Of a stretch of DNA of 64,000 nt, positions 1-64,000 are shown piece after piece. Made by a program: the position numbers and the translations under genes. Positions within the stretch are counted from its first letter, which is position 1. Every line of letters starts with the position of its first letter. The DNA comes from a virus: the IMG/VR virus record IMGVR_UViG_3300034630_000009, positions 1-64,000 of that record; one strand, 5' to 3'. The notes under the pieces are model-generated. The model saw nothing but the letters and a program-made list of their open reading frames with translations. It had not been told where the DNA came from and searched no databases.

Positions 1-411
1 TCATTCGGCAAAGGCGATCGGCGGAAACCCACAAGCTTGCAGCACAGACAAGAAGCGATCGCGCTGCTCCTGGTCGTACTGCTCCTGAATTGCTTGTACA
101 GCAAACGTGAAATCAGCAAATCTGTTTGCATCCGTTTGCCCAGTGTTGGCAAACGAGTGGGTAATGAGCGTCAAGGTGTTGGGGTTGTTGAACGCCACTC
201 CAAACAAATCTGTGCCGCGCAAAGTATTTTCCAGGTCAACCCAGCGGTAATTCGTTACGGGATCGGATGGAAGAATGGCTAATGCTTCCAGGTATGTCGC
301 TAGTTCGGGGCTATTCTCTGCGATCGCCTCTAAGCCGTCTGGCGAGGGTGAAGGTGGAAAACGGAAGAATTGCGCGATCGCTCCGTCTGTTGTGCGGGTA
401 ATGTAAAGCAT
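1..411 (-). CDS. Hypothetical protein, possible tail fibre assembly protein
   Basis: 136-aa ORF directly downstream of the tail fibre gene. Confidence 0.6.
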   Translation of the reverse strand: MLYITRTTDGAIAQFFRFPPSPSPDGLEAIAENSPELATYLEALAILPSDPVTNYRWVDLENTLRGTDLFGVAFNNPNTLTLITHSFANTGQTDANRFADFTFAVQAIQEQYDQEQRDRFLSVLQACGFPPIAFAE

Positions 412-412
412 G

Positions 413-1843
413 TTAGGGTCTGGAATAGCGATAGCTGACGGCAGCAGCGTAGATAAGGTTTCCAGGTGTGCTGACCTTAGTAATGTTTAGGCGGAAAAGT
501 CCAAAGTTGGCGAAAGTAATGAGTGTGTTTAGAGTTACTGTACTAAGAGCAAAAACACTGTTTGTTCCAGACTGATTACTAACAGCCGATCCCAAATTAT
601 TAACAGTTGATGTATTTTTGGTGATGTAACTAAACTGAGCAGTCCAATAAGCTGTGGACGTTAAAGAACTTGAGTTAAGTAAGATTGATGCCGCCTCAGC
701 ATAAATGTCGTAATTATTATTGAGGGGAATACCATCATAATAAATCGAGTTTGCTGAAATCCCAGTGGAAGTAGACCCCCAAGATGCCTTAAAAATGGCA
801 AGGCTTTTCCACGTTGATCCATCCCAATACCAATCCATCAATGGCAAACCGGAGCTATCTAGCTCGCGCCACGTTGCGCCTGTGCTGGGGCTACCAGGAG
901 CGTTGCCTGCATAATAGCCAACATACGTAAAACCGTTGTTGAGGACAACAGTCTGCGCTACTGTGGGATTCCCGCCACGCGGATGGAAATAGCCGCGAGT
1001 GAGGAGTTGGGTATTGACCCCACTCACAGCATTTGCCTTGCAGCGCACTTGGGCACTGGTGTTGGTCCCGACCACGTAAGGGACAGAAGCCGTGATAAAA
1101 GCAGCGGGAGTTGTGGCAAAGGCTGAAGAGTAGCCGTTGAACACGCTGGTGGTGATCGTAAGATCCGGTGAGGCGGGGTCGCTGAGCCAAAAATAGAGGT
1201 TGCCTGTGCTACTTTGTCGTCCCCAGAAAACATCTAACTTCGCTTTCAGTGCAATTCCAGTTGGTACCGACAGCGTGTAGAGTGTTGCTGTCGTCGGGAT
1301 ACCTGTTGAAACGTCCGAGTAGGGAGTTCTAAAGGTGACTTCGTTGCCATTCTGGTCGATCGGCACCATCTGCGTGGCATCGGTCAGCAGGGACATGTGC
1401 AAGCGTAGATCCCAGACGTTGCTGCTGCCGTCCGTAAACGTGGTCTGTGTCGCTGACGTATGGAACCCGTGATCAACTACGCCATTTGATCGCCGTCGCA
1501 TCACGTAGCAATGCAGGGTTGTGGAGGCTGGGAAGGATGAGCCAGTGAGCAAACCGCCAGCATTAGTGCCGATCGCCCAGGCTGCATTCAGCCGCTTGGT
1601 AAAAGCAGCGCTGGTGACGGTGTAGCGCACACCTTGCACGTCGATCGCCGCTTTGCCCGCCGTCAGGTCAACGTATTGCGGATTGCTGCCGTTTTGTGAG
1701 CACTCAAGACCTTCAACCAGCAAAAATTGAGCGTCAGTGGTCAGATACGGCAAGCTATCTGGCGTTGTTAGCGTGTCGCCAGCTTGCAAGTTTTGATGCC
1801 GTCCCGTTGATGGGTCGAGCGCGACGGGTTTGCGAGGTGCCAT
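413..1843 (-). CDS. Putative tail fibre / receptor-binding protein
   Basis: Ser/Thr/Gly-rich beta-type protein at distal end of tail module; WAIGTNAGGL and WYWDGSTW motifs. Confidence 0.7.
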   Translation of the reverse strand: MAPRKPVALDPSTGRHQNLQAGDTLTTPDSLPYLTTDAQFLLVEGLECSQNGSNPQYVDLTAGKAAIDVQGVRYTVTSAAFTKRLNAAWAIGTNAGGLLTGSSFPASTTLHCYVMRRRSNGVVDHGFHTSATQTTFTDGSSNVWDLRLHMSLLTDATQMVPIDQNGNEVTFRTPYSDVSTGIPTTATLYTLSVPTGIALKAKLDVFWGRQSSTGNLYFWLSDPASPDLTITTSVFNGYSSAFATTPAAFITASVPYVVGTNTSAQVRCKANAVSGVNTQLLTRGYFHPRGGNPTVAQTVVLNNGFTYVGYYAGNAPGSPSTGATWRELDSSGLPLMDWYWDGSTWKSLAIFKASWGSTSTGISANSIYYDGIPLNNNYDIYAEAASILLNSSSLTSTAYWTAQFSYITKNTSTVNNLGSAVSNQSGTNSVFALSTVTLNTLITFANFGLFRLNITKVSTPGNLIYAAAVSYRYSRP

Positions 1844-1848
1844 TTACT

Positions 1849-2331
1849 CTAGAGCTGAAACGGTTCGTTCAGTTGAAGCTCAAAATCAGTTGATGAGAGA
1901 GCGGTGCCAAGCTTCTGCACATAACCAGAAGTGGGTGGAGTCGTCACCACCATCTGCCCCGCCGCCGCTTGCGACAGAAAATAATCTGCGCCAGGTGTCA
2001 AGCCGCCAGTTTGAGTTGTCACGGCATCCCATTGCGCCGTAGTGAGAGTGAGAGTGCCGTCTTTTCTCACTGCGCCACTAGCCGCTGCCGCGATCGACGC
2101 AGAAGTAAGCCCGATGGTTTTAGTCGTTCCTGCCGCATTGGCACGCGCTAATTGAAAAGCATTTGTAGCCGAAATATAAACGGGTGAACCAGGTGGCGCT
2201 GTTGACGCGCCACCGTTACTCAAGCTAACTTCATCGGCTGTATTAATCACAGCATCAAGGGTATCTCCAGTCTGAAGATTTTGATGCCTGCCAGTAGCCG
2301 GATCAAGTACAACGGGTTTACGTAGTGCCAT
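1849..2331 (-). CDS. Structural protein with cement/DUF2190-like domain
   Basis: G.PVYI...A.A...IGL...G..YFLS...G motif; N-terminus shared with 413-1843. Confidence 0.6.
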   Translation of the reverse strand: MALRKPVVLDPATGRHQNLQTGDTLDAVINTADEVSLSNGGASTAPPGSPVYISATNAFQLARANAAGTTKTIGLTSASIAAAASGAVRKDGTLTLTTAQWDAVTTQTGGLTPGADYFLSQAAAGQMVVTTPPTSGYVQKLGTALSSTDFELQLNEPFQL

Positions 2332-2340
2332 CTGCTGTTC

Positions 2341-2817
2341 CTAAAGTTGAAAGGGTAAAGATTCAAGATCAATGCGTAGCTTTTGAGTCGTCAACGCTTG
2401 CCCGATCGACACAACAAAGCCAGCGATCGGCGGGGTTGTGGTTAAGGTTCCGGGTGTAAGCCCAAGAAAATAAATTTGTCCAACCACCAGCGAAGAAGTG
2501 CCGACGATCGCAGTCCAATTGCTTAACTCCAGTACAGCGCCAAACTGGTAAGTAGCACTGAAGCCGATCGCTGCTGCGGTGACGCACAACCCGCAAACTT
2601 GTGCTTCTAGCGCGTTGTCAGCCTGTGCCAAAGCGACATGACCGTTCGCTTTGAGGTAGAGCGGTTGCCCAGAGAAGCAAACACTATCAGTCTCAGCATC
2701 GGCAGTAGAAATAGAACCGCCACCACCCGGAACCTCAGGGCTTGCGTCCAAATTGAGCGTGATAAATTCACGCACGTTTGTGTCAACGTCGATTGCCAGC
2801 AACCTGAGATTAGTCAT
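2341..2817 (-). CDS. Structural protein, paralog of 1849-2331
   Basis: GQPLYL..ALAQA..CGL..GQIYFLG..IGQAL; both proteins end PFQL. Confidence 0.6.
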   Translation of the reverse strand: MTNLRLLAIDVDTNVREFITLNLDASPEVPGGGGSISTADAETDSVCFSGQPLYLKANGHVALAQADNALEAQVCGLCVTAAAIGFSATYQFGAVLELSNWTAIVGTSSLVVGQIYFLGLTPGTLTTTPPIAGFVVSIGQALTTQKLRIDLESLPFQL

Positions 2818-2843
2818 GCTCCAAAAATTCCCACTGCGGCGAA

Positions 2844-2864
2844 AGGATGAGGGATGAGGGATGA
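2844..2864. repeat. STRR-like heptamer run (GGATGAG x3)
   Basis: ggatgagggatgagggatgag in an intergenic gap; a similar run ccccaca x3 lies at 50423-50445. Confidence 0.6.
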
Positions 2865-2880
2865 GCGGTCAGCCTTTCCC

Positions 2881-3174
2881 TCAGCGCGGCATCACCTTGA
2901 AGCGTGGCGTGGCTCCCCGCGCCTGCTGCACTGTCACTCGATCGCCCACTTGCACCGCTCCATTCGAGTCAAAATCGCCATACAGCAGCGATCCATCCGC
3001 CAGTTGCACCTGATGTTTGCCATTGCCGTAGCCTTGATATTGTCCAGTAGTGGCAGGTGGTTGGGGTGCGAGCGCTGCCTGGTTGTAGTCGGCGTTGGCG
3101 GTGTTGAGGTTGCTGAGGGCGCGATCGACCAGAGGATCGCCGTTATAGGTTTGTCCAGCGTTGTAACTGGTCAT
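2881..3174 (-). CDS. Small tail-associated protein (OB-like beta motif)
   Basis: GKHQVQLADGS..NGAVQVGDRV motif; located in tail operon. Confidence 0.6.
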   Translation of the reverse strand: MTSYNAGQTYNGDPLVDRALSNLNTANADYNQAALAPQPPATTGQYQGYGNGKHQVQLADGSLLYGDFDSNGAVQVGDRVTVQQARGATPRFKVMPR

Positions 3175-3176
3175 GG

Positions 3177-4298
3177 CTAAGGGTGGTAGGAAGGTTGTCC
3201 AATTAGAGTGGCTCTAGTGCGTTGGGCGGCAGGAATACCGTAAACTTTCACTTTGCTCACACGTTGCTGTGATCCAGCATAGTCGTAGGTATAAACCTGA
3301 GCCGTAAAGGTTGATTGTGTAAGAGCGTTGGCTGCGATCGTGGTTGCATCGATAATTGTAAATTTGTCATCAAAACAATCAAAGTAGCCATATGGCATAC
3401 TGCTTCCATCAACTCCTGTGTCAAAGATGGCTGAATCATAGGTGATCAACGTTGTTGTGCTTGGGTTGTTTGTAGAATCGGTTTTGCCCCCAACACCTTT
3501 AGATCCATCCGCCGTGATGGCATAGGGAAGGTACGCAGGGTTGTAACTAATAAACGTTTCAGGTGAAACCAATGTAGGGGTTAAATAATGCTTAAAAGCA
3601 ATATCACCATTAACGCCACCAATGAAATCATTTTGAAAGAGCCTCCCCCAGAAGCTACCTGTGCCACCACCAGAAGAGCCGTAGGCACCCCGCGACCAGA
3701 AGCTATATCCGTGCGGGTTCAGAGAGAGTGTGTCGAAGCCTGTGTTTGGGCTGTCTGTTGAGTGATGCTCATAAATCAGCCCAGCTTCAGTAAGCGTATA
3801 GTAATAGCCATCGGCAACAGAGACATCTTTGCCGTAATCAAGCCAAAACCGATTACTACCTGGATTTTTAAGGGTAAATTGTTGATCGCCTGGGTCTATC
3901 GCTTTAATCTTGATGGGTTTCGGTTGCCACCCACCGAGCCACAAGTCTTTGCTGTCATTGTCGTTCAGCATTGAGTACAGATACTTAATTTTGCCGCCTA
4001 GCTTCACCACAGGTACCGCTGGTACCGATGGCTTCACTCGTGGCACACCATCCACATATTGTCCCGTTGTCGTTACGCGCTGACCGTTTTGCAAAAGCCC
4101 ATTGGTGACAGGAACACCCGTTGCTACCGGATCTTGCCCCAACCGCTGCACCTGATACTTGCCGTCTGCAAAGCCAGTAATAAAGGTAGGTGCTTCTGTA
4201 AGTACTTTTTGCTGCTCTTCACGCTGCTGCTGCTGATTGTAGGCAGTGTTGGCGTTGTTCTGGTTACGCAGTGCTCGCGTGGTAAGGTCATCCATCAA
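3177..4298 (-). CDS. Tail-associated protein, paralog of 30978-32183
   Basis: GKIKYLYS, GGWQ, DCFD, KVY.IP..QR and terminal SYHP are shared with the paralog. Confidence 0.7.
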   Translation of the reverse strand: MMDDLTTRALRNQNNANTAYNQQQQREEQQKVLTEAPTFITGFADGKYQVQRLGQDPVATGVPVTNGLLQNGQRVTTTGQYVDGVPRVKPSVPAVPVVKLGGKIKYLYSMLNDNDSKDLWLGGWQPKPIKIKAIDPGDQQFTLKNPGSNRFWLDYGKDVSVADGYYYTLTEAGLIYEHHSTDSPNTGFDTLSLNPHGYSFWSRGAYGSSGGGTGSFWGRLFQNDFIGGVNGDIAFKHYLTPTLVSPETFISYNPAYLPYAITADGSKGVGGKTDSTNNPSTTTLITYDSAIFDTGVDGSSMPYGYFDCFDDKFTIIDATTIAANALTQSTFTAQVYTYDYAGSQQRVSKVKVYGIPAAQRTRATLIGQPSYHP

Positions 4299-4744
4299 GC
4301 CGCGTTGACATCGGCATTGTTTCCGCCCGCGTTAATTGCAGCTTGGAAACTATAGGAAGTGCCGTCCGGGATTGTCGTGGCTGATGTTTGTGCTTGAAAA
4401 CAGAACAAATTCCCAGCAGTGCCAGTCGCCGCAGTGTTGGCAATCAGGACAGCTTTGTCAAACACAATCGCGCCACCTGACGCAGAAAAGGTAACGGTAA
4501 TGGGCGGTAGTTCGTAGCGTGACTGTCCGTTGTCATAAGCCCCTGTTCCGGGGTTGTAGTTGGCACGAGCATAGCCGTTACCTGAGACTTCTTGAGCTAG
4601 GACAGCGCTCAATGAAGTGGTAGCGTCGATCGTGCCACCATTGGTGAGGATCAGATAAAAACCTGTCGCGCTTGGTGGAGACGCAGCATTGAAGTAGGTT
4701 TCTAGCATGTTGCCAAGGGCAACATTAAACAGGGTGACAGCCAT
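4295..4744 (-). CDS. Phage tail protein
   Basis: EVSGNGYAR...VTFSASGGAI motif typical of minor tail proteins. Confidence 0.7.
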   Translation of the reverse strand: MAVTLFNVALGNMLETYFNAASPPSATGFYLILTNGGTIDATTSLSAVLAQEVSGNGYARANYNPGTGAYDNGQSRYELPPITVTFSASGGAIVFDKAVLIANTAATGTAGNLFCFQAQTSATTIPDGTSYSFQAAINAGGNNADVNAA

Positions 4745-4869
4745 TGCACAAGCCGTAAGGGTTCGTGCTGATAGTTCCTACCGCTTGGCTGAATGGGCGA
4801 TCGTCAAACTCTCTTGGCTAAAGCTTGAAGGCTATCAACTATGCCTGCTAGACTTGTCTGTTTTGTGTT

Positions 4870-5400
4870 TTATTTTCCTAAATCTTCAAAATCACCAGTG
4901 CAAGCTGGCCCCGTTTCAGTTGCGAAAACAATGCCTGCCACGTCACCAGCATGAGGAGTCTTCGACTGGCATAGCACAGCAAGCGTTGTCGCCTCCCCAT
5001 CCGCCAATCCGGTCGTTGTGCCAACGCCTACGCCGCCTGTGTGCGCCCGTAGGGTATTTGTAAACTTAGGGTATGACACGTTAGCTACGGCTGTCTCGGC
5101 AGCACCTTGGATCGCATATGTGTAGTTATTGGTATCGGTTTTGATGCCTAAACCAAGCAGCGACACGTCTGAAGAAAAACTACTTTTTTCTAAGTAGTAA
5201 GCTTGCTGCGATCGGTTCATGGAACCAACATATTGTTTAGATTCAGTTTCTTTAGCTTTGTTTGCCTGGTTCAAAAAGGATGGCAAGGCAATGGCTGACA
5301 ATATACCGATGATGATGATTACCACCAACAGTTCAATTAAGGTAAAACCTTGCTCGGTACTGCAAAATGAGTTGATCGGCTTGCATTGAGAAAGTGACAT
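4870..5400 (-). CDS. pilA: Type IV pilin, cyanobacterial PilA-like
   Basis: G|FTLIELLVVIIIIGILSAIALPSFLNQANKAK prepilin site; MNRSQQAYYLEK; C-terminal Cys pair; AGGAG upstream of ATG 5400. Confidence 0.9.
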   Translation of the reverse strand: MSLSQCKPINSFCSTEQGFTLIELLVVIIIIGILSAIALPSFLNQANKAKETESKQYVGSMNRSQQAYYLEKSSFSSDVSLLGLGIKTDTNNYTYAIQGAAETAVANVSYPKFTNTLRAHTGGVGVGTTTGLADGEATTLAVLCQSKTPHAGDVAGIVFATETGPACTGDFEDLGK

Positions 5401-5413
5401 AAGAACTCCTGAA

Positions 5414-6148
5414 CTAAGAATTAGGGAAAGTACCATTTGGTACGGCTGAACCGTCTTTGCTCTGTCCTGTGGTTAGACGCACTTCGTCAAGATAGCCAGG
5501 GAAAAAAGAACTACCATCTTTGTCAATACCAATACGCGCTTGCGCCAAAGTCGTGCCGTAGTTTGCCGCTGAAGTTGTGTTTAACCGTCTAACACCGTCA
5601 ATCCAACCCTGTACAGACGATGTGCCGCTACGACTGATGACAATGTAATGCCAGTCATTTAACGAAAAACCAGCGGTACCACTTGCGCCCCCTGTGTTGG
5701 AATCGTCAAGATAGAACCCGTTGGAGTTATCTAAGTAAAGTTGCAGAGTTGAGTTGCTAAAGCTAGGCGAAGTTGGGTGCAAATTCAGCCAGCTATAGCG
5801 TCCTGCTGCTGTCATATAAACCCAACTTTCAAAAATCCAGTTACCACTACCAGGACTAAGAACAGCATTGTTAGGCAGTATCAAATAATCGGTTGAGCCA
5901 TTGAACGCGATCGACGTACTACCGTATTTGAATTGAGTCGAGCTTGTGGTTGGCGTACCGCCGCGAGTGATTGTATTGGCATAACTACTGTTATCGGTAA
6001 ACGTTGATCCTCCCGAAAGACCTTCTCCGTGCAGCAGCAGACGAACGTTGCTGTAGGAAACACCGTCTGCGGTGTAATCACCACCGCCACCGGACAGTCG
6101 CGCCTTACTTGAGGCACCAGCACCAATCACGCTAGGAAGAATGATCAC
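5414..6148 (-). CDS. LamG/concanavalin A-like domain tail protein
   Basis: LLLHGEG..FTDNS, FNGSTDYL, WHYIVISRSG, GYLDEVRLT; GTG start overlapping upstream stop. Confidence 0.8.
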   Translation of the reverse strand: MIILPSVIGAGASSKARLSGGGGDYTADGVSYSNVRLLLHGEGLSGGSTFTDNSSYANTITRGGTPTTSSTQFKYGSTSIAFNGSTDYLILPNNAVLSPGSGNWIFESWVYMTAAGRYSWLNLHPTSPSFSNSTLQLYLDNSNGFYLDDSNTGGASGTAGFSLNDWHYIVISRSGTSSVQGWIDGVRRLNTTSAANYGTTLAQARIGIDKDGSSFFPGYLDEVRLTTGQSKDGSAVPNGTFPNS

Positions 6149-6480
6149 GCAGTTAAGTCTCCCATCAACACCCAAGCATCAGTGGCAGTCTTCCAAAGCG
6201 TCGCAGGACTGCCCGCTGTGCGTAGCTTGACGTGACTCCCCTCTGACACTACTGTTACAGGACTGGAGTAAGCAACGGTGACTTGTCCCGCGCCCAATTG
6301 GGCGAACAAGATTTGTGAGCCGATCGGGAAGGCGACGGAGGCATTAGAGGGAAGAGTGAGCGTGATTGAAGAAGCGTTATTAAGCGTCACGCCTGCCACT
6401 TCGTCACCGATCGACAGAGTGTAACTTGTGCCTGTCTGTGTGTTGGGGGCGCTTAGACTGGTTACCTTAATTGTTGGCAT
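6145..6480 (-). CDS. Tail fibre-associated protein
   Basis: QTGTSYTL..TLPSNASVAFPIG..QLGAGQVT..WVLMGDL motif. Confidence 0.7.
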   Translation of the reverse strand: MPTIKVTSLSAPNTQTGTSYTLSIGDEVAGVTLNNASSITLTLPSNASVAFPIGSQILFAQLGAGQVTVAYSSPVTVVSEGSHVKLRTAGSPATLWKTATDAWVLMGDLTA

Positions 6481-8849
6481 TAGCCCACCTGGAAAGTGAT
6501 TGATTCAATTTGAATTGTGCTGACTGTCAAAGAATCCAGTGCGAATGTAATTTCGTCTGTAATCTCTAGATAAACGATTATTCCTGTTACTGCTGCACCG
6601 TCTAAAGAACCACCAAGCTTAAACCCGCCAATTAAAGGAACAGTGCGACTTTCAATGTTCCCACCGAGGCGTACACCACCCAAGTACGATCGCGTGATAC
6701 CTGCAAACGCCGCTATTCCTCCTACTTTGATCCCGCCCATTAGATTTATGCGCGGTCCCGCTACAAACCGCCCGCCTGCTTTTACCCCACCCCTGAAAGT
6801 TGTTGTAACGATTGGGCTTAGCCGTCCCCCTAGACGCACACCACCCCTAAACACGTCTGAAACGGTGCCCAGGTCATAGGGGTAAACGCGAATATTGCCG
6901 CCGAAACAGATGCCGCCATCAAAGGCAACGATCGGGCTATAGGGCAATTTCACAGCAGTTGTTCCTACTGCCACAGTTGCTTGCCAGATGCCTTCACAGC
7001 TCACCACCGCCCGATCGGGGTCGTGGGTAAAGCTAATCGCGTCTGCCTGATAAAGGTAGGTAGTGATGTCTGGTTCGGTGCAGCGCCAGTTGCTTAAGGG
7101 TGAAAAACCATTTAAGAACCGTTCGTCAAACGGCACCAGGATGGTCTGCCCCTGCCTGCGACCAATCAGCAGCGCCCCTTCCATCTGCGCGATCGCGTCG
7201 GCTTGCTCACTGGAGACCATGTACTCCACTTCAATAGTCCGAAACCGCTTCTGCTCGTTGCTGCCAGCAGGCGTGCCAAACAGGGCGCGTCCCTTCACCT
7301 GAATTTCGATTTCGGTATAGCGCTCCGGACGGCGCTCTGGTGCGGATGGCTGTTGCCCGCCGACGGCGCTCACCTCTGTCCTGGCATCGGTTGTCACCAG
7401 CGCTAGCTTGCTCAGCAGCGAATTGAAATTAGCCGCCGCTTCAGCGTTCGCTGTGATAAACGACGATCGGGTAACAGTCGTTTTTTGCCACTCATAGCCC
7501 CGCACTTTTGCCGATTTCTCCACGACCAGCGCAGCCAAATTGAGCGCTAAGGGGTCAGCCAGCACAGTCAAATCTTCGTTGGGCGCGATCGCAGCAACGG
7601 GAAGCTTTGTGGCGATCGCCTGCCCCGCTACCACTTGCGTTTGATAGTTAAAGGCGTATTGATCCGCCACGCTGCCATCTTGCGGGTTGGGATAGTCCTG
7701 ATAGGTGAAGGTGGTCGTCTCTTCAGAGGCAGTAGCGGGCTGAAAGCGATCATAGGAAAGCCGCTGTTCTTCTGTTAAATTTGCCCACCATGCAGCAGCA
7801 GCAGCGGCTACAGGGCGTAGCGTCACCCGCAGAATCTTGAGCAAGCGCCCCGTGGGTCCCGGTTCGTAAAAGTAGGTTGTGGTGCTGTCGCTGGAAAAGG
7901 TGAGACGCAGACTACCCGGCTCTTCGACAGGATAAACCACGCCAGCCGTTTCCTCGATTACTTCCTGTCTGTATTTGGAGCCACCATCCTGGCAATCGGT
8001 AATCGTCGTGCGCCGCAAGACAGTCGTACTCACGGTGCCGCCACTGACAGACGATTGATATTCTTCGTCCGGGTTGCTGGTCAAGCAACGCCAGGTGTCA
8101 ATGCCGATTTTGTCGATGCCCACACACCGCAGCTCTTCTACCGGGGTCTCTGCTCCTTCAGACGGCTGATAGATTATCTCGCCGCCACCGGGTCCGATCG
8201 TGATATCTACAACAGGCGTTGCTGTAGGGTCAAGCCGTAGATCAAGCGCTTGAATCTGTCCCTGGTTATCCTGCCAGAGCGCTTTCTGTCCGGCATACGC
8301 CACCTTGCCCGCTTGCTGTACATAGCTCCCACCAATTTTGGGCAAGGGATGGGCGATCGGGTAGGCAGGCACCGCTCCCACCCATGTCGTGATGCCTGCT
8401 GCTGCAAGTATGGGCGCGATCGCGTCCGTGCGACTGGTTGCTACACCCAGCACAATGCCCGACTTATCGTTGTCCGGCTCGGCAAAGTCTCGTAGTGCCA
8501 GCAGACACCCCACTTGCAACACCAGATCCGGTGTGTCTGGATGGGGTGGCAATGCTTCTTTGAGGATATACAGCCAGCCGCAGGGATGCGGAGTATACGT
8601 CACACCATCCAGCGATGCCAGGACTTTGACGCTCTGCCCACGATGCCAGCGCTGGGCATTTAAGCGTGGATTCATGGATTCCGGCGCATAGTCCCAGTAA
8701 GTCAGCGTGAGCGTGCCCGTGATCGGCAGCAATCCAGAGCGATCGCGCTTGGGTAGGCTGACATCAAAACTCTTCAACGTCTGCGACCAGTCCTGCTGAT
8801 CGCTGCCAATCAAGATTTTCAGCCAGCAAGCGGACGCATTGACCGTCAT
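6480..8849 (-). CDS. Large tail tip / baseplate hub-like protein
   Basis: 789 aa, second gene after the tape measure gene; C-terminal GGxxxGG repeats. Confidence 0.6.
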   Translation of the reverse strand: MTVNASACWLKILIGSDQQDWSQTLKSFDVSLPKRDRSGLLPITGTLTLTYWDYAPESMNPRLNAQRWHRGQSVKVLASLDGVTYTPHPCGWLYILKEALPPHPDTPDLVLQVGCLLALRDFAEPDNDKSGIVLGVATSRTDAIAPILAAAGITTWVGAVPAYPIAHPLPKIGGSYVQQAGKVAYAGQKALWQDNQGQIQALDLRLDPTATPVVDITIGPGGGEIIYQPSEGAETPVEELRCVGIDKIGIDTWRCLTSNPDEEYQSSVSGGTVSTTVLRRTTITDCQDGGSKYRQEVIEETAGVVYPVEEPGSLRLTFSSDSTTTYFYEPGPTGRLLKILRVTLRPVAAAAAAWWANLTEEQRLSYDRFQPATASEETTTFTYQDYPNPQDGSVADQYAFNYQTQVVAGQAIATKLPVAAIAPNEDLTVLADPLALNLAALVVEKSAKVRGYEWQKTTVTRSSFITANAEAAANFNSLLSKLALVTTDARTEVSAVGGQQPSAPERRPERYTEIEIQVKGRALFGTPAGSNEQKRFRTIEVEYMVSSEQADAIAQMEGALLIGRRQGQTILVPFDERFLNGFSPLSNWRCTEPDITTYLYQADAISFTHDPDRAVVSCEGIWQATVAVGTTAVKLPYSPIVAFDGGICFGGNIRVYPYDLGTVSDVFRGGVRLGGRLSPIVTTTFRGGVKAGGRFVAGPRINLMGGIKVGGIAAFAGITRSYLGGVRLGGNIESRTVPLIGGFKLGGSLDGAAVTGIIVYLEITDEITFALDSLTVSTIQIESITFQVG

Positions 8850-9349
8850 GGCGCTACCTTCCGATCGCTTTCTTCCAGCGCGACCACCGCCTCTACCCGC
8901 GCTCCTTTGCGGTTAAATTTGGGCGGTTGCGTAAACCGAAAGTAATATTGCGCGAAGTAGCTGATCTCAGTCGCGCTGATGTTGCTGACGGTGTTGAAAG
9001 GTGCGGGCGCAAGCGCACGGGTGCGAGAGCCTTCCTCCTGAAACTCAGTCGTGGTATCAACCACTAGCGTTTCAACATTTGCCACAGGCTCACGCGCCTG
9101 TCTACGCTTCTCCTGCCGACGATACAGCCCGTCTAAAAGCTTCCATTCGTCCCACTCCAGAAAGGCACTGAAAACCAGGATGTGGGGCGCTTCGTAAACC
9201 CGACCGTACCCGACAAAGTTGCCATACGCCGATCGCTGGCTGGCTGGCTGCTCAACAATCAGGCGTGGAAACGCATCGCCTGCAAACTGATAGTCGTAGA
9301 TGGTTAGGCTTAAGTCGCCTAGCGTGAAGCTGATGTATTGATTACTCAT
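8846..9349 (-). CDS. Distal tail (Dit)-position protein
   Basis: Immediately follows the tape measure gene with overlapping stop/start. Confidence 0.5.
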   Translation of the reverse strand: MSNQYISFTLGDLSLTIYDYQFAGDAFPRLIVEQPASQRSAYGNFVGYGRVYEAPHILVFSAFLEWDEWKLLDGLYRRQEKRRQAREPVANVETLVVDTTTEFQEEGSRTRALAPAPFNTVSNISATEISYFAQYYFRFTQPPKFNRKGARVEAVVALEESDRKVAP

Positions 9350-12300
9350 AGTCCTGCCTGTCCCACCAGGCTCTTGCTGGCATCTGCCAAGATCTTGGAG
9401 GCATCGGCGACGGGGTTTGCCGTGATCGCCGTGACGTTAGGGCGGTTCATCGAGTTAGCGAGGCGTTCTCCAAGACGGTCGATCGCGCTACTCAACGTAC
9501 TGCTCAACTGCTGCAAACCGCCACCCATACCTTGCCCTGCCGCTTCCTGTACAGGGTTCCCGGTGGGGATGCCGTTGGGTGCGGTAGCAGCCACAAACCC
9601 ATTGCCGCCAAAGGTTTGACCGGCGTTGTACGTCACGCCTGTAAAACCGCCACCTGCGGCTCCACCGTTGGGGTCAATACCACCAATAACTTTCACTTTG
9701 GCGGCATCTGCCGTCTCTGCCAGCTCTCTGGCACGTCCCCTACCCGCCGCCGCGTTCTGCTCGGACTGTGCTCGTTCCGCTGCCGCCTGCTTGATGTCTA
9801 GCGCTCCTAAACCTAGCTGCCCTACCTCTCTCTGAGTGGCGGCGTTTGCCTGAGCATTACCAATCTGAGCGCCCGTGATGGCAACGTTTTGAGATGCCAG
9901 TGCAACCCCTTGTTGAGCATTGGCAATCTCATTGGCATCGCCCGTTTTGAGCGCTTTGAGTAGGGCTGACTTCTGCTCATTCTCGGCAATCCGAGCGCTC
10001 ATATTCGCCCGTTGTGCCTCCAATACGTTATTGCGGGCAGTCACTTCAGCCTGCCGCAGCTTTAGTTTTTCGGTCTCTCGTTCGGCATCATTCTGCTTTT
10101 GCAGTGCTCTCAGCTTTTCGCGATCGGCAGCAGCTTCGGCGGACTGTTTGATCTGCACCAGCTTGACTAGATCGGCATTGTTGACCTTACCGCTAATGCT
10201 TAGCCCAGCAAGTTGCCCAACCTGTGCTTGTAGCACCTGCCGTTGATTGGTCCCCAAGTCTTTACTCTGGAGTTTTTTGAAAGAGTCAACTGCTTCCGAG
10301 GCGCGATCGACCGCAGCCTTCAACTGCTGCTGACGCGCCTCTGACACCGCAGCGCTCACCTTTGCTTGAGCCTCTACCAGTTGGCTTTCGCGTTGAATGC
10401 TGCCTGCCAAGAGGTCATTGCTGGCTTTCTGCTGGTCAATCCCTGCATTAGCGGCGGTTAGCTGCCGTTTCTGGGCGTCGGCAACGTTCTGAATCCCCCG
10501 CAAAACTCGTTGTGTTTCCAGGTCTTGAATTTTGGCTCGCTCAGCATCTTGCTTTTGCAGGTTTTCGGTGATCTGGTTTTCGGCTTCCCGCGACCCGATG
10601 ACTTTATCTTGCTGTAGCTTTTTAATCTCTTGCAGGTCAATTTGAGCTTGTGCTAAACGCTTCTGCGCGGCTTCGGCTTCGATCCTTTGGATCTCAGCCT
10701 GCCCACCTTCGCCAACGACACCATCGCCTGATAGCTGCGTTTGACGTGCAGAAAACGTTTGAGCCGCTGTGGCTCGCTCGATCGCAGCGTTAGCGACTTT
10801 ACTACGCTGCTCAAAATCAGCTTGCTCGCGTTGGCGACGGATGCCCAGCAGTTTGACACGTTCATTGTCGAGGGCTTGCTCGATCGCCAGCTCTTTTTCA
10901 GCAGCTTCACGGGCATCTAAAACGCCCGCTGCCCGCTGTTGCTTCGTGGCGGCTAATTCTTTTTGCTTCTGAGCAATGGTGTCGGTTGCCGTCCGCTCCT
11001 CAATCTGGCTCGTTTCAACGGTGCCACTCGCACTCGATAGCCGCGAGGCATTGGCGCGTCTAGCAATTGCCGCTTCTGCCTGTTTATTCTGGAATTCAAA
11101 CTGTTTGAGCGTTTCCCGATTGGCAGCATCACGCGCCTTGATCTGGTTGTCCAGGTCGGACTTCTCCGCACTGGCAAGTTTTTTCTGAAGCTCCGATCGC
11201 TTGGTTGCTGCTTCCTTAGCCCCGATTTGCCCCGTTTTCTCAGCGGCATCAATCTGCGCGATCGACTCCTCAATCGCTTTCACCTTGCCCTGGCTCTCTT
11301 TTGCCTGAATTTGGGCGATCGCGGCTTCAGTCTCCTGAGCGGTTTTAGTGCGGGAAAGTTGGGCTTTTTTGGCAAGGGCGATTTCGCGATCGGCTGACTC
11401 GGAGAGCTTATTCTCCTTCAGCGTTAAATCACGGCTGAAATCTTGAATGTCTTTGAGCTGCCCCGATGCCGTTTTTTCAGAGGTATCGACACCTGCTCCC
11501 TTACTGCTACTGCCTTCACTTGTCGCAAGACTCTTGCTGTCAACCTTGAGATCAGCCTTTGCCTCTGCTGCTTTTCTGACCGCTCGTTCTTGAAAGGTTT
11601 CCTCTTCTGGCGCACCTGCATCACGCTTAGCCGCTGCCGCTTTTTGCACTGCCGCCGCCTGAAAATCTGCCTTGGCAGCATCTTCGTCAGGTTTCGCTAA
11701 TGTCCGTTTGCGAACTTCGTCTAGCTGCTTTTGGGTCTCCTCAAACCGGATTTTCTCAATTTCTTGTGGCTTGATCGAGCCAAAGGTAAGGGGTACCCCA
11801 CCGATATCGGTGGTTAAGCTTTGCCGTCGCACTCGCGCCTGCGTCCGTTTTTCCGCAGCATCAGCATCGGCTTTGGTGCCCCCCGCACCCTGAATTGCCT
11901 TACTCGCGCCTTCTTTGTCGCCAGCATCAGGATTGAGCAACCCTTTCAGCCGTTGAGCGCCTTCGCCCAGCTTGTCTACAACCTTGCCTGCAACTCCAAC
12001 CGCCTCATTCAGCAGTTTGACAAACTCCACCGTGCCCGACACCAGATCGGCGATCGCGCGTGGGTTCTCCTTCAGATACTCCGTGAGCGATCGCGCACCG
12101 CTGGCAACGTCATCTGCCAACACCTTGCCTGCTTCACCCAACGCCAGCGCTAACTCTTTCGCCAGATCAGGATCTTGTTCCAGAGAAAGCTTAAAGCCTT
12201 CGGCACTGCCCTTCAGCCCATCCAGCAACCCACTGGATTTAAGGATTTCATTGGCAGTATCGGTGCCTAACTTGGCTAAGCCCTCAAAGGCAGGCGCGAT

Positions 12301-13545
12301 CGCCTCACCCAGGTTGAGCTTGAGCGTGGCAACCGACCCTTCTAAAAGCTTGAGTTGCCCTGGTAGCCCGGTAAGTAGTTTCTTTGCCGCTTCACCCGCT
12401 GCATTATCTTGCGATGCATTATTAATTGTCTTGAACGTGCTGTCGATCTTTTCCTGAGAGGTTGACAACAGCGCTAAAAGCGGTGCTGCTCCACCATCGC
12501 CAAAAATGGCTTTGACTAGAGACGCTTGCCGTTGTTGGGTTAGACCAGACAAGGATTTACGAAGCTCTGGAATAAGCGCTTCCAGGCTTCGCATTTTACC
12601 GCTGGCGTCAAAAACACTCACCCCAAGCTGCTCTATGGCATTCTTTGCCTCGGCGCTGGTCGGTGCCGCCAAGCTGCTAATGATGGTTTTGACACCTGTT
12701 CCGGCTGCTTCCATCTGGAAACCTGCCGATCGCAGCAAACCAAACGTGGCTGCTAACGTTTCAAAGCTCTGGTTGTTTGCCTTCGCCACACCACCAGCTG
12801 ATGAGATGGCTTGCAGCAAATCCTGCGCATCCGCCGCTGTCGCGTTACTGGTGGCGGCGACAACATCAGCCGTTTTCTTGGTGTTGGTGCCAAAGACGTT
12901 AAATGCTGCCCCTGCCACCTCTGCCGCTTTGCCCAAGTCGGTCAGTCCAGAGGCTTCAGACAGCCTCACCACGCCTTCAACCTGCTCTTTAGTATCTTTG
13001 GCACTAAAGCCAAGCTTGGCAAGCTGTACTGCCGCCTCACCCACCTGTACAGGGGTTTTAGAAGTCTCAATGCCTAAACGCTTGGCTTCGTCAGCCAGGG
13101 CTTTGGTTTCTTCCTTCGTGGCGTTGGCAACCGCGCCAAAGGTGGTGAGCTTGTCCTGAAAGGCAATGAACGTATCCAAGCCTTCTTTGACGGTGCCCGT
13201 AACGGCTCCTACAGCTCCTGCTACCGTGCCTTGAATGCTGTTGGCAAGGTTGATGCCAATGCCTTGCCCAATGCCTCTGCCAACTTCACCGAGCGCTTGC
13301 TTGGCAAAGTCACCCAGTTCTTTCAGTTTCTGTTTCGCAAGGCTGGTATCGGCATCGATCGGTGTCTTTACTCCACGCCCCGCCTGTTTTGCTAGCCCAT
13401 CCAGTTCGCCTTTTGCCTTAGCTGTATCGGCTCCAACCTTAAGATTCGCGTCTTTGCCAGCGATCTGCTGTTGAGTCGCTGCAACCTGGGCAGGAATGTC
13501 TTTGGTATTTAAGACCGCCTTAAATTCTACTGAGCCTATTTCCAC
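9346..13545 (-). CDS. Tape measure protein (TP901 family)
   Basis: 1399 aa, Ala-rich helical; LGIETSKTP, AGTGVKTII..L, LGVSVFDASGKMRSL motifs. Confidence 0.95.
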   Translation of the reverse strand: MEIGSVEFKAVLNTKDIPAQVAATQQQIAGKDANLKVGADTAKAKGELDGLAKQAGRGVKTPIDADTSLAKQKLKELGDFAKQALGEVGRGIGQGIGINLANSIQGTVAGAVGAVTGTVKEGLDTFIAFQDKLTTFGAVANATKEETKALADEAKRLGIETSKTPVQVGEAAVQLAKLGFSAKDTKEQVEGVVRLSEASGLTDLGKAAEVAGAAFNVFGTNTKKTADVVAATSNATAADAQDLLQAISSAGGVAKANNQSFETLAATFGLLRSAGFQMEAAGTGVKTIISSLAAPTSAEAKNAIEQLGVSVFDASGKMRSLEALIPELRKSLSGLTQQRQASLVKAIFGDGGAAPLLALLSTSQEKIDSTFKTINNASQDNAAGEAAKKLLTGLPGQLKLLEGSVATLKLNLGEAIAPAFEGLAKLGTDTANEILKSSGLLDGLKGSAEGFKLSLEQDPDLAKELALALGEAGKVLADDVASGARSLTEYLKENPRAIADLVSGTVEFVKLLNEAVGVAGKVVDKLGEGAQRLKGLLNPDAGDKEGASKAIQGAGGTKADADAAEKRTQARVRRQSLTTDIGGVPLTFGSIKPQEIEKIRFEETQKQLDEVRKRTLAKPDEDAAKADFQAAAVQKAAAAKRDAGAPEEETFQERAVRKAAEAKADLKVDSKSLATSEGSSSKGAGVDTSEKTASGQLKDIQDFSRDLTLKENKLSESADREIALAKKAQLSRTKTAQETEAAIAQIQAKESQGKVKAIEESIAQIDAAEKTGQIGAKEAATKRSELQKKLASAEKSDLDNQIKARDAANRETLKQFEFQNKQAEAAIARRANASRLSSASGTVETSQIEERTATDTIAQKQKELAATKQQRAAGVLDAREAAEKELAIEQALDNERVKLLGIRRQREQADFEQRSKVANAAIERATAAQTFSARQTQLSGDGVVGEGGQAEIQRIEAEAAQKRLAQAQIDLQEIKKLQQDKVIGSREAENQITENLQKQDAERAKIQDLETQRVLRGIQNVADAQKRQLTAANAGIDQQKASNDLLAGSIQRESQLVEAQAKVSAAVSEARQQQLKAAVDRASEAVDSFKKLQSKDLGTNQRQVLQAQVGQLAGLSISGKVNNADLVKLVQIKQSAEAAADREKLRALQKQNDAERETEKLKLRQAEVTARNNVLEAQRANMSARIAENEQKSALLKALKTGDANEIANAQQGVALASQNVAITGAQIGNAQANAATQREVGQLGLGALDIKQAAAERAQSEQNAAAGRGRARELAETADAAKVKVIGGIDPNGGAAGGGFTGVTYNAGQTFGGNGFVAATAPNGIPTGNPVQEAAGQGMGGGLQQLSSTLSSAIDRLGERLANSMNRPNVTAITANPVADASKILADASKSLVGQAGL

Positions 13546-13576
13546 AGACAGCCCCTACGCTACGTGCTCAAAGTTC

Positions 13577-13984
13577 CTACTCAGACGCAGCCGCCTCCAG
13601 CAAACGCCGATCGAGCCACTCCACTACCCATCCCGGCAGCTTGCCTTCATCCCATAGTCTGAGTGTCGTTCGCGCGGCTGCTACAGGCACCAATGCTTTA
13701 GCCTCGCGCTGGTAAAGCGCAAGGGCATAAGGATTCACAAACTCAGTCGCTTCGGTGGGGCGCTTGACCCCATTGCACCCCGCGATCGTGGCGGCTACTC
13801 CATGCAACGGAGTGGCGATACTATTCGCCTGCTGCAATTCACGCTCATTGAGATAGGCGATCGCCCCGCTAATGACCTTTACACCGCAACGGCTAAAGCT
13901 GTCGTCTCCAAATTTTTTGTTACTGGGGAAGTCGTAAGAGAGTCGCCAGAAGATTTCCGTCCAGAAGTCTTGAGGGGCTTTTTT
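13577..13984 (-). CDS. Tail assembly chaperone, -1 frameshift extension (GT-like)
   Basis: The -1 frame is open from the slippery site at 13978-13984 through ORF 13577-13837. Confidence 0.8.
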   Translation of the reverse strand, partial: KKAPQDFWTEIFWRLSYDFPSNKKFGDDSFSRCGVKVISGAIAYLNERELQQANSIATPLHGVAATIAGCNGVKRPTEATEFVNPYALALYQREAKALVPVAAARTTLRLWDEGKLPGWVVEWLDRRLLEAAASE

Positions 13985-14439
13985 GCGGTGGTAGCCTCTG
14001 TCTCTGTTTCCATTTCAGAAGTAATTGTGGCAGTTTGCCAATGGGTACGCTCGCCAATAAAGAAATTATAGAGATCGTCGATTTGCTGTGTGCCCAGTTG
14101 CATAGTCTTAGCAACCGTCCAAGCGGCATCATGCCTGAATAACAGGATGAGTGTCACCGCTGCTGCTTTAAGGCGGAACAGTGTCAGTTCTTCCCATGCG
14201 ACGGTACGAGTCGCGCTTTCTAAAAAGCACTGCCACGTAAATTCTTCGCCTTGAGTCAATTGATGAAGTTTGGGTAACTCAAAAAGCGACACGGTGATGG
14301 TTTTACCCGTGACTACCTCAGAGGGGAGCAAGTCAAACGGCAAAGCCGCCGCGATCGCGGGTAGTTCTGTTTTAAAGAACTCAAACAGTGCCTTAATTTC
14401 CGTGACCATGCCCAACGGTTTTAGCTCTGTCTCACTCAT
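13879..14439 (-). CDS. Tail assembly chaperone (G-like)
   Basis: Lies between tail tube and tape measure genes; contains A AAA AAG. Confidence 0.75.
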   Translation of the reverse strand: MSETELKPLGMVTEIKALFEFFKTELPAIAAALPFDLLPSEVVTGKTITVSLFELPKLHQLTQGEEFTWQCFLESATRTVAWEELTLFRLKAAAVTLILLFRHDAAWTVAKTMQLGTQQIDDLYNFFIGERTHWQTATITSEMETETEATTAKKPLKTSGRKSSGDSLTTSPVTKNLETTALAVAV

Positions 14440-14659
14440 ACACTCGCTCCAAAACAACGTTGTAATCAGGGTTGTATTTAATTTCAGGCACCTTGACCAG
14501 GTAAAGCTCACCATCTCGATTTTCGGTCTGGATCAGTGCCACCCTTTGCCCCATCAGCCCAGGATCGCGCAATGCCACCACACCAGCGGTAATGGTTTCC
14601 GCCTCTACTTGGCAGTGACTACAGAAGATGCCGCGTGTCTGTAAGCCGCTGATCAGCAT
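14432..14659 (-). CDS. Hypothetical protein
   Basis: 75-aa ORF coupled to both neighbours. Confidence 0.55.
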   Translation of the reverse strand: MLISGLQTRGIFCSHCQVEAETITAGVVALRDPGLMGQRVALIQTENRDGELYLVKVPEIKYNPDYNVVLERVYE

Positions 14660-15666
14660 CAGGGTGTCACTGGTACAGGTACAGCTTTAATCACGGCACC
14701 GCTGAAGCTAATTTCCAGGTCGCCAGAAATGGGCGCGTTTGCCTGCCCCGCTTGTTTGTTGCTGGTAACAACGCCAATACCAACAATGCTGTCACCCGTG
14801 ATAAAACTGGGGTTAGGTGCGGGTTCCAGCCGTTTGACATAGATAAATTTTTGCAAATCCGCTTGTTCTGCCGCAGTGCGAAAAGCTGCGTTGTAATGCC
14901 ACTTAATCCCAGGCAGGGTGATTTTGCGATCGATGGTAGTCGGTGTCTGCAACTGTGCTCCACCTGTGTTAAACGTCACGGTTTGCACCGTAGCAAACGT
15001 TTCATCCAGGGAAGCATCGGTGCGATCCCAGAGATACGTGGGGAATTCTGCGCCTGATCCAGCAGTGATTGCCTCATCCAGTGCTCTGACGGTCAGGGTA
15101 GTGGCTCCGATCGCGGCTGAAACCGTGACTTTTGCCGACTTCTCCACGTCGTTAGAGTCAGCAAAACAAAGATATTGCCCAGCATAAACGGGTCCCAACA
15201 AGGGCTCAAACAGGGTCACGCTAGTTGCACCTTTGGCAGTTGTGTTCGTTACCAGCGCTGTTGCTCCTAACGTCATGTTGGCAGGGGTAGCACCCGTTGA
15301 TGCAGCAGTAAAAGTTTGTCCGCTCAGCAGTACGAACGCACCTGTTGTTGGCTTGCCTGCAAAAATGCCCGTAGTTGGCGTGTTGAGCTTGACGCTTGCC
15401 AGAAGTGCATTCCGAATGATGGCAACAGTGTCGCCAGCTCCAGCGGTATAAGAGCCAATGACCACACCGTTTACGGTAAGCGAGTACACCCCTGCTGCTG
15501 CTGTCGCTACAGTCACGGTTTGCTGATAGCCACCGTCAAGGTAAATGTTTTGATCGACGATCGCGCTGGCGGAGACACCTGGATCAAGCGCTGCCAGATA
15601 AATTTGTACTAGCTTGCCCAGCACCGTTTGATGGCTAATCTGAGCGCGATTGCGAGTTAAAGGCAT
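14659..15666 (-). CDS. Major tail (tube) protein
   Basis: Position; C-terminal GIGVVTS...GDLEISFSG tube-like motif. Confidence 0.7.
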   Translation of the reverse strand: MPLTRNRAQISHQTVLGKLVQIYLAALDPGVSASAIVDQNIYLDGGYQQTVTVATAAAGVYSLTVNGVVIGSYTAGAGDTVAIIRNALLASVKLNTPTTGIFAGKPTTGAFVLLSGQTFTAASTGATPANMTLGATALVTNTTAKGATSVTLFEPLLGPVYAGQYLCFADSNDVEKSAKVTVSAAIGATTLTVRALDEAITAGSGAEFPTYLWDRTDASLDETFATVQTVTFNTGGAQLQTPTTIDRKITLPGIKWHYNAAFRTAAEQADLQKFIYVKRLEPAPNPSFITGDSIVGIGVVTSNKQAGQANAPISGDLEISFSGAVIKAVPVPVTP

Positions 15667-15709
15667 AGGAGAACCCAGCGCGGTTAAGGTCGCTGCTACT
15701 GTTCCCCCG

Positions 15710-16141
15710 CTAGACTCCCGCTCGCATCACCCGTTGCACTCGCGTCAGTGTGACGGTGATTCGTCGTGATTCAATGTTATCCAACACGGTCGATCGCACC
15801 ACTCTGGGAGACACTTCAGTAATCTCATCGATCGCCAGCAAGAGTGCTTCTGTGGCGGCAATGGTCGTGTCGTTCAAGTCCCACTGCTTGAGCGTGATGG
15901 TTGTCTCTGCGGCAATCTGGTTACTACCCAGCATTGCGGTAACAGGCGTATTGACCTCTGGCTGAATGACCACCTCTAACCCCTCGACACTCATCCCCTG
16001 GGGCGAACTGCCTGTGTCATCAATGGCGATAGCAGGTGTGGTTTCGCCATTTAAGCTGGTGTAAGTGCCCAGCAAATCGCCCAGCGCCGTGATGAGGCGT
16101 TGTTGCAGCAGTTGAGCGCGATCGAGGTAGGTTTCAGTCAC
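15710..16141 (-). CDS. Tail terminator-position protein
   Basis: Synteny and size. Confidence 0.5.
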   Translation of the reverse strand: MTETYLDRAQLLQQRLITALGDLLGTYTSLNGETTPAIAIDDTGSSPQGMSVEGLEVVIQPEVNTPVTAMLGSNQIAAETTITLKQWDLNDTTIAATEALLLAIDEITEVSPRVVRSTVLDNIESRRITVTLTRVQRVMRAGV

Positions 16142-16560
16142 AGCAATTTTGACTTCAGTAGAGTTGCAAAAACCTTTTGAGCATTGACACGCTCTAGACC
16201 ATCTTTCACCCAGTCACGACCGGGGATGTTTGTGCTTTTACTGGTTGTATAGCCATACAAAATGGCAAGCCCATACGCAACATTCCAACTGTAACGGGCT
16301 TCTGTGTGACTAACAAAATCAAGTTGCTGACTGGCTCTCAAGCGTCCCGTATCCACAATATCGCGTGGCGAACTCACTTCATGCGGGGTCTTCCTTTTGC
16401 CGCCAGACCCATCGCCATAACGCTTGGTCGTAGTCGGAAAATCCCACTTTGGATCAGAAATTGACTGCGTAAAGCCAGTACCCATCAGCAGGCAGGTTTC
16501 TCTGAAGGCTGCTTGAGCGGCTTTCTCGATCGCGGCTGTATTGAGCTTAATGGTTGCCAT
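16138..16560 (-). CDS. HK97 gp10-like tail completion protein
   Basis: VDTGRLRAS...YG...PGRDW motif. Confidence 0.75.
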   Translation of the reverse strand: MATIKLNTAAIEKAAQAAFRETCLLMGTGFTQSISDPKWDFPTTTKRYGDGSGGKRKTPHEVSSPRDIVDTGRLRASQQLDFVSHTEARYSWNVAYGLAILYGYTTSKSTNIPGRDWVKDGLERVNAQKVFATLLKSKLL

Positions 16561-17327
16561 CAGAGTAAGTACGCCTCCTCAAGTCCCAGTAGTAATTGTG
16601 TGGCACTGACCGCTACGCCTACTTCCTGATAATAGCCCGGTGCCACTATGAGGGGGTTCTGTGTCAGGTTGCCAACGCTGCCCACAAAGACAGGCTGGTC
16701 TACCGTCCAACTCCAGCCAGTATCTTGCATCAGCCCACTGGTGGCAAATTGTGGTTTTCCGCCTGCTGCCACTGCGTTCAACGTTAGCCCGATCGCGCCT
16801 TCAGTCTGGGTTATATCAGTCGCATCGGCATAGACTAATTGCCCATTGTGCAGCGCAACTAGCCGATGGAGGGAAAGTGCGATCGCGGCTGGGTATTGTC
16901 CTGGTGTGGGTTGTAGCGCAATGCCCTGAGCGCCACCTGCCACTGCTTGAGCGCGAAAAATACCCGATACTTTTGCCCCCAGCGCTGCCTCTACCCCAAA
17001 GGGGCTAGGTGTACCTCTGTAGAGCGTAAACCAGCCTGATTGCGTGTCTTTCGTCACCGGATCGGTAATCACTGCCCACCCTTTGCTGAGATGCCCCACA
17101 CCGTTGGGTACGGTGGAAGGGTTGGTCAGACGACCTGACAGAGGCTCATCAGACTCATCTATACCAGGATAGAAAAGCCCCCTCGGACGACTATCAGGTT
17201 TCAAGTAAGCCTTGACCGTTACCGTGAGTGTTGCTGGTTGTTTGTTGCCCGTGCGCGGGTCAGTAGCGATCGCACCCGTTGCGACCGAAAATGTCAGCAC
17301 CGCGTTACTGGGAAACGGTGAAGCCAT
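16560..17327 (-). CDS. Head closure-like protein fused to a cement-like domain
   Basis: N-terminal TDPRTGN..VKAYL; C-terminal AIGLT..WSW..PVFVG..GVAVSA domain resembles 1849-2817. Confidence 0.55.
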   Translation of the reverse strand: MASPFPSNAVLTFSVATGAIATDPRTGNKQPATLTVTVKAYLKPDSRPRGLFYPGIDESDEPLSGRLTNPSTVPNGVGHLSKGWAVITDPVTKDTQSGWFTLYRGTPSPFGVEAALGAKVSGIFRAQAVAGGAQGIALQPTPGQYPAAIALSLHRLVALHNGQLVYADATDITQTEGAIGLTLNAVAAGGKPQFATSGLMQDTGWSWTVDQPVFVGSVGNLTQNPLIVAPGYYQEVGVAVSATQLLLGLEEAYLL

Positions 17328-17569
17328 TACTCAGGCTTGGTAGGTTTGGTGGTTTTAGGAGTGGCAGGAGCGGGAGGGGTGACAGGCGACGAAGTTAGAG
17401 CGCGCAGAGTTTCTGCTTCCAGCATCTCGACGATCGTCGAATCATCCTTGATATCGTTCCACACGTCATCATCCAGTTCACCCACGCCAGGTATGAACGA
17501 AACGCGGTGATTAGCAAAGACGATCGTGGTCGCACCAGCACGGTTTGCAGGAGTAAATTGATAACGCAT
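17327..17569 (-). CDS. Hypothetical head-associated protein
   Basis: 80-aa ORF after the capsid gene. Confidence 0.6.
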   Translation of the reverse strand: MRYQFTPANRAGATTIVFANHRVSFIPGVGELDDDVWNDIKDDSTIVEMLEAETLRALTSSPVTPPAPATPKTTKPTKPE

Positions 17570-17618
17570 GGGAAAAACTAAAGGCTAAAGGCTAAAAACA
17601 ACCAGCAATTAAGAACTA

Positions 17619-18626
17619 CTAAGACTTGTTGAGGATGTACAGGCGAGCACGGAACGGTTGCGCGTAAATCACTTCTGACGTAGCACACAGACCAATCTGG
17701 CGATAGGTCATCCCATCGTCCAGGATGAAGGGTGGCATGGTATCGATGTCAGCATAATGGCGCATGATGTTGTTCTGCACTGTGGAGTCCATAAACATTA
17801 GCAGGTCAGCCGTTGCGGGTATACTCACGCCACCAATGCTGGTGATGTTACCGCCGTTCACATCGCGCACAATGTCAGCCCCAAACTCGTTCACCGTAGT
17901 CAGCTTCCGAAGTTGCGGTGATTCGGCGCGATTGGTCAACATTTGCGCTGGGGTGCCATCGTTTGAGTTGTCAGCAAAACGACGTTGCAGCGCGGCTCGG
18001 ATGTCCTCGTCCACGATCGCCGCCGTTGCTTCCGCCGTGAGTCTCGTGTTTTTGCGAAAGTTGGACAACTCGGTTCTGAACCATTCGTAAGCGGTAGCTG
18101 CCGTTGCACCTGTCCCGGTTACGCCGTTGGCACCTGCCGTGACGTTGATCACTTCCACATAAGGGTTGTTGATAAAGCCCGTGAACCCGATCGTCGGGTC
18201 GCCGAACACCGTGCGGATGTGCATCCATTCACGCAATCCTTTTTCCAGTGCGTTGCGATAGCTCTGCACCACATTGGTGCGCGGTAGGAAGGTATTTTTC
18301 TGTGCGGCTTCTTCCGATCGCAGTTCCTGCCACGTCCACTCCGCTGCTAGTACGCCCACCTGGCACTTGTACTCATCCATGTTGATGCCAAAGTTGGCAA
18401 GGGGCAGCGTCGTGGCTTTACCGCCGTAGTTCACAGCACGACCGGTGTAGTCAATCCGGGCGGTGGTGTACTTCAAGGTGCCAAAGGGCAGATCTGAAAT
18501 AGCTTCGTGATACATGCCGTTGTACCCCCACATTTCAGGCCACACCGTTTCTACGAGCTGTGTTTCATACGTCGTCAGCGCTTCGGTCAGGAACTTCCCC
18601 GCCAAAACCACCTCATTCTGAATCAT
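17619..18626 (-). CDS. Major capsid protein (DUF2184-like)
   Basis: WTWQELR, FGDPTIGFTGFINNP, IYAQP motifs; synteny. Confidence 0.85.
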   Translation of the reverse strand: MIQNEVVLAGKFLTEALTTYETQLVETVWPEMWGYNGMYHEAISDLPFGTLKYTTARIDYTGRAVNYGGKATTLPLANFGINMDEYKCQVGVLAAEWTWQELRSEEAAQKNTFLPRTNVVQSYRNALEKGLREWMHIRTVFGDPTIGFTGFINNPYVEVINVTAGANGVTGTGATAATAYEWFRTELSNFRKNTRLTAEATAAIVDEDIRAALQRRFADNSNDGTPAQMLTNRAESPQLRKLTTVNEFGADIVRDVNGGNITSIGGVSIPATADLLMFMDSTVQNNIMRHYADIDTMPPFILDDGMTYRQIGLCATSEVIYAQPFRARLYILNKS

Positions 18627-18679
18627 GCTGTCTCCTGGTCAAATAATTGTTGGTTCTTGACGGGTCTATTGACGGATCC

Positions 18680-19285
18680 TTACATCACGCTGAAGCCAGT
18701 CGTCGGGGTCACGGTGCCCAAGCGGACTAACACCAAAGAACCAGCAGAGCAGGCTTCATAAGCTCTGGCACCCGGCAGCAATTCGCAGCCCACCTGCGCC
18801 CCAGCCGCCGTGCCTGTAAACCCTTTGCGAATTTGCCCTAATTGGCTACCGCTCAGAGATGCCGTAGCAAAACGATAGGCAATCAAATCACCCGGATTCA
18901 GCGCTTCTTCGGAGTACATGACAATATCGCCCATCGTCATCGTTTCAACCAGTACGTTAGTTAGGGCGGGATAGCCAACTGCGTTTTCAGGGATGGTGCC
19001 CGATGCCTGCAAGCCGCTCTGCTGCTTGAGCAAATCGCGCAGATACAAGCCCCAGCGTTCATTGAAGATGTTGACACCCAGAATCAGGTGAGTGGCATCG
19101 GCGGCTTGCGTTGGTAGCACCGCTTTGCCGTTGACCAGATGCGTGACGCGACCAAAAGGCAGCACACCCGTTTCGCCGTTGGGTGTATTGACGATCGCGC
19201 CATCAAGGCGACGGATGGAAGTATCACCAACCTGTCCTTCCGTAAGCCACTTGTTTTGACGGTAGCCGACAGTGGTTTGAGGCAT
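18680..19285 (-). CDS. Head decoration / cement protein
   Basis: LPFGRV, ILGV, MTMGDIVM motifs; lies between protease and capsid genes. Confidence 0.75.
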   Translation of the reverse strand: MPQTTVGYRQNKWLTEGQVGDTSIRRLDGAIVNTPNGETGVLPFGRVTHLVNGKAVLPTQAADATHLILGVNIFNERWGLYLRDLLKQQSGLQASGTIPENAVGYPALTNVLVETMTMGDIVMYSEEALNPGDLIAYRFATASLSGSQLGQIRKGFTGTAAGAQVGCELLPGARAYEACSAGSLVLVRLGTVTPTTGFSVM

Positions 19286-19291
19286 AAAGCG

Positions 19292-20725
19292 TTACTCCAT
19301 AGAAGATTGAGCGTTGGCACGGATGCGATCGGCACGTTTTTTCTTGGCTACCGCCATTGCCATCTCCGGGTTGCCGCCATCGCTGCGTTGGGCTTGGTTC
19401 AGCAGATCGAGCAGGTTATCAGAGCTATCCTTGCGCGTCACCTCCTTTAACCCAGGCGCGATCGTGTCCCACACCGCGTTGATGTAGTCTGCCGATTTAC
19501 CATCCAGATTGAGGTGCGGCATTTTTTTGGCGATCGCCAGCTTCCGCACGTCCGCCACAGGCAGCTTGTAATCGGGCTGAAAGTCGGGCGCATCTAGTCG
19601 CAGCAAGGGTAGCACCGCATTCCACGCATCGGCACGATTCGAGACCTCAGCCGCGATCGTGTCGGCATCCATGCGGTTCCCTTCAGCAGCATCCAACTTG
19701 GTTTGCAGTTCGACAACTTGCGATTGTAGCCCTGTGGCAGTGCCATCAGCCGCGTCCAGTTTCGCTTGCAGCCCAGTTGTTTTTTGGTTTAGTCCCTCTA
19801 CCGCTGCATCAGCAGAGTCGTAGCCGAGCGTTTTCCAAAGTTCCATAGCGTCCTCATCGGGGTTGTCGTCGCATTCACAGTCTTTTTCTCTGACCGCTTC
19901 AACCAGCCTAGAAAGCTCGTCGTGAAGGTGGGTGTTATCGTCTTTAAGCCAGCCGATCTGACCAATCAGATCCAGTACTTCACCAGCCAGCTTTTCATCT
20001 TCAAGGTTGAAAACTCTGCCACTGGGAAAGGCGATCATGTCGTCTGCGTTCGTATTGACTGATTGTTCCTGCGCGCTCGATCGCTTGCCCAAGTCGTAAA
20101 GCTGCCGTTGCTGAATATCTTTAAAAACTTCTCTCACCGTTTCGCTGTCAGCGTTATAGAGGTCGGTGGGTGCGTCGGTTTGATACCAATACTCAAACTC
20201 ATCAGCCCCATCCACATGGAAGCGGACATCGGAGCCAGCCCGACCACGCGGCACGATCGCCACATGATTCCCATCCCGCCTGATCTGCTCAAACTTCCCA
20301 TCGCCGCGTTGCCTGGTGGCTGTGTCGTACCCGCAACTGGCTTCGGTCGCTGTACCAGAAAGGAGCGCATCCACCGCCTGCTTGTCGGTAACGGTGCCCA
20401 CAAACCCCAGAAAATCGCCATCAATCACGGCATAATGCCCCAGCATCCCGCGCCCGTACTGCATCACGTTGTCCGATCGCACTTTCACGGGCGGATGGGG
20501 ATAGGTGATCGGCTTCATCTTGAAGCTGTCGATCGAGTCCTTGGCAAACAACACTTCAGGCGTGACCACTTCGATCCGTTCGGTGCCGTCCAGGTTGCGG
20601 TAGGACAAATCGCCTGTGCCACCGATACGCAAAAAACAACGCAAAAAGCCCTCCGAAGTCGGTTCTGGCTTCGGAGGGAGGAGAATGGCACCACGATCGC
20701 AGTGAAAGGTTGATTCAGCGGACAT
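19292..20725 (-). CDS. DUF2213 prohead protease/scaffold
   Basis: EGFL, KPITYPHP, SCGY, NHVAIVPRGRAGSDVR; coiled-coil C-terminus. Confidence 0.9.
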   Translation of the reverse strand: MSAESTFHCDRGAILLPPKPEPTSEGFLRCFLRIGGTGDLSYRNLDGTERIEVVTPEVLFAKDSIDSFKMKPITYPHPPVKVRSDNVMQYGRGMLGHYAVIDGDFLGFVGTVTDKQAVDALLSGTATEASCGYDTATRQRGDGKFEQIRRDGNHVAIVPRGRAGSDVRFHVDGADEFEYWYQTDAPTDLYNADSETVREVFKDIQQRQLYDLGKRSSAQEQSVNTNADDMIAFPSGRVFNLEDEKLAGEVLDLIGQIGWLKDDNTHLHDELSRLVEAVREKDCECDDNPDEDAMELWKTLGYDSADAAVEGLNQKTTGLQAKLDAADGTATGLQSQVVELQTKLDAAEGNRMDADTIAAEVSNRADAWNAVLPLLRLDAPDFQPDYKLPVADVRKLAIAKKMPHLNLDGKSADYINAVWDTIAPGLKEVTRKDSSDNLLDLLNQAQRSDGGNPEMAMAVAKKKRADRIRANAQSSME

Positions 20726-20842
20726 GAAGCGGTTGCATTAGTTCAGCGCGATCGTTCCCACTTACAAGACGTTTAGCCGGAATGCCCACATACGTATCAT
20801 CTGACTCTAGATCGCGAGTGACTACAGCCCCAGCGCCAATTG

Positions 20843-21085
20843 TCATTGCAACCCAGGCAGGTTGATCGGGTCTTGCGAAAACTTCAGCAGGCTCTCTAGG
20901 GATACGGGAGACAGTTCTTCTGAGGCTGGGTCATCTGTGCGGCTAAGCGCTACAACAGGCGCGTCACTGCCCTGTTCTTTGCCCACTAACACTAACGTCA
21001 CGCCACCCACGTCACCCACAGGCTTGATTTGGTCATCGGGCAGGAAGTCCACGTCAGGGAAGCGATCGCGGTTCTTAATTGGCAT
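20843..21085 (-). CDS. Hypothetical protein (candidate immunity protein)
   Basis: Acidic 80-aa ORF overlapping the upstream gene. Confidence 0.55.
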   Translation of the reverse strand: MPIKNRDRFPDVDFLPDDQIKPVGDVGGVTLVLVGKEQGSDAPVVALSRTDDPASEELSPVSLESLLKFSQDPINLPGLQ

Positions 21086-21371
21086 TGTCGTCTCCTGCTT
21101 TGTCTAGCCCCATAATTGTCTCTAGCTGCCCTGGTTGATCGTAAGGATAAGAGATCTTCAGCCGCTCAGCTTCAGCGATCGATGCCTCGCATTGAGCAAA
21201 GATTTTTTGGATCTGGGGTGGCAGGTTAGCCTCTGTGTCTGCCTTTACGCAGTCGTTGATGAGGCGATCGCGCACAGCATCTCCATTGTCCGGTTCCTTG
21301 CTAATTTGATAGCGGAACAACGGACTACCCATGATCAGCGCCAGCTTCCGGCTCAGTTCAGCTTGCATCAA
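21075..21371 (-). CDS. Hypothetical protein (candidate immunity protein)
   Basis: ATGA overlap with the portal-fusion stop codon. Confidence 0.6.
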   Translation of the reverse strand: MMQAELSRKLALIMGSPLFRYQISKEPDNGDAVRDRLINDCVKADTEANLPPQIQKIFAQCEASIAEAERLKISYPYDQPGQLETIMGLDKAGDDNAN

Positions 21372-24300
21372 AGCGCACCCGTTTTCTTTGCTTTGGTATA
21401 ATCCAACTCATCTTTCTGAATCACGACCTTACTGCGGTTGAGCAGGGTCATAAAGGTCTTCTTTTCGTAGCTTTGATTGAGCGCTACGGCATCATACCCT
21501 TTGATCATAGCAAAATAGCTAATGCCGTTTGTATCGCCCAAATTTAAGCCCATGACGTGTTTGACTGCATCGATTTTGTCACGGAGCGCTTTCAGCTTTT
21601 GCTGTGTTACCTGGCTCGTCTGACCAGGAGCATGGGTTAACCCTGCTGCCTTCAAAGCATCTTCAGTAGACTTGCGAGCGATCGCCGCCCTGTGTCCTTT
21701 GTCGAGTGCTTCCTTTCTGGTTTTGACCTTCTGCCAACTGCCATTTTCATCCTGGTAGTGCCAGTCTTTTTGAGAGTGCCCCATGATCGCACCGAACAAA
21801 TCCTGCTCCGACTTGATCTGAAAATCAAGCTTGCTGCCTTTAGCGGTACTTGCGGCAGAGTAGCTGTGAAGCTCTTCTGCGCCAAAGTTAGTCTGTATTT
21901 TCCCAGTTAATTTGGGTTTGGCTGTACCGAACTCAGCGTCGTTATCGAGCGACGCTTTGGCGTGAGCAGCGTTGTACTTCTGCAAGTCTGCTGCATTCAA
22001 GTTTTGCCCTGCGGATTGTATTCGCTTTTCTTCTGCCTTTTGCAAGACTTGTAATTTTTTCAGCGCGGCTTTGCGCTGGCTTTGGATGGCTGACTGTGTG
22101 GCAACCTTGGCATCCTTGGTCAGAGCCATCTGCATGGTGACGCTGCTGGAGTTGATGTAGTTATGTTTGGCAACGTCATCAAACGCCCGTTTAGCATCTG
22201 CGGTCGCCGTTTTAGAATCGTGCCCCACAAACTTGCCGTTGACGATCGTGCCAGCGTGACCAACATACGTGCCATTCCCGTAGATGCCATTACCTGTAAA
22301 GTAATCGCCCGTTTGGAACTGTTTTAAGAATTGAGTGCGATCGGTGGTGCCTTGATTCACCCCGCGCACCATCAACGTCCCGCCGTCCTGCCATGTCTTA
22401 GTCACGTCAGCACTCGATCCGACCGTTGGCTTACCGTCATATCCGGCAATTTGGTACATCGCCTTGAGATACTTATCCCGCTCACCCGATGCCATTTTGA
22501 CTGTGGCGGCGTGAGTCGCAATAGTATCAACGTGTGTAAAAATGCCCTGCAAGTCGCCTTTGTCGAGAGCGTCATTCAGGTTGTGGAGAGCGTGATCGGT
22601 CGGTGGCGTGATGATGTGATCGACTTCCTGACTGGAAAGCTTTTTGCCACTGACATACAGATCAACATTGTTTGCTTTGGCAAATTTTGCTACGTCTGCT
22701 GATGGTCGATCACTCACACCTGACGGCTCAAAGTGAATCGCAGCAATATCGGACGGTTTCACCCCACCATGCACCTGAGCCTCCATGTAAGCGTTGCCCG
22801 TAGGTGACAGCTTCGGTGCCAGATCGTCAATACTCTTTGCTTTGGCAGCATTTTGGAGGGCGGACTGGTCGTTCTGATCACCCTTCATGTAAGAGGGGTA
22901 GTGCGCGGGTAGCTGGTCGCGATCGTAGCCATGTCGTGTCAGGCTAACCAACGAAGCTGCGTTGGGGTTGTTTACTTCGCTAGCGATGCCTGACTTAAAC
23001 GAATCGGCTCCAGTAAAGCTGGCACGGTCTTTGACATCGGACTTTAGCTTGACCGCGATCGAGCCATACGCTCGCGAGACATCGGCGTGAGACTGTCCAT
23101 TCAGGTCGCTGCTTCCCAGATAGCCATAGATCGGGCGATCACCGGGCTGGGTCGTTTTCGCGTCGTAACCCAGTGTTCTCGCCTCCACTCGGTTCCGTGC
23201 ATCTTGATAGTTCTTGTCTGCCAGGTTAGGGATACTATGTCCCGTGACGTTTAGCTCTGCCGATGTCTTGAAACCGCTGCCCAACACTTTTTCAAGCGTA
23301 TCGGTCGATCCCACTCTCACAAACACATCGGCATCGCTTAGCACTTTCTTTGTGTTTGCTTCAGCATCCTGCACCAGCTTCTTGCCGAAACGTTTCTCCA
23401 GATCGGCGCGCTTACTGGTCAATTCGGTTTGATTGAGCTTGACTGGGTTGGCAGGCTGCGCTGGAGTTGTGCTGGAGATCGGAGTGTTGTTGGACTGAGC
23501 TTTTGAGGTCGATCGCTTGCCAGTCTGTTTTGCTGCCTTCGACTTTGCGGCGGTTTGGGCTGGAGCTGCACCACCGCCCCCGGATGGCAACGGCGTTTTG
23601 CCGCCGTGCTGCGAGTGAGCCGCCGCGTAAGCAGCGTGATCCGGGTGGTTAGACTGCGCGGCTGGATGCGTATGCTTGCCAGTCGTCGCCGCCATTGTGC
23701 CCTGATAAGCCGCGTGCCCTGGATGGTTGGGGTTAGCTGATGGATGCCCACCCGAAACACCTTTGGTGCACTTAGCTCCCGCCTTGATCCAACTCCGACC
23801 GCACGGCGTACCAGCATCTTCACGCCACTCATCGCATTCAAAGCTGTCCGATCGCGCTTCTGGAGACCAAACTGGCTCTGGTGCGTCCAGCCCATTTGCC
23901 CGTTCAAACGGTGAAGCGCCGTCATCTGGTTCTAAGCCCTGCGATCGCAACTCTGCTAGTGACTTGGCTCTGAAGTCAGTCGCCCACTTGGTATCAATTA
24001 GCCCTAGCTGAAGCCAGCGCTCAGATGCCGGGGAGGCAAAACAACGACATGCAACGTGGGCTGGTAGCACAATGTCTTCCAACCGATAAATCTTCTGGTT
24101 ACGGGCGGCGCAAAAAGGACAAAGGCGTGAGTCCAAAGTTGATTGCCAGGTGCCCAGTGACAACCCATTCGCCTGATAGCTAGCGATCGCACTCGCATTG
24201 CTGGCAGCAAGACTCTCAGTACGAGCAATGGCTGTAGCACGAGCTTTTACCACGCCTAACTGCTGGTGCAACAACGACGCTATTTTGTCCGTTCCAAAAC

Positions 24301-27022
24301 CCTGTATCAGCCCTTGCGTGACAATGGTTGATGCTTTGTCTGCAAACGCTTCAGTGTGGTTGCGTAGCCGCGTCATGCCCTCTGTTGCTTGATTCACGAT
24401 CGCGGCTATAGGCACATTCGCCGTTGCCTGTAACTGCTGATTGGCGATCGCTCTGCTCAAGTCATCCGCCAGCGTCACCCCTTGAGCAGCCGCACCCCGC
24501 AACAGGTCTTCAAAGGCTTGCTGGATGTCTTCAGCGCTACGTGTGTTGAGGAGTTGCAGCAGGTCAGACACCTGCAAGAGCAAGACCGCTGCTCGTTCAC
24601 GACCCATGAGAGAGCCGGGTGTCTCCTGGCTGTAACTCCGCAGTATTTGCGCTTCTAACGCCTGGTAGCTGGATTCTAAAGCGCTGTTGACACGCTCGAT
24701 CGCGCTATCCTCTAGTCCCTGGAGCAATTTGTCAGCGCGATCGATAATGCCGACGACTGGGTTTACCGCATCAATACGGCTCGTTCCACCAGTCGTTGTG
24801 GACTTTGGGAGTGTGCGATCGCTGCCTCCATCATCAGAATCAGCCCTGCCGTGACGCTCTTTGATGTCAGCAATTAATTTTCCGTAACGAGGCACCTTAT
24901 ACAAAGGATCGTCGTGAATGGCTTTGCCTGCTTCTGCTGCAAAAGCATTCTTCTGGCTATCGCTCAAGCGATCGTAGATTTGAGCCGAATATTCTAGTAC
25001 CGCTCGATTGTTTTCACCGCCAGCCACCCCTCTCATGCCCTGCCGCAGATTCGCTCCAGCATCCCGTACCTGGTCTGCATCCAACGACTGCTTGCCCCTG
25101 AGTCTACGTTGATCCTGCGTTCTGTCAAGCGCTGCTTCTGTACTGCCATTTGGATCGATTGGATGCAGCAATGCGTTCTTGTAGGCTTTATCACCCGCGT
25201 CGGATAGATCGAGTTTCGCAAGTTCAGCCAAGCGGCTTTTTACTTCAAAACTGCTGTGTCCATTTGCTTCTAGCGTTTCTTTATCACTTTTTGTTTTGGC
25301 AGGTTTAGCTTTAAGGGCAGCAAGTCTCTCTCGCGTGCTAGTCCTTGAACCGCTTTTGTTCTTTGCTGAGCGAGCCTTTGCAGAGTTAGTTTTTACCTTT
25401 GGCAGTTCTTGAGGCGCGATTTCACCCTTGCCACCATGCACTGCAAATCCAGCTTTGTACGCCGCATGATCAGGATGGTCTGATGGTTTAGTGCCTTTCC
25501 ACCCTTTACCACAAGCTGCATCCAGGCGTACTTTATCTAGTCGATCGTCATCGTCATCCTCGTCGTCTTCAAAAACATCACTCAGAGCAGAAACGGTGTC
25601 TTCTGTCTCATTCTCTCCCTCACCTTCTGCCTCTGCCTCCTCGCCCTCCGCCTCTGCTTGCTCTTCTGCCTCCGCTTGCTGCTTCGCCCATAGATCTGGC
25701 TGTAACTGACGCTCGATCGTGTACTCACTGCCAGACCAGGCGCTTTCTCGCACCTCTTCTGGTAGTAGCACCCCTGCTTGGATTGAGGGCACATCTACGC
25801 CTTGCGTCTGGTCTTTGCGGAGCTCTGTTTGCTCTTTCAGGTTGAGGCGAAGTGCCGATCGATAGCTCACACCCCAACTATCAGGCAACCGTCCACCTGT
25901 TGGTCCGTTTTGCGCTAGGAAAGTGAGCCGCAAGAAATCCTCGATCGGCTCTTCAAAAATCTCGGCACGGTAATCACTGACGCAATCCGCCCAGCCGTAC
26001 TTGTCACCTGTTGCTGAGTTGCTCAATGCCGTCTTCTGCGAACTGCCCCAAAGCTGCGAAGGCGGCATTGCAGCAGCAGCAGAAGTATCATCCTTGAGTC
26101 GATCGATCAGCGCATCCAGTCCGCCAAAGTTGCGGCTGATAAAGGTGCCATCTTCCCGATCGGCATCCATTGCCAGCCCACCCAGGCTAGACATCGACAT
26201 CAAAATGGCTTGAAACCGATGGAAGATCTTTTCCTGGTCGCCTGACTGAATCAGTTGCGCCAACCCTTGCAACTTGTAGACAAACTGGTTGTAATCCTGC
26301 ACCATGCGCGTCGAATACTCGATCGCAATCAGGTAGCGCACAAAGCTCTGGAAAAACGTTTGCAGCACTGAATCATGGAAGCCCGATGAACCAATCAGCA
26401 TGTCGCCCCAGAGCCTTTTGCCAGGGAAGCGGAGGACACGCGATCGATGAATCTTGCCGTTTACCTGTTGTCCAGGTAATGCTTCTGTTGCGGGCACGTA
26501 AAGGCTATAAAGTTCAGGGTGCCCTGGTCGTCCTGTTTGCGTTTCAGGATAGATACGCCAGCGATCGACTGGATACAACCAGGAGATTTTACGGATGCGT
26601 CCTTCGTTGACAGGTTCCCAAGGTTCACCACCGTCATCGATGCCAATAATCACAAAGCCGTCACCGTCCAGCCGTCCAGCGATCGCGGCTTCACGCACCA
26701 TGCTTCGCAGCTTCAAATCTTCGCTGTACTGCACCGCTTTGGCAGGGATACCTTTGCGTCCCTTACCGATCGTCACCTCTAGCCAGTTGTTAGCAGTAGC
26801 AGCTTTGGGCAGCAGATCCACCACTTTCTCGCAGATTTTGCTCTTACGGTAGAGCGCTTGCAGTTCGACTCGCGAGAGCGGTGAGAAGTTGAGATTGATG
26901 TTGTGCTCTAAATACTTGTCGCGTCCCTGTTGCCCTAATCCTGTCGCACGGTTGCCTAGCATCGCCAGGGCATTGAGGGCAACACCATCATTGCGTATTT
27001 CAGTAATCGCCGAATCGGTCAT
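21368..27022 (-). CDS. Portal (DUF1073-like) + MuF/SPP1 gp7 minor head domain + DUF3626-like + ART-like fusion
   Basis: IHRSRVLRF portal motif; IARTES..DSRLCPFC..PAHVACRC (MuF); RPIYGYL..TGADS..YMEAQVHGGV; VRGV..GIYGNGTY..GYDAV. Confidence 0.85.
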   Translation of the reverse strand: MTDSAITEIRNDGVALNALAMLGNRATGLGQQGRDKYLEHNINLNFSPLSRVELQALYRKSKICEKVVDLLPKAATANNWLEVTIGKGRKGIPAKAVQYSEDLKLRSMVREAAIAGRLDGDGFVIIGIDDGGEPWEPVNEGRIRKISWLYPVDRWRIYPETQTGRPGHPELYSLYVPATEALPGQQVNGKIHRSRVLRFPGKRLWGDMLIGSSGFHDSVLQTFFQSFVRYLIAIEYSTRMVQDYNQFVYKLQGLAQLIQSGDQEKIFHRFQAILMSMSSLGGLAMDADREDGTFISRNFGGLDALIDRLKDDTSAAAAMPPSQLWGSSQKTALSNSATGDKYGWADCVSDYRAEIFEEPIEDFLRLTFLAQNGPTGGRLPDSWGVSYRSALRLNLKEQTELRKDQTQGVDVPSIQAGVLLPEEVRESAWSGSEYTIERQLQPDLWAKQQAEAEEQAEAEGEEAEAEGEGENETEDTVSALSDVFEDDEDDDDDRLDKVRLDAACGKGWKGTKPSDHPDHAAYKAGFAVHGGKGEIAPQELPKVKTNSAKARSAKNKSGSRTSTRERLAALKAKPAKTKSDKETLEANGHSSFEVKSRLAELAKLDLSDAGDKAYKNALLHPIDPNGSTEAALDRTQDQRRLRGKQSLDADQVRDAGANLRQGMRGVAGGENNRAVLEYSAQIYDRLSDSQKNAFAAEAGKAIHDDPLYKVPRYGKLIADIKERHGRADSDDGGSDRTLPKSTTTGGTSRIDAVNPVVGIIDRADKLLQGLEDSAIERVNSALESSYQALEAQILRSYSQETPGSLMGRERAAVLLLQVSDLLQLLNTRSAEDIQQAFEDLLRGAAAQGVTLADDLSRAIANQQLQATANVPIAAIVNQATEGMTRLRNHTEAFADKASTIVTQGLIQGFGTDKIASLLHQQLGVVKARATAIARTESLAASNASAIASYQANGLSLGTWQSTLDSRLCPFCAARNQKIYRLEDIVLPAHVACRCFASPASERWLQLGLIDTKWATDFRAKSLAELRSQGLEPDDGASPFERANGLDAPEPVWSPEARSDSFECDEWREDAGTPCGRSWIKAGAKCTKGVSGGHPSANPNHPGHAAYQGTMAATTGKHTHPAAQSNHPDHAAYAAAHSQHGGKTPLPSGGGGAAPAQTAAKSKAAKQTGKRSTSKAQSNNTPISSTTPAQPANPVKLNQTELTSKRADLEKRFGKKLVQDAEANTKKVLSDADVFVRVGSTDTLEKVLGSGFKTSAELNVTGHSIPNLADKNYQDARNRVEARTLGYDAKTTQPGDRPIYGYLGSSDLNGQSHADVSRAYGSIAVKLKSDVKDRASFTGADSFKSGIASEVNNPNAASLVSLTRHGYDRDQLPAHYPSYMKGDQNDQSALQNAAKAKSIDDLAPKLSPTGNAYMEAQVHGGVKPSDIAAIHFEPSGVSDRPSADVAKFAKANNVDLYVSGKKLSSQEVDHIITPPTDHALHNLNDALDKGDLQGIFTHVDTIATHAATVKMASGERDKYLKAMYQIAGYDGKPTVGSSADVTKTWQDGGTLMVRGVNQGTTDRTQFLKQFQTGDYFTGNGIYGNGTYVGHAGTIVNGKFVGHDSKTATADAKRAFDDVAKHNYINSSSVTMQMALTKDAKVATQSAIQSQRKAALKKLQVLQKAEEKRIQSAGQNLNAADLQKYNAAHAKASLDNDAEFGTAKPKLTGKIQTNFGAEELHSYSAASTAKGSKLDFQIKSEQDLFGAIMGHSQKDWHYQDENGSWQKVKTRKEALDKGHRAAIARKSTEDALKAAGLTHAPGQTSQVTQQKLKALRDKIDAVKHVMGLNLGDTNGISYFAMIKGYDAVALNQSYEKKTFMTLLNRSKVVIQKDELDYTKAKKTGAL

Positions 27023-27060
27023 CTACAGTAAGAAACGCTTTGAGGCGAGAGTTCCTACTG

Positions 27061-27474
27061 TTATGGACCCGCAAAGATTGACATCACCGCACTGCCAGGA
27101 TTCAGCACTGCACTAAACCCGTCTGGTACGGTCAGCCCCAGCGATCGATCCAAACGTTGCTGCTGCTCCATATAGCCCTGCACGAGGGCAGGCAAATTGA
27201 ACAGCGTCTGCGCCGTACCCTTTGGTTCGCTCACAGTTAAACTTTGGAAGGTGGCACCATCGGCACTCACGATCGACTGATCCGATCGGTTTGTTCTGAT
27301 CAACGTACTACCGACAAAATATGGTCGATAGGTTTTGGTACCAGTGGAGTCTGTGCCAGCGCTGTCTGACAGCATGAGATTGACACGATAGTCGCTGATG
27401 GTAGCACTATCGATGCTGGTCAGTTCTCGTACCAGTGCCAGCATTGCCGTTGCGTCGGTGTATGCATTTGCCAT
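27061..27474 (-). CDS. Putative head-tail adaptor
   Basis: ALVRELT..D....SD..V..ML..S..YRPYFV helical adaptor-like pattern. Confidence 0.45.
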   Translation of the reverse strand: MANAYTDATAMLALVRELTSIDSATISDYRVNLMLSDSAGTDSTGTKTYRPYFVGSTLIRTNRSDQSIVSADGATFQSLTVSEPKGTAQTLFNLPALVQGYMEQQQRLDRSLGLTVPDGFSAVLNPGSAVMSIFAGP

Positions 27475-28782
27475 TTACCATTCTCCTACCCAGTTGCCGC
27501 TAAGCTGACTCTTAATCAAGGGAGACAGCGCATAACGTGCGCTGTCGATCGCGTGATTGTGTTTATCGACAATGGCTGGCAGAATGTCGCCCGCAGCATT
27601 TGTCTTGTACCGATACAACCTGCATTCTTCAGCAAAATGCGTGCAGCGCTGATGTACTACTATCTTGTCAAAATTCCTGAGAAAAGCAATCCCGTCCTCT
27701 ACCGAGCCTGCCCACTTATCGGCGGCAACCAAGTAGGGTATACCAGGACGATCGCGCTTTTGCTGCGAGACATGGCTAATCGATTCTGGTCGTGAGTTAT
27801 CGGCACGGACTGTGTGTTTTTCAATCTCTGGGAGGTCACGCATCCAGCGATCGGCAGTCTGGTCTAACTCTAGCTGTAACGCCCAGGATTCGTACTCTAC
27901 CCACAAACATTGATCATAAATCCAGAGCTTCACGGCTGCGGTCGGGTCAGCGGCAAAGCCCCAGTCGGCTCCAAAGTAGGGACCATCCCAGTCGCTACCT
28001 GGTACAAATTCATCCAGCCGCCACTTGTCGCCAAAGATTTGGAGCTGCGATTTGATGTTGTAGCCACCCTGCCAGACGTGTTGGTAATAATCAGTGTCGC
28101 GCTGACGGTCAAGTGCCATCTCTGCCAGTGATTCAGCAGGTAGCAGCGGATTCTGGTCGTAGTTCACTGAGACAACGATCGCGCCTTCTGGTACACCTGT
28201 TTCGCCACGAAAGAAATGATCAACAGCATCAGTGGGTTGATCGGGGTTCCAGGTAAACCAGATCTCCGAACCAGGGGTGCGAATGGTAGGGCGGAGGAGA
28301 GTGAGCGATCGGGCGCTCAAGTTCTGCGCTTCTTCGACCCAGGCAAGACCGAATCCTTCCAATGATTTGATGGAATCGGCTGTGTGGTCTTGCATCCCTT
28401 GAAAAATGCAAATGCCGTTGCCGCCCTTGCGCCTGATTTCAGTAGTAAGAATGGTAAACAGGTGCCTCACTCCCATCTCTTGAATTTTCTTCTCCAGTAG
28501 CGCTTTAGCGGAGAATTTGAGCGATTTTTGAATCTCACGAATACAGACCACTCGCAGATCTGGTTCTGCCACCATGCGCTGTACCGCTTTTTCAGCAAAG
28601 TGATGGGACTTACCCGCACTACGCCCCCCGTAAGCTGCCTTGTAGCGTGATGACTCCTTGAAAGGCAACGCCCAGTCTGGAATCTGAAGTTGTAGGTGAA
28701 TAGGCTGCGATCGCGGCTTCACAGGCGGCAACCACTTATTCAGTCGCTTCTCTCTCCGCTCTAGCCGCTCTAAGCCTTTCAT
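27475..28782 (-). CDS. terL: Terminase large subunit (PBSX family)
   Basis: GGRSAGKS Walker A, WVEEA Walker B, TWNP, GADWG, NHAIDSARY. Confidence 0.97.
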   Translation of the reverse strand: MKGLERLERREKRLNKWLPPVKPRSQPIHLQLQIPDWALPFKESSRYKAAYGGRSAGKSHHFAEKAVQRMVAEPDLRVVCIREIQKSLKFSAKALLEKKIQEMGVRHLFTILTTEIRRKGGNGICIFQGMQDHTADSIKSLEGFGLAWVEEAQNLSARSLTLLRPTIRTPGSEIWFTWNPDQPTDAVDHFFRGETGVPEGAIVVSVNYDQNPLLPAESLAEMALDRQRDTDYYQHVWQGGYNIKSQLQIFGDKWRLDEFVPGSDWDGPYFGADWGFAADPTAAVKLWIYDQCLWVEYESWALQLELDQTADRWMRDLPEIEKHTVRADNSRPESISHVSQQKRDRPGIPYLVAADKWAGSVEDGIAFLRNFDKIVVHQRCTHFAEECRLYRYKTNAAGDILPAIVDKHNHAIDSARYALSPLIKSQLSGNWVGEW

Positions 28783-29125
28783 CTACCATTTTTTGTGTGA
28801 GTGCTATGTCTGCCAACGTTTCAGCGGCTCCGGTTATGGCAGCGATTGCCTCTGGTTTAGCGGGATCTGCCTGCTGCCCTGCCTGCTTCAAGAAATTGAT
28901 GCAACTAGCTAAAGCAGCAGGTAAATCTTCAGCCCACTGTTCATCCTTAGCTTGCCTCAAATCCCGGAAAAATTCCCTAAACTTGCTGTCAGTTTCGAGC
29001 CTAACACGCCACCCTTCGATAGACTTGACGGTCACTTCGTATTTTTCCGCAGCCGCACGATCGCCCATCAAAATCGCATCGACCAAGGCTTTCGCTGCAC
29101 GCTCTTTGTTGAATTCTCTAGACAT
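28736..29125 (-). CDS. terS: Terminase small subunit
   Basis: N-terminal HTH; overlaps the terL start. Confidence 0.7.
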   Translation of the reverse strand: MSREFNKERAAKALVDAILMGDRAAAEKYEVTVKSIEGWRVRLETDSKFREFFRDLRQAKDEQWAEDLPAALASCINFLKQAGQQADPAKPEAIAAITGAAETLADIALTQKMVDERLRAARAEREATE

Positions 29126-29169
29126 AAATCAATCATTCCCCGCTCTCTGAGGGATTGCCCCAGATAACT

Positions 29170-29197
29170 AAAAGAAAACCCTGCCACAGCAGGGTTC
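29170..29197 (-). terminator. Rho-independent terminator
   Basis: AACCCTGC/GCAGGGTT stem followed by a T tract on the minus strand. Confidence 0.7.
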
Positions 29198-29230
29198 GTG
29201 CAGACTTCCAGAGAGTCGTAACAAGCAAAA

Positions 29231-29461
29231 CTAGAGATTGAGTGTTGACTCAGTTGTCACAGGTGTTTCTACTGGTGGCGCTGGCGTTAGTTCCGGTGCT
29301 GGCAGAATGCCCGTGAGCTTCACAATGAGCGCGTTCACCCTGTCCGTTTCAGGAGTCAGGTCAACCGTAGTCACCTGCCCAATTTTGGCATTCAGGTCAG
29401 CGATCGCCGTTTGCAATTCAGGCACCAGCACCACCACTTGATCAATTAGAGTTGTCATCAT
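29231..29461 (-). CDS. Hypothetical coiled-coil protein
   Basis: GGAGAG upstream of ATG 29461. Confidence 0.55.
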   Translation of the reverse strand: MMTTLIDQVVVLVPELQTAIADLNAKIGQVTTVDLTPETDRVNALIVKLTGILPAPELTPAPPVETPVTTESTLNL

Positions 29462-29543
29462 TTGCTCTCCAATAATCTGAGAATTTTGGGAAGGCTCTGA
29501 GGGAGGAGCGCGATCGCCTCCAAGCGATCGCTGCTGTGCATGA

Positions 29544-30254
29544 CTAAGATTCCTCACCCAAAAGCGAGCGCCCTTCTAATTGCAGTACTTCTGGCAGTAC
29601 ATTCAACCCCAGTACACGGCGCACAAACGCTTTAAGCTGATCCTCCAAGCTGATGGCTTGCAATTCAGGCTTCAGCAAATGCGTTTCGCCAGTGGATGTC
29701 GCGATCGTCACAATATCACCCTTAATCGCTTTAACAGTGACGGGTTGCCCAAAAAGTGCATGGTTAGGGTTGCAGACGATCGCGGGTTGATTTGCTGCCA
29801 AGTCGCTGCGAGAACGGCGATCGACAACAGCTTTCACCACTGCTGCTGTGGGCTTACCACCTGCTGCTGCTACTGCTTCTGCCCAAGCTTCCCGTTGTTC
29901 TTCAGGTGCAAGGTTGGCTTTAGCGATCGGGCGTAATTGTGCTTCTGACTCTGGCAAGATGCCGACAATTGTCGGCATCTCAAGCATCAGGTTGGCATAC
30001 ACCTCCCCTGCTTTCATCAACATGTACGCATAGTCTCTGGAAAGGTTTAAGTCCGTTTGACAAAATTCTTCAAACGAATCGTATTCTTCACGGTAGAGGC
30101 GTTCTCCCCGAATAATTTGAAGCGCCTGTACGCCGTCCCAAAAGCCCTGCATCCCTTTGCGAAAGCGCTCTTTGAGGATGCCGTATTCCACACGTTGGTT
30201 TTCTGAAAGCCTGGTCAAGCGGGAAGAGGGCATAGCAGTATAGTTGCAGTACAC
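29544..30254 (-). CDS. Hypothetical DNA-associated protein
   Basis: LYREEYDSFEEFC, ESEAQLRP, KPTAAVVK motifs; KOW-like tail. Confidence 0.7.
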   Translation of the reverse strand: MYCNYTAMPSSRLTRLSENQRVEYGILKERFRKGMQGFWDGVQALQIIRGERLYREEYDSFEEFCQTDLNLSRDYAYMLMKAGEVYANLMLEMPTIVGILPESEAQLRPIAKANLAPEEQREAWAEAVAAAGGKPTAAVVKAVVDRRSRSDLAANQPAIVCNPNHALFGQPVTVKAIKGDIVTIATSTGETHLLKPELQAISLEDQLKAFVRRVLGLNVLPEVLQLEGRSLLGEES

Positions 30255-30261
30255 GTCAACA

Positions 30262-30777
30262 CTACGGTTCCCTACCCGACTCTGCCAACTCGGTCAGGCT
30301 AACTACCCGTTTCTTGACTGCCAGCACAATAAACTCCCAGTCATCCTTGGGAGCGCCTGGGGCAGACTTCAGAATGGCGGCAATCTCCGCTAAAGATCGC
30401 TCAACCCCAAGTGCCGCTAACCTCTTTTGGTCGCGCTCCACACGTTGATAGAATTCAATTAAGCGCCGCGGTGTTTTGATGGCATCCCAGCGATCGCGCA
30501 AATGATGTCCGATCTCACCCGTGATATAAGGCACAGCGAAAGAGCTAAAAGCTGTACCGCGTTGCGGGTCAAACTTACGGATGGCTTTAAGCAAGCCCAA
30601 TGAAGCAATTTGCTCTAAATCTTCATAAGGTTCTAAACACTGATGGCTATACTGGTGCGCGTATTTTCGTGCCAGGTTGCGGTGCTGTGCAAAAAACCTA
30701 CTCTCTGCACGTTGTTGTAACCTGTAACGCGCCACAATGCTGGAGGACGATAACCGTGTAGGAGCAGTACAAACCAT
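30262..30777 (-). CDS. SigB/F/G-family sigma factor lacking region 4
   Basis: EDLEQIASLGLLKAIRKFDP.RG.AFSSFAVPYI.GEI.HHLRD; ends just after VVSL. Confidence 0.88.
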   Translation of the reverse strand: MVCTAPTRLSSSSIVARYRLQQRAESRFFAQHRNLARKYAHQYSHQCLEPYEDLEQIASLGLLKAIRKFDPQRGTAFSSFAVPYITGEIGHHLRDRWDAIKTPRRLIEFYQRVERDQKRLAALGVERSLAEIAAILKSAPGAPKDDWEFIVLAVKKRVVSLTELAESGREP

Positions 30778-30977
30778 AGTGTCAGACGCTTCAGGATGGT
30801 TCTATTAAGCCCTAAAGTGAGCGCGATCGCCACTTTTGGAAGGGAACGTTAACACCGTACTACTGCACCTGAAAGTCATGTCCACCAAACCATCGATCAG
30901 CGCTGGGGTGAACTGACAGGGAGTGTTGCAGCAGGGACGATCGCCCCGTTCACCTTTAATGCGTTTGAATCGAACTA

Positions 30978-32183
30978 ATGCTGACCCGCAAAGAGTTGCA
31001 CGAGCAGGTACGTCGGGATCAGCGCGATCGGCAAACTGCTCCTGATGACCAAAGCCACAAAAGCGCGATCGTGGGCATGGGTAAACGCGACCCGCAGACG
31101 GGACAGCATGAGGTGCTGTTGCCTGATGGCTCGGTTGAGGTGGGGGAGAAAGTCTTCAGCAGCAGCCTGCCAGAAGGGAGTCAGGTGCTAGGGATTCTTC
31201 AAGAGGCTGGTGGGTGGTTGCTGGACGAACGGGATGTCACGGCAAGAATTTCGTCTGCGGCAGAGGAACCGGTTGGGAAGATCAAATATCTCTATTCAAT
31301 CATCAACTCAACCACAAGGAAAACTGAGTATTGGGTAGGAGGCTGGCAAGCGCAGCCTAAATTTTTATTCGTGGTGCAAGATTTTATCCCGCTAACCCCC
31401 TTCCCTAGCTTCAATATTCGCTTATCCAACCGTGCTAAAAGCGCTTATACGGTTGATCTGGGCAAGGTGACCGGAAGCGGGTTGCTCATACCAGGCTTTC
31501 CACCAGGGTCAAACAAAGCGGGTTATTTCGTCACTCTGGATCAAAACGGTTCTGTCGTGTATCAAAGCCGCACGTTAGTAGGCGATCGAGAAAACTTTTT
31601 CTCCATTGGTCTCGTTTCCAATAGTTTTTACTACGCTCCTATCAACGATGCCAGCAGTATCCTGACTGGCAGTTGGACAACGTGCTTTCAAGGTATAGCC
31701 ACAAGCGGTTATGGTGCTGATATTACTAATGTCCGGCAATACCATTTACCTGCCTTTATTAGTCTCAATCCTGCCAGTATCTATCGCGGTGATGCGCCTG
31801 ATGGAACAAGTTTGGTGTATCAAACTTTTGCCATTAATAAAACTGGAAATTGCGGCGTTGGCAGACTCGCGGCAACGCCATACAGCAGCAGCCAACTTTA
31901 TTGGCTTGAAGTCGGTATGCTAGGCGCAGCGCAGAGCTTGACTTTCTTGCCATTACAAACCGGAGCTTTAAGAGCGCAATATCGCATTGACTGCTTTGAT
32001 CGAATTTTCAGTGTTTTTAGCCGCACAGATCTGGATTTGGCTAAACAAAAAACAGTGGCGATCGACTTTTACAAGGGGTTAACAGGTGAAAAAACGAACA
32101 CAAAGAAAACGAAAGTTTATCCAATACCACTGAAACAACGATCGCTCTCCCCGATTATCATTGACGCTTCTTATCATCCTTAA
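30978..32183 (+). CDS. Paralog of tail-module protein 3177-4298
   Basis: GKIKYLYS, GGWQ, DCFD, KVYPIP..QR, SYHP. Confidence 0.75.
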   Translation: MLTRKELHEQVRRDQRDRQTAPDDQSHKSAIVGMGKRDPQTGQHEVLLPDGSVEVGEKVFSSSLPEGSQVLGILQEAGGWLLDERDVTARISSAAEEPVGKIKYLYSIINSTTRKTEYWVGGWQAQPKFLFVVQDFIPLTPFPSFNIRLSNRAKSAYTVDLGKVTGSGLLIPGFPPGSNKAGYFVTLDQNGSVVYQSRTLVGDRENFFSIGLVSNSFYYAPINDASSILTGSWTTCFQGIATSGYGADITNVRQYHLPAFISLNPASIYRGDAPDGTSLVYQTFAINKTGNCGVGRLAATPYSSSQLYWLEVGMLGAAQSLTFLPLQTGALRAQYRIDCFDRIFSVFSRTDLDLAKQKTVAIDFYKGLTGEKTNTKKTKVYPIPLKQRSLSPIIIDASYHP

Positions 32184-32240
32184 TTGTAAGCATACCCCGG
32201 TCTGAAGACGCGGGGTTTCCAAACGTATCAGGTATTTCTG

Positions 32241-32501
32241 ATGACCCGCACCGAACTCACCGCTCAAACCCGTTTCCAACAATCCATGCGCGTTCTCACT
32301 CAAGGTAACAGCTCGTCGCCCTACGGGTTGAGAGCAGTAACGGGCTATCTGGGCAAACGAGATGCTCAGACGGGCGATCGGACTTTCACTGATGCAACAG
32401 GTGTAACCACCCCTGCCCGTGACTTGAGAACTGGCGCTCAACCCTCAGACCATGAGGCGGCAGGGATTCAAGTTGAAGGCGGCAAGAACTATGTGCGCTA
32501 G
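32241..32501 (+). CDS. Small protein resembling the N-terminus of 30978-32183
   Basis: MTRTEL/MLTRKEL and GKRDAQTG/GKRDPQTG. Confidence 0.65.
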   Translation: MTRTELTAQTRFQQSMRVLTQGNSSSPYGLRAVTGYLGKRDAQTGDRTFTDATGVTTPARDLRTGAQPSDHEAAGIQVEGGKNYVR

Positions 32502-32649
32502 AGAGAAGACAGCTATACTGGACTGATACAGAAGTTCTATATTGAGTTCTATGTCTGGGGCGATCGAAGTCACTCTTCCCCTTGTGCGAATGCCACGAGG
32601 GGTTTTTTATGGCTTAATGGAAGCGTCCTGTACCAATGGAGCTAGTACA

Positions 32650-32973
32650 ATGTTTGCAAGACTTAAAGAATTGATTGATGGGATCGTGAGTCGCTTGAAA
32701 GCCGCGATCGCATCCTTAGCAGAGTACCAGGAAGAAAACGTAGCGCTAAAGGCAGAGAACGCTGATCTCAAACAAAGGCTAGCCGATACAGCAGCGCTAC
32801 CTGCTGAGACTGAAGAACGCATTCAAGCCCTGTTGCAAGAGGCGGCAACAGCCAGGGCAGAAGCCGAGACCGCCAAGGCTGATTTAGCAGTGGTGAAGCA
32901 GCAGGATGTGGAAGAAGAGGGGCAAATTCAGGAGTTGATCACCAACCTGGAAGCAGCAACCCCGTCCGCATGA
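32650..32973 (+). CDS. Coiled-coil hypothetical protein
   Basis: GGAG upstream of ATG 32650; heptad pattern. Confidence 0.65.
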   Translation: MFARLKELIDGIVSRLKAAIASLAEYQEENVALKAENADLKQRLADTAALPAETEERIQALLQEAATARAEAETAKADLAVVKQQDVEEEGQIQELITNLEAATPSA

Positions 32974-32999
32974 CGTTACATTAAGCCATGCTCATGTTG

Positions 33000-33030
33000 G
33001 GACGCTCAGGGGGCTGAACGTCCTTTTTTG
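33000..33030 (+). terminator. Rho-independent terminator
   Basis: GGACGCTCAG/CTGAACGTCC stem followed by T7. Confidence 0.75.
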
Positions 33031-33255
33031 TTGAGAACCACAAACCGTATAACTAAATACAATTGTCACAAAAGCATTGCCTACACATGCCAAGCGAGAC
33101 AGACTTTCCTGTCTTGGCACGGAGATTAAGCCACTTACATCTAAGCCACCAATCAGTGCTTTTGTGACAATTGTTTAGAGCTTGATACAAAACAGAAAGG
33201 CAAGATCAAACGTACTGGGCTAGGATATTCTCAGCAAAACAAAAGGCTCCCGCGC

Positions 33256-34143
33256 TTGGCAGTTTGGGAGCCTTTTGAAAACCAATTAGCAATGATGTCA
33301 TTATCTAATATTTTCACGCTACCTGCAACCGAAGTGCAGATCGATCCGCCGCTTCTCGAAACCTTTAGAGAAGAAGTTGCTGCGATCGCGCTCCAATGGA
33401 CAGATAAACGCTTGATTGCCACAATGGGCTACCTGAACAACCTGCTCTACTGCGCCGCCAAAGCTCAAGGCGTTGTAAGTCGCGGGTTTAGCAAGCTTTT
33501 AGAGATTGCCCAGTCCGCGCTTTTCAGGTTGCGAGAACAAGTCACCGTGACGGTGCCCATTACTTATAGCGAACAGTTCCTGTCGCAACACTGGAGCGGG
33601 GGCACCTTCAGCCGCAGCAGTTTGCGCTCAATTAGAGAGCAACTGTCTACAGTCTTTGGGTTGTTCGAGTACGAGAAGTTAGCGTTTTGTGCGCGTCAGG
33701 CAGGCGACCGAAAACAGCGTTCTACTTACGAGGCCTTTGATGTCGCCAAAGCGTTGCTGGTCTATGAGCAGTTGGAGCGGATCTACTGCGATCGCGGGCT
33801 TGAACTGAGCACTTTAGGGCGGCATCAGGGTTGTTTCTGCAAACTACTGTACGAGGCAATTTTCATACGCTCGGCTGGGTTTCGTCGCGGTGATCAGTCC
33901 GCTGGCAGCATCCCACCCACCGCAGAAGAGGCGGCGATTATACGGGCGGAGCGGACCTTAAAGACCAGCATTGATATGCAATCAAGCTACAACGCACACT
34001 GCGAGGCTCTCAAAGAGTATCGGCGTATCGGGATTGATCGCCGCCATCCAGAATTGTTTGAGGCGACTTATCTAAAATGGCAAGAGCTAAAGCATTGGTT
34101 AGCCAATCGACCGGGCTGGGATTTTGCTGAATTGCCGTACTGA
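33256..34143 (+). CDS. Hypothetical protein, possible winged-helix DNA-binding
   Basis: YSEQFLSQ..SRSSLRSIREQL..GLFEY HTH-like segment. Confidence 0.6.
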   Translation: MAVWEPFENQLAMMSLSNIFTLPATEVQIDPPLLETFREEVAAIALQWTDKRLIATMGYLNNLLYCAAKAQGVVSRGFSKLLEIAQSALFRLREQVTVTVPITYSEQFLSQHWSGGTFSRSSLRSIREQLSTVFGLFEYEKLAFCARQAGDRKQRSTYEAFDVAKALLVYEQLERIYCDRGLELSTLGRHQGCFCKLLYEAIFIRSAGFRRGDQSAGSIPPTAEEAAIIRAERTLKTSIDMQSSYNAHCEALKEYRRIGIDRRHPELFEATYLKWQELKHWLANRPGWDFAELPY

Positions 34144-34200
34144 ACGTGCGCTCAGACGATGGGTAGGGCAGAATATGGGTGTACTACTACTCCCTGAAAG

Positions 34201-34425
34201 ATGCGTCAGTCGACTCTCGATGTGATTACTACCGTTTCTGGTGTTGGTGCCTCCGCTTCTGGTGCCTTGGCTGGGTTTGGTGTGGCACCGCACGTTACCA
34301 TCCCGATCGCGGGTGCCCTGGGCAGCGTCTTTTCCTGGTTCACTCAGAAGCCAGCAACTCCTTACCAACCAATACAAGGCAATTACGCACCCTATCAACC
34401 ACGTCAAGGGGGTAGCGATGGCTGA
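34201..34425 (+). CDS. Small membrane protein (holin-like)
   Basis: Two Gly/Ala-rich hydrophobic segments. Confidence 0.45.
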   Translation: MRQSTLDVITTVSGVGASASGALAGFGVAPHVTIPIAGALGSVFSWFTQKPATPYQPIQGNYAPYQPRQGGSDG

Positions 34426-34651
34426 TTTATTACCCACAGACACCGATCGCCTCACGCGCCTTGAACAGCAAGTAGCAGCAATCCTAGCAATGCAACAGAC
34501 CCAGAACGGGCGACTGGATGTCTTGGAAGTCCAGACGGGCATTACGGGACAGGCTGAGGTTGAACAAATTTTCAACGCGATCGCGGGGGCTGCCGAAGTT
34601 GCCAAAGGGAACCTACCGGATGGGTTAATTGATGAGGCACCGGGCAAGTGA
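34418..34651 (+). CDS. Coiled-coil hypothetical protein
   Basis: Coupled to both neighbours. Confidence 0.55.
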   Translation: MADLLPTDTDRLTRLEQQVAAILAMQQTQNGRLDVLEVQTGITGQAEVEQIFNAIAGAAEVAKGNLPDGLIDEAPGK

Positions 34652-34884
34652 AGCTGAACTTGAGCGATTGGCTGAAAACTGAGACGGTGTTCCACGCGGT
34701 AGCGATCGCGGTGATTCTTCACGCTTTGGTTTATAAGCAGGGTGTTGGCAGTAACGATTTAGCGGCGGCAGCAGCGATCGCGGCTTTGGGCAGGGTGACA
34801 CCAACCGAGAAAGTAGATGAAAGGTTGGATATACCCCTGGATGGCAGCAAGAAAGAGCCGGATAGCGAGGATAGCGATGCTTAA
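34648..34884 (+). CDS. Small membrane protein (holin-like)
   Basis: Hydrophobic helices and a charged C-terminal tail. Confidence 0.45.
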   Translation: MKLNLSDWLKTETVFHAVAIAVILHALVYKQGVGSNDLAAAAAIAALGRVTPTEKVDERLDIPLDGSKKEPDSEDSDA

Positions 34885-35065
34885 CCTTCCCCATGCTGAA
34901 AACCGAGCCCCATTTGATTATTGCGAAATTGCCTTGGTGGATCTGATGGTTCAGATGTTTAAAGGCGTGCCAGTGTCAGAACTCAAGTCCATTTCTTTGC
35001 AGCGAGCCAGAAGAGTCTATATGGAAACGAAGCCAACACCTGCGATCGAGTCTAAGCAATCCTGA
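34877..35065 (+). CDS. Hypothetical protein
   Basis: Coupled ORF with GAGG upstream. Confidence 0.45.
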   Translation: MLNLPHAENRAPFDYCEIALVDLMVQMFKGVPVSELKSISLQRARRVYMETKPTPAIESKQS

Positions 35066-35217
35066 AATTGCCATCCGACTTGGTTTATTAGACGAGCGAG
35101 AAAACCCCCTCCTCTTGAGGCGGGGATGAAAGCGAGTCCGATGTTAGAAATCGGACGGAGACGGCTTTGCGGTGGATGCAGGCACAAGGTACGGAGAGGT
35201 AGAAGGATGGGCGATCG

Positions 35218-35817
35218 ATGCTGTGGAAACGAAAACAGAAACCACCGTCAATCCCTAAGTTTGGCGCGATCGCTAAGCCTGTTCTGCCTGTGGTGTATGA
35301 AGCCTACGGCTGCATTGAAACTCTTACTCCTCAACTGGTGCATTGGTTTACCATTGGCAGGCTTTCAAGCGCGACTGGCTATTCGAGACAGGTATCGCCT
35401 GGGAAACTACTATCACAAAAAATATTGTCAACGGATGGCGATCGTGAAGAAGATCGGTTGCTCTGGCGATCGCTCCTCCAAGGATACCCCACCCACTATT
35501 TAAGAATTTCCTATCAATTAAGTAGTCAACCTCCAGCGCCCGCCAAAGAAATTTTGCATGTGTGGCTTAACCTCAGTATCAGGGGCTATGACAAAGACTC
35601 GATCGCGCGATCGGTGGGTGAGTTTTTGACGTTTGTGGCACTCGATCAAAAACTGCCTGGGTTGCTCATCAGCACCAAGATTTACACAGCAGAGAGTTGG
35701 TTGATCTTTGTCTTTAGCCGGGTCCGTAGTTTCTACGTTGATGCTGGTATTGTCCAAGAGCGAGTGCCGCTTGACAATGTGCGCGGGTATGGCTTGCGTG
35801 GGAGGGAAGAACCTTGA
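35218..35817 (+). CDS. Hypothetical protein
   Basis: 199-aa ORF overlapping the pilin start. Confidence 0.55.
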   Translation: MLWKRKQKPPSIPKFGAIAKPVLPVVYEAYGCIETLTPQLVHWFTIGRLSSATGYSRQVSPGKLLSQKILSTDGDREEDRLLWRSLLQGYPTHYLRISYQLSSQPPAPAKEILHVWLNLSIRGYDKDSIARSVGEFLTFVALDQKLPGLLISTKIYTAESWLIFVFSRVRSFYVDAGIVQERVPLDNVRGYGLRGREEP

Positions 35818-36254
35818 GCGATCGCCGTCAGGGTTTCACGCTGCCAGAGCTGCTGCTTGTTCTCTTTCTCATTGGACTGTTAGCGGCGATCGCTATCCCT
35901 ACCTACCTCGCCCAAGCTCAAAAAGCGCGTGACGTGCAAATTCAGACAGATTTGCGATCGGTGGCGATCGACCTGCAAGCCTATGCCGCTCACTATGGCT
36001 ACCCGCCCGATGCACCACCAGGTGCTGAGCCTGCACCTGAAATCAGTTTTCCTGTAGAGCCTGGTCGTGAAGTAGATTACGATCGCGCCTCTGCCAAAGA
36101 TCCCATCCCCTGCTACAACGGGCAGCGCTGGGTGAAAATTGTGAGCTATCCCAATAGTGGACGGACAGATGATTATCGCAAGCCAGGGGCGATCGGTGAG
36201 TGGACGCACACTGGCAAGGATTGGGCACTTACTTTGTGGGTGGGAAAATGTTAA
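35814..36254 (+). CDS. Prepilin / pseudopilin-like protein
   Basis: RRQG|FTLPELLLVLFLIGLLAAIAIP...YGYP. Confidence 0.88.
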   Translation: MSDRRQGFTLPELLLVLFLIGLLAAIAIPTYLAQAQKARDVQIQTDLRSVAIDLQAYAAHYGYPPDAPPGAEPAPEISFPVEPGREVDYDRASAKDPIPCYNGQRWVKIVSYPNSGRTDDYRKPGAIGEWTHTGKDWALTLWVGKC

Positions 36255-36345
36255 TCGCGCCAAAATAGTAATACAGGGTGACTACGGTGCTTGTCCCATT
36301 CTCAACGCCTACTGGCAAACGCCAAATACTTCGACGGAGACCGTA

Positions 36346-36600
36346 ATGCTTTCTAAGCCTGAGTCAATCGCCCACCAAATTCTGCTGCAATACCCGATCG
36401 ACACAGACCGCGACCGGCTCAATGCTCTGATTGTGATGGCTGTAAAGAAGCGCGATCGGGAAGTCAATAGCTTACTGCAACAACTTTTAGGCGAGTTGCA
36501 AAGTGAGTCCGGGAAAGCTAAGCGACAACTGGAAGGAGCGATCGCGCTGCTGACCAGGACTAGAGCCGCGATCGAAGAAACGCTGCATCCGAGAGTGTAG
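36346..36600 (+). CDS. Hypothetical protein
   Basis: GGAG upstream of ATG 36346. Confidence 0.5.
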   Translation: MLSKPESIAHQILLQYPIDTDRDRLNALIVMAVKKRDREVNSLLQQLLGELQSESGKAKRQLEGAIALLTRTRAAIEETLHPRV

Positions 36601-36606
36601 GTCCGT

Positions 36607-37000
36607 TCAAAGCCACAAAACAAGGATGAAAATCAAAGCACCCAGCCCGCCACCAAACACATGGTTGCTGGACAGCGATGCACCCAACGCCACAAAGATA
36701 GCAGCGACAAGCAGCATTTTCAGGGAGCAGGGCAAACGTCCCCAATTGTGAGCAAGGCGCTGGGGCAGGTTGGGATAATGTTTTTGCTGGCGAGGGCGCT
36801 TCCAGCCTGAAAGCAACCCATGAATCAGCCAGTCGTGCGCGGCAGGCGATAAGACCAGAACATCCCACCAATAGGTCTCGTGCCCCAGGTTGCGGTAATC
36901 GAGATGGTGCATGGCGTAATGATGTTTGCGCCCTACTTTTGGGGTGTTTGTCGCGCCATGCTGGAGAAGTGATGTAAGTGCGGTAGTTGGTTTTACTCAA
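36607..37000 (-). pseudogene. Frameshifted HNH-like protein with C-terminal TM helices
   Basis: NYRTYITSPAW in one frame and HHLDYRNLGHE..DVLVL...H in another; frame changes near 36940. Confidence 0.55.
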
Positions 37001-37009
37001 CTGTCTCTC

Positions 37010-38947
37010 CTACCTAAGGTCTAAACCATTCTTCTGTACTAAGGCAATAACTTCATTGCTTGGAGTGGCAAAACTGACATTTGAAAAACCGCCGTTCTCG
37101 TTAAGCCATGCAGATTTATTCACACCGATCATTTCACCTTGCTGATTAAATAATGGACCACCGGAGTTGCCATACCGCAAAGCGATCTTCGCTTTGATGT
37201 CAGCACCCCTCAAACCAAGAATGTACCCTTGGTTTATTTTTGCCTTGTTGGCGGGATTGCCAATTGAGCAAACTTTCTCGTTAGGCTGAACAGCCTTAGC
37301 CGCCAAACTTACAACAGCTAGCGACTGAGCGGTAACTACTTTTACAATTGCAAGATCTCGCAATTGATTAAAAGCAACTACAGTGCCCTGGAAATTCTGC
37401 CCTGAAGCCAAACGGATATAGATTTTATTTTTCCTGTCCGCGATTGCTTCTTTCACTACGTGGTGATTAGTGACGATTAAGCCATCACTGGAAATCACGC
37501 TACCTGAACCAATCTCATAACCTGCATAAATTTGAGCAAATGCGGGGTTGTTCGTTATACATACTGACTGATAGCCGCTTTCATGCGAGACTGACGCGAC
37601 TTTCTGCTTTTCCACTTTAGAACACACTTGGATTGTATAGTCCAGGATCGATGGATACTTGCCTTGCGGGGTGCTGCTGTTTTTGTTGCTAGCGCTGCCT
37701 GAGTACCAAAAAGAAGCCGTCGATCGACAAGCTTCAAAGCTACTCTCTCCGGCTTTACGCGCTCGTTTAAACTCCTGTGTGAGTTTGCAGGTAGCAATCT
37801 TTTCCTGATGATCCGGGCTGCCAAGAAACTGCTGAGCCGTAAGCTGTTGCCCTAAACACTCCTGTGACCAGGAAGGCACATTGGCAGGCATAATCTGATA
37901 TTTACCCAAGGCACCCGAATCAGCATTAGTAGTCGCATAATCACCGCCCGATTCTTGATTGGCGATCGCCTTGATGACTGGATTGCTACTACCTGCCGAT
38001 CGTGCCGTCGCACCGACAACCGCCATCTCCAAATAGCCGCGCTGGGGTGGAATATATTTGCCGCCCACTTTTTGACCCCAGTGCAAATGCGGTCCGGTTG
38101 AATTGCCCGTGTTGCCAGAAAGTGCGAAGACTGAGCCTGTTTTATGGCTACCAGGATCGCACTGGGATAAATGTGCAGCGAGAAAGCTATAAAGCTGCCC
38201 AGAGGGTTTGATCACGGCATAGGTGCCTGCTGCGTTACCCTCAGATTCAGAGTGGCATTCTACCGTGCCTGACATCGGCATTTTGATGGCAGTACCCACA
38301 GGCAAAGCAACATCGGCACCTTGATGATTAGTAGAACCGATGCCGCCTGGACTGGAACGCAAGCCGAAGCCGCTGGTTACAGCGTAGCTGCCAATTTTTT
38401 GCCCTTGTTGCACGACTGAAGTGTCGATTATTTCATCGCCTTCCTGCAAGGGCAACTCATCTAGCTTGCTGTCGTGCATCGGCACCAATCCAGAGACAGG
38501 AAGGATGGCGTGCAGAATGATTTTCGCCCAATCTGTAGGGGACGCGCCTTTAACCAATTGAGCCGCCATCAAAATGGCAAGGCACACCCAAGGGGCAATG
38601 AGGTGAAACCCTAGCGTGTTGATGTAGAGCGATTCTTGTACGTCGCCTGAAACATCGTTGAGTTTGCGTTTGATTCCTTTCTCTACGCGGTTAAGCTTTA
38701 ACTCAAAGAAATAATCCCAAGCGTCTTTCGGATCTGGCTTGTCTTTGGGCTGACTGCTCGACCGCTTAAGACTTGTTTCGATGCCATCCAAACGATCGTT
38801 GATTTTGGATAACGCTGCTGCTAGGTCATTGCTAACAGCCCCACCTGACTGGTACTCAGCAACATCGCTATCACTAGCAAATTTGCCTTTATGTCTGCCG
38901 CTGGTATGCCTATAGCGATTAACGTCTGGATCAAACTCAATAGCCAT
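37010..38947 (-). CDS. Membrane-anchored M23 peptidase + lysozyme-like + trypsin-like protease fusion
   Basis: HQGAD / GNTGNSTGPHLH (M23); QESGG..ALGKYQIMP; TNHHVV, DLAIVKV, GNSGGPL. Confidence 0.9.
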   Translation of the reverse strand: MAIEFDPDVNRYRHTSGRHKGKFASDSDVAEYQSGGAVSNDLAAALSKINDRLDGIETSLKRSSSQPKDKPDPKDAWDYFFELKLNRVEKGIKRKLNDVSGDVQESLYINTLGFHLIAPWVCLAILMAAQLVKGASPTDWAKIILHAILPVSGLVPMHDSKLDELPLQEGDEIIDTSVVQQGQKIGSYAVTSGFGLRSSPGGIGSTNHQGADVALPVGTAIKMPMSGTVECHSESEGNAAGTYAVIKPSGQLYSFLAAHLSQCDPGSHKTGSVFALSGNTGNSTGPHLHWGQKVGGKYIPPQRGYLEMAVVGATARSAGSSNPVIKAIANQESGGDYATTNADSGALGKYQIMPANVPSWSQECLGQQLTAQQFLGSPDHQEKIATCKLTQEFKRARKAGESSFEACRSTASFWYSGSASNKNSSTPQGKYPSILDYTIQVCSKVEKQKVASVSHESGYQSVCITNNPAFAQIYAGYEIGSGSVISSDGLIVTNHHVVKEAIADRKNKIYIRLASGQNFQGTVVAFNQLRDLAIVKVVTAQSLAVVSLAAKAVQPNEKVCSIGNPANKAKINQGYILGLRGADIKAKIALRYGNSGGPLFNQQGEMIGVNKSAWLNENGGFSNVSFATPSNEVIALVQKNGLDLR

Positions 38948-38950
38948 TGA

Positions 38951-39127
38951 TTACTCCTTTGGCGTTGGAGGCTGCATCTGATTTGCTTCCTTACCAATCA
39001 ATGGCACTTGCCAACCTGTAGCTTTCTGAAGCTCTTGATTAGCAGGTGCAATCAGCCCAGGTGTAAGGATGTTGGCAGCTACCCACAGCATGAAAAGGTA
39101 ATACAACCCGATCGCAGTTCTTGCCAT
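38951..39127 (-). CDS. 58-aa single-TM protein (absent from ORF track)
   Basis: Manual translation MARTAIGLYYLFMLWVAANILTPG...PKE*; start abuts upstream stop. Confidence 0.6.
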   Translation of the reverse strand: MARTAIGLYYLFMLWVAANILTPGLIAPANQELQKATGWQVPLIGKEANQMQPPTPKE

Positions 39128-39318
39128 CACTCCACCCCGTTCGGTGGCACCGGATTGCGGTTTTCAGCAGGGCGCGTTTGACCAGTCAAGATAAACGTGG
39201 CTACGTTCCACAACACTTTGACCGTGCCTGCCACATCCACCGACAGTTTCACCGTGCCCGATCCCATGAGGTTAAAAAGCAGCAACACAATCACCAACGT
39301 CCCGATCGTCTTACGCAT
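39127..39318 (-). CDS. Small membrane protein
   Basis: Hydrophobic N-terminus; coupled to neighbours. Confidence 0.6.
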   Translation of the reverse strand: MRKTIGTLVIVLLLFNLMGSGTVKLSVDVAGTVKVLWNVATFILTGQTRPAENRNPVPPNGVE

Positions 39319-40603
39319 GAGTCAATCCTCCAACTTTGTCTAATGCACCTTCCCAAACCTGTTTCACCCGTTGATATTTCGGGTCGTTGTTGCGTAGCTC
39401 TCTCAACCCACAAAGAGCCGCAATTTGTCGCAGCGGGCTTTTAATTTCTTTGGCGTTGAACTGTTCAGCCAGATGCTCAATCTCTGCCATCACAGACTCA
39501 CTGAACGTCTGCTGCGACCAAACCTCTAAAGGATCTGTTTCATCCACAGGCAGCTTAAGTTCAATGTTGCTCACGCTCAAATTAGGAATCAGTCGGATAC
39601 TGATCTCCTGGTTGATGCGCACCACACCCAACCGTCTTGCACCTAAACCTTGGATACCTTTAACCCGATCGATGATGCTGTTCACATCCTCCACTCCTAA
39701 CCGCCGCAACGGGTCAGCTTTCTGTGCTGAGGTGTTAAGCACGATCGTATTGAACGAGTCTTGCGCTGCCAATGACAGTCCTGTGTCGGTGACAGTCAGG
39801 TTTTGGATGCCGCAAATCACCTTGATCCGCTGCTTCAACCCTCGATTAATGACATTCTTAAACGCACTGATGAGAGCATTGGCTTCATCCTTGCCACGAC
39901 TCTTAGCCATGTCAGTTACAGCGATCAACTCGTCGATCGCCAATAGTCTTGGCTGCCAATTGCGGGCATGTGTTGGATCTTGGCTTGCCTCTGCCCGCCG
40001 ATCGACCTCTGCTGATTCGGCAATGATCGCATCCCGAATTTGCTCATACGTCGAACGGATGTAGCGATCGCGTGGCAGGTGAAACCACCAATTCGGTTCA
40101 CTGCCTTCATGGGCACTCCCATAATCGAGGTCACAGATGGTGACGTGCAGGTTGGGCTGGTGCTGAAAGTGGTGGGCTAGCTGCCACAACAAGAAAGTGG
40201 TCTTACCGTCACCAGACACACCGCACACCAACTGCGATCGACGACTAAAATCACCCAGCCACTCACCCTTAATCGATTCAGTCTCCAACCACGCTTGCAT
40301 GTTGGTACTGAGTTCCTTTTGCAGGTGCTTCACCTGAATCAGTTTGCGGGCTTCGCCAATGTCCGATCGCTGCAACCCATACACCTGGAATAGATGCTGC
40401 CAGCCTTCGGCAAACGTGTTAACTCCCAGTGCCAGCGCCTGAATGTAATCGCTATTATTCAGTTGCTCTTTGCGGTTTACGCCCACAGAGCCACCCAGCA
40501 GGGTCAGCCCTGCATAAAACCCGATCGGGCTACGAATGGTAGACATCACCAGTGCAGCACTACTTGCTAGCAGCAGGCTTGTTAGCGCTTTTGGTTGGTT
40601 CAT
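39311..40603 (-). CDS. Membrane-anchored FtsK/HerA-like P-loop ATPase
   Basis: N-terminal hydrophobic segments, GVSGDGKT, LLAIDE, RG.K..I.VI.GIQ. Confidence 0.8.
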   Translation of the reverse strand: MNQPKALTSLLLASSAALVMSTIRSPIGFYAGLTLLGGSVGVNRKEQLNNSDYIQALALGVNTFAEGWQHLFQVYGLQRSDIGEARKLIQVKHLQKELSTNMQAWLETESIKGEWLGDFSRRSQLVCGVSGDGKTTFLLWQLAHHFQHQPNLHVTICDLDYGSAHEGSEPNWWFHLPRDRYIRSTYEQIRDAIIAESAEVDRRAEASQDPTHARNWQPRLLAIDELIAVTDMAKSRGKDEANALISAFKNVINRGLKQRIKVICGIQNLTVTDTGLSLAAQDSFNTIVLNTSAQKADPLRRLGVEDVNSIIDRVKGIQGLGARRLGVVRINQEISIRLIPNLSVSNIELKLPVDETDPLEVWSQQTFSESVMAEIEHLAEQFNAKEIKSPLRQIAALCGLRELRNNDPKYQRVKQVWEGALDKVGGLTHA

Positions 40604-41261
40604 CAGCTTTTACTGGATTGAGAAAATTGGTACCGAGGATCAGAGAATACTGAGCGATCGCTTCATTTGCCGCGTCAAGATACTCTTTCGGCGCGATCGC
40701 TTTGTCGCTAACAGCTTCTCCTTTCTTGACCGCACGTAAGGCATGAAGGCAGGCTAATGAATCAATGAAGCGGTCTTTCAACACGGCGAACTGCTCAACA
40801 TCGCCCGATAGCGACCCATAACGCTTGGAGGCTTTGGCATAATCGCGGTACTGCTCAGCGTAAGTTTGCACTAACCAATACTCGGCATTGCTGCTCTTCT
40901 GCGCCTGTCGCTGAAACTGGTCGGCTCTGATCTTAATGAGCAACCCGAAATCACGATCACCTGTCGCAACGGCTTTATCCAGTGTGCTAATCAAGTCATC
41001 CATTGATGGTGAGTCAGTGGCAGGGGCTAGAGCTTGCCCATCCTTCTGCACCTGCCTCTGCACAGCAGCATCACGGACTGGTGTAGCTGGTGGGTTCTGG
41101 TGGGGTCGGGTAATCAGAGGCAACGCGATCGCGCCCACTACCACACCAAAGAACAACAGCTTACCTGCAAAGGTCGGCTTCCCTGGCGATGGGTTTGTCG
41201 AAGTTGGTGGGGTTGGTGTATGCCCATTTTGAGCGTTAAATTCTGGTGTGTCTGAAAGCAT
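40560..41261 (-). CDS. Single-pass membrane protein
   Basis: LLFFGVVVGAIALPLI followed by a helical domain. Confidence 0.7.
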   Translation of the reverse strand: MLSDTPEFNAQNGHTPTPPTSTNPSPGKPTFAGKLLFFGVVVGAIALPLITRPHQNPPATPVRDAAVQRQVQKDGQALAPATDSPSMDDLISTLDKAVATGDRDFGLLIKIRADQFQRQAQKSSNAEYWLVQTYAEQYRDYAKASKRYGSLSGDVEQFAVLKDRFIDSLACLHALRAVKKGEAVSDKAIAPKEYLDAANEAIAQYSLILGTNFLNPVKADEPTKSANKPAASK

Positions 41262-41350
41262 GGTATTTCCCCACTAAAACAGTTTTCGTCCCACCAAATC
41301 AACGCAAGAATCGGACTTTGAGGTCTGTCGCTGGTGGGTGGATGGGCTTT

Positions 41351-41773
41351 CTACGGATCGACTTTTTGATCCTCTCGCAGCGAAAGCAGGTTGCTTAAGC
41401 TGTCCAATTCAGCAGCAGTCAGGGTGCCGCGCTGCATTTGACGAGTGATAAATTTAGCCACTACCGCATCGTCATCGCGCTCTGGTATCGCTAGTGCAGT
41501 GGCTATGACTGCTGCGACAACAGACAAACCAGCAAACGGCGCAATGTGCGTCATCACCACACCCAGGAAGCGCTCACGCCCCTGCACGGTGGTGGCAGGA
41601 TAGTTCTCTAAATAGTGGTTGGTGGCAACGCCAGTAGCGAGAAAAGCGGCAAAACCACTAGCGATCGCGCTGCTCAGTGTCTTCAGGGTGAGGCGCTGTA
41701 AAACTTTTGAGTAAGGGTTGGGCATGGCTGATAGAGAGGGTATAGAGAACGCCGAAAAGGAAGGCGAGAGCAA
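41351..41773 (-). CDS. Two-TM membrane protein
   Basis: Two hydrophobic helices. Confidence 0.65.
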   Translation of the reverse strand: MLSPSFSAFSIPSLSAMPNPYSKVLQRLTLKTLSSAIASGFAAFLATGVATNHYLENYPATTVQGRERFLGVVMTHIAPFAGLSVVAAVIATALAIPERDDDAVVAKFITRQMQRGTLTAAELDSLSNLLSLREDQKVDP

Positions 41774-42313
41774 TCAATCCTGAGACTTTCCCAGGCTTTG
41801 TAACGCTGTTAAACCTTCGGTGAGGCTAACAGTCTCAGCATTTGTGGCAGTGTGCAACCTGTTAGTTTCCATCTGGTAGAGACGCGCTTCTAGCTCCAAC
41901 TTCTGACGCTTGGCTGCGATCGCAGCAGCGGCTTGCTTGGTCTGCTGCAATTTCTGTTCGCGCTGTTGAATGTCAACTGCCATTGAGGTTTCAAGCTGAT
42001 CAGCCGCATTGATGAACTGAGCGGCTAGAGCCAACGGATCTTCGTAGGTTTGCACCTCAGAGACTCGTAAACCTTCCAGGGTGTACGTTTGTGGCAACTG
42101 AGGAGCGCCTAAAACAATCTGATGGTTACCAACCTCTACGGTTACAGGGGAAGCCTCAACGACTGGCTTCAGGTCAAACTCATGCATGAGCATGTCAAGG
42201 TCAACAGGGTTAAGACCATCCGTGATGTCCAAATTCAACTCTTGACAACGACGGTGAACGGTCGTTTTAGAAAGCTTGTTGTCCCTGCAAAATTTGGTTA
42301 AAGATGTGTTCAT
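41774..42313 (-). CDS. HTH + coiled-coil protein
   Basis: SLTKFCRDNKLSKTTVHRRC HTH; long C-terminal coiled coil. Confidence 0.7.
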   Translation of the reverse strand: MNTSLTKFCRDNKLSKTTVHRRCQELNLDITDGLNPVDLDMLMHEFDLKPVVEASPVTVEVGNHQIVLGAPQLPQTYTLEGLRVSEVQTYEDPLALAAQFINAADQLETSMAVDIQQREQKLQQTKQAAAAIAAKRQKLELEARLYQMETNRLHTATNAETVSLTEGLTALQSLGKSQD

Positions 42314-42338
42314 TGGTCAAAAACCTCAAAGCCTTATG

Positions 42339-42423
42339 GGAACTGACTTGGAACAGGTCGGAACGGGTTGGAACACGATTCTTTCGTCAACACCTAGTTC
42401 CAATCGTGTTCCAAGGGCGTTCC
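42339..42423. promoter_or_regulatory. Helically phased inverted GGAAC/GTTCC array
   Basis: GGAAC at 42339, 42350, 42360, 42370; GTTCC at 42397, 42408, 42419. Confidence 0.7.
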
Positions 42424-42522
42424 ACGAATGAAATCACGGTAACACATTTATCCCCTTTGTGTTCCCTTAGTAGGGGTGAAATTAGGTAGATTAGTAGAAA
42501 TGTGTAGCAAAGGCGTAAGATT

Positions 42523-42783
42523 ATGACTGAAACATCCCCTACTAGCACCATTGACGATATGCCACCAACCGACGCGCAAAAGATGGAGCGGATCGACTTT
42601 GCCGTACCCAAACCGTTGCTTGATGAAGCGATCGCAATGGCAAAGGAAGATGGGTTTAAGCCCGCTGAATTTTTCCGGCAGGTATGGCTAGACGGGTTGT
42701 TCGCTTACGCAGAGAAAAGCAACAAAGTCTTAGTGAATCGCAAGCTTAGGCGACAAGCCACAGAGACGGATGAATCTAAATAG
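42523..42783 (+). CDS. Ribbon-helix-helix-like regulator
   Basis: ERIDFAVPKPLLDE..AKEDG..PAEFFR. Confidence 0.65.
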   Translation: MTETSPTSTIDDMPPTDAQKMERIDFAVPKPLLDEAIAMAKEDGFKPAEFFRQVWLDGLFAYAEKSNKVLVNRKLRRQATETDESK

Positions 42784-42876
42784 CCAACTAAAACCCCTGT
42801 CGTCACTGGCAAGGGTTTCTTGTATGCGGTAAGGGGCTTTACTGCGACGGCTTTGTGGAGTACCTTGGGTATACCT

Positions 42877-43065
42877 ATGCTTCAACCTGGATATACCCCT
42901 GAATTTAGAGCTGCGCGTAGAAACCTCCGTCGTGGGCTATGCCCCAACCTGGAGTTACTAGAGCACATCTATCAGCAAAACTGGGAAGACCATTTGGGGG
43001 AGTCTGAGAAAGTAGTGGCTAGAGAGTGCCTTCGGGAATATGGAGTAGCAGACCAATGGCTGTAG
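42877..43065 (+). CDS. Small hypothetical protein (cassette 1, gene A)
   Basis: ATG immediately after the repeated promoter-like element. Confidence 0.55.
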   Translation: MLQPGYTPEFRAARRNLRRGLCPNLELLEHIYQQNWEDHLGESEKVVARECLREYGVADQWL

Positions 43066-43370
43066 CAGTTGACCTGAGAGCGATCGATGCGTGGTTTGAC
43101 CAAGTGCAAGGCTGGACACCTGTGCAGGCTGTTACCAATGAAGGTGTGCCACTTCCAGCTAACGCCTTGCCCGTTGTCACCCTAGAGCAAGTAAAGACGA
43201 TCGCGTCTAAGTGCGAATGGGTTGAGATTGACGATATGTCTGACACCCCCTACGCCCAAAGCGGTTTTATGCATCCTGAAGGTATAAGCGTTGGCTGGGG
43301 TCACCCCGATGATGCCTTTAATGGCAAGGCTGGCACAGGGGTATTGTTCTTTAATGCCTATCGGTTTTAG
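43056..43370 (+). CDS. Hypothetical protein (cassette 1, gene B)
   Basis: GGAG RBS; overlaps gene A. Confidence 0.6.
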   Translation: MAVAVDLRAIDAWFDQVQGWTPVQAVTNEGVPLPANALPVVTLEQVKTIASKCEWVEIDDMSDTPYAQSGFMHPEGISVGWGHPDDAFNGKAGTGVLFFNAYRF

Positions 43371-43477
43371 CGAGCGATCGCTCTCCCGATCAAACCCGTC
43401 ATAAGGTGGCTTTACCGTGAAGGGTTTGTGGAGTACCTTAGGTATACCGATACCAGAACAGCCTGGAGCGATCGCGG

Positions 43478-43708
43478 ATGTTGACCGACCCGGAGCACTA
43501 CGAAGAGTGGTCTGATGAGGTTTGGGCTAAAACTCCTGAAGAGGCAGAAAAGCTTTGCCAATCCCTTGCTGGTCATGCTTTGACAGAGATCTTGCAAGTG
43601 ACCCAAAAAACCAAATCAGCTTCTCGAAACGGTACGTTCAAGTTTGTCTGTTGGTTCAAAACGGAGCAAGCATCTTATGACACTAGCGACAGCGACAGCA
43701 CCGATTGA
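43478..43708 (+). CDS. Hypothetical protein (cassette 2, gene A)
   Basis: Paralog of 47215-47436. Confidence 0.75.
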   Translation: MLTDPEHYEEWSDEVWAKTPEEAEKLCQSLAGHALTEILQVTQKTKSASRNGTFKFVCWFKTEQASYDTSDSDSTD

Positions 43709-44009
43709 GGGGCTTAAAGCTCTCTTTTACCCGCCCAAGCGTGGCGAGCACTGGCTTTCAATTAACCTGGCGTTAGTAGATGACGTAGCGGAAACATTTG
43801 CTGTTGCTAAAGGTCTGGGGTTTAAGCCCGAATTAGCGCAGATTTCTAGCCGTCAACGGGTAGAGCTTCATGCACTCCTTTTTTATGAACAGACCAACGG
43901 TGATCCGATGACTACGACGAATCTGGACGACAAAATTGACTATCTAGCCGACCAAATTAACCCGGCTGCCATTCGCCATCCTTATGGGGGAAGGCTTTTA
44001 CACACATAA
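43677..44009 (+). CDS. Hypothetical protein (cassette 2, gene B)
   Basis: Paralog of 47417-47722. Confidence 0.75.
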   Translation: MTLATATAPIEGLKALFYPPKRGEHWLSINLALVDDVAETFAVAKGLGFKPELAQISSRQRVELHALLFYEQTNGDPMTTTNLDDKIDYLADQINPAAIRHPYGGRLLHT

Positions 44010-44021
44010 CAGGAAAGCGGT

Positions 44022-44297
44022 ATGTCTGTGAACTTCACAATTGAGTTCGATGCTCAAGCGGAAGGCTATCAAGCCGAAGATATTGAGCAGTTGCTGAAGC
44101 AGATCTCTAAGAGCGCTGCCTGCCTCTCGACGGTAGTGATTTTGAAAAACGCTCACTACCTGACCACAAAAGCATTTTCTTTACTTCATGACTATCTGCA
44201 AAAGCACTCAACACGGGTACTGATGGTGCTCATCTCTAGCGATCGCTCTCGCATTTTCCCACCCTTGCTTGCACTTGTTGTAGAAACCCCTCTGTGA
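44022..44297 (+). CDS. Degenerate clamp-loader (DnaX/HolB-like) AAA+ fragment
   Basis: IEFDA..DIEQL..VVILKNAHYLTTKAFSLL..L. Confidence 0.55.
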   Translation: MSVNFTIEFDAQAEGYQAEDIEQLLKQISKSAACLSTVVILKNAHYLTTKAFSLLHDYLQKHSTRVLMVLISSDRSRIFPPLLALVVETPL

Positions 44298-44308
44298 GCC
44301 TCAACGCT

Positions 44309-44689
44309 ATGAGCAACCAGGCAGATTTAGTGACCAAAGATGAATTTGAAACGGTCAAGCAACTACTAGCAAGCGCTGCTCGGTATGCTGAGTCTTCACA
44401 TCAACGGCTGGATCAAGTCTCGATTCAACAGCAGCAGTCGGCTCAAGAAACGCGTGAACTGAGGGAGTCTCAGAAGCAGTCGGCTCAAGAAACGCGTGAA
44501 CTGAGAAAGTCTATCCGCGAACTAAGAGAAGCCCAAAAGCAGACCGATCAGCAGTTGCAGTCTTTCATTTTTGAAGCGCAGCGGCTCTTTACGCAGCAAG
44601 CCGCCAGCATTGAACAGCTTAAAGGCATGAATGAACGGCTGGATGGCGTACTGGCTTATCTCATCCGCAAAGAGCAACGAGGCGAATAG
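44309..44689 (+). CDS. Coiled-coil protein with a 42-bp-period internal duplication
   Basis: QSAQETRELR occurs twice. Confidence 0.7.
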   Translation: MSNQADLVTKDEFETVKQLLASAARYAESSHQRLDQVSIQQQQSAQETRELRESQKQSAQETRELRKSIRELREAQKQTDQQLQSFIFEAQRLFTQQAASIEQLKGMNERLDGVLAYLIRKEQRGE

Positions 44690-44855
44690 CCTTGCGTAGC
44701 GCTTAACTCATTCTTCCTTCAACCCTCGATCGCTACATCGAGGGCGACATTGACGGATTCCTCGACCAGTACCGCTAATTGCAAAGAATAGCGCTGCCAG
44801 TTAGAGTCGGCAGCGCTATAGTGATTTTGCAATTTCAACTCGTTCAATTCTACTT

Positions 44856-45209
44856 ATGGATACACAACCTAAAGAAATCGATCAATTCTTGTTCTTTTTC
44901 GTCAAAGGTGCCAACGAATTTGACCGACCAGTTACAGAAATTACCTTGAGTGTTCATGGTCTGCTGGTCACTGGTCAAATCATTGGCGCTGCTTTTTACG
45001 CCGAACAATTCAGTCAAGGCAAAGGCAAAGAGTCAGAACAAGCCTATGAACAGATCCGGCAAGACATCCTAGCGCAACAGGATTTGTATATTCACTTGCA
45101 AAATGCCAGGGTGCTGCTGAGTCGGGATTTCATTCCCACTGAAAGCACCGTTCTCTGGCGTGGAAGACTGGACGCGATCGACGGCTTTTTCTGGGGGCGT
45201 CTCGTCTAA
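44856..45209 (+). CDS. GvpU-like protein
   Basis: ITLSVHGLLVTGQII, YIHLQNARV, WRGRLDAIDGF. Confidence 0.65.
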   Translation: MDTQPKEIDQFLFFFVKGANEFDRPVTEITLSVHGLLVTGQIIGAAFYAEQFSQGKGKESEQAYEQIRQDILAQQDLYIHLQNARVLLSRDFIPTESTVLWRGRLDAIDGFFWGRLV

Positions 45210-45345
45210 AGCGCTGCGAGCTTGCAAAATCTCTGCCATCATTTTTAATGGCTGCATGTCTGGATGCATGACGACTTTCATAGGGCATAGCAAAGATAGC
45301 AACATCCCTACTATGCCCTAAGAGTTTGAGACAAACTATGCTTTT

Positions 45346-45376
45346 AACCCTCGATCGCTACATCGAGGGTTTCTTT
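45346..45376 (+). terminator. Terminator-like hairpin (copies at 44721-44744 and 48583-48613)
   Basis: AACCCTCGAT-cgctac-ATCGAGGGTT followed by TCTTT. Confidence 0.7.
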
Positions 45377-45473
45377 ATGGGCACCACATGCCGCACCACT
45401 GGTAGTTGCCCACTTCGGTAGCACGTCGCGATGATCCGTCAAGAATCACTGTGGCTTAAGCCCAGTGAGTATT

Positions 45474-47057
45474 TCAAGCCTCCACTGCTAAGGCGATCGC
45501 ACTTTCTACCAGATCCCAATCACTAGCAGGGTAAAGATTGATGGGTCGCACTTCACCGTTGATGATGCCGCCTCGCTGTTGAGGGCTAGAGCCGTGACGG
45601 TTGCGGTACATGCGGGCGGCTTGAATGCCTGCTTGTTGGATCTGGAAGGGAGAGAGCAATCTGCCATTGAGCTTGGCGTAGTCAGAGACAGTGAGCGGGT
45701 CAGGTTCGATGATGGGTCTGGTGGATGTGATGTCCTTCGTCAGGTCTTCCAGGTGCATCAATTGCACAGCGCGGGACAATTGACCCGTGAGGATATTTTT
45801 GAGCGTGGAGCCTTCGGGTAGTGCCTCAATCTCGGTCGCGGTGCGCGTCGCTTGTGCGATGCGATCGAGCACCAGCAGCTTTGGATCAAGCGCGGCGAGT
45901 GGGGGCGTTGGGGTTGAAGGTGGGGTTGCGACCGCTGGGGTCACGTCCACCGTAGTGGTCGCTGGCTCCAAAAAGGTTTCTGTCTCAGCCGGGGCGATCA
46001 GAGCTTCACTCTCGCTGGCAGCGATCGTCTTCTTGCCCAGTTGGTTGAGCGCTTGGTGGAGGGTGAGATTTTTCAGTGCGCCTTCAAGCTGGTCACGTCC
46101 TTCCCAAAGTTGCATGGCACGTTGGGCTTTACGCTCTTGGATGCCGCGTTGTTTGAGAAACGGTAGCCATTCGCCGTACTTACATACCTCTCGTTTGAGC
46201 AAGAGCTTTTCACCCAGTTCGAGGTAGAGCAGTAGGGCAGACTTGCCCGATCGCACGGCGACAGTTTCCGCTTCGACAGCACGCAGATAGAGTTCGCTGA
46301 TCTGATCGTCCAGGGAGAGGGCAGCGAGTTGAGGCAACAGACCCACTGTGGCGGTTAACTTTTGGGCTGGGTCAGATTTGGTGGTCATCGACGCTGCCAG
46401 GTAGGCAAGGGCGCGGGGTGTCCAGACAGTAAGGGTGTGAGCCTGATGCGAAAGACCGAGTTTGGTGCGGAGCGTTTTGGGTACTTTGCGCGTCTCCACG
46501 CCTAGCGTTTGCAGTGTTTCAGTGTGACGACGCTGGCAACCATACACAATGTGCAGCTCGACTTCGAGCCAGTCAGCGACGCCCTGGACGCTAGTTACTA
46601 AGTTGCCTTGCCATTTGACGAAGGGATGCGCGGGTTTGACCTGGAGGAGCGATCGCAGGAGAGCCAGGTCGGTTTGGAGGGGGGTGAGAGTAGGGGATGA
46701 GGGAGGAAGGGGTTTTAGTTGGGGGGCTTTGCCGTTAAGCTTCTGCTTGGCTTCGGAGAAGGCTTTGACCAACTTGAGCTTGCATTGCACTACTTGAGGT
46801 GTGTTGCGGCTCAGGGTCATCACGAAAAACGATTGATCTTCGTTGAGGAGGGCGTAACGCTCAGGACGACCGCCCTTACTACCTTCAAGGGGTTTCTCCG
46901 TTTCAAACGGAACAACCCCAAATGCTTGCTCTATCTGTACTTGGTGTTTCTGAATTGTTTCAAGGAAGTTGCTGTGATCAACGCCTAAACTTTCGGCAAT
47001 CAAACGGGAATCAACGACTAGGATGCTATCGTGTTCTGCGACTGATAAATTAGACAT
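45474..47057 (-). CDS. Rha-family antirepressor with DUF3102-like and further domains
   Basis: VVDSRLIAESLG..GGRPE.YALLNEDQ..MTLSRNT..KLKLVKAF; LGEKL..YGEWLPFL. Confidence 0.85.
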   Translation of the reverse strand: MSNLSVAEHDSILVVDSRLIAESLGVDHSNFLETIQKHQVQIEQAFGVVPFETEKPLEGSKGGRPERYALLNEDQSFFVMTLSRNTPQVVQCKLKLVKAFSEAKQKLNGKAPQLKPLPPSSPTLTPLQTDLALLRSLLQVKPAHPFVKWQGNLVTSVQGVADWLEVELHIVYGCQRRHTETLQTLGVETRKVPKTLRTKLGLSHQAHTLTVWTPRALAYLAASMTTKSDPAQKLTATVGLLPQLAALSLDDQISELYLRAVEAETVAVRSGKSALLLYLELGEKLLLKREVCKYGEWLPFLKQRGIQERKAQRAMQLWEGRDQLEGALKNLTLHQALNQLGKKTIAASESEALIAPAETETFLEPATTTVDVTPAVATPPSTPTPPLAALDPKLLVLDRIAQATRTATEIEALPEGSTLKNILTGQLSRAVQLMHLEDLTKDITSTRPIIEPDPLTVSDYAKLNGRLLSPFQIQQAGIQAARMYRNRHGSSPQQRGGIINGEVRPINLYPASDWDLVESAIALAVEA

Positions 47058-47214
47058 GGTTCTCCTTAGTGATATTGGGTGGACTAGGGCGATCGCAGCT
47101 TTGACCGGGTGCGATCGCTTCAAACTTTGAGCGGCACACTAATCAAATCCGTCATAGGTTGTTGTGACGGATTTGAGGTTATCTTTAGAAGAAGGACATA
47201 CAGGGCGATCGTTG

Positions 47215-47436
47215 ATGCTCCAAAATCCTGAAAGCTATGAGGAATGGGAAGAAACCGTTTGGGCAAAACATAAGGATGCAGCTTGTGTGTTGTGTCAGGC
47301 GATTGCGGCTGAGGCAACGCTAACAGCGGTCATTAACGTGACTCAGGAAACGAAGAAACTTAGCAAGAACGGTACTTATAGATTTGTTTGTCGGTTTAGA
47401 AGCGAGGTAAGCCCCAATGACAGTAGCAACACTTGA
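47215..47436 (+). CDS. Hypothetical protein (cassette 3, gene A)
   Basis: Paralog of 43478-43708. Confidence 0.75.
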   Translation: MLQNPESYEEWEETVWAKHKDAACVLCQAIAAEATLTAVINVTQETKKLSKNGTYRFVCRFRSEVSPNDSSNT

Positions 47437-47722
47437 GAGCGTCAAAACCTTTGCTTACATCCCAGCCAGAGGGCAACGCTTTCTCTCGGTCAATCTGGCG
47501 CTGGTTGATTTAAGTCAACTGAGTGACATCGCTAAAGCGCTTGGGTTTAAGCCAGAACTGGTACAAATGCAAGGCAAGTCTGGGACTCAAGTACACGCGC
47601 TTTTGTGGCAAGGGTCGATCGAGGATACGCCTGCTGATCTGGATGCACGAGTGGAGGTGCTGGCGGATCAGGTGAATACGGAAGCGATCCGCTATGCCAC
47701 TGGCGCTTGGACTAATCGCTGA
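47417..47722 (+). CDS. Hypothetical protein (cassette 3, gene B)
   Basis: Paralog of 43677-44009. Confidence 0.75.
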   Translation: MTVATLESVKTFAYIPARGQRFLSVNLALVDLSQLSDIAKALGFKPELVQMQGKSGTQVHALLWQGSIEDTPADLDARVEVLADQVNTEAIRYATGAWTNR

Positions 47723-47834
47723 GCTTCAAACTTTCATTACTTACACATCACCTCCTTACCAGAGCTTTATCAAAAGCTCGCGGATTTCCTCTGTTGACCG
47801 GGAACTCTTTAAACGAACTTATCCCGGTCAACCT

Positions 47835-48554
47835 ATGAAACCTTCCTTTTACTGGCTGCTGCTACCAGCCGCACTTGTCTCGCTAACCTTAAGTAGTTGC
47901 TCTGGGCAGACGACAAAAGCACCCGTTACCTCTCCTTCGCCAGTAGCCGTCGAATCACCATCACCTCAAACCGATACGTTTGACGCTGGTTTAGCCAAAG
48001 CTTCGGATGCCTCATATACCGCCAAAACGGCTGAAACTTCGGAGGATTGGGATCTGGCAGTGTCTCGCTGGCATCAAGCGATCGAGTTGATGCAAGGAGT
48101 ACCAACAGGAACTGCAAACTTTGCCCAAGCGCAAGAGAAACTGGCGGAGTACAAACGCGGTTTGCTTGCTGCCCAGAAGCGGATCACACCGAAAGAAGTT
48201 GCTTCAGCGCCTGTAGTATCTGAGCCTGAGAGCACGCCCATTGCATCAAAAGTTGATACAAGCAGTTGGTCAGAAGATCAGAAAGAGCAAGTGTTTTTAG
48301 CAGCGGTTGATGGCACCGCGTCACCAGCAGAAAAGGCTTGGGGTGCAACGGTTTCCAACGCGAAAAAAGTTGAGATTGCCAAAGGCGCTTGCAAAGAATT
48401 TGATCGAGGCGCAACCTTCAACGACATAGGACTCGAAATCATTAAGGCTTTCGGCTCCAAGTCTGCCGCTGGTAGGTACACCGCTGCAATGGTGGGTGGT
48501 GGCGTATCAGTTTATTGTCCCGAACACCGCTCCAAAATACCTTCTAGCCACTAA
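47835..48554 (+). CDS. Lipoprotein with DUF732-like C-terminus
   Basis: Signal peptide and LSSC lipobox; FLAAV..GAC..FDRG..YCPEH. Confidence 0.75.
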   Translation: MKPSFYWLLLPAALVSLTLSSCSGQTTKAPVTSPSPVAVESPSPQTDTFDAGLAKASDASYTAKTAETSEDWDLAVSRWHQAIELMQGVPTGTANFAQAQEKLAEYKRGLLAAQKRITPKEVASAPVVSEPESTPIASKVDTSSWSEDQKEQVFLAAVDGTASPAEKAWGATVSNAKKVEIAKGACKEFDRGATFNDIGLEIIKAFGSKSAAGRYTAAMVGGGVSVYCPEHRSKIPSSH

Positions 48555-48611
48555 CAACTCCTGACAATTCAACCTTTCACTTAACCCTCTATCGCACGAT
48601 CGAGGGTTTCT

Positions 48612-48884
48612 TTATGACTCTCCATCATGCTCTGTATTCAAAACCTGTCTAGGGAAATTAATGCCAAAATCAATCCCTAGAACGCTTTCTATCAGTCTTA
48701 GCGTCTCTTCTGGTAAAGATTGCTTCTCATCCTCAATGCGATACCAGTTTTGAACGGACATCCCTGCGGCAGCAGCAATCTGAGTAACGCTTCTAGCGTC
48801 TCCCTTCCGCGCCTCCCTGATGCGTTTTCCGAGCTCAGGTGCTTCTACTTCTACAGTCCGTACAACTCTCACATTTTGAACCAT
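48612..48884 (-). CDS. XRE-family HTH repressor
   Basis: LGKRIREAR..SVTQIAAAAGMSVQNWYRIE. Confidence 0.88.
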   Translation of the reverse strand: MVQNVRVVRTVEVEAPELGKRIREARKGDARSVTQIAAAAGMSVQNWYRIEDEKQSLPEETLRLIESVLGIDFGINFPRQVLNTEHDGES

Positions 48885-48928
48885 TAAATCACCACCTTAA
48901 AGTGTGTCACGTCTTGAGTAATGTGTAC

Positions 48929-49000
48929 ATAGTAATGTATCACTCAACTCACGTCAAGTTTAAGTTTTAACTTGACGTGTTTAACGTAATGAGTTAATCT
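48929..49000. promoter_or_regulatory. Back-to-back sigma70 promoters
   Basis: Plus strand TTGACG(48972)-17 bp-TAATCT(48995); minus strand TTGACG(48957)-17 bp-TACTAT(48934). Confidence 0.8.
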
Positions 49001-49240
49001 TAATTCATGGGTGAGGGACGGGGAACAGAGAACGCCAGACACTACGCCCCCGCCACGCCGCTGAGACTCTCGCTAACCAGGCACTCAACCGGAACCTCAC
49101 CCACACTCAAGACAACGCCATCACACGGTCACGCCAAGCGCCCGCCGTCACCAAAGGGCACCACGACGTAGGGTTCGTCACAGGGTCGCTGAGCAGCCAA
49201 ATGGAGATTGGCTAGTGGAACGGCTTTACCGCCTCAGTCC

Positions 49241-49307
49241 TGAAATTACGTTAATGCCAGCGAGGACGGTCTCAACTCCGTGTAAAGGCAGAGAGGCGTA
49301 CTTTTCA
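49241..49307 (+). ncRNA. Twister ribozyme (type P1), predicted cleavage between U49252 and A49253
   Basis: P1 UACGU/GCGUA; UAA; P2 UGCC/GGCA; P4 ACGG/CCGU; loop U-CUC-AA-CU; GA-GAG; pseudoknots CUC/GAG and AG/CU. Confidence 0.85.
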
Positions 49308-49321
49308 ACTGGAGAAACAAA

Positions 49322-49537
49322 ATGAAAACCACCGTAACGTTTGAAGAACTCAGAAAACTGCACATTGGCGACCAACTTGAAAATCCTTCCCGTTGCGGAG
49401 TGGCTGAAGTCATCCATAACGAGGAGCATTGCGTTGCGATCAGGGTCATCGACGGAGACGAAAGTCTCCGTATTGGAGCGACCATCAGCTATAGAGAGTC
49501 TGAGAGTTTGCACGGAGGATGGGAAATTCCTCAATAA
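49322..49537 (+). CDS. 71-aa hypothetical protein (SH3/KOW-like) between two twisters
   Basis: GGAGA RBS; IGDQLENP..GVAEVI beta-strand pattern. Confidence 0.7.
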   Translation: MKTTVTFEELRKLHIGDQLENPSRCGVAEVIHNEEHCVAIRVIDGDESLRIGATISYRESESLHGGWEIPQ

Positions 49538-49582
49538 CTTTTAGAGCCGATCGCAGTTTTGGAGGCAAGCTTTAACGCCTCC

Positions 49583-49636
49583 CGCTAACGTGCCAACGCC
49601 CGATTCCAAGTTCGGGGGGAAGAAGACGGAGGAGCG
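49583..49636 (+). ncRNA. Twister ribozyme (type P1), predicted cleavage between U49586 and A49587
   Basis: P1 CGC/GCG; UAA; P2 CGU/ACG; P4 CCCGA/UCGGG; loop U-UCC-AA-GU; GA-GGA; pseudoknot UCC/GGA. Confidence 0.8.
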
Positions 49637-49686
49637 TACACCAACAGTTAACGGAGTAAAACAATAACCACTTACAAAGACACACC

Positions 49687-49836
49687 ATGAGTAAAAACCA
49701 AAAGCCCAATGTCTATACGCCCACAGGAGCGGGCACCGTCGCCTCCAAAGATGTCAAAAACAACGAGGTAACGGTAACGGTCGTCTATCCCAATGGCGAT
49801 CGAACAACCTGGTCTGACGACGAGGTTGTTTATTGA
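49687..49836 (+). CDS. 49-aa hypothetical protein (absent from ORF track)
   Basis: MSKNQKPNVYTPTGAGTVASKDVKNNEVTVTVVYPNGDRTTWSDDEVVY*. Confidence 0.6.
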   Translation: MSKNQKPNVYTPTGAGTVASKDVKNNEVTVTVVYPNGDRTTWSDDEVVY

Positions 49837-49848
49837 TCGCCGCGCAGC

Positions 49849-50052
49849 TTAGAGTAAGCCATCTTCCCGCAACTTTGCTTCCACCGCCGATCGCACGTAA
49901 TCAGCTTTTGCTGTGCCCATCGCACGCAAGAGCGCGTCGATCGTGGGCGGAAATTTAAAAGATAACGGACGTTGATCGCTGGTTGTCCCTAGACCTTTGC
50001 TCCATTGTTTTTTTGCTGCTGCCGCTTCTGGATTATGTTTACGTTTTGCCAT
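49849..50052 (-). CDS. Small RHH-like DNA-binding protein
   Basis: PLSFKFPPTIDALLR..ADYVRSAVE. Confidence 0.65.
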   Translation of the reverse strand: MAKRKHNPEAAAAKKQWSKGLGTTSDQRPLSFKFPPTIDALLRAMGTAKADYVRSAVEAKLREDGLL

Positions 50053-50172
50053 ATCGATCCTTTATCTTTTTACTACTATAGCGCGTAAACTCCCAGCAAA
50101 ATCAGTAAAACTACTGAGGACTGCGAGTAGACGCGCTGCTAAGATGGACGCATCACTTCAAGAGGTTTTTCA

Positions 50173-50388
50173 ATGCACGCACCCACCCCTGCCGAACGCG
50201 CCGCTCTGATCGCCCCCCACTTGGGCGTTTCGCGCCCCTTCAGCGCTGCTGGCTCGTCCCTGATCGACCAGATCCGAGAGCCGCTGTTTGAGGCGCAGTC
50301 GCTCGATCCAGCCGAAGAAGCGCGGCTACTGGCTGCTCTGTCCGTCCAGATCGCCGGACGGCTGGCAGCGCTCCACGGTTGCCGCTAG
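50173..50388 (+). CDS. Hypothetical protein
   Basis: GAGG RBS. Confidence 0.5.
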   Translation: MHAPTPAERAALIAPHLGVSRPFSAAGSSLIDQIREPLFEAQSLDPAEEARLLAALSVQIAGRLAALHGCR

Positions 50389-50445
50389 ACCGCGAGGGGC
50401 GGGTTGCGCCGCCCCCTTTGCACCCCACACCCCACACCCCACACC

Positions 50446-50919
50446 ATGCAATCCTTAATCGCCCACTACAACACCGCCGCTTTTCTCCGCACCTTCGCTG
50501 CCTCCTGCTACGTCGCTGGCAAATTGGTTTACGGCGAGATCAAGTCGATCGCGCTTGAACTCTGGACCATCTACACCAGCGAACGAGCGAAGCGGCTCTA
50601 CACCTTCCTGATCCTCTCGGTCATTGCCCTTGCTTGGATGGGTGCCTTCGCTGCCGTCTGGTTGGGCAATCGCAGCCGCGAACAATTTGACCGCTTCGTT
50701 GCTTGGCGCGATCGGTTCATCGCTTCCCATCTAGAGCAGCCTTCCGAGTGCCTGGTCGGTGACGAAATTGCTAAAGCGGGTTGCGCTGTGATTGCTGAAC
50801 TCTTTGCTCAAGCCGATGCCATCATGGCTCACCCGGTTTACGCTGATGCACCCGCCACACCCATCAAGCGCCGTCGCAAGGTCAAAGGTTTTCAATCCGC
50901 ACAGGAGGTGATCGCCTAA
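50446..50919 (+). CDS. Hypothetical membrane protein
   Basis: TM segment FLILSVIALAWMGAFAAVWL. Confidence 0.6.
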   Translation: MQSLIAHYNTAAFLRTFAASCYVAGKLVYGEIKSIALELWTIYTSERAKRLYTFLILSVIALAWMGAFAAVWLGNRSREQFDRFVAWRDRFIASHLEQPSECLVGDEIAKAGCAVIAELFAQADAIMAHPVYADAPATPIKRRRKVKGFQSAQEVIA

Positions 50920-51001
50920 CAGACCGCTGCTGCCTGCGAACAGCGTGAGCGATCGCGCAAACACCTATTTCATTCATTTCATTACTAAGGAGAAAGTAAA
51001 A

Positions 51002-51160
51002 ATGGATCGCTACTTTTACAAAGAGATGGATGGCTGGTACGACACGCTGAGATCCAGCCTCAGCCCAGCCATACTGTCGAACAAAGGTTGGACTGAATGC
51101 AGCGAAAGCGCATTCCATGCCTACCGTGAGAAGAATGCAATGCGGAATGCTGGCTGGTAA
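51002..51160 (+). CDS. Hypothetical protein
   Basis: AGGAG RBS. Confidence 0.5.
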   Translation: MDRYFYKEMDGWYDTLRSSLSPAILSNKGWTECSESAFHAYREKNAMRNAGW

Positions 51161-51282
51161 ACCGTCAAAACGAAGATTACAGAGACTAGAGATTAACGCG
51201 CAACGCAAAAGAGCGCCCCGACTGCAATCGGAAGCGCTCTCAACAAAGTCCATCCAACTAGCACAGAAGGTAGACAAGCACC

Positions 51283-51543
51283 ATGTTAACAGCACGGATC
51301 AATTTTCCTGCGACTGCTCCAGTTAGCGACCTTGACGCACCCGCCCTGAAAACGTTTAAGCATCGGGTCACCCTGGTCAACCATCAGACCGATCGCAGCC
51401 ATCAGATCGAAGTGACGACTTTCAGCGACAGCTTTAACGCGATTCAGCGCGAAGTGGCTTACGTGCGATCGACCTGTCCCGCTTTGCAAGGCTACGCGAT
51501 GGCTGATGCTCCGGTTGAATTGTTGAGCGGCAAACCGTTCTAG
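51283..51543 (+). CDS. Hypothetical protein
   Basis: Resembles the C-terminal half of 60252-60650 (both end PF). Confidence 0.55.
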   Translation: MLTARINFPATAPVSDLDAPALKTFKHRVTLVNHQTDRSHQIEVTTFSDSFNAIQREVAYVRSTCPALQGYAMADAPVELLSGKPF

Positions 51544-51584
51544 CTTTTTGGCTTAGAGGTGCATCTACTCCCATTCCTTCACCC

Positions 51585-51797
51585 ATGAGTAGCACCATGC
51601 CTCAAATTCATATCGTTTGTCGTGGCAATTTGCGGCACCGCGTCGTTGCTTACGATGCCACTTTCTTGTTGTTTCTGCCCCATCTCCGATCGTTCCCTCG
51701 GTTTCTTGATGCAGCCGAAGCCCATGACTACTGCACCAAACTCAACGCAAGAGCGATCGCCGCCGACCAAAGCAAAGCGATCGCCTTGAGCCAGTAA
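51585..51797 (+). CDS. Hypothetical protein
   Basis: ORF in the early gene cluster. Confidence 0.45.
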   Translation: MSSTMPQIHIVCRGNLRHRVVAYDATFLLFLPHLRSFPRFLDAAEAHDYCTKLNARAIAADQSKAIALSQ

Positions 51798-51920
51798 ACC
51801 ACTAACTCTGCATCAATTATGCACTTCTATACTCTTTGTCCCAAGCATCCTGAATGTGGATGCTCCGACTTCTGCAAGGATGGCGATTGCTTCGGTCCCA
51901 AACCTCAACAGCGAGGCATC

Positions 51921-52046
51921 ATGGCTCTAGTACTTCTGTTTTTTATGGCATTGTTTCTGATGCCGCTGGCAGCACTGGCATCGCCTTACAATCCACCGCC
52001 CACGATCGGCAGTCCTTCTAGAACGGGTGGCTCTGGTACACGTTAG
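51921..52046 (+). CDS. Putative secreted peptide
   Basis: GAGG-ATG; signal peptide ending ALA; mature SPYNPPPTIGSPSRTGGSGTR (a longer start at 51819 is possible). Confidence 0.5.
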   Translation: MALVLLFFMALFLMPLAALASPYNPPPTIGSPSRTGGSGTR

Positions 52047-52098
52047 CTGAAGCTCGGTCCGTCGTGTGTTCCCCTTCCTTCCTTCATCCTTTCAAACC

Positions 52099-52320
52099 AT
52101 GTCAATAAACGAACGCCTCCCCATCCCTAGCGCTGAACGAATCTGCCAAGCCACGCTCGCACCAGAACGGGTCGCTACATTGGTAAGTTGTGCCGTGAAA
52201 CTAATTGATGTGCTTGATCTGTACATCGAAGATCCAAACCCGATCGGGTTACAACTGCTGCGAGAACTGGCTGATGATTTGGAGACAGCGATCGCGCAAG
52301 CCGTCTTAACAGCACAATAA
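52099..52320 (+). CDS. Hypothetical protein
   Basis: ORF in the early gene cluster. Confidence 0.5.
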   Translation: MSINERLPIPSAERICQATLAPERVATLVSCAVKLIDVLDLYIEDPNPIGLQLLRELADDLETAIAQAVLTAQ

Positions 52321-52351
52321 CCCTGCCCGTGTGTTCCCTCGCCATTCACAT

Positions 52352-52642
52352 ATGCACTACCCAGAACCAGATGCTCTGACCCAGTTGGAGCAAAAATTAG
52401 ACAATTTTCACCGCACCAGCCGATCGCAGTACGCCAATTATCTGGCACTGCTCAACTCAGCAGAGAACTACACCCGCAAGGGGCAGGCTGTACCCGATCG
52501 CATTCGGGTGGCGATCGCCGCTCGGTTAGCGTACCTGAAACGGTTGCAAGATGTGAGCGATCGGCTGCTGGCTCAGAGCCTGATTTTGGCAGAAGCACTA
52601 ACTACAACGGCGAGCCATGAACCAACCACAAGCAACTTTTGA
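52352..52642 (+). CDS. Hypothetical protein
   Basis: ORF in the early gene cluster. Confidence 0.5.
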   Translation: MHYPEPDALTQLEQKLDNFHRTSRSQYANYLALLNSAENYTRKGQAVPDRIRVAIAARLAYLKRLQDVSDRLLAQSLILAEALTTTASHEPTTSNF

Positions 52643-52850
52643 CGGCGAACCCGTCACCGTCGCGCAGAGCACCACACCTGGCAAACTTATGCGCGACGGC
52701 GAAGCCCTCTATCACGTCAAATTGGAGCCATTGCCCAGTGGCGGCATGGCTCAATACTGGCTGACGCAATCAGAAGTCGAGCAATCTATCAAAGGTGGGT
52801 TTGCAGCCATCCGTCGATTGCAACAAGCTTGGCTGAACCAGGTGGCTTAA
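52617..52850 (+). CDS. Hypothetical protein
   Basis: Overlaps the upstream ORF. Confidence 0.5.
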   Translation: MNQPQATFDGEPVTVAQSTTPGKLMRDGEALYHVKLEPLPSGGMAQYWLTQSEVEQSIKGGFAAIRRLQQAWLNQVA

Positions 52851-53008
52851 GTAATTCTACTGAAGGGGTAAATTTAAAAACGGTGATACCGTTGTACTTA
52901 CCTCGATTCTCAGCATAATTGCTGAGACGAGTCGGTTTCCAAACCTGTCCAGCACTGTTCCAAAGATTACCAAGTCGAAAGACTTCCGGCGCTCTTGCAT
53001 TAAAGTTT

Positions 53009-53740
53009 ATGTCTGACCTTCAAAACCTCAGCCTGTCAGCATTTGAGGCTGAAGTACGGCAAGCCTCTTGCACACTTTCCCTGTCTACAGAGCCAGGGTC
53101 AGATGTTCTAGAGCAAGGTGTTTGGTTCCTCAATTGCCCAGATGGTCCCACAGCCGATCGCTTCCTGTCGCAACGGCGGCGTTTAGCCCAAATTGCCTTG
53201 TTTAATCAAGTCCCTCAAATTAATGTGAGAGTGAGCGGCGATCGGTACGACACGATCTGCCCTTCGGTGCATTTATTATTGGGTGCCATGCCACAGAACA
53301 GGGTTTTAACGGTCAACGATCTGCCTCGTGATGCCAGTGGGATGCGGCTTATTGGCGATCGTTCGATACTGCGATCGCTTGTGCTAAGCAATCCCAATCT
53401 TAAAGTGATTCAGTTTTCCAATGATGTTGGCTTAGCATCCGGATCTAACTGCCTTTCTGCTTGCGCGCTCAGTGTTGAGCAGTGGGAAGGGCGTAGAATG
53501 CATGGCGAAACTCAGATTAAGGGTATTCGCACCTGGATACCGGAATACTGGGAGCAATTTCAGACGTTGTTGTTCAGCCATGCTAGCACCGATGTCGAGT
53601 TTGACTACCCCGCCTTCCGCTACGACGGCTCACCCATCTACCAATTTGTCAGAGCGGGCTTAGCCATTTACCGCGATCCTCAAGGCAAAAGTCAGCTCGT
53701 GAGGATGGTCGATCTTTTGCAGCTCAAGGATGGGCATTAG
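53009..53740 (+). CDS. Hypothetical protein with a possible PAS-like C-terminus
   Basis: EFDYPAFRYDGSPIY resembles a PAC-like motif. Confidence 0.55.
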   Translation: MSDLQNLSLSAFEAEVRQASCTLSLSTEPGSDVLEQGVWFLNCPDGPTADRFLSQRRRLAQIALFNQVPQINVRVSGDRYDTICPSVHLLLGAMPQNRVLTVNDLPRDASGMRLIGDRSILRSLVLSNPNLKVIQFSNDVGLASGSNCLSACALSVEQWEGRRMHGETQIKGIRTWIPEYWEQFQTLLFSHASTDVEFDYPAFRYDGSPIYQFVRAGLAIYRDPQGKSQLVRMVDLLQLKDGH

Positions 53741-54380
53741 CTTGGTGATCAACTGATGCGTGCCCGTTGCCATGACCTTTCAAAACGCTAACGTAAAACT
53801 CGCTGGCAGCATCCAGCCCAAACAACGCCGCCCAACCATAAACATTAAACGGTTTGCCATCTAGCTCCACAATCGCAGCCAGTTTACCCAAAAAATTGCC
53901 ATCTAACCAGTAAGGCTGTCCTTGTAGTAATGTCGCCAGAAACGCTCTTTGGTCAGCTTTCTGCTGCGGGAAAATTTTAGCGGCTAATTGCTCAAGTGTC
54001 AGCCCGTCGCGCTCAGCCTGAGCCACGATCGCAGACCGTGCTTGCTGCAAATGCTCAGGTAAGAGCTGTATTTTTGGGGATGGCTCTGGTTGGGTATCCC
54101 CTCCTTCGGTCGCTACCAGGAGATAGTCTTCCAACGTGTAAGCTTGGCCATCCGCGCGACAGAAACGTTTTAGTCGTGCTAACGCCCAAACCAATCCGAT
54201 CGGTGGTTCGAGTCCAACGCCCTTACGAAACCGTTGCAGCTTGGGCATGTTGGTGTCATAACCAACTGTTGCTAATTCTTCGACTAATTGCTCCATTGTG
54301 ACCGGGGCGGCTTCCATCAAATCACGGATCAGCCTGCCTAACCGCTGCATTCCGGCTTCAGAAAAGTTGTAAGCGCCCAT
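53724..54380 (-). CDS. Tandem-HTH repressor-like protein
   Basis: LGRLIRDLME..TMEQLVEEL and LTLEQLAAKI; divergent from 54589. Confidence 0.6.
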   Translation of the reverse strand: MGAYNFSEAGMQRLGRLIRDLMEAAPVTMEQLVEELATVGYDTNMPKLQRFRKGVGLEPPIGLVWALARLKRFCRADGQAYTLEDYLLVATEGGDTQPEPSPKIQLLPEHLQQARSAIVAQAERDGLTLEQLAAKIFPQQKADQRAFLATLLQGQPYWLDGNFLGKLAAIVELDGKPFNVYGWAALFGLDAASEFYVSVLKGHGNGHASVDHQANAHP

Positions 54381-54588
54381 AAGACCTCTGCCATTGCGTT
54401 GCTCAAATTGTACCAATTTGATTATCAAGTTTCGATAAATCAAGCTTGACAGATCAACATTGATCATTGATTATTGAAAAACCAGCAGATGGATGGGGCT
54501 GGTCACGAATGATTCCTCAATGCACCCAACCCGCTATCTGAGCGGGTTCTTTCAGACCTTATTGGAGCGCCACAGGTATTCCCAAGCC

Positions 54589-54762
54589 ATGCATAGACTT
54601 CTAGAACTACCGCACGCAGAACGCAAAACACTCTTTGTCCATGAAAGCTTGGTTACTCGGATCAAAGCCGCTGCCCTTCCCGGTGAGCATCAATGGCAGA
54701 CAGTGCAACGACTTCTTGAAGCTGGCTTGCGTCAGCACTCAGCCAACGATCGGGTTGCCTAA
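54589..54762 (+). CDS. Small Cro/RHH-like protein
   Basis: RKTLFVHESLVTRIK..QTVQRLLE. Confidence 0.5.
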   Translation: MHRLLELPHAERKTLFVHESLVTRIKAAALPGEHQWQTVQRLLEAGLRQHSANDRVA

Positions 54763-54827
54763 AAATTAAACGCCGGAACACAACTCCGGCTTGTAGCCAT
54801 TCGCCCGTGTCTTGGCACGGACAGACT

Positions 54828-55271
54828 ATGACCACTGTAACGCAAGACTCCAGTCAACCCGCGCTCACTACCGAAGCCGATCGCCTCCTCGAACAACTCC
54901 GCACCTGGAGCCAGCACGACCCCGACTTTTGCCGCATCGAGCGCACCAATTTCAGTGGCGGGCATGACATCGATGTACGGGTGGGGGATACCTGGTTCAC
55001 CATTTGGGCTACAACTTTTGGTGCCATTTCCAGCAGTGGGTTAGCGATGCTGCTGTCGGCATTGATGAGTGCGATCGCCATCAAAGAATGGTTGTTAGAC
55101 CTTGAATTTTACAAGCACTCCGAAACAAGTGAATTGCGCTGGGATGTAATGGTTTACTCTGCTGGGCGTTTAGCAGTAGACGAGCCATACAGAGGTGATC
55201 ATACGCAAGCCGCGATCGCACTCCTCACCGCTTTCCTTGCAGCATTGGAGGGTAAGCATGGGCATTCATAA
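54828..55271 (+). CDS. Hypothetical protein
   Basis: ORF in a coupled operon. Confidence 0.6.
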   Translation: MTTVTQDSSQPALTTEADRLLEQLRTWSQHDPDFCRIERTNFSGGHDIDVRVGDTWFTIWATTFGAISSSGLAMLLSALMSAIAIKEWLLDLEFYKHSETSELRWDVMVYSAGRLAVDEPYRGDHTQAAIALLTAFLAALEGKHGHS

Positions 55272-55509
55272 CCGCGAACCCCTGCGCCAGAAAGAGCGCG
55301 TTGCTTCAATGCAGGCAAAGAATCACAAGCGGGTACTAGAGGCGATCGCCCGCTTGTCGCTGACAGGCAAACCATTTAGCAAACAGGAAGTTTTGCTTCA
55401 GGCAGGTTTGTATGTCACAGGTCACAGGGCAAGGACGTACATCGATCGCGCCCCTGAGTTGTCGGAAGCGTACCAAGCAGCGATGCAAAAGATGGAGGTT
55501 GGCGCATGA
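55258..55509 (+). CDS. Hypothetical HTH-like protein
   Basis: FSKQEVLLQAGL; GGAGG RBS. Confidence 0.55.
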   Translation: MGIHNREPLRQKERVASMQAKNHKRVLEAIARLSLTGKPFSKQEVLLQAGLYVTGHRARTYIDRAPELSEAYQAAMQKMEVGA

Positions 55510-56093
55510 CTGCAAAGTTACCCAAACGTCCCAGAGCTTTTTACTGCGGCAATGAAGACGAAGGCAAGATTAGTTTTTTGCATTCCATTAATCAAGCCTT
55601 GCGGGGTAAGGCATGGGAAAACGTGAAACCATTGCCCGCATACGATTGTTTTGCAGAGCTTGGTTTTGTGCCCGCTGGCTTACTCTTTCAGAATGGCTGG
55701 TGGTTTCACTGCACAGAATGCGATCGCAGCTTTGATGTCGATTGTTGGGACTATGACAAAGACGTTGCACTCCATCCCGTGTTTGAGCGCGATCGCCGCT
55801 TCTGCTCTCAAGCTTGCCGCAACACTTGGCATCAGAATGAGCAAAAGGTAGCCAGGCTTAAGGCGGAGGCGATCGCGATCGTAACAGCTAAATATCCAGG
55901 CAGCGTCATTCAGCTTGCTTACGTCAGCTTGGCGTACCTGGATCGACCAGACAAGCAGCGTGTTGATTTTAAAGTTCTAGGCGTGGCAGGTGCCGTTGAG
56001 TGGACAAGCGAACAGCCTGATACGGTGTCGGTCCGTAGATGTGACGTAGAAGCTTGGCAGGCATACAAAGCTGGCTTGGAGGTAAGCGCGTGA
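55506..56093 (+). CDS. Hypothetical Cys-motif phage protein
   Basis: GWWFHCTEC..FCSQAC. Confidence 0.7.
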   Translation: MTAKLPKRPRAFYCGNEDEGKISFLHSINQALRGKAWENVKPLPAYDCFAELGFVPAGLLFQNGWWFHCTECDRSFDVDCWDYDKDVALHPVFERDRRFCSQACRNTWHQNEQKVARLKAEAIAIVTAKYPGSVIQLAYVSLAYLDRPDKQRVDFKVLGVAGAVEWTSEQPDTVSVRRCDVEAWQAYKAGLEVSA

Positions 56094-56251
56094 TACTAAT
56101 CAGCCCAGAAGCGATCGCCTACCGTCACCGTGCCAGCCTGAGGACGATCGACGACCTGCAATACCTCTGCAACTTTTACAGCATCGTTCCGAGCCCTGCC
56201 ACGTTAGAGCGGGTATGGCTGAAGTTGCAGCAAAAGGAGGTAGGGTTTTGA
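56090..56251 (+). CDS. Hypothetical protein
   Basis: GGAGG plus GTG start; coupled on both sides. Confidence 0.5.
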   Translation: MILISPEAIAYRHRASLRTIDDLQYLCNFYSIVPSPATLERVWLKLQQKEVGF

Positions 56252-57315
56252 TTGCTGCTCTCACGCCTTTCCCCGGCTCTAAAACCGATTTCAAATATGA
56301 TGGCGTACTTTACCCATCGTTAACGGCTAAAGCCATCTGTGAACCGTTCATGGGTGCGGCGTGTCGTTCGATGATTAACCATCATCTACCGACGACCTTG
56401 GGCGAGATTAATGCAGCCCAACGGGCAATCGCGCTGGCTTTGCACAACCCGCAAGCTTATAGCGACAGTTACAAAGAAGCGGCTGAGCGTTTTTGGGGTG
56501 GCACGAACGGCTACCGCATTCTCGCTTACGCAGGGAGAAAGAAAGCGCAGACGCTTCTTGGTGAAAGAGAGCCGGAGCTTTGCGCCACTCTGACAGTCAA
56601 CTGGCGATCGCTAACTGCTGACCTCTACAGATGGATGTACAGCGAATCAGATTGGAAGCTGGCAGGCTACTACGCTTTTTGTATCCGTGCCTGTTTTGGC
56701 AATGTGATGCGCCTCAATCCCCAAGGGACGCATTTTAATGTTGCTTGGCATATCGATAAGCTGAAAAACGCCTGTGAATACAGCCCTGAACGATGGCTCA
56801 AAGCACTGCAAGCAATTAACTGGAATCCTACTGTGTTGCCTTGTTGGGAGGCAGCGATCGCGGCTGTAGTTGAGCCTGCATCGACGTGGTTGTTGCTTGA
56901 CCCTCCTTATTGGGTACCGGGCGATCAGGAAAAAATGACACCGTGTTACCCAGGACACTCGATCGGTACTAACGGGGCGCACGAAGAGACATTTAGGTTG
57001 GCTGTTGACTCGTTGCAGGCAGGCTTAGAGCGCGGGTTTAGTCAGATTACCGTTTGCAATTATCACTCAGACAAGCTTGATGCTGCGCTGACTGCGCTGA
57101 TGCAGGACGCAGGGTACAGCTACAAAGCGGTGTTGATGGGTGAATGCAAAGCTTTGGGCAACAGCAACGGGCGCTACAAGCATGGGCAGCGGGTAGACAA
57201 GCGCGATCGCCCTGTCGAGATGATCTACCAGGTTGAACGACAGCAGCGATCGTACTGGCAGGGTTTGAGCACGTCGCAGAGAAGTGAGCAGTTAAGTTTG
57301 CTGGAGGTTGCTTGA
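56248..57315 (+). CDS. DNA adenine methyltransferase (Dam/D12-like)
   Basis: FPGSK, EPFMGA (motif I), LDPPY (motif IV). Confidence 0.85.
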   Translation: MIAALTPFPGSKTDFKYDGVLYPSLTAKAICEPFMGAACRSMINHHLPTTLGEINAAQRAIALALHNPQAYSDSYKEAAERFWGGTNGYRILAYAGRKKAQTLLGEREPELCATLTVNWRSLTADLYRWMYSESDWKLAGYYAFCIRACFGNVMRLNPQGTHFNVAWHIDKLKNACEYSPERWLKALQAINWNPTVLPCWEAAIAAVVEPASTWLLLDPPYWVPGDQEKMTPCYPGHSIGTNGAHEETFRLAVDSLQAGLERGFSQITVCNYHSDKLDAALTALMQDAGYSYKAVLMGECKALGNSNGRYKHGQRVDKRDRPVEMIYQVERQQRSYWQGLSTSQRSEQLSLLEVA

Positions 57316-57626
57316 TGGACAAACTCACTAAGGGAAACGCGATCGCAGGCTTAACCGTGATCAAGCATTCCAAGTCTGGAAATCCCCTGTACGACCAGAC
57401 AGGCGTGCTGCAACCAATACCTGACGGGTGCGAGAGCATCTGTCCTGACCAACCCGATCGCGTGGTCTACCGCTGCCCCGGTCGATCGGGTTACTGGGTC
57501 AGCATCTTGTTTGAAAGGCGTGCCAAACCAGAGCATGTCTATCTCCAGGATCTAGAAATTGCACCAAGCAACGAAAAGCGCTCTCAGCCCCCTGAAAGCG
57601 CTCAAGCAGTAACATCTAATCTCTGA
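57312..57626 (+). CDS. Hypothetical protein
   Basis: Coupled ORF with GGAGG. Confidence 0.55.
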   Translation: MMDKLTKGNAIAGLTVIKHSKSGNPLYDQTGVLQPIPDGCESICPDQPDRVVYRCPGRSGYWVSILFERRAKPEHVYLQDLEIAPSNEKRSQPPESAQAVTSNL

Positions 57627-57630
57627 GATT

Positions 57631-58467
57631 ATGCCGTATAAACTTCAAACCGCCGAAAGTATTGAAAACTACGATCGCAAAAAAGCAACGGCGATCGCCA
57701 TTTTGAAGCAACGCGCCAACACGTTGTATGGGCTACCTGTCGATCGCTTTGCCCGTAGCTGTGGTATCAGGCTCAACAAAACGTACAAGCCGAGCACGCC
57801 CTGGAGTCGTCGTTGGAGCAAGCAGCTTAAGAGTTTTGTAGCGGCGCTGACCGCCGATGGCACGATCGTGGTACAGAAAACATTTCCACTTATAACTAAC
57901 GAACCTTATCGGGTTTATTTGGCTGGCACACAACCGCCGTTTCAGATGCTGCGGAGCTACACCAGCTACAAACGAGCGCAAGGACGTGAGAGAGAAGCTC
58001 TGCCAATCCACCCTCGCTCTCTCAGGGCTGATGACCTGCAACCCAAAGAAAAGAGCATCAAACAAGCGTTGTTACAGCTAACGGAGAATGACTACGACTG
58101 GCGGAGTGTGAGCGCGATCGACGCTTTGTTGTTGGACGAGAAAATAGCAGATTACGTCATACGAGGAAGCCTTTGCCGCATTTGTCAGCATTTAGCCGCG
58201 ATCGGCGTCTTCCAACGGCAATATTTTGGCAAGGATTTAAGCTACCGCCGCACACCTGACAATGAAAAGCATTTTGACATTGGTTGTCAGGTCATCACGC
58301 TACCGGGTACCCCTTCTGAGAAATACGGCATCGTACAGGCTGTACAAGATCACCCTCTGTATCCGACCGTGCAGCAACTTACGGTGGCGTGGGAAGACGG
58401 GACCCGATCGCTCACCAGCAATGAACTAACTTATGTTTGCGTCACAGCGGAGGAGCAATCAGCATGA
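57631..58467 (+). CDS. Hypothetical protein
   Basis: 278-aa ORF. Confidence 0.6.
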   Translation: MPYKLQTAESIENYDRKKATAIAILKQRANTLYGLPVDRFARSCGIRLNKTYKPSTPWSRRWSKQLKSFVAALTADGTIVVQKTFPLITNEPYRVYLAGTQPPFQMLRSYTSYKRAQGREREALPIHPRSLRADDLQPKEKSIKQALLQLTENDYDWRSVSAIDALLLDEKIADYVIRGSLCRICQHLAAIGVFQRQYFGKDLSYRRTPDNEKHFDIGCQVITLPGTPSEKYGIVQAVQDHPLYPTVQQLTVAWEDGTRSLTSNELTYVCVTAEEQSA

Positions 58468-58949
58468 GAACACTACTTGACGCGCTTTATGCTGGCATTC
58501 CTGCCGCTGATCACGAGTGCTTGACTTTACTCCTGAAGCACCCGCTCATTCGCCGGGAGGCAAAGCATCATTTTGAAGCAGGGAGTCGATCGCTCCGGGG
58601 TCAACGAGAAGGATTGAGACGGGCGATCGCGTACCTCAGCATTCAAATCAGTCCGTTAGCTGAACAACGGGGCAGGCAAAAAGGGCAGAGACCAGCCAGC
58701 GCACCAAAGACAAAAGCTTTGATCACTCGGTTGCGCTCAGAAAACCGCTGGCTGTTGTCGAGTGAATTTACCAAAGAAGAGCGATCGCTGCTTGGCTCCG
58801 CTGTTTATCGCCAGCTTGTAGTCAAACGGAGGCACGCGGGTAGCACGCGGTTGCAAGAGTATGGGTTGCCTGCATGGGTAGAGACGGAAGGAGCGATCGG
58901 GTTGGAGGTAGTAGTGGCAGGAGTTGAGTCTCAGGAGGTTTCCCCATGA
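58464..58949 (+). CDS. Hypothetical protein
   Basis: ATGA coupling with GGAGG upstream. Confidence 0.55.
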   Translation: MRTLLDALYAGIPAADHECLTLLLKHPLIRREAKHHFEAGSRSLRGQREGLRRAIAYLSIQISPLAEQRGRQKGQRPASAPKTKALITRLRSENRWLLSSEFTKEERSLLGSAVYRQLVVKRRHAGSTRLQEYGLPAWVETEGAIGLEVVVAGVESQEVSP

Positions 58950-59235
58950 AACTTACCTACTACCCCACCTACCCTCCGTTCCATCTCAAGCTGTCGCGGC
59001 TAGCGCTGCTCTGGCAAAGAGAGCACGCGGCTCAGTCCCCCGTTCAGCGACGGTCGCCATGATGCTAGCCCTGTTAACGGCAATTTCTCTGAGCTTCACT
59101 GTCAAGTCAATGTTTGACCTCGTTGCTGCTACCAAAAGCGCGATCGCGACTCACAAAAAATGCCGCCAACTTGAACGCGAACTAGACCTAGAAACGCAGA
59201 AAGAAACCCTGGAAACGCTCTATCGCAGGTACTGA
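58924..59235 (+). CDS. Hypothetical TM + coiled-coil protein (start uncertain)
   Basis: Hydrophobic MMLALLTAISLSF segment. Confidence 0.4.
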   Translation: MSLRRFPHETYLLPHLPSVPSQAVAASAALAKRARGSVPRSATVAMMLALLTAISLSFTVKSMFDLVAATKSAIATHKKCRQLERELDLETQKETLETLYRRY

Positions 59236-59540
59236 TGATGTCTAAACGTTACTCAAAACCCATGCTCAAGCTCTTGCACAGATTAGGTAACTTCTTAGCA
59301 AGGCACGATCGCCTGCGTGTCATCCTCGACGACCAAAGCGGGTCGGTCTACCTGGAGCGCTATTTCTTGCTGTTTCAGGGTCGTAAAGATGGACAAAACA
59401 GCAGCAACATTCAAGAACCACCTTTTAATCTACTGCTCGTTGCCGTTCCTGTGCCTGTGCGATCTGCTCAGCCATCCATAGCCTTGTCTCTTCCTCCGTG
59501 CGGAAGCGCCGAATCGCTCCCAGCACAGGGAACCACTTGA
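59235..59540 (+). pseudogene. Probably truncated phage protein (YLERYFL family)
   Basis: Family-like sequence ends at PFNLLL, exactly where the convergent gene 59425-59742 stops. Confidence 0.45.
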
Positions 59541-59742
59541 TATAAGCCGTAAAGGGAAGGGCAAGGATCGGATCGTGGCTGTAGTGCCCAAGCTTCTTCC
59601 CCGTTTCATCAAACACATCAGTCCACTTCCGTCGATCGCTGTCCGCCGCAAACCGTACTATAAGCCGCTCCGTCATGACATCAACCGCCCAGGTATGCGG
59701 GTGTTTATTAAAGTCCAAAAGCTCACAAATGCGTATACCCAT
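59425..59742 (-). CDS. Hypothetical protein
   Basis: Downstream of the HTH gene on the same strand. Confidence 0.55.
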   Translation of the reverse strand: MGIRICELLDFNKHPHTWAVDVMTERLIVRFAADSDRRKWTDVFDETGKKLGHYSHDPILALPFTAYIKWFPVLGAIRRFRTEEETRLWMAEQIAQAQERQRAVD

Positions 59743-59815
59743 GCTCGCTATATTTTCTCGCTATTCAAATCGCGATCGCACTCTTGAAACGACGGGCGAT
59801 CGCTTTTCTCAATCC

Positions 59816-60052
59816 TTAAGCTGCTACAGACTCTTCGTCAGGAATGTGGACAAGAAAATCACCTGGCTGGACTCTGTAAGCAGCGCAAATTTTATCCATT
59901 ACTGGGGCTGTAGGAACTTGCGTCGGATCGTCATACAGGTTGTACGCCGTGTTTTGAGACACGCCAATATCTTTCCAAAATCTGTATCGACTTTTCCCCA
60001 TGCCATCTACAAGTGGCTTAATGCGATTCCGAATCGCCATACGATCTCTCAC
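59816..60052 (-). CDS. Cro/C1-type HTH regulator
   Basis: SRYRFWKDIGVSQNTAYNL..MDKIC..VQPGDFL. Confidence 0.85.
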   Translation of the reverse strand: MRDRMAIRNRIKPLVDGMGKSRYRFWKDIGVSQNTAYNLYDDPTQVPTAPVMDKICAAYRVQPGDFLVHIPDEESVAA

Positions 60053-60251
60053 CTTGCATCACCTCCTACGCATCTGTTCGTTGTTACTACTCATTATATA
60101 CTGCTTGGGTTGCTATATCAATCCATAACGTATAGAATAAGAGAAGGCAAGGGAAACCGAGCCTGCAAACAGATGCCAGCGCTGCCAGTTTCCGAGGCTT
60201 TCAGCGCTGGCTATCCCCAAGTCATTACGTACTCAGAGGACTGCACTAATT

Positions 60252-60650
60252 ATGGCATTATCCCCTTCTCCTGCGATCGCACCCTCTACCGCATCCCCAC
60301 AGACCGAGATACTCCAGTCTTTAGCCGTAGCCCAACGTGCGGACGAGGCGCTACGAGTTTACCGAAAAGTGGCAGCGCAGCAAGTGATCGAGACGCAGCG
60401 CGTACCAGCAAAGACAACCCCGCAGACGTTTTACATCACAGCGATCCATCCCGATCGACCTGTCGATCAAATCGAGCGCCTCACAATTCTGATGGAAAAC
60501 GAGTGGGAAGACGAGGATGCACTCATCAACCTCGTCACCAATGCATCAGGCTTCCTGGAAGTGATGCAGGCAGTACGTCAGCATCCAGAGTTCCAGAACA
60601 AGCGCTGGTGTTTTCGGGAAAGTTGGGGGGAAGGCGAGTCCCCGTTTTAG
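60252..60650 (+). CDS. Hypothetical protein
   Basis: Divergent from the HTH gene; GAGG RBS. Confidence 0.6.
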   Translation: MALSPSPAIAPSTASPQTEILQSLAVAQRADEALRVYRKVAAQQVIETQRVPAKTTPQTFYITAIHPDRPVDQIERLTILMENEWEDEDALINLVTNASGFLEVMQAVRQHPEFQNKRWCFRESWGEGESPF

Positions 60651-60754
60651 TTTTTCAAAGCGGTCTTCTGAGGCTACCGCTTCGGTTTCTTGTGCGTGTT
60701 CGGGCGTGAGCGACGACGCGATCGCCCCTTCTAATCTTGCAAAATTGAGGTTTT

Positions 60755-61609
60755 ATGCAAAAAATTGACGACCTGCGTGATGCCAACCTGAGTGGTGCCG
60801 ACCTGAGTGGTGCCAACCTGAGTGGTGCCAACCTGAGTGGTGCCAACTTGAGTGGTGCCGACCTGAGTGATGCCAACTTGCGTGGTGCCAACTTGAGTGG
60901 TGCTGACCTGAGTGGTGCCGACCTGAGTGATGCCAACCTGAGTGGTGCTGACCTGAGTGGTGCTGACCTGAGTGGTGCTGACCTGAGTGGTGCTGACCTG
61001 AGTGGTGCTGACCTGAGTGGTGCCAACCTGAGTGGTGCCAACCTGAGTGTTGCCGACCTGAGTGGTGCCAACTTGAGTGGTGCTGACCTGAGTGGTGCCG
61101 ACCTGAGTGATGCCGACCTGCGTGATGCCAACCTGAGTGATGCCAACCTGAGTGGTGCTGACCTGAGTGGTGCTGACCTGAGTGGTGCTGACCTGAGTGG
61201 TGCCAACTTGAGTGGTGCTGACCTGAGTGGTGCCAACCTGAGTGGTGCCAACCTGAGTGGTGCGATCGGTATTGGCGAGCAATCTGAATATGCTGTTGGG
61301 CTGGTGAAACAAATCGCAGAGATTGTGCTAGCCGACAACTCAAAACTACAAATGGATAAAGTGCATGTGTGCGAAACAACTCATTGCTTAGCGGGTTGGG
61401 TTTGCACACTGGATCAAACTGCCAAGACGCTAGAGCCAATTTTTGGTTGGAACGCCGCAGCTTGCTTAGCAGTGCCGATCCCTGCGTTTACAGACTTATT
61501 TTTTGCTGACAACGCCACCGCGATCGCCTTCCTTCAGAAAGTGCAGAGCGGTGCCATTGATTTGAGCCGTAGGACGATCGCGCACAAACTTGACGCAGGA
61601 GAGCAATGA
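60755..61609 (+). CDS. Pentapeptide-repeat protein
   Basis: About 32 A(N/D)LSG units; C-terminal [12 protein letters not shown] domain. Confidence 0.92.
60772..61263 (+). repeat. 15-bp tandem repeat GC(C/T)(A/G)ACCTGAGTGGT
   Basis: Near-identical units encoding the pentapeptides. Confidence 0.95.
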
Positions 61610-62427
61610 GCAATTTAGCGACAGTACCAACCAGTGAAGCCTTTCATATCGATCGCGCTCAAGCAATGACGATCACAGAAAAAGTGATTGCTGAAAACGG
61701 CAATTTATATCAATTAACGGGTGGAGAACGCAAGCTTTACTACCTTGCGATGTGCGATCGTTACGGACTTGATCCTTATAGCAACCCTTTTGATTATATG
61801 AAGGGGAAAGACCGCAGCGGCAATCAAATCTTGACGCTTTATCCAAACAAGAAAGCTGCCGAACAATTTGGCTACCGGAAACGTTTGGATGTACGCATTG
61901 TAGAGAAAACAATCACCGACGGCACAGCTATTGTTACCGTTATTGTTACCGATAACAGTCGCGTGATTGAAGAGATTGGTGCTGTCGAAATTACGAGCTA
62001 TGTGAAAGCGGGTGATGCCCTCAAGAAAGCGTTAACACAAGCGAGGCGGCGCGGTATTCTTGCCTTTTGCGGGTTTTCCCCAGACGGGCATGATGACAAC
62101 GCTATCCCTTCTGAAGCGCTTGATCATGGCATTGAAGCCACAGTGGTGGATGCCGCAATTTTGAGCGAACCATCAACGTTCGATCGACAGCCAACAATGG
62201 ACGCGATTACTGCTGGAATAAAGCGCTTGGGATGGTCAAAAAAACAGGGTAGTGAGTATCTTCAGCGAGCCTACGGCAAGCCGACACGCGATCAGTTAAC
62301 CGATGCCGAGTTGACTGATTTTGCTGATTATCTCGAAAGTTTCAAAGCGCAGCCAGAAGTAGCGCAAGCAGAGTCGATCGACGTTGGAAATTCTGCTACC
62401 GCTGATGAATTTCCTGCCTTGGATTAG
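61606..62427 (+). CDS. Single-strand annealing recombinase (RecT/Redbeta-like)
   Basis: [23 protein letters not shown]; C-terminal LTDAEL domain. Confidence 0.65.
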
Positions 62428-62446
62428 CCCTTTATTCCTGAGAGTC

Positions 62447-62872
62447 ATGGTTAACACGAAGTTTGGTTATGCGAAACGGGCAAGAATTTTAGCAAAGACC
62501 CAAAACCTTTGCTGGTATTGCGGTTGCGGGTTTGATGAATTGACGGACGATCTAAGTAAAGCGCCGTGTCTCGATCACGTCATACCTCAGTCAAGAGGCG
62601 GCACTCATGACGAGGAAAACTTAGTCGCATCATGCCGCCTCTGCAACGCACGTAAATCCAGCAAAAGTCTTGAAGAGTTCAGGTCAAGCCTGTACTGGAA
62701 AAACTCTGCTGAGTATCGAGCCATCTGTCGTCTTGAACAAGCAATGGAAGAAGCGTCAACGCCTTTTGATGCAGAAATTGTTAAGGCGATTGCATACCTG
62801 AAAAGCCAGATTGAGCCAATTGTTTTCTACGGCGAAACACTCACGACGATCGCGGGGAGCACTCAGCCATGA
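62447..62872 (+). CDS. HNH endonuclease
   Basis: CWYCG..LDHVIPQSRGG..NLVASCRLCN. Confidence 0.92.
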   Translation: MVNTKFGYAKRARILAKTQNLCWYCGCGFDELTDDLSKAPCLDHVIPQSRGGTHDEENLVASCRLCNARKSSKSLEEFRSSLYWKNSAEYRAICRLEQAMEEASTPFDAEIVKAIAYLKSQIEPIVFYGETLTTIAGSTQP

Positions 62873-63929
62873 AAACTCATTACGAACGCGAGCGGATTAT
62901 TTGGGATGCAGCACTATCCCCCACCGAAAAGCTGTTTTTACTTTGCCTGAATAGCTTTGTTGATTCTAAGGGTGAGTGTTTTCCTGGCAAGGAGACGATT
63001 TCGCAAATGTGTGGTGTTGACGTGCGAACGGTGACACGCATAGCACAGAGGCTCATAGAAGCTGGTGTGCTTTCAAAAGACTCCAGACGTTTAGGCAGCA
63101 GACAACAATCAAATCTTTACCGTATTCGGTTTTCTGCTATTCCGCAAAGCGCTCAAAAACCACAGATCGAAGCTGTTGATTTTCAGCAGGACATTGCGTC
63201 CAAAACTCAGCAGGACAATTTGTCACCCTCAATCAATTCTCAGCAGGACATTCGATCCACTTCAGCAGGACATTCGATCCACTTCAGCAGGACACTGTGC
63301 CACCCGATCTATCCATTGATCTATCCATTGATCTATCCAGAGAGAAAAGAGAGCGCTCCCCCGAGGTTGAACGATCGCAATCCGAACCAGTAACCCCACA
63401 GTTACCCGCTCCGAGTAGTCATGCAACCGAACCTCCCGCAGCGAGTAGCGCTGGCTCAGAGGCGAAAAATACTGCCCCGAATTTTCCGAAAAAAGAAAAA
63501 TTGAGAGATCCGATGGGCGATCGCCTTCGTGCTGGAGCCAACGTGCATCGCTATCCGGCGTTAGTCGAAGCTGGCTTTGGCGCTGTGTGGGTTGGTCCTG
63601 GGTTCCGTGATTTTGCTCCTGATGTTGTGAGGGCTGCGTGTCGTCATAAGGCTAAAAACAACTTGCCTGACGAGTACGCAGACGGACAGACCTACATTGC
63701 CAACGCTATCCGCGACGAAAACTGGGCAGCGATCGAGATGCTTGTAACGGCTGTAGAAACCCAGTCGAAGCTATCATCTGCCCCCGCCTATGAAGTCCTG
63801 CCGATCGAGCCACTTCCAGACCGGGACCCACCCCCCACGCCAGAGCAAGCCGCGCAGAAGTTGGCTCACATCAAAGCTCTGATTGCCAATGCCAACAAGC
63901 CGAAGGAATCAGCCCATGCAAGCCACTGA
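62869..63929 (+). pseudogene. Replication initiator (N-terminal HTH) split by a frameshift in the iteron region
   Basis: LSPTEKL..CFPGKETIS..RTVTR..L..G..SNLY in 62869-63393; C-terminal part 63285-63929 in another frame. Confidence 0.75.
63183..63339 (+). repeat. Probable origin iterons: TCAGCAGGACA x5 including a 22-bp tandem; GATCTATCCA x3
   Basis: CAGCAGGACA at 63184, 63208, 63241, 63263, 63285. Confidence 0.85.
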
Positions 63930-64000
63930 CCGCAACGAACTATTGCGCCTTGCCGATCGTAAGCAGCCGCAGAATATCGACGCTGAAGAAGCCATTATTG
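63916..64000 (+). CDS. dnaB: Replicative DNA helicase N-terminus (cut off by window end)
   Basis: MQATDRNELLRLADRKQPQNIDAEEAII matches the DnaB PQNxxAEEAxLG start. Confidence 0.75.
   Translation, partial: MQATDRNELLRLADRKQPQNIDAEEAII

Follow-up and report, generated by a model that had tools for sequence, protein, structure and literature searches.

Is a reading frame of 1884 codons in the middle of a phage head module one real gene, and if so, what would a portal protein do with toxin-like domains at its end? We addressed this question for the fusion ORF (P0001) at 21368..27022 on the (-) strand of the window, i.e., the whole stretch of 64,000 nucleotides analyzed here, which comprises positions 1 to 64,000 of the IMG/VR virus record IMGVR_UViG_3300034630_000009; all other features given below lie on the same strand. 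The original prediction, made from the letters alone, had described a single 1884-aa ORF and had raised misassembly of separate genes as a concern. The frame indeed starts with ATG and stays open throughout. Since the same portal-MuF-DUF3626 fusion is present in four metagenomic relatives from other assemblies, an assembly error is not the cause. Moreover, P0003 (1755 aa), from another source, has the same architecture and is 60% identical over aa 731-1875, and P0002 and P0005, likewise full-length, show this architecture in further sources. One Logan contig from run X1 covers the fusion with 0 differences, and run X2 contributes three identical pieces of 151 bases, none bridging a module junction. 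What speaks for an artifact, be it a misassembly or a decaying prophage with lost stop codons, is that the whole stretch is contained in X1 only, and this run may represent the source sample. Given the 1884 codons without a stop, the relatives from other sources, the identical X2 pieces, and the invariance of the candidate catalytic residues (see below), we consider such an artifact very improbable. The 1884-aa protein is a real single gene of a siphovirus-like prophage, whose host is probably a cyanobacterium, because the relatives of the fusion point there.

The module order of portal, acidic linker, small domain, MuF, and DUF3626 that had been read from the sequence was confirmed by Pfam, PHROGs, and the translation, which also contains the strings RPIYGYL, YMEAQVHG, GIYGNGTY, and GYDAV as quoted. 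The portal domain (aa 1-448; 25679..27022) matches Phage_portal_3 (PF06381) at aa 53-409 with an E value of 1.2e-37 and 129.9 bits (cut-off, 33.8), covering profile positions 2-355 of 357, and portal phrog_146 at aa 10-532 (E 1.2e-62). This near-full profile match above the cut-off, together with a large terminase gene 450 bp upstream (TerL, 27475..28782; PF04466, PF17288), places it in this portal type. The portals of P0002, P0003, P0005, and the Myxacorys loci L004 and L005 share 64-80% identity with it. The acidic linker that follows (aa 449-498; 25529..25678) is rich in E, A, and D, ends in DDDDDD, and shows low conservation among relatives. Next comes a small domain without a family assignment (aa 579-729; 24836..25288), which has no Pfam match at E ≤ 10 and shares 60-67% identity with the last 150 aa of P0158 and P0159; in relatives, its position is occupied by an InPase domain (PF18823). 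The MuF (SPP1 gp7-like) minor head module (aa 755-1050; 23873..24760) was identified by Phage_Mu_F (PF04233) at aa 899-995 (E 4.7e-13; 50.3 bits against a cut-off of 29.6), TIGR01641 at aa 900-998 (53.2 against 39.65), and the minor head protein family phrog_115 at aa 822-1002. In this region, identities are 48-71% to P0002 (over aa 731-1146), P0004 (731-1087), and P0005 (746-1092).

The fusion gene lies within a head module, with TerL on one side and, on the other, a 477-aa DUF2213 protease/scaffold protein (19292..20725; PF09979, E 4e-26; phrog_530, "head maturation protease," E 8.6e-58), a cement protein (18680-19285; PF22758), and the major capsid protein (17619-18626; PF09950). The same families occur in the same order in the head module of the Pbunaviruses E217 and Pa193, namely, portal_3 (with InPase), MuF, DUF2213, PF22758, and PF09950 (PMC10329688, PMC11456595), where E217 represents the split form (gp19, portal with InPase; gp20, MuF; gp23, DUF2213; gp24, cement; gp25, capsid), at a sequence similarity too low for tblastn with the capsid protein. 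Unlike the fusion, E217 has portal-InPase and MuF as separate genes, no ADP-ribosyltransferase (ART) cassette, and no R-x-D enrichment. Among the 15 proteins of 1036-3297 aa that we gathered (P0001 included), portal_3, MuF, and DUF3626 occur together in 4, and in 10 the same cassette is attached to a Mu-type portal. In Nostoc prophages, TerL and Portal_Mu with InPase are followed by a separate cassette gene of 881-886 aa, and in other cyanobacterial prophages the cassette either stands alone as a gene or forms part of a fusion with a Mu-type portal. The gene originated by joining of the neighboring head-module genes portal(-X), MuF, and cargo, which are separate in related phages.

The first of the two cargo domains, domain A (aa 1189-1478; 22589..23458), contains DUF3626 (PF12294) at aa 1285-1469 with 31.5 bits (cut-off, 27), a family that was also matched in P0002-P0006 and P0012, in some of them slightly below the cut-off. 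The predicted model of the domain (pLDDT 90.5) has the Salmonella effector SopF as its best Foldseek matches (7dn9_A, E 8.3e-6; 7dn8_A, E 1.9e-5; probability 1.00), with a target TM score of 0.50-0.51, and the next match has an E value of 0.18. The ART fold proposed for this segment was thus recovered (E ∼8e-6). The identity to SopF is 15-16%, and sequence searches of the PDB with domain A did not reach SopF. According to a review (PMC10333799), the ART SopF has an I-Y-E triad. Candidate counterparts in domain A are the conserved I1298/Y1299, Y1319, and E1414; I1298 is conserved in 19/22 sequences, Y1319 in 20/22, and E1414 in 24/24, and the same alignment (A2) shows R1296 in 22/22 and Y1412 in 24/24. 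The shared Pfam family and the fold shared with PDB entries 7DN8 and 7DN9 support the assignment of the modeled domain A to the SopF family (DUF3626) of ART folds, with a putative enzymatic activity. The two proteins differ in their setting: SopF enters animal cells through the T3SS and requires host ARF GTPases for activation, whereas domain A, if delivered, would pass from a phage head into a bacterium and has no evident partner of this kind.

The second cargo domain, domain B, was delimited from its model and alignment. It consists of an N-terminal part (aa 1479-1642; 22097..22588) with R1553 and Y1581-G-x-G-x-Y1586, an insertion defined from the secondary structure of the model (aa 1643-1823; 21554..22096), and a C-terminal part (aa 1824-1884; 21371..21553) with D1844 (in GYDA) and N1862-R1863. 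R1553, Y1581, and Y1586 are invariant in 26/26 sequences and D1844, N1862, and R1863 in 27/27. The insertion is a β-rich subdomain between two helical hairpins, which is variable among relatives and missing or replaced in P0011-P0014. A WWE domain in the insertion (aa ∼1736-1787) was rejected, as the RNF146 match reached an E value of only 0.82 and no WWE domain was among the listed Foldseek matches. The prediction of a second ART-like domain at this place held insofar as domain B is conserved and folds confidently (pLDDT 91.5), but its ART nature found no profile or fold support: aa 1470-1884 gave no Pfam match at E ≤ 10, PF18760 included, Foldseek gave no PDB match at E ≤ 1e-3 despite the confident model, hhalign against domain A yielded nothing and against an ART-PolyVal alignment two short motif matches at 2-4% probability, and PF18760 is absent from the genome at E ≤ 1e-5. 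It is quite conceivable that aa 1479-1884 form a non-ART enzyme or binding module with a fold absent from PDB and Pfam. Against this, the order of R, Y-G-x-G-x-Y, and G-Y-D parallels the H, Y, and D of ART-PolyVal (PMC5512222) and fits the strings "YHG," "GxGFYF," and "GYDG" of bona fide PF18760 matches; the order of secondary structure elements and the insertion site are similar in our reading; the distant homologues P0103 and P0109 have subthreshold PF18760 matches (25.6 and 21.4 bits against a cut-off of 31.2); and an Atlas lead to PF18760 scores 0.86, as a lead only. Taken from the sequence, the R, YGxGxY, and D pattern of domain B is best described as recalling the H-Y-D ART-PolyVal type, in which H lies in strand 1, Y in strand 2, and D in strand 5, with R replacing H in domain B.

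How could such cargo be separated from the portal? The original prediction had pointed to R-x-D motifs at the module boundaries, and these are present as described: RND at aa 10, RLDKVRLDA at 494-502, RADS at 726, RIDA at 749, RSDS at 1057, and REDA at 1067, with RMDA (351), RADA (364), RLDA (376), RKDS (431), and RSDG (447) in the C-terminal third of the DUF2213 protein. R.D[AGS] occurs 8 times in the fusion against 2.1 expected (p ∼0.001) and 7 times in the DUF2213 protein against 0.74 expected (0/2000 shuffles). The narrower R.D[AS] has 5/5 of its occurrences in the fusion within 308 linker residues against 0.26 expected (0/5000 shuffles), where the linker limits were drawn after the sites were known and a tolerance of 3 residues is needed for site 726 to fall in a linker. 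The 1570 domain residues contain none, despite 87 R and 115 D, whereas 5/12 linker Arg belong to the motif. At junction 1 (aa 494-522; 25457..25543), where RLDKVRLDA is followed by CGKGW and HPDHAAY, an R-x-D stands in the same alignment column in P0002, P0004, P0005, and Myxacorys L004/L005 (H-T-D in P0003). Junction 2 (aa 726-752; 24767..24847) holds RADS and GGTSRIDA; GGTSR(I/T)D is kept in P0001-P0004, and RADS at 726 coincides with the point where P0158 and P0159, which end in a version of the small domain, naturally terminate. Junction 3 (aa 1057-1132; 23627..23854) holds RSDS, REDA, C1063..C1074-G-x-x-W-I..C1085, and two HPxHAAY repeats. In the closest relatives, the junction motifs are kept within otherwise weakly conserved linkers, although P0003 has H instead of R at junction 1, as do P0002 and P0005 at junction 3. 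The conservation of the motif in the scaffold C terminus says little, because that whole region is conserved.

In phage T4, the prohead protease trims Alt. The neighboring DUF2213 prohead protease would be the most likely cutter of the linkers, although its protease label comes from PHROG names only and the authors of the Pa193 study call the homologue a scaffolding protein, a DUF2213-type protein (gp24) being among five ORFs found in virions by LC-MS (PMC11456595). We found no cleavage rule for DUF2213 in the literature. R-x-D-[AS] is, from its distribution, the leading candidate for the cleavage site, and in its favor R.D[AGS] is almost absent from the Mu-type portal fusions (none in 6/10). 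Phages with the same protease family offer no parallel: E217 gp19, gp20, gp23, and gp25 show no R-x-D enrichment, the unseen first 65 residues of the E217 capsid protein do not end in R-x-D, and the portal, gp017, and gp019 of a Nodularia phage have zero R-x-D. The capsid protein encoded in the window has no conserved R-x-D site either. The absences in E217 and the Nodularia phage, together with the loss of R at some junctions, would also fit a different reading, in which R-x-D-[AS] are not protease sites and junctions 1 and 3 are a degenerate leader, (L/I)-D-F-A-A/S plus a four-Cys knuckle, with another processing rule; such a leader may serve in docking or in metal binding. The CGxxW (504 and 1074) and HPxHAAY (516, 1100, and 1126) repeats reported earlier are indeed there. 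RLDAACG and REDAGTPCG directly precede the Cys motif of the fusion, the Cys motif of junction 3 was found ahead of cargo domains in 51 of the 159 proteins gathered, and stand-alone homologues carry "DFAA ... C-x2-G-x2-C-G-x2-C-[IV]-x5-C" before linker and cargo. However, sites 726 and 749 lie away from the Cys motif and yet at module ends, the scaffold part of the DUF2213 protein is enriched as well, and a large share of the linker Arg lies inside the motif; we hold the leader reading to be rather unlikely.

A portal-bound, toxin-like cargo raises the question of how the producing cell is protected. Directly downstream of the fusion, orf98 (21075..21371, from the ORF list) overlaps its stop codon; orf98 has no family in Pfam or PHROGs and a sole, weak relative in L009 (34% identity, E 1.6e-7). 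It is followed by orf80 (20843..21085; 80 aa), a conserved small partner of the cassette and a candidate inhibitor or immunity protein. By tblastn, an orf80 match lies ∼300 bp or less downstream of the cassette in 8/8 cyanobacterial or cyanophage loci (L001 and L006-L012), on the cassette strand in 7 of them. The predicted complex of orf80 and the cassette, a model built on our own alignments, scores 0.72 (best control, 0.00), a mark reached by 58/80 solved complexes and 2/110 mismatched pairs; runs share at least 68% of contacts, with a partner pLDDT of at least 77. The interface involves cassette residues 111-112, 130-131, and 221-222, beside the conserved Y1299, Y1319, and Y1412/E1414, suggesting that orf80 covers the SopF-like active site of domain A in the model.

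These features can be compared with known systems. Fusions of effectors to portal and MuF and head-packaged ARTs were proposed earlier (PMC5512222, PMC9503650), among them the polyvalent proteins, for which packaging and injection are predicted (Iyer, Burroughs, Anand, de Souza, Aravind 2017; PMC5512222), with effector domains fused to MuF and portal and an InPase fused to the portal in BcepF1.124. Both polyvalent proteins and the fusion have several unrelated effector-type domains per chain in a portal-terminase module (PMC5512222), and the at least two unrelated domains by which polyvalent proteins are recognized are found here as the small domain, domain A, and domain B behind portal and MuF. 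The fusion is unlike known polyvalent proteins in joining portal, MuF, and two cargo domains in one chain and in having an ART of the DUF3626/SopF family, which is not mentioned in the main texts, the parts covered here, of PMC5512222 and the 2022 survey PMC9503650. The zincin-like MPTase, the commonest polyvalent hub domain, is frequent and not obligatory (PMC5512222); the Pfam, PHROGs, and NCBIfam scans of the fusion gave no peptidase family, zincin-like included. That MuF proteins can carry polymorphic toxin C termini, as had been stated, agrees with Jamet et al. 2017 (PMC5576092), where 14% of 191 MuF toxins are putative ARTs and small ORFs with a putative immunity role come after the toxin genes. 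Fusion and MuF toxins alike have MuF followed by a toxin-like C terminus, a prophage setting, and small downstream ORFs (PMC5576092), here orf98 and orf80, both <150 aa and with a putative immunity role. In MuF toxins, however, portal and muf are two genes, the latter downstream of the former (PMC5576092), whereas here MuF is internal (aa 755-1050) and joined to the portal, and the two-domain cassette is also found in proteins lacking MuF, either attached to Mu-type portals or encoded by a gene of its own. With MuF internal and portal-joined and a toxin-like C terminus present, the fusion would thus act like a MuF toxin without its defined architecture. T4 Alt, an ART that travels in the phage head and is injected together with the DNA, is a functional model for the cargo, but it is a separate protein of the R-S-E Alt/VIP2 clade (PMC5512222).

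The best joint explanation, which we favor with some reserve, is that of fused head genes, a packaged cassette, cut linkers, injected NAD+ enzymes, and protection by orf80. The portal part would assemble into a dodecameric portal, with the C-terminal 1400 residues facing the procapsid interior. Given such a dodecamer with its C termini pointing inward, each head would therefore receive 12 copies of each module, i.e., of MuF, the 150-aa domain, and the cassette, which pairs a SopF-like ADP-ribosyltransferase with domain B, a conserved and enzyme-like domain that shows the R-Y-D pattern. Head maturation would probably include cutting of the flexible linkers, most likely by the DUF2213 prohead protease, whose gene lies 0.6 kb downstream. 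Upon infection, the freed cargo may exit together with the DNA and, using NAD+, modify targets in the host, while before packaging orf80 would shield the producing cell by covering the active site of the SopF-like domain.

The fusion could instead stay uncleaved, its 1400-residue extension being tethered in the head as a structural or DNA-organizing element or plug that is not injected. Precedents are polyvalent proteins of the N4 vRNAP type, which are packaged unprocessed (PMC5512222), and the E217 portal of 765 aa with InPase, of which residues 97-528 are modeled in a paper that is silent on removal (PMC10329688). We find this improbable, since twelve 150-kDa tails with two catalytic-looking domains and a predicted inhibitor would be pointless without a substrate, the same cassette is a free-standing gene in relatives, and the linkers bear a nonrandom motif. 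The preferred idea of a head-loaded cargo that may be injected agrees with what others have proposed for MuF toxins and polyvalent proteins (PMC5512222, PMC5576092), and the fusion is an extreme case of a known phage habit, the loading of host-modifying enzymes into the head.

The original prediction of a single portal-MuF-effector polyprotein holds at the level of the gene, since all 1884 codons are open on the minus strand from an ATG start (21368-27022). Pfam assigns, above its cut-offs, a Phage_portal_3 domain to aa 53-409 and a Phage_Mu_F domain to aa 899-995, both in agreement with PHROGs and NCBIfam, as well as a DUF3626 domain to aa 1285-1469. The interval between portal and MuF consists of an acidic linker (aa 449-498), followed by a short stretch rich in Cys and His, a second linker rich in Lys and a small domain of 150 aa (aa 579-729; 24836-25288, minus strand). 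For this small domain, the linker ahead of the cargo cassette and the C-terminal part of the cassette (domain B, aa 1479-1884), Pfam returned nothing credible at E≤10, and the best Atlas score of the small domain (0.77) was below the useful level. However, two proteins of 813 and 954 aa (P0158 and P0159), which are otherwise unrelated and have no Pfam family, end in a domain 60 to 67% identical to it. Given this recurrence, the small domain is a mobile module, and it takes the place of the InPase domain that fills this position in the closest relatives of the fusion.

The fusion lies downstream of the large terminase (27475-28782) and is followed by two small ORFs and by genes for a DUF2213 protease/scaffold protein (19292-20725), an E217 gp24/Pam3 gp6-family cement protein and the capsid protein, with a tape measure protein of 1399 aa further along. 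We regard the window as part of a prophage, because it belongs to a contig of 158.5 kb within a genome of 6.9 Mb. Cyanophages and cyanobacterial genomes (Myxacorys, Nostoc, Stenomitos and Leptolyngbyaceae) contain the nearest relatives of its proteins. A tRNA scan of the window found none. No match to the fusion ORF was obtained by megablast against the phage collection, and no relative by a scan of viral contigs. Elsewhere in the window, a 645-aa protein (37010-38947, minus strand) with PHROG matches to a metallo-endopeptidase and a peptidase and a 549-aa protein (45474-47123, minus strand) with Rha/anti-repressor-like matches probably serve prophage lysis and regulation.

A chain of this length could also arise from an assembly error merging separate genes. 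One Logan contig from run X1 covers the whole ORF with 0 differences, although X1 may itself be the source sample; the pieces from run X2 bridge no junction, and the runs listed as containing the stretch include no RNA run. What excludes an artifact is the presence of the same portal_3, MuF and DUF3626 chain in four further proteins (P0002 to P0005) from JGI, Logan and ENA assemblies, of which P0003 is 60% identical to the fusion over aa 731-1875. The length-restricted search that identified these relatives yielded 15 proteins, the query included, and in 10 of them (P0006 to P0015) Portal_Mu, another portal family, is joined to the cassette-bearing C-terminal 700 residues at ∼50% identity. Since the cassette occurs on Portal_Mu as well as on portal_3, portal-cargo fusion arose on two portal types. 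Across P0006 to P0015 and loci L006 to L012, the cassette is joined to or follows Portal_Mu, with or without InPase.

The fusion joins genes that are neighbors elsewhere. In phage E217, a portal_3-InPase protein (gp19), MuF (gp20), DUF2213 (gp23), the cement protein (gp24) and the capsid protein (gp25) are encoded separately and in this order; in four Nostoc/Desmonostoc prophage loci (ORFs listed in all four, Pfam applied to L006), the terminase and a Portal_Mu-InPase gene precede a separate cassette gene of 881 to 886 aa; and Nodularia phages have one gene each for the portal, a 533-aa protein and a 625-aa DUF3626 protein. In two Myxacorys loci, the C-terminal portal extension resembles the InPase of relatives when read by eye rather than by profile. 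The InPase of E217 gp19 occupies aa 635-753, and the published portal structure of this well-studied relative models only residues 97-528. Stand-alone cassette proteins (e.g., L006:9515-12175 and L001:7999-9876) carry a conserved N-terminal domain of ∼120 to 160 aa ahead of a Cys motif, which is missing from the portal fusions, as if covalent attachment to the portal had replaced a docking domain.

The cassette itself (aa 1189-1884) matched 788 proteins at E≤1e-3 in a library-wide phmmer search, including many stand-alone proteins of 800 to 950 aa and large multidomain proteins. Its first half (domain A, aa 1189-1478), which had been described as DUF3626-like, was modeled by AlphaFold2 from a 30-row alignment with a pLDDT of 90.5 and adopts an ADP-ribosyltransferase (ART) fold. 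The only significant PDB matches in Foldseek were two SopF structures (7dn9_A and 7dn8_A, probability 1.00). Of the DUF3626 proteins, SopF alone has been characterized, as an ADP-ribosyltransferase whose catalytic triad is I-Y-E (PMC6682159, PMC10333799). Domain A has invariant R1296, Y1412 and E1414. Sequence searches of the PDB with the cassette, profiles A2 and A3 and P0086 did not lead to SopF or to any other ART, returning only a weak WWE match (E of 0.82) and coiled-coil or low-complexity matches such as RsgI and CHMP1.

The second ART-like domain of the original prediction fared less well. Domain B is conserved and folds confidently (pLDDT of 91.5), but no profile or fold test confirmed its identity as an ART. 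Its invariant residues (R1553, Y1581-G-x-G-x-Y1586, D1844 and N1862-R1863) recall the H-Y-D triad given for the ARTs of polyvalent proteins (ART-PolyVal; Iyer et al., PMC5512222) and strings of true PF18760 matches. Foldseek found no PDB match at E≤1e-3; against BFVD, the domain B/C model gave nine matches at this threshold, all to uncharacterized phage proteins. Alignment of domain B to domain A by hhalign yielded nothing, and alignment to ART-PolyVal gave two short motif matches at 2 to 4% probability. We treat its Atlas score of 0.86 as a lead only. Domain B is split by an insertion of 180 residues, comprising two helical hairpins and a beta subdomain, which varies among relatives. A WWE domain in the beta-rich part (21662-21817, minus strand, aa ∼1736-1787; DWHYQDENGSWQKV) was rejected, with RNF146 at an E of 0.82 as the sole match and fold searches unsupportive.

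Downstream of the cassette lies orf80 (20843-21085, minus strand), which encodes 80 aa of no known family. In all eight cyanobacterial or cyanophage loci with the cassette, including a Nodularia phage, a homologue of orf80 follows it within ∼300 bp. The predicted orf80-cassette complex scored 0.72 (best control, 0.00), and 58 of the 80 solved complexes and 2 of the 110 mismatched pairs attained that mark; runs agreed in at least 68% of contacts, with a partner pLDDT of at least 77. The orf80 tail is placed on residues adjoining the invariant Y and E of domain A, and the models thus support binding of orf80 at the presumed active site of the SopF-like domain. This fits the small immunity ORFs described for MuF toxins (PMC5576092); orf80 is a candidate cognate inhibitor.

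The R-x-D motifs noted at the module boundaries proved to be a real enrichment: all five R-x-D-[AS] motifs of the fusion fall within its 308 linker residues, against 0.26 expected from shuffling, and none within its 1570 domain residues. The DUF2213 protein is likewise rich, as had been proposed, with seven R-x-D-[AGS] motifs against 0.74 expected, and its C-terminal third holds five of the seven. The small domain, as delimited by its homologues, ends exactly at RADS, and the closest relatives keep R-x-D at matching junctions amid divergent linkers, some with H for R. On the other hand, no enrichment was seen in the proteins of E217 or of a Nodularia phage, both with DUF2213-type head proteins, which argues against R-x-D as a general rule. 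Moreover, the CGxxW said to open both effector-like sections belongs to a wider motif, C-x2-G-x2-C-G-x2-C-[IV]-x5-C, which has no Pfam family and is present in 51 of the 159 proteins compared, fused or free, always ahead of linker and cargo and often after “DFAA.” It is present in P0016, P0018, P0050 and others, and in the window (aa 1063-1085; 23768-23836, minus strand), where W replaces the third Cys. Judging from this conservation, two R-x-D sites may belong to a leader instead of being places of cleavage. The accompanying HPxHAAY repeats were confined to the fusion and two relatives (P0001 to P0003). The capsid protein was unsupportive as an R-x-D test and had no tblastn match in phages; Myxacorys capsid proteins (L004:7523-8452 and L005:9459-10388) start with MTTFRTDS, placing R-x-D-S at residues 5 to 8, which has no counterpart in the window. 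Titles and abstracts yielded no published DUF2213 cleavage rule, and the available portions of the E217, Pam3 and Pa193 papers give no site.

The fusion is most economically read as a polyvalent cargo protein anchored to the portal. We infer that the cargo would be packaged, set free in the head by linker proteolysis and injected alongside the DNA, and that it would be enzymatically active. A fuller version, improbable as a whole, holds that in one cyanobacterial prophage lineage a single chain would comprise the portal, MuF, an accessory domain and a cassette of two NAD+-using enzymes, with the portal as stoichiometric loader; that the DUF2213 prohead protease would cut this chain at R-x-D-[AS] in the head, 12 copies of each product being injected; that the Cys-knuckle leader might act as a general tag directing such cargo to the head; that orf80 might represent a new family of ART inhibitors guarding the producer; and that the animal-pathogen effector SopF might descend from this phage cargo family.

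Effector-carrying MuF and portal fusions are already known as a kind, and head-loaded, injected cargo has been proposed for them in general terms (PMC5512222, PMC5576092). The four-module single chain looks new, as do the orf80 partner, the Cys leader and the candidate R-x-D rule. A SopF-family ART as phage cargo also looks new, because the literature searched, supplements apart, describes DUF3626 only for a Salmonella effector and in no phage paper; DUF3626 or portal-MuF-ART fusions may already be recorded in the supplements of PMC5512222 (domain architectures) and PMC5576092 (tables).

Fusion of cargo to the portal would set its dose at 12 copies per virion and secure its place in the head, making this protein a clean natural system in which to study the loading and release of proteins that phages inject. 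R-x-D is a concrete candidate rule, cheap to test, for where prohead proteases of the DUF2213 family cut, and many uncharacterized phage proteins may be recognizable as head cargo by the Cys-knuckle leader. The fusion would also place SopF-family ADP-ribosyltransferases in phage heads.

What the first reader, a model, noticed from the sequence alone, without database searches (positions are those of the whole stretch)
49241..49636. Two twister ribozymes bracket a small ORF: predicted self-excising, circularisable mRNA in the phage early transcript
Seen: two sequence-divergent elements each fit the type-P1 twister architecture (P1, UAA, P2, P4 with a U-NNN-AA-NN loop, GA-NNN) with compensatory pairings. 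Copy 1 has P2 UGCC/GGCA, P4 ACGG/CCGU and pseudoknot CUC/GAG. Copy 2 has P2 CGU/ACG, P4 CCCGA/UCGGG and pseudoknot UCC/GGA. They flank the RBS and ORF 49322-49537, downstream of the sigma70 promoter divergent from the repressor. Known: twisters cut at U^A, leaving a 5'-OH and a 2',3'-cyclic phosphate, the ends ligated by RtcB. Inference: double cleavage releases RNA 49253-49586 (334 nt). Its 3' end (CGCU) can pair with the GCG of the copy-1 P1 strand, so ligation would rebuild a twister at the junction. This suggests a retrozyme-like circular mRNA, or ribozyme-based dissection of the early transcript into separately stable pieces.
Basis: partly seen in the sequence, partly recalled or inferred. 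Interest (0 to 1): 0.95.

Follow-up and report, generated by a model that had tools for sequence, protein, structure and literature searches.

The report
Two twister ribozymes flank prophage gene
Two self-cutting twister RNAs do bracket a small orphan gene at the start of a cyanobacterial prophage's early operon; this is a known kind of phage layout that most likely cuts the message into pieces, and nothing supports an RNA circle.

Summary
Copy 1 (49248-49299) is a full-length, P3-less type-P1 twister: Rfam RF03160 gives 41 bits, E 2.3e-7, below the 67.2-bit cut-off. Copy 2 (49582-49637) is weak in Rfam (13.7 bits). A clade model built without it scores it 19.3 bits, E 1.9e-5 per kb. It has two relatives, in a sister genome and in Tetrasphaera phage TJE1. 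Across the three, 49 of 51 pair cells are paired and 8 of 17 pairs changed on both sides.

The predicted cuts at 49252/3 and 49586/7 bracket a 334-nt RNA that carries an orphan 71-aa ORF.

Similar sub-threshold twisters occur in 20 of 89 genomes of the same family. Ribozymes flanking single prophage genes have been published since 2011 (PMC3088659), and this scan has noted them 163 times on other DNA.

Circularisation has no support. RtcB was not found in the complete host genome, and no RNA data exist.

One added finding: the only sister prophage lacks exactly the segment between the two cut sites.

Verdict: a new member of a known kind, most likely transcript processing. Interest is moderate.

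The parts
48612..48884 (-). Divergent 90-aa HTH (XRE-type) repressor-like gene
   Evidence: Pfam HTH_31 E 2.3e-7. PHROG transcriptional repressor/regulator families.
48950..48979 (.). Perfect 11-bp inverted repeat (CACGTCAAGTT, 8 nt, AACTTGACGTG) with TTGACG on both strands. Likely an operator with divergent -35 boxes.
   Evidence: Read. The scan found a promoter-like site on the - strand at 48957-48929. The + strand candidate (TTGACG, 17 nt, TAATCT) has only 3 of 6 matches in its -10 and was not reported.
49005..49252 (+). About 248-nt C-rich non-coding leader whose 3' end would be made by twister 1
   Evidence: 88% identical to sister genome G011 from about 49003 up to the cut site, with indels that break its 54-codon frame. 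Composition C 84, G 65, A 64, T 35 of 248. It folds no better than shuffles, z +1.51. The transcription start is inferred from where conservation begins.
49223..49235 (+). 13-mer GCTTTACCGCCTC, repeated 12 of 13 before copy 2
Evidence: exact shared GCTTTA and CGCCTC.
49248..49299 (+). Twister ribozyme copy 1 (type P1, no P3). Predicted cut U49252^A49253.
   Evidence: RF03160 41 bits, model positions 1-68, E 2.3e-7. Clade model R1 57.4 bits, though copy 1 is a member of that model. PK1 AG/CU and PK2 CUC/GAG are compensatory against the consensus GC/GC and CCC/GGG.
49311..49537 (+). GGAG ribosome-binding site plus orphan 71-aa ORF (49322-49537)
   Evidence: No Pfam or PHROG family. The only hit among 5.8 billion proteins is itself. 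Found in 1 of 90 family genomes, itself. ESM Atlas model pTM 0.68, pLDDT 0.77.
49569..49581 (+). Second copy of the 13-mer (GCTTTAACGCCTC), inside hairpin GGAGGC...GCCUCC just 5' of copy 2
49582..49637 (+). Twister ribozyme copy 2. A divergent subtype with 3-bp P2, PK1 containing a G.U pair, and a 9-nt P4-P2 junction. Predicted cut U49586^A49587.
   Evidence: RF03160 13.7 bits. R1, built without it, 19.3 bits, E 1.9e-5 per kb. Relatives in G011 at 22.6 bits and phage TJE1 at 23.5 bits. Covariation.
49687..49836 (+). Next small ORF (49 aa), the first on the 3' cleavage product
   Evidence: No family found.

Best explanation
Both elements are genuine type-P1 twister self-cleaving ribozymes in the leader of a temperate cyanophage's early operon, which runs rightward and diverges from an HTH repressor gene.

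As the transcript is made, each ribozyme folds and cuts 5' of its conserved adenine, at U49252^A49253 and U49586^A49587. Three RNAs result:
1. A C-rich leader of about 248 nt ending in a 2',3'-cyclic phosphate.
2. A 334-nt monocistronic RNA. It starts with a 5'-OH, has the compact twister-1 body as its 5' cap-like structure, and then carries the RBS and the 71-aa ORF.
3. The downstream message, which starts with the twister-2 body.

The likely purpose is to detach the leader and give each piece its own defined, structured 5'-OH end. That would uncouple the stability and translation of the small early genes.

Shown here: the folds, their conservation and covariation, and the recurrent placement of such twisters. 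Inferred: cleavage itself, the transcription start, and the effect on stability.
For: Copy 1:
- It aligns end to end with RF03160 at 41 bits, E 2.3e-7.
- It is the only hit of that strength in the genome; the next scores 15.6 bits, E 7.

Clade context:
- Matches at E<=0.01 occur in 22 of 151 relatives, 20 of 89 genomes of the same family, and 0 of 14 control genomes.
- On 31 aligned rows, 89.2% of cells are paired: P2 97.5%, PK1 96.6%, P4 98.2%, PK2 96.6%.
- 15 of 17 pairs changed on both sides, 0 of 500 shuffles reached this, and slid controls were at most 38.7% paired.
- The two pseudoknots were not part of the model that made the alignment.

Copy 2:
- The independent model R1 gives 19.3 bits.
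- P4 reads CCCGA/UCGGG here, CUGCA/UGCAG in G011 and CCUGG/CCAGG in phage TJE1. PK2 reads UCC/GGA against CCC/GGG.
- 49 of 51 cells are paired and 8 of 17 pairs changed on both sides; slid controls gave 41-51%.
- Its MFE fold is the twister P1/P2/P4.

Tolerance of imperfections:
- Published large-scale assays say P1 is dispensable, that P2 and P4 mismatches and loop insertions are tolerated, and that G.U is the best-tolerated pseudoknot defect (PMC11662667, passages).

Placement:
- A same-strand ORF starts 22 nt after copy 1 here, and 19-54 nt after the twister in L008, L016, L018, L021, L026 and L032.
- A second true tandem pair exists in G022, at 40.3 and 36.9 bits.

Precedent:
- Hammerheads flanking single genes in prophages have been shown to cleave (PMC3088659, passages).
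Against: - Neither copy reaches Rfam's gathering score.
- Copy 2 is E 2.5 in Rfam, and R1 with default filters missed it.
- Copy 2 has only 3-bp P1 and P2, a wobble pair in the 2-bp PK1, and AAGAA plus a 4-nt insert where the consensus has UAAA. G011's version loses a further P2 pair. Copy 2 could therefore be slow or inactive.
- Its subtype rests on three sequences.
- No + strand promoter passed the consensus scan.
- A terminator-like hairpin at 49515-49532 could end some transcripts before copy 2.
- There are no RNA data at all.
- R1 and R2 E-values are rough because calibration was shortened.
Confidence: 0.62

Rival explanations
1. Only copy 1 is active and copy 2 is a decaying or regulatory remnant. 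One cut releases the leader, and ORF71 stays on one RNA with the downstream genes.
For: Copy 2 scores 13.7 bits, E 2.5 in Rfam. It has short P1 and P2 and an altered P4-P2 junction. An earlier scan note describes eroded twisters between prophage genes (e1-5795117).
Against: The same subtype is kept, with compensatory changes in P1, P4 and PK2, in G011 and in an actinobacterial phage. Relics should not covary. The cleavage-site A, the G-A before PK2 and the loop U-NNN-AA-NN are all intact.
Confidence: 0.17
2. After double cleavage, the 334-nt RNA is ligated end to end into a circular, translatable mRNA whose junction rebuilds a twister.
For: The ends would be 5'-OH and 2',3'-cyclic phosphate. 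The 3' end CCGCU can pair with GCGU of copy 1, giving 3 bp. Engineered twister-flanked RNAs are circularised by RtcB in the Tornado system (seen as a search listing only; details recalled). Perreault et al. raised circular products as a possibility (PMC3088659, passage).
Against: RtcB was not found in the 100%-complete genome while 10 of 14 controls rang. No Pnkp match exceeded the cut-off, best 57 bits against 750. Both ribozymes are type P1, so the circle would keep a complete, self-cleaving twister at its junction and tend to reopen.
Confidence: 0.06
3. The 334-nt unit is a gene cassette that moves between phages at twister sites. It was either inserted into, or deleted from, a resident twister at the scissile position. 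The mechanism could be DNA recombination in the short shared flank, or RNA-level cleavage and ligation followed by copying into DNA.
For: G011 carries the same leader (88% identity) joined directly to a copy-2-type body (84% identity). The junction lies within CG(C/T)TAA, at window 49250-49255 and 49584-49589. The two bodies are too unlike to be a recent duplication. All P1 strand combinations pair. The unit is flanked by a 12-of-13 repeat plus CGYTAA. In other loci, homology blocks often start at +1 to +5 or end near +72 relative to the twister start.
Against: There is one sister lineage only: 2 of 101 genomes, 2 of 90, and the only 2 real hits among 15 metagenome stretches lie on one contig that reads like G011's. 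Sharp boundaries at a conserved functional element next to fast-evolving spacers are expected without any special mechanism. No integrase or reverse transcriptase was linked to the unit. No other copy of the unit or of ORF71 exists anywhere searched.
Confidence: 0.1
4. A chance resemblance: neither element is a ribozyme.
For: Both elements are below Rfam's gathering score.
Against: Genome-wide E 3.7e-7 for copy 1. Clade-wide covariation includes pseudoknots that were not modelled. Independent relatives of copy 2 show compensatory changes.
Confidence: 0.02

Closest known systems
Type-P1 twister self-cleaving ribozymes (Rfam RF03160; class reviewed in PMC5408937)
   Same: The order P1, U^AA, P2, PK1, P4 with an 8-nt loop, junction, P2', G-A, PK2', P1'. 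The double pseudoknot. The conserved A 3' of the cut. P3 is absent, which the review lists as optional.
   Different: Both copies score below the curated cut-off (41 and 13.7 bits against 67.2). Copy 2 belongs to a subtype with a 3-bp P2, a GC/GU PK1 and a 9-nt purine-rich junction. That subtype was seen here in only three sequences. The host is a cyanobacterium. The papers I read name anaerobic bacteria among known hosts, and the stem 'cyanobacteri' occurs 0 times in PMC11662667.
Clustered hammerhead ribozymes flanking single genes or short gene blocks in prophages (Perreault et al. 2011, PMC3088659)
   Same: Co-oriented self-cleaving ribozymes bracket one small, variable gene in a prophage operon. 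The proposed role is processing into gene-length mRNAs, and spliced or circular products were mentioned there as possibilities.
   Different: The ribozyme class is twister, not hammerhead. The first ribozyme also releases a conserved 248-nt leader. Cleavage is not tested here.
Tornado circular-RNA expression system (twister-flanked inserts ligated by RtcB; search listing, details recalled)
   Same: A twister, insert, twister layout that gives 5'-OH and 2',3'-cyclic phosphate ends.
   Different: As I recall it, Tornado uses a permuted 5' twister so that both ribozymes are discarded, and it relies on RtcB. Here both are type P1, so a whole twister stays on the excised RNA, and the host shows no RtcB.
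Retrozymes and viroid-like circular RNAs with paired ribozymes (PMC6765202, PMC5680766)
   Same: Two ribozymes in direct orientation delimit a unit-length RNA.
   Different: No long terminal repeats were seen. No primer-binding site or polypurine tract was looked for. The unit is single-copy, it encodes a protein, it sits inside a DNA prophage operon, and there is no evidence of circles or reverse transcription.

Membership tests
Twister ribozyme, type P1 (RF03160) | Covariance-model score at or above Rfam's gathering score (67.2 bits) | tested here: not met
   Copy 1 scores 41 bits and copy 2 scores 13.7 bits. There were 0 gathering hits in the window. The cut-off is a curation threshold. All 28 clade hits also lie below it, the best at 59.9 bits. 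Much of copy 1's shortfall goes with the absent P3.
Twister ribozyme, type P1 (RF03160) | Stems P1, P2 and P4 in the canonical order with the termini in P1 (PMC5408937) | tested here: met
   Copy 1 has 4, 4 and 4 bp. Copy 2 has 3, 3 and 5 bp. In clade alignment A3, P2 cells are 97.5% paired and P4 cells 98.2%. In subtype alignment A6, P4 is 100% paired, with 4 of 5 pairs changed on both sides.
Twister ribozyme, type P1 (RF03160) | Double pseudoknot joining loop L4 to the internal loops (PK1 2 bp, PK2 3 bp) | tested here: met
   Copy 1 has AG/CU and CUC/GAG. Copy 2 has GC/GU and UCC/GGA. PK1 and PK2 are each 96.6% paired with both-side changes in A3. These pairs were not in the model that built the alignment.
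Twister ribozyme, type P1 (RF03160) | Strongly conserved nucleotides: A 3' of the scissile bond, loop U-NNN-AA-NN, G-A before PK2', and A-rich P4-P2 junction | tested here: inconclusive
   Copy 1 has all of them. Copy 2 keeps U^AA, UUCCAAGU and G-A, but has GGGAAGAAG in place of gUAAA. Long A-rich junctions also occur in 10 clade members. Assigning the G before PK2' as the general base is partly recalled.
Twister ribozyme, type P1 (RF03160) | Site-specific self-cleavage giving 2',3'-cyclic phosphate and 5'-OH ends | not testable with these tools
   No RNA run holds the stretch. Contigs cannot show RNA ends.
Ribozyme-punctuated prophage operon (Perreault 2011 type) | Two or more co-oriented self-cleaving ribozymes flanking a single gene or short block inside a prophage | tested here: met
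   The prophage is shown by terminase, portal, head protease, major head, tail tape measure, Rha and an HTH repressor. Two twisters on the + strand flank ORF71. No third copy was found in the window with R2 and filters off; the third-best hit scores 13.7 bits, E 0.14.
Retrozyme / viroid-like circular RNA | A covalently closed RNA, with a ligase able to join 5'-OH and 2',3'-cyclic phosphate ends | tested here: not met
   For the ligase: RtcB 0 of 1 with 10 of 14 controls ringing, and no Pnkp match above the cut-off. The Hen1_L search was uninformative because the control was silent. The circle itself is not testable here.
Retrozyme / viroid-like circular RNA | A repeated, multi-copy element | tested here: not met
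   There is one copy of the twister-1 type in the genome. ORF71 occurs once in G000 and in 0 of 89 other family genomes. It has no other protein in 5.8 billion.

The most novel reading that the evidence does not exclude
Twisters act as junction sites for gene-cassette exchange in these phages. The 334-nt unit (twister-1 body, ORF71, hairpin and a P1 strand) would be a discrete cassette. It entered, or left, a resident twister exactly at the scissile bond. All P1 strand combinations remain compatible, so that both the 'spliced' and the 'circular' forms rebuild a working ribozyme. If the event occurs at the RNA level, by cleavage and reverse ligation followed by copying into DNA, it would be a ribozyme-delimited mobile element of a new kind.
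Probability: 0.07. Interest if true: 0.85.

Novelty: new member of a known kind. Interest (0 to 1): 0.38.

Why it matters
What phage twisters are for is still an open question; the review PMC5408937 calls their roles largely speculative. This locus is a compact natural test case. It has one promoter, a conserved leader, two different twister subtypes and one small gene. A sister prophage naturally lacks the middle unit.

The work also shows that a cyanobacterial family carries many twisters that Rfam's threshold misses. In addition, a divergent subtype is shared with an actinobacterial phage, which is useful for improving ribozyme models.

This is not a new kind of system. The circular-mRNA idea that earned the high first-stage score is unsupported.

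Tried and rejected
**Searches that added nothing**
- Rfam at gathering thresholds over the window gave 0 hits.
- R1 with default filters missed copy 2.
None carried a whole twister: 1 chance regex match, and 5 with a complementary P4 but nothing else. The pattern also demanded TTCC, so it would have missed TJE1-like loops.
- Three exact motifs in viral contigs gave 0 hits each. A degenerate subtype pattern gave 0 hits.
- A leader 18-mer in metagenomes gave 15 stretches. Only 2 are real. Both lie on one contig, and their printed stretch of about 480 nt is identical to G011's over the overlap.
- ORF71 has no relatives, and ORF171 has relatives only in G011. Twister-ORF-twister synteny around homologous genes therefore could not be tested.

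**RNA evidence**
- No RNA holder was listed. Laying the two DNA-type runs showed nothing usable.

**ORF71**
- The single-sequence AlphaFold2 model was too poor for a fold search, pLDDT 51.6.
- ESM Atlas neighbours scored 0.87 or less (KilR 0.85). They are leads only.

**Leader motif**
- RNAalifold on a MAFFT alignment of the leaders gave 0 pairs. A second MAFFT alignment was not structurally consistent. The leader motif therefore rests on reading the sequences.

**Neighbouring genes**
- Pfam on 10 neighbour ORFs of other twister loci gave only sub-threshold RHH hits. My first guess that the divergent 260-316-aa ORFs are CI-like repressors was not supported.

**Other hits dismissed**
- The Streptomyces phage Caelum hit (E 5) lies antisense between tail genes and was dismissed.
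- The Hen1_L search is uninformative because the control was silent.
- I did not fold the hypothetical circle or spliced junctions, because that needs joined sequence.

Supplementary files of the papers were not seen. Lists of twister hosts in the supplements of PMC11662667 could bear on whether cyanobacterial twisters are already catalogued.

Full report
**Setting.** The window is a prophage in a cyanobacterial genome.
- Large ORFs match terminase, a portal-MuF fusion, head protease, major head protein, tail tape measure and a Rha-type regulator.
- The HIP1 octamer GCGATCGC occurs 84 times against 1.5 expected. That HIP1 marks cyanobacteria is recalled knowledge.
- The finding lies just right of a 90-aa HTH repressor-like gene on the minus strand (48612-48884).
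- A perfect 11-bp inverted repeat (48950-48979) carries TTGACG on both strands.
- The consensus scan reported a promoter-like site only on the minus strand. The + strand candidate has a poor -10, so the early promoter is inferred, not shown.

**Observation.**
- Rfam at gathering thresholds finds nothing in the window.
- In E-value mode, copy 1 (49248-49299) aligns to all 68 positions of twister-P1 at 41 bits, E 2.3e-7. The optional P3 hairpin is deleted.
- Copy 1 is the only hit of that strength in the 6.9-Mb genome. The next scores 15.6 bits, E 7.
- Its two pseudoknots differ from the consensus by compensatory changes: GC/GC becomes AG/CU, and CCC/GGG becomes CUC/GAG.
- Copy 2 (49582-49637) also aligns end to end, but at only 13.7 bits, E 2.5.

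**Is copy 2 real?** Three lines of evidence say probably yes.
1. *An independent model.* I built clade model R1 from 13 P3-less twisters of related genomes plus copy 1, leaving copy 2 out.
   - With filters off, R1 gives copy 2 19.3 bits, E 1.9e-5 in 1 kb, against 6.9 bits for the next hit.
   - Over 86 kb of loci the E-value is 0.0016. Apart from each locus's Rfam-identified twister, only three other sites reached E<=1: G011's twister (22.6 bits), the second twister of L023 (17.7 bits) and one 11.9-bit hit.
   - These E-values are rough, and default filters missed copy 2.
2. *A sister genome.* Same-genus genome G011 has a single twister of the same subtype, scoring 22.6 bits. Its P4 reads CUGCA/UGCAG where the window has CCCGA/UCGGG.
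3. *An unrelated phage.* BLAST against phage records found 87% identity over window 49587-49632 in Tetrasphaera phage TJE1. The match lies in an unannotated gap between orf52 and an ERF recombinase gene. It is a complete twister of the same subtype, with a 6-bp P1, P4 CCUGG/CCAGG and PK2 CCC/GGG, scoring 23.5 bits with R1.

Across the three sequences, 49 of 51 cells are paired and 8 of 17 pairs changed on both sides. Slid controls gave 41-51%.

Published high-throughput assays report several tolerances (PMC11662667, passages read): P1 is dispensable, mismatches in P2 and P4 and loop insertions are tolerated, and G.U is the best-tolerated pseudoknot defect.

Against this, the subtype rests on three sequences. 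G011 loses one P2 pair. The P4-P2 junction departs from UAAA.

**A clade of twisters.** RF03160 hits at E<=0.01, all below the cut-off, occur in 22 of 151 relatives. That includes 20 of 89 genomes of the same family, and 0 of 14 control genomes.
- On the 31-row alignment, 89.2% of cells pair and 15 of 17 pairs changed on both sides. No shuffle out of 500 reached this, and slid controls were at most 38.7%.
- P1 is the weak helix, at 64.2% paired. Four poor rows were left in the alignment.
- In many loci a same-strand ORF starts 19-54 nt after the twister. Here the gap is 22 nt.
- G022 has a second true tandem pair 126 nt apart, at 40.3 and 36.9 bits, with no ORF between the two.

**The unit between the cuts.**
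- ORF71 has a GGAG site 7 nt upstream and a confident language-model structure, pTM 0.68.
- It has no family and no relative anywhere searched.
- No third twister exists in the window.

**The sister-genome indel.** G011 matches window 49003-49257 at 88% identity and window 49583-49643 at 84%. The two blocks abut, so the segment between the two cut sites is missing.
- The junction lies within CG(C/T)TAA.
- The two twister bodies are far too different to be a recent duplication.
- All P1 strand combinations pair.
- The flanks share a 12-of-13 repeat.

This fits cassette gain or loss at the twister. It is, however, one comparison. Boundaries at a conserved functional element are expected anyway, and homology blocks in other loci start or end at the twister edges in the same way.

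**Circularisation.**
- RtcB was not found in the 100%-complete genome, although the same search rang in 10 of 14 controls.
- No Pnkp match exceeded the cut-off.
- No RNA data exist.
- Both ribozymes are type P1, so any circle would carry an intact self-cleaving twister.

**What is known.** Multiple hammerheads flanking single prophage genes were described and shown to cleave in 2011. Processing, splicing and circles were all raised there as possibilities (PMC3088659, passages). Twisters lie near such genes too (PMC5408937, passage). This scan holds 163 earlier notes on ribozyme-punctuated phage operons on other DNA.

**Verdict.**
- Copy 1 is a twister: about 0.95.
- Copy 2 is a functional twister: about 0.8.
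- The most likely role is cutting the early transcript into a leader, a single-gene mRNA and the remainder.
- The circular-mRNA reading is unsupported.
- This is a new member of a known kind, with a modestly interesting cassette-like indel.

Noticed in passing
loci L008-L034 (relatives G017-G134): A clade of twister-P1-like ribozymes, all below Rfam's cut-off (27-60 bits), occurs in 20 of 89 genomes of the host's family. One near-identical 53-55-nt subclass (10 loci from several genera) has no clear P1. It sits after a small ORF with weak RHH hits and before a conserved 121-aa ORF.
   Followed up: partly
window about 49197-49247; L009, L011, L014, L016, L020, L030, L031, L034 about 60 nt 5' of their twisters: A shared upstream motif: a covarying hairpin, then (A)GCGGA(A)GG, a second small hairpin, then (C)UGA(G)AA, ending about 5-12 nt before P1. 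The window and G011 carry a diverged version. No Rfam family matches it. Automatic alignment and folding failed.
   Followed up: partly
window 49005-49252: The non-coding leader is 88% identical to G011, while the neighbouring genes differ. It is C-rich (34% C, 14% T), has five ACGCC repeats, and folds no better than shuffles, z +1.51. Its function is unknown.
   Followed up: partly
L212 1493-1554 (HQ225832.1, Tetrasphaera phage TJE1, about 40985-41046): An unannotated twister of the copy-2 subtype lies between orf52 and the ERF recombinase gene of an actinobacterial phage.
   Followed up: yes
L023 (G022:C36, about 24349-24617, minus strand): Two genuine twisters in tandem, 126 nt apart, with no ORF between them. 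The second has a 7-bp P1 and is followed by a 64-aa ORF.
   Followed up: partly
G011:C70, about 44899-45215 and about 147100-147416: The leader-twister locus and its downstream gene occur twice, with identical hits, 102 kb apart on one contig. This could be two prophages, a large duplication or an assembly effect.
   Followed up: no
window 49587-49886: In a second run, X2 (kind guessed as DNA), the only pieces on this stretch are two 151-nt records identical to the window. The first begins exactly at 49587, the first base after the predicted copy-2 cut. Contigs cannot show RNA ends, so this is a coincidence to note, not evidence.
   Followed up: no
window 49223-49235 and 49569-49581: A 13-mer, identical at 12 of 13 positions, precedes both twisters. 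Its CGCCUC is complementary to GAGGCG in the 3' strand of copy 1. Before copy 2 it lies within a GGAGGC/GCCUCC hairpin.
   Followed up: partly
window 49515-49532: A terminator-like hairpin with a weak T tract lies inside the 3' end of ORF71, upstream of copy 2.
   Followed up: no
window 47119-50948: There is no HIP1 octamer for 3.8 kb around the switch region. Elsewhere in the window the average spacing is about 760 nt.
   Followed up: no
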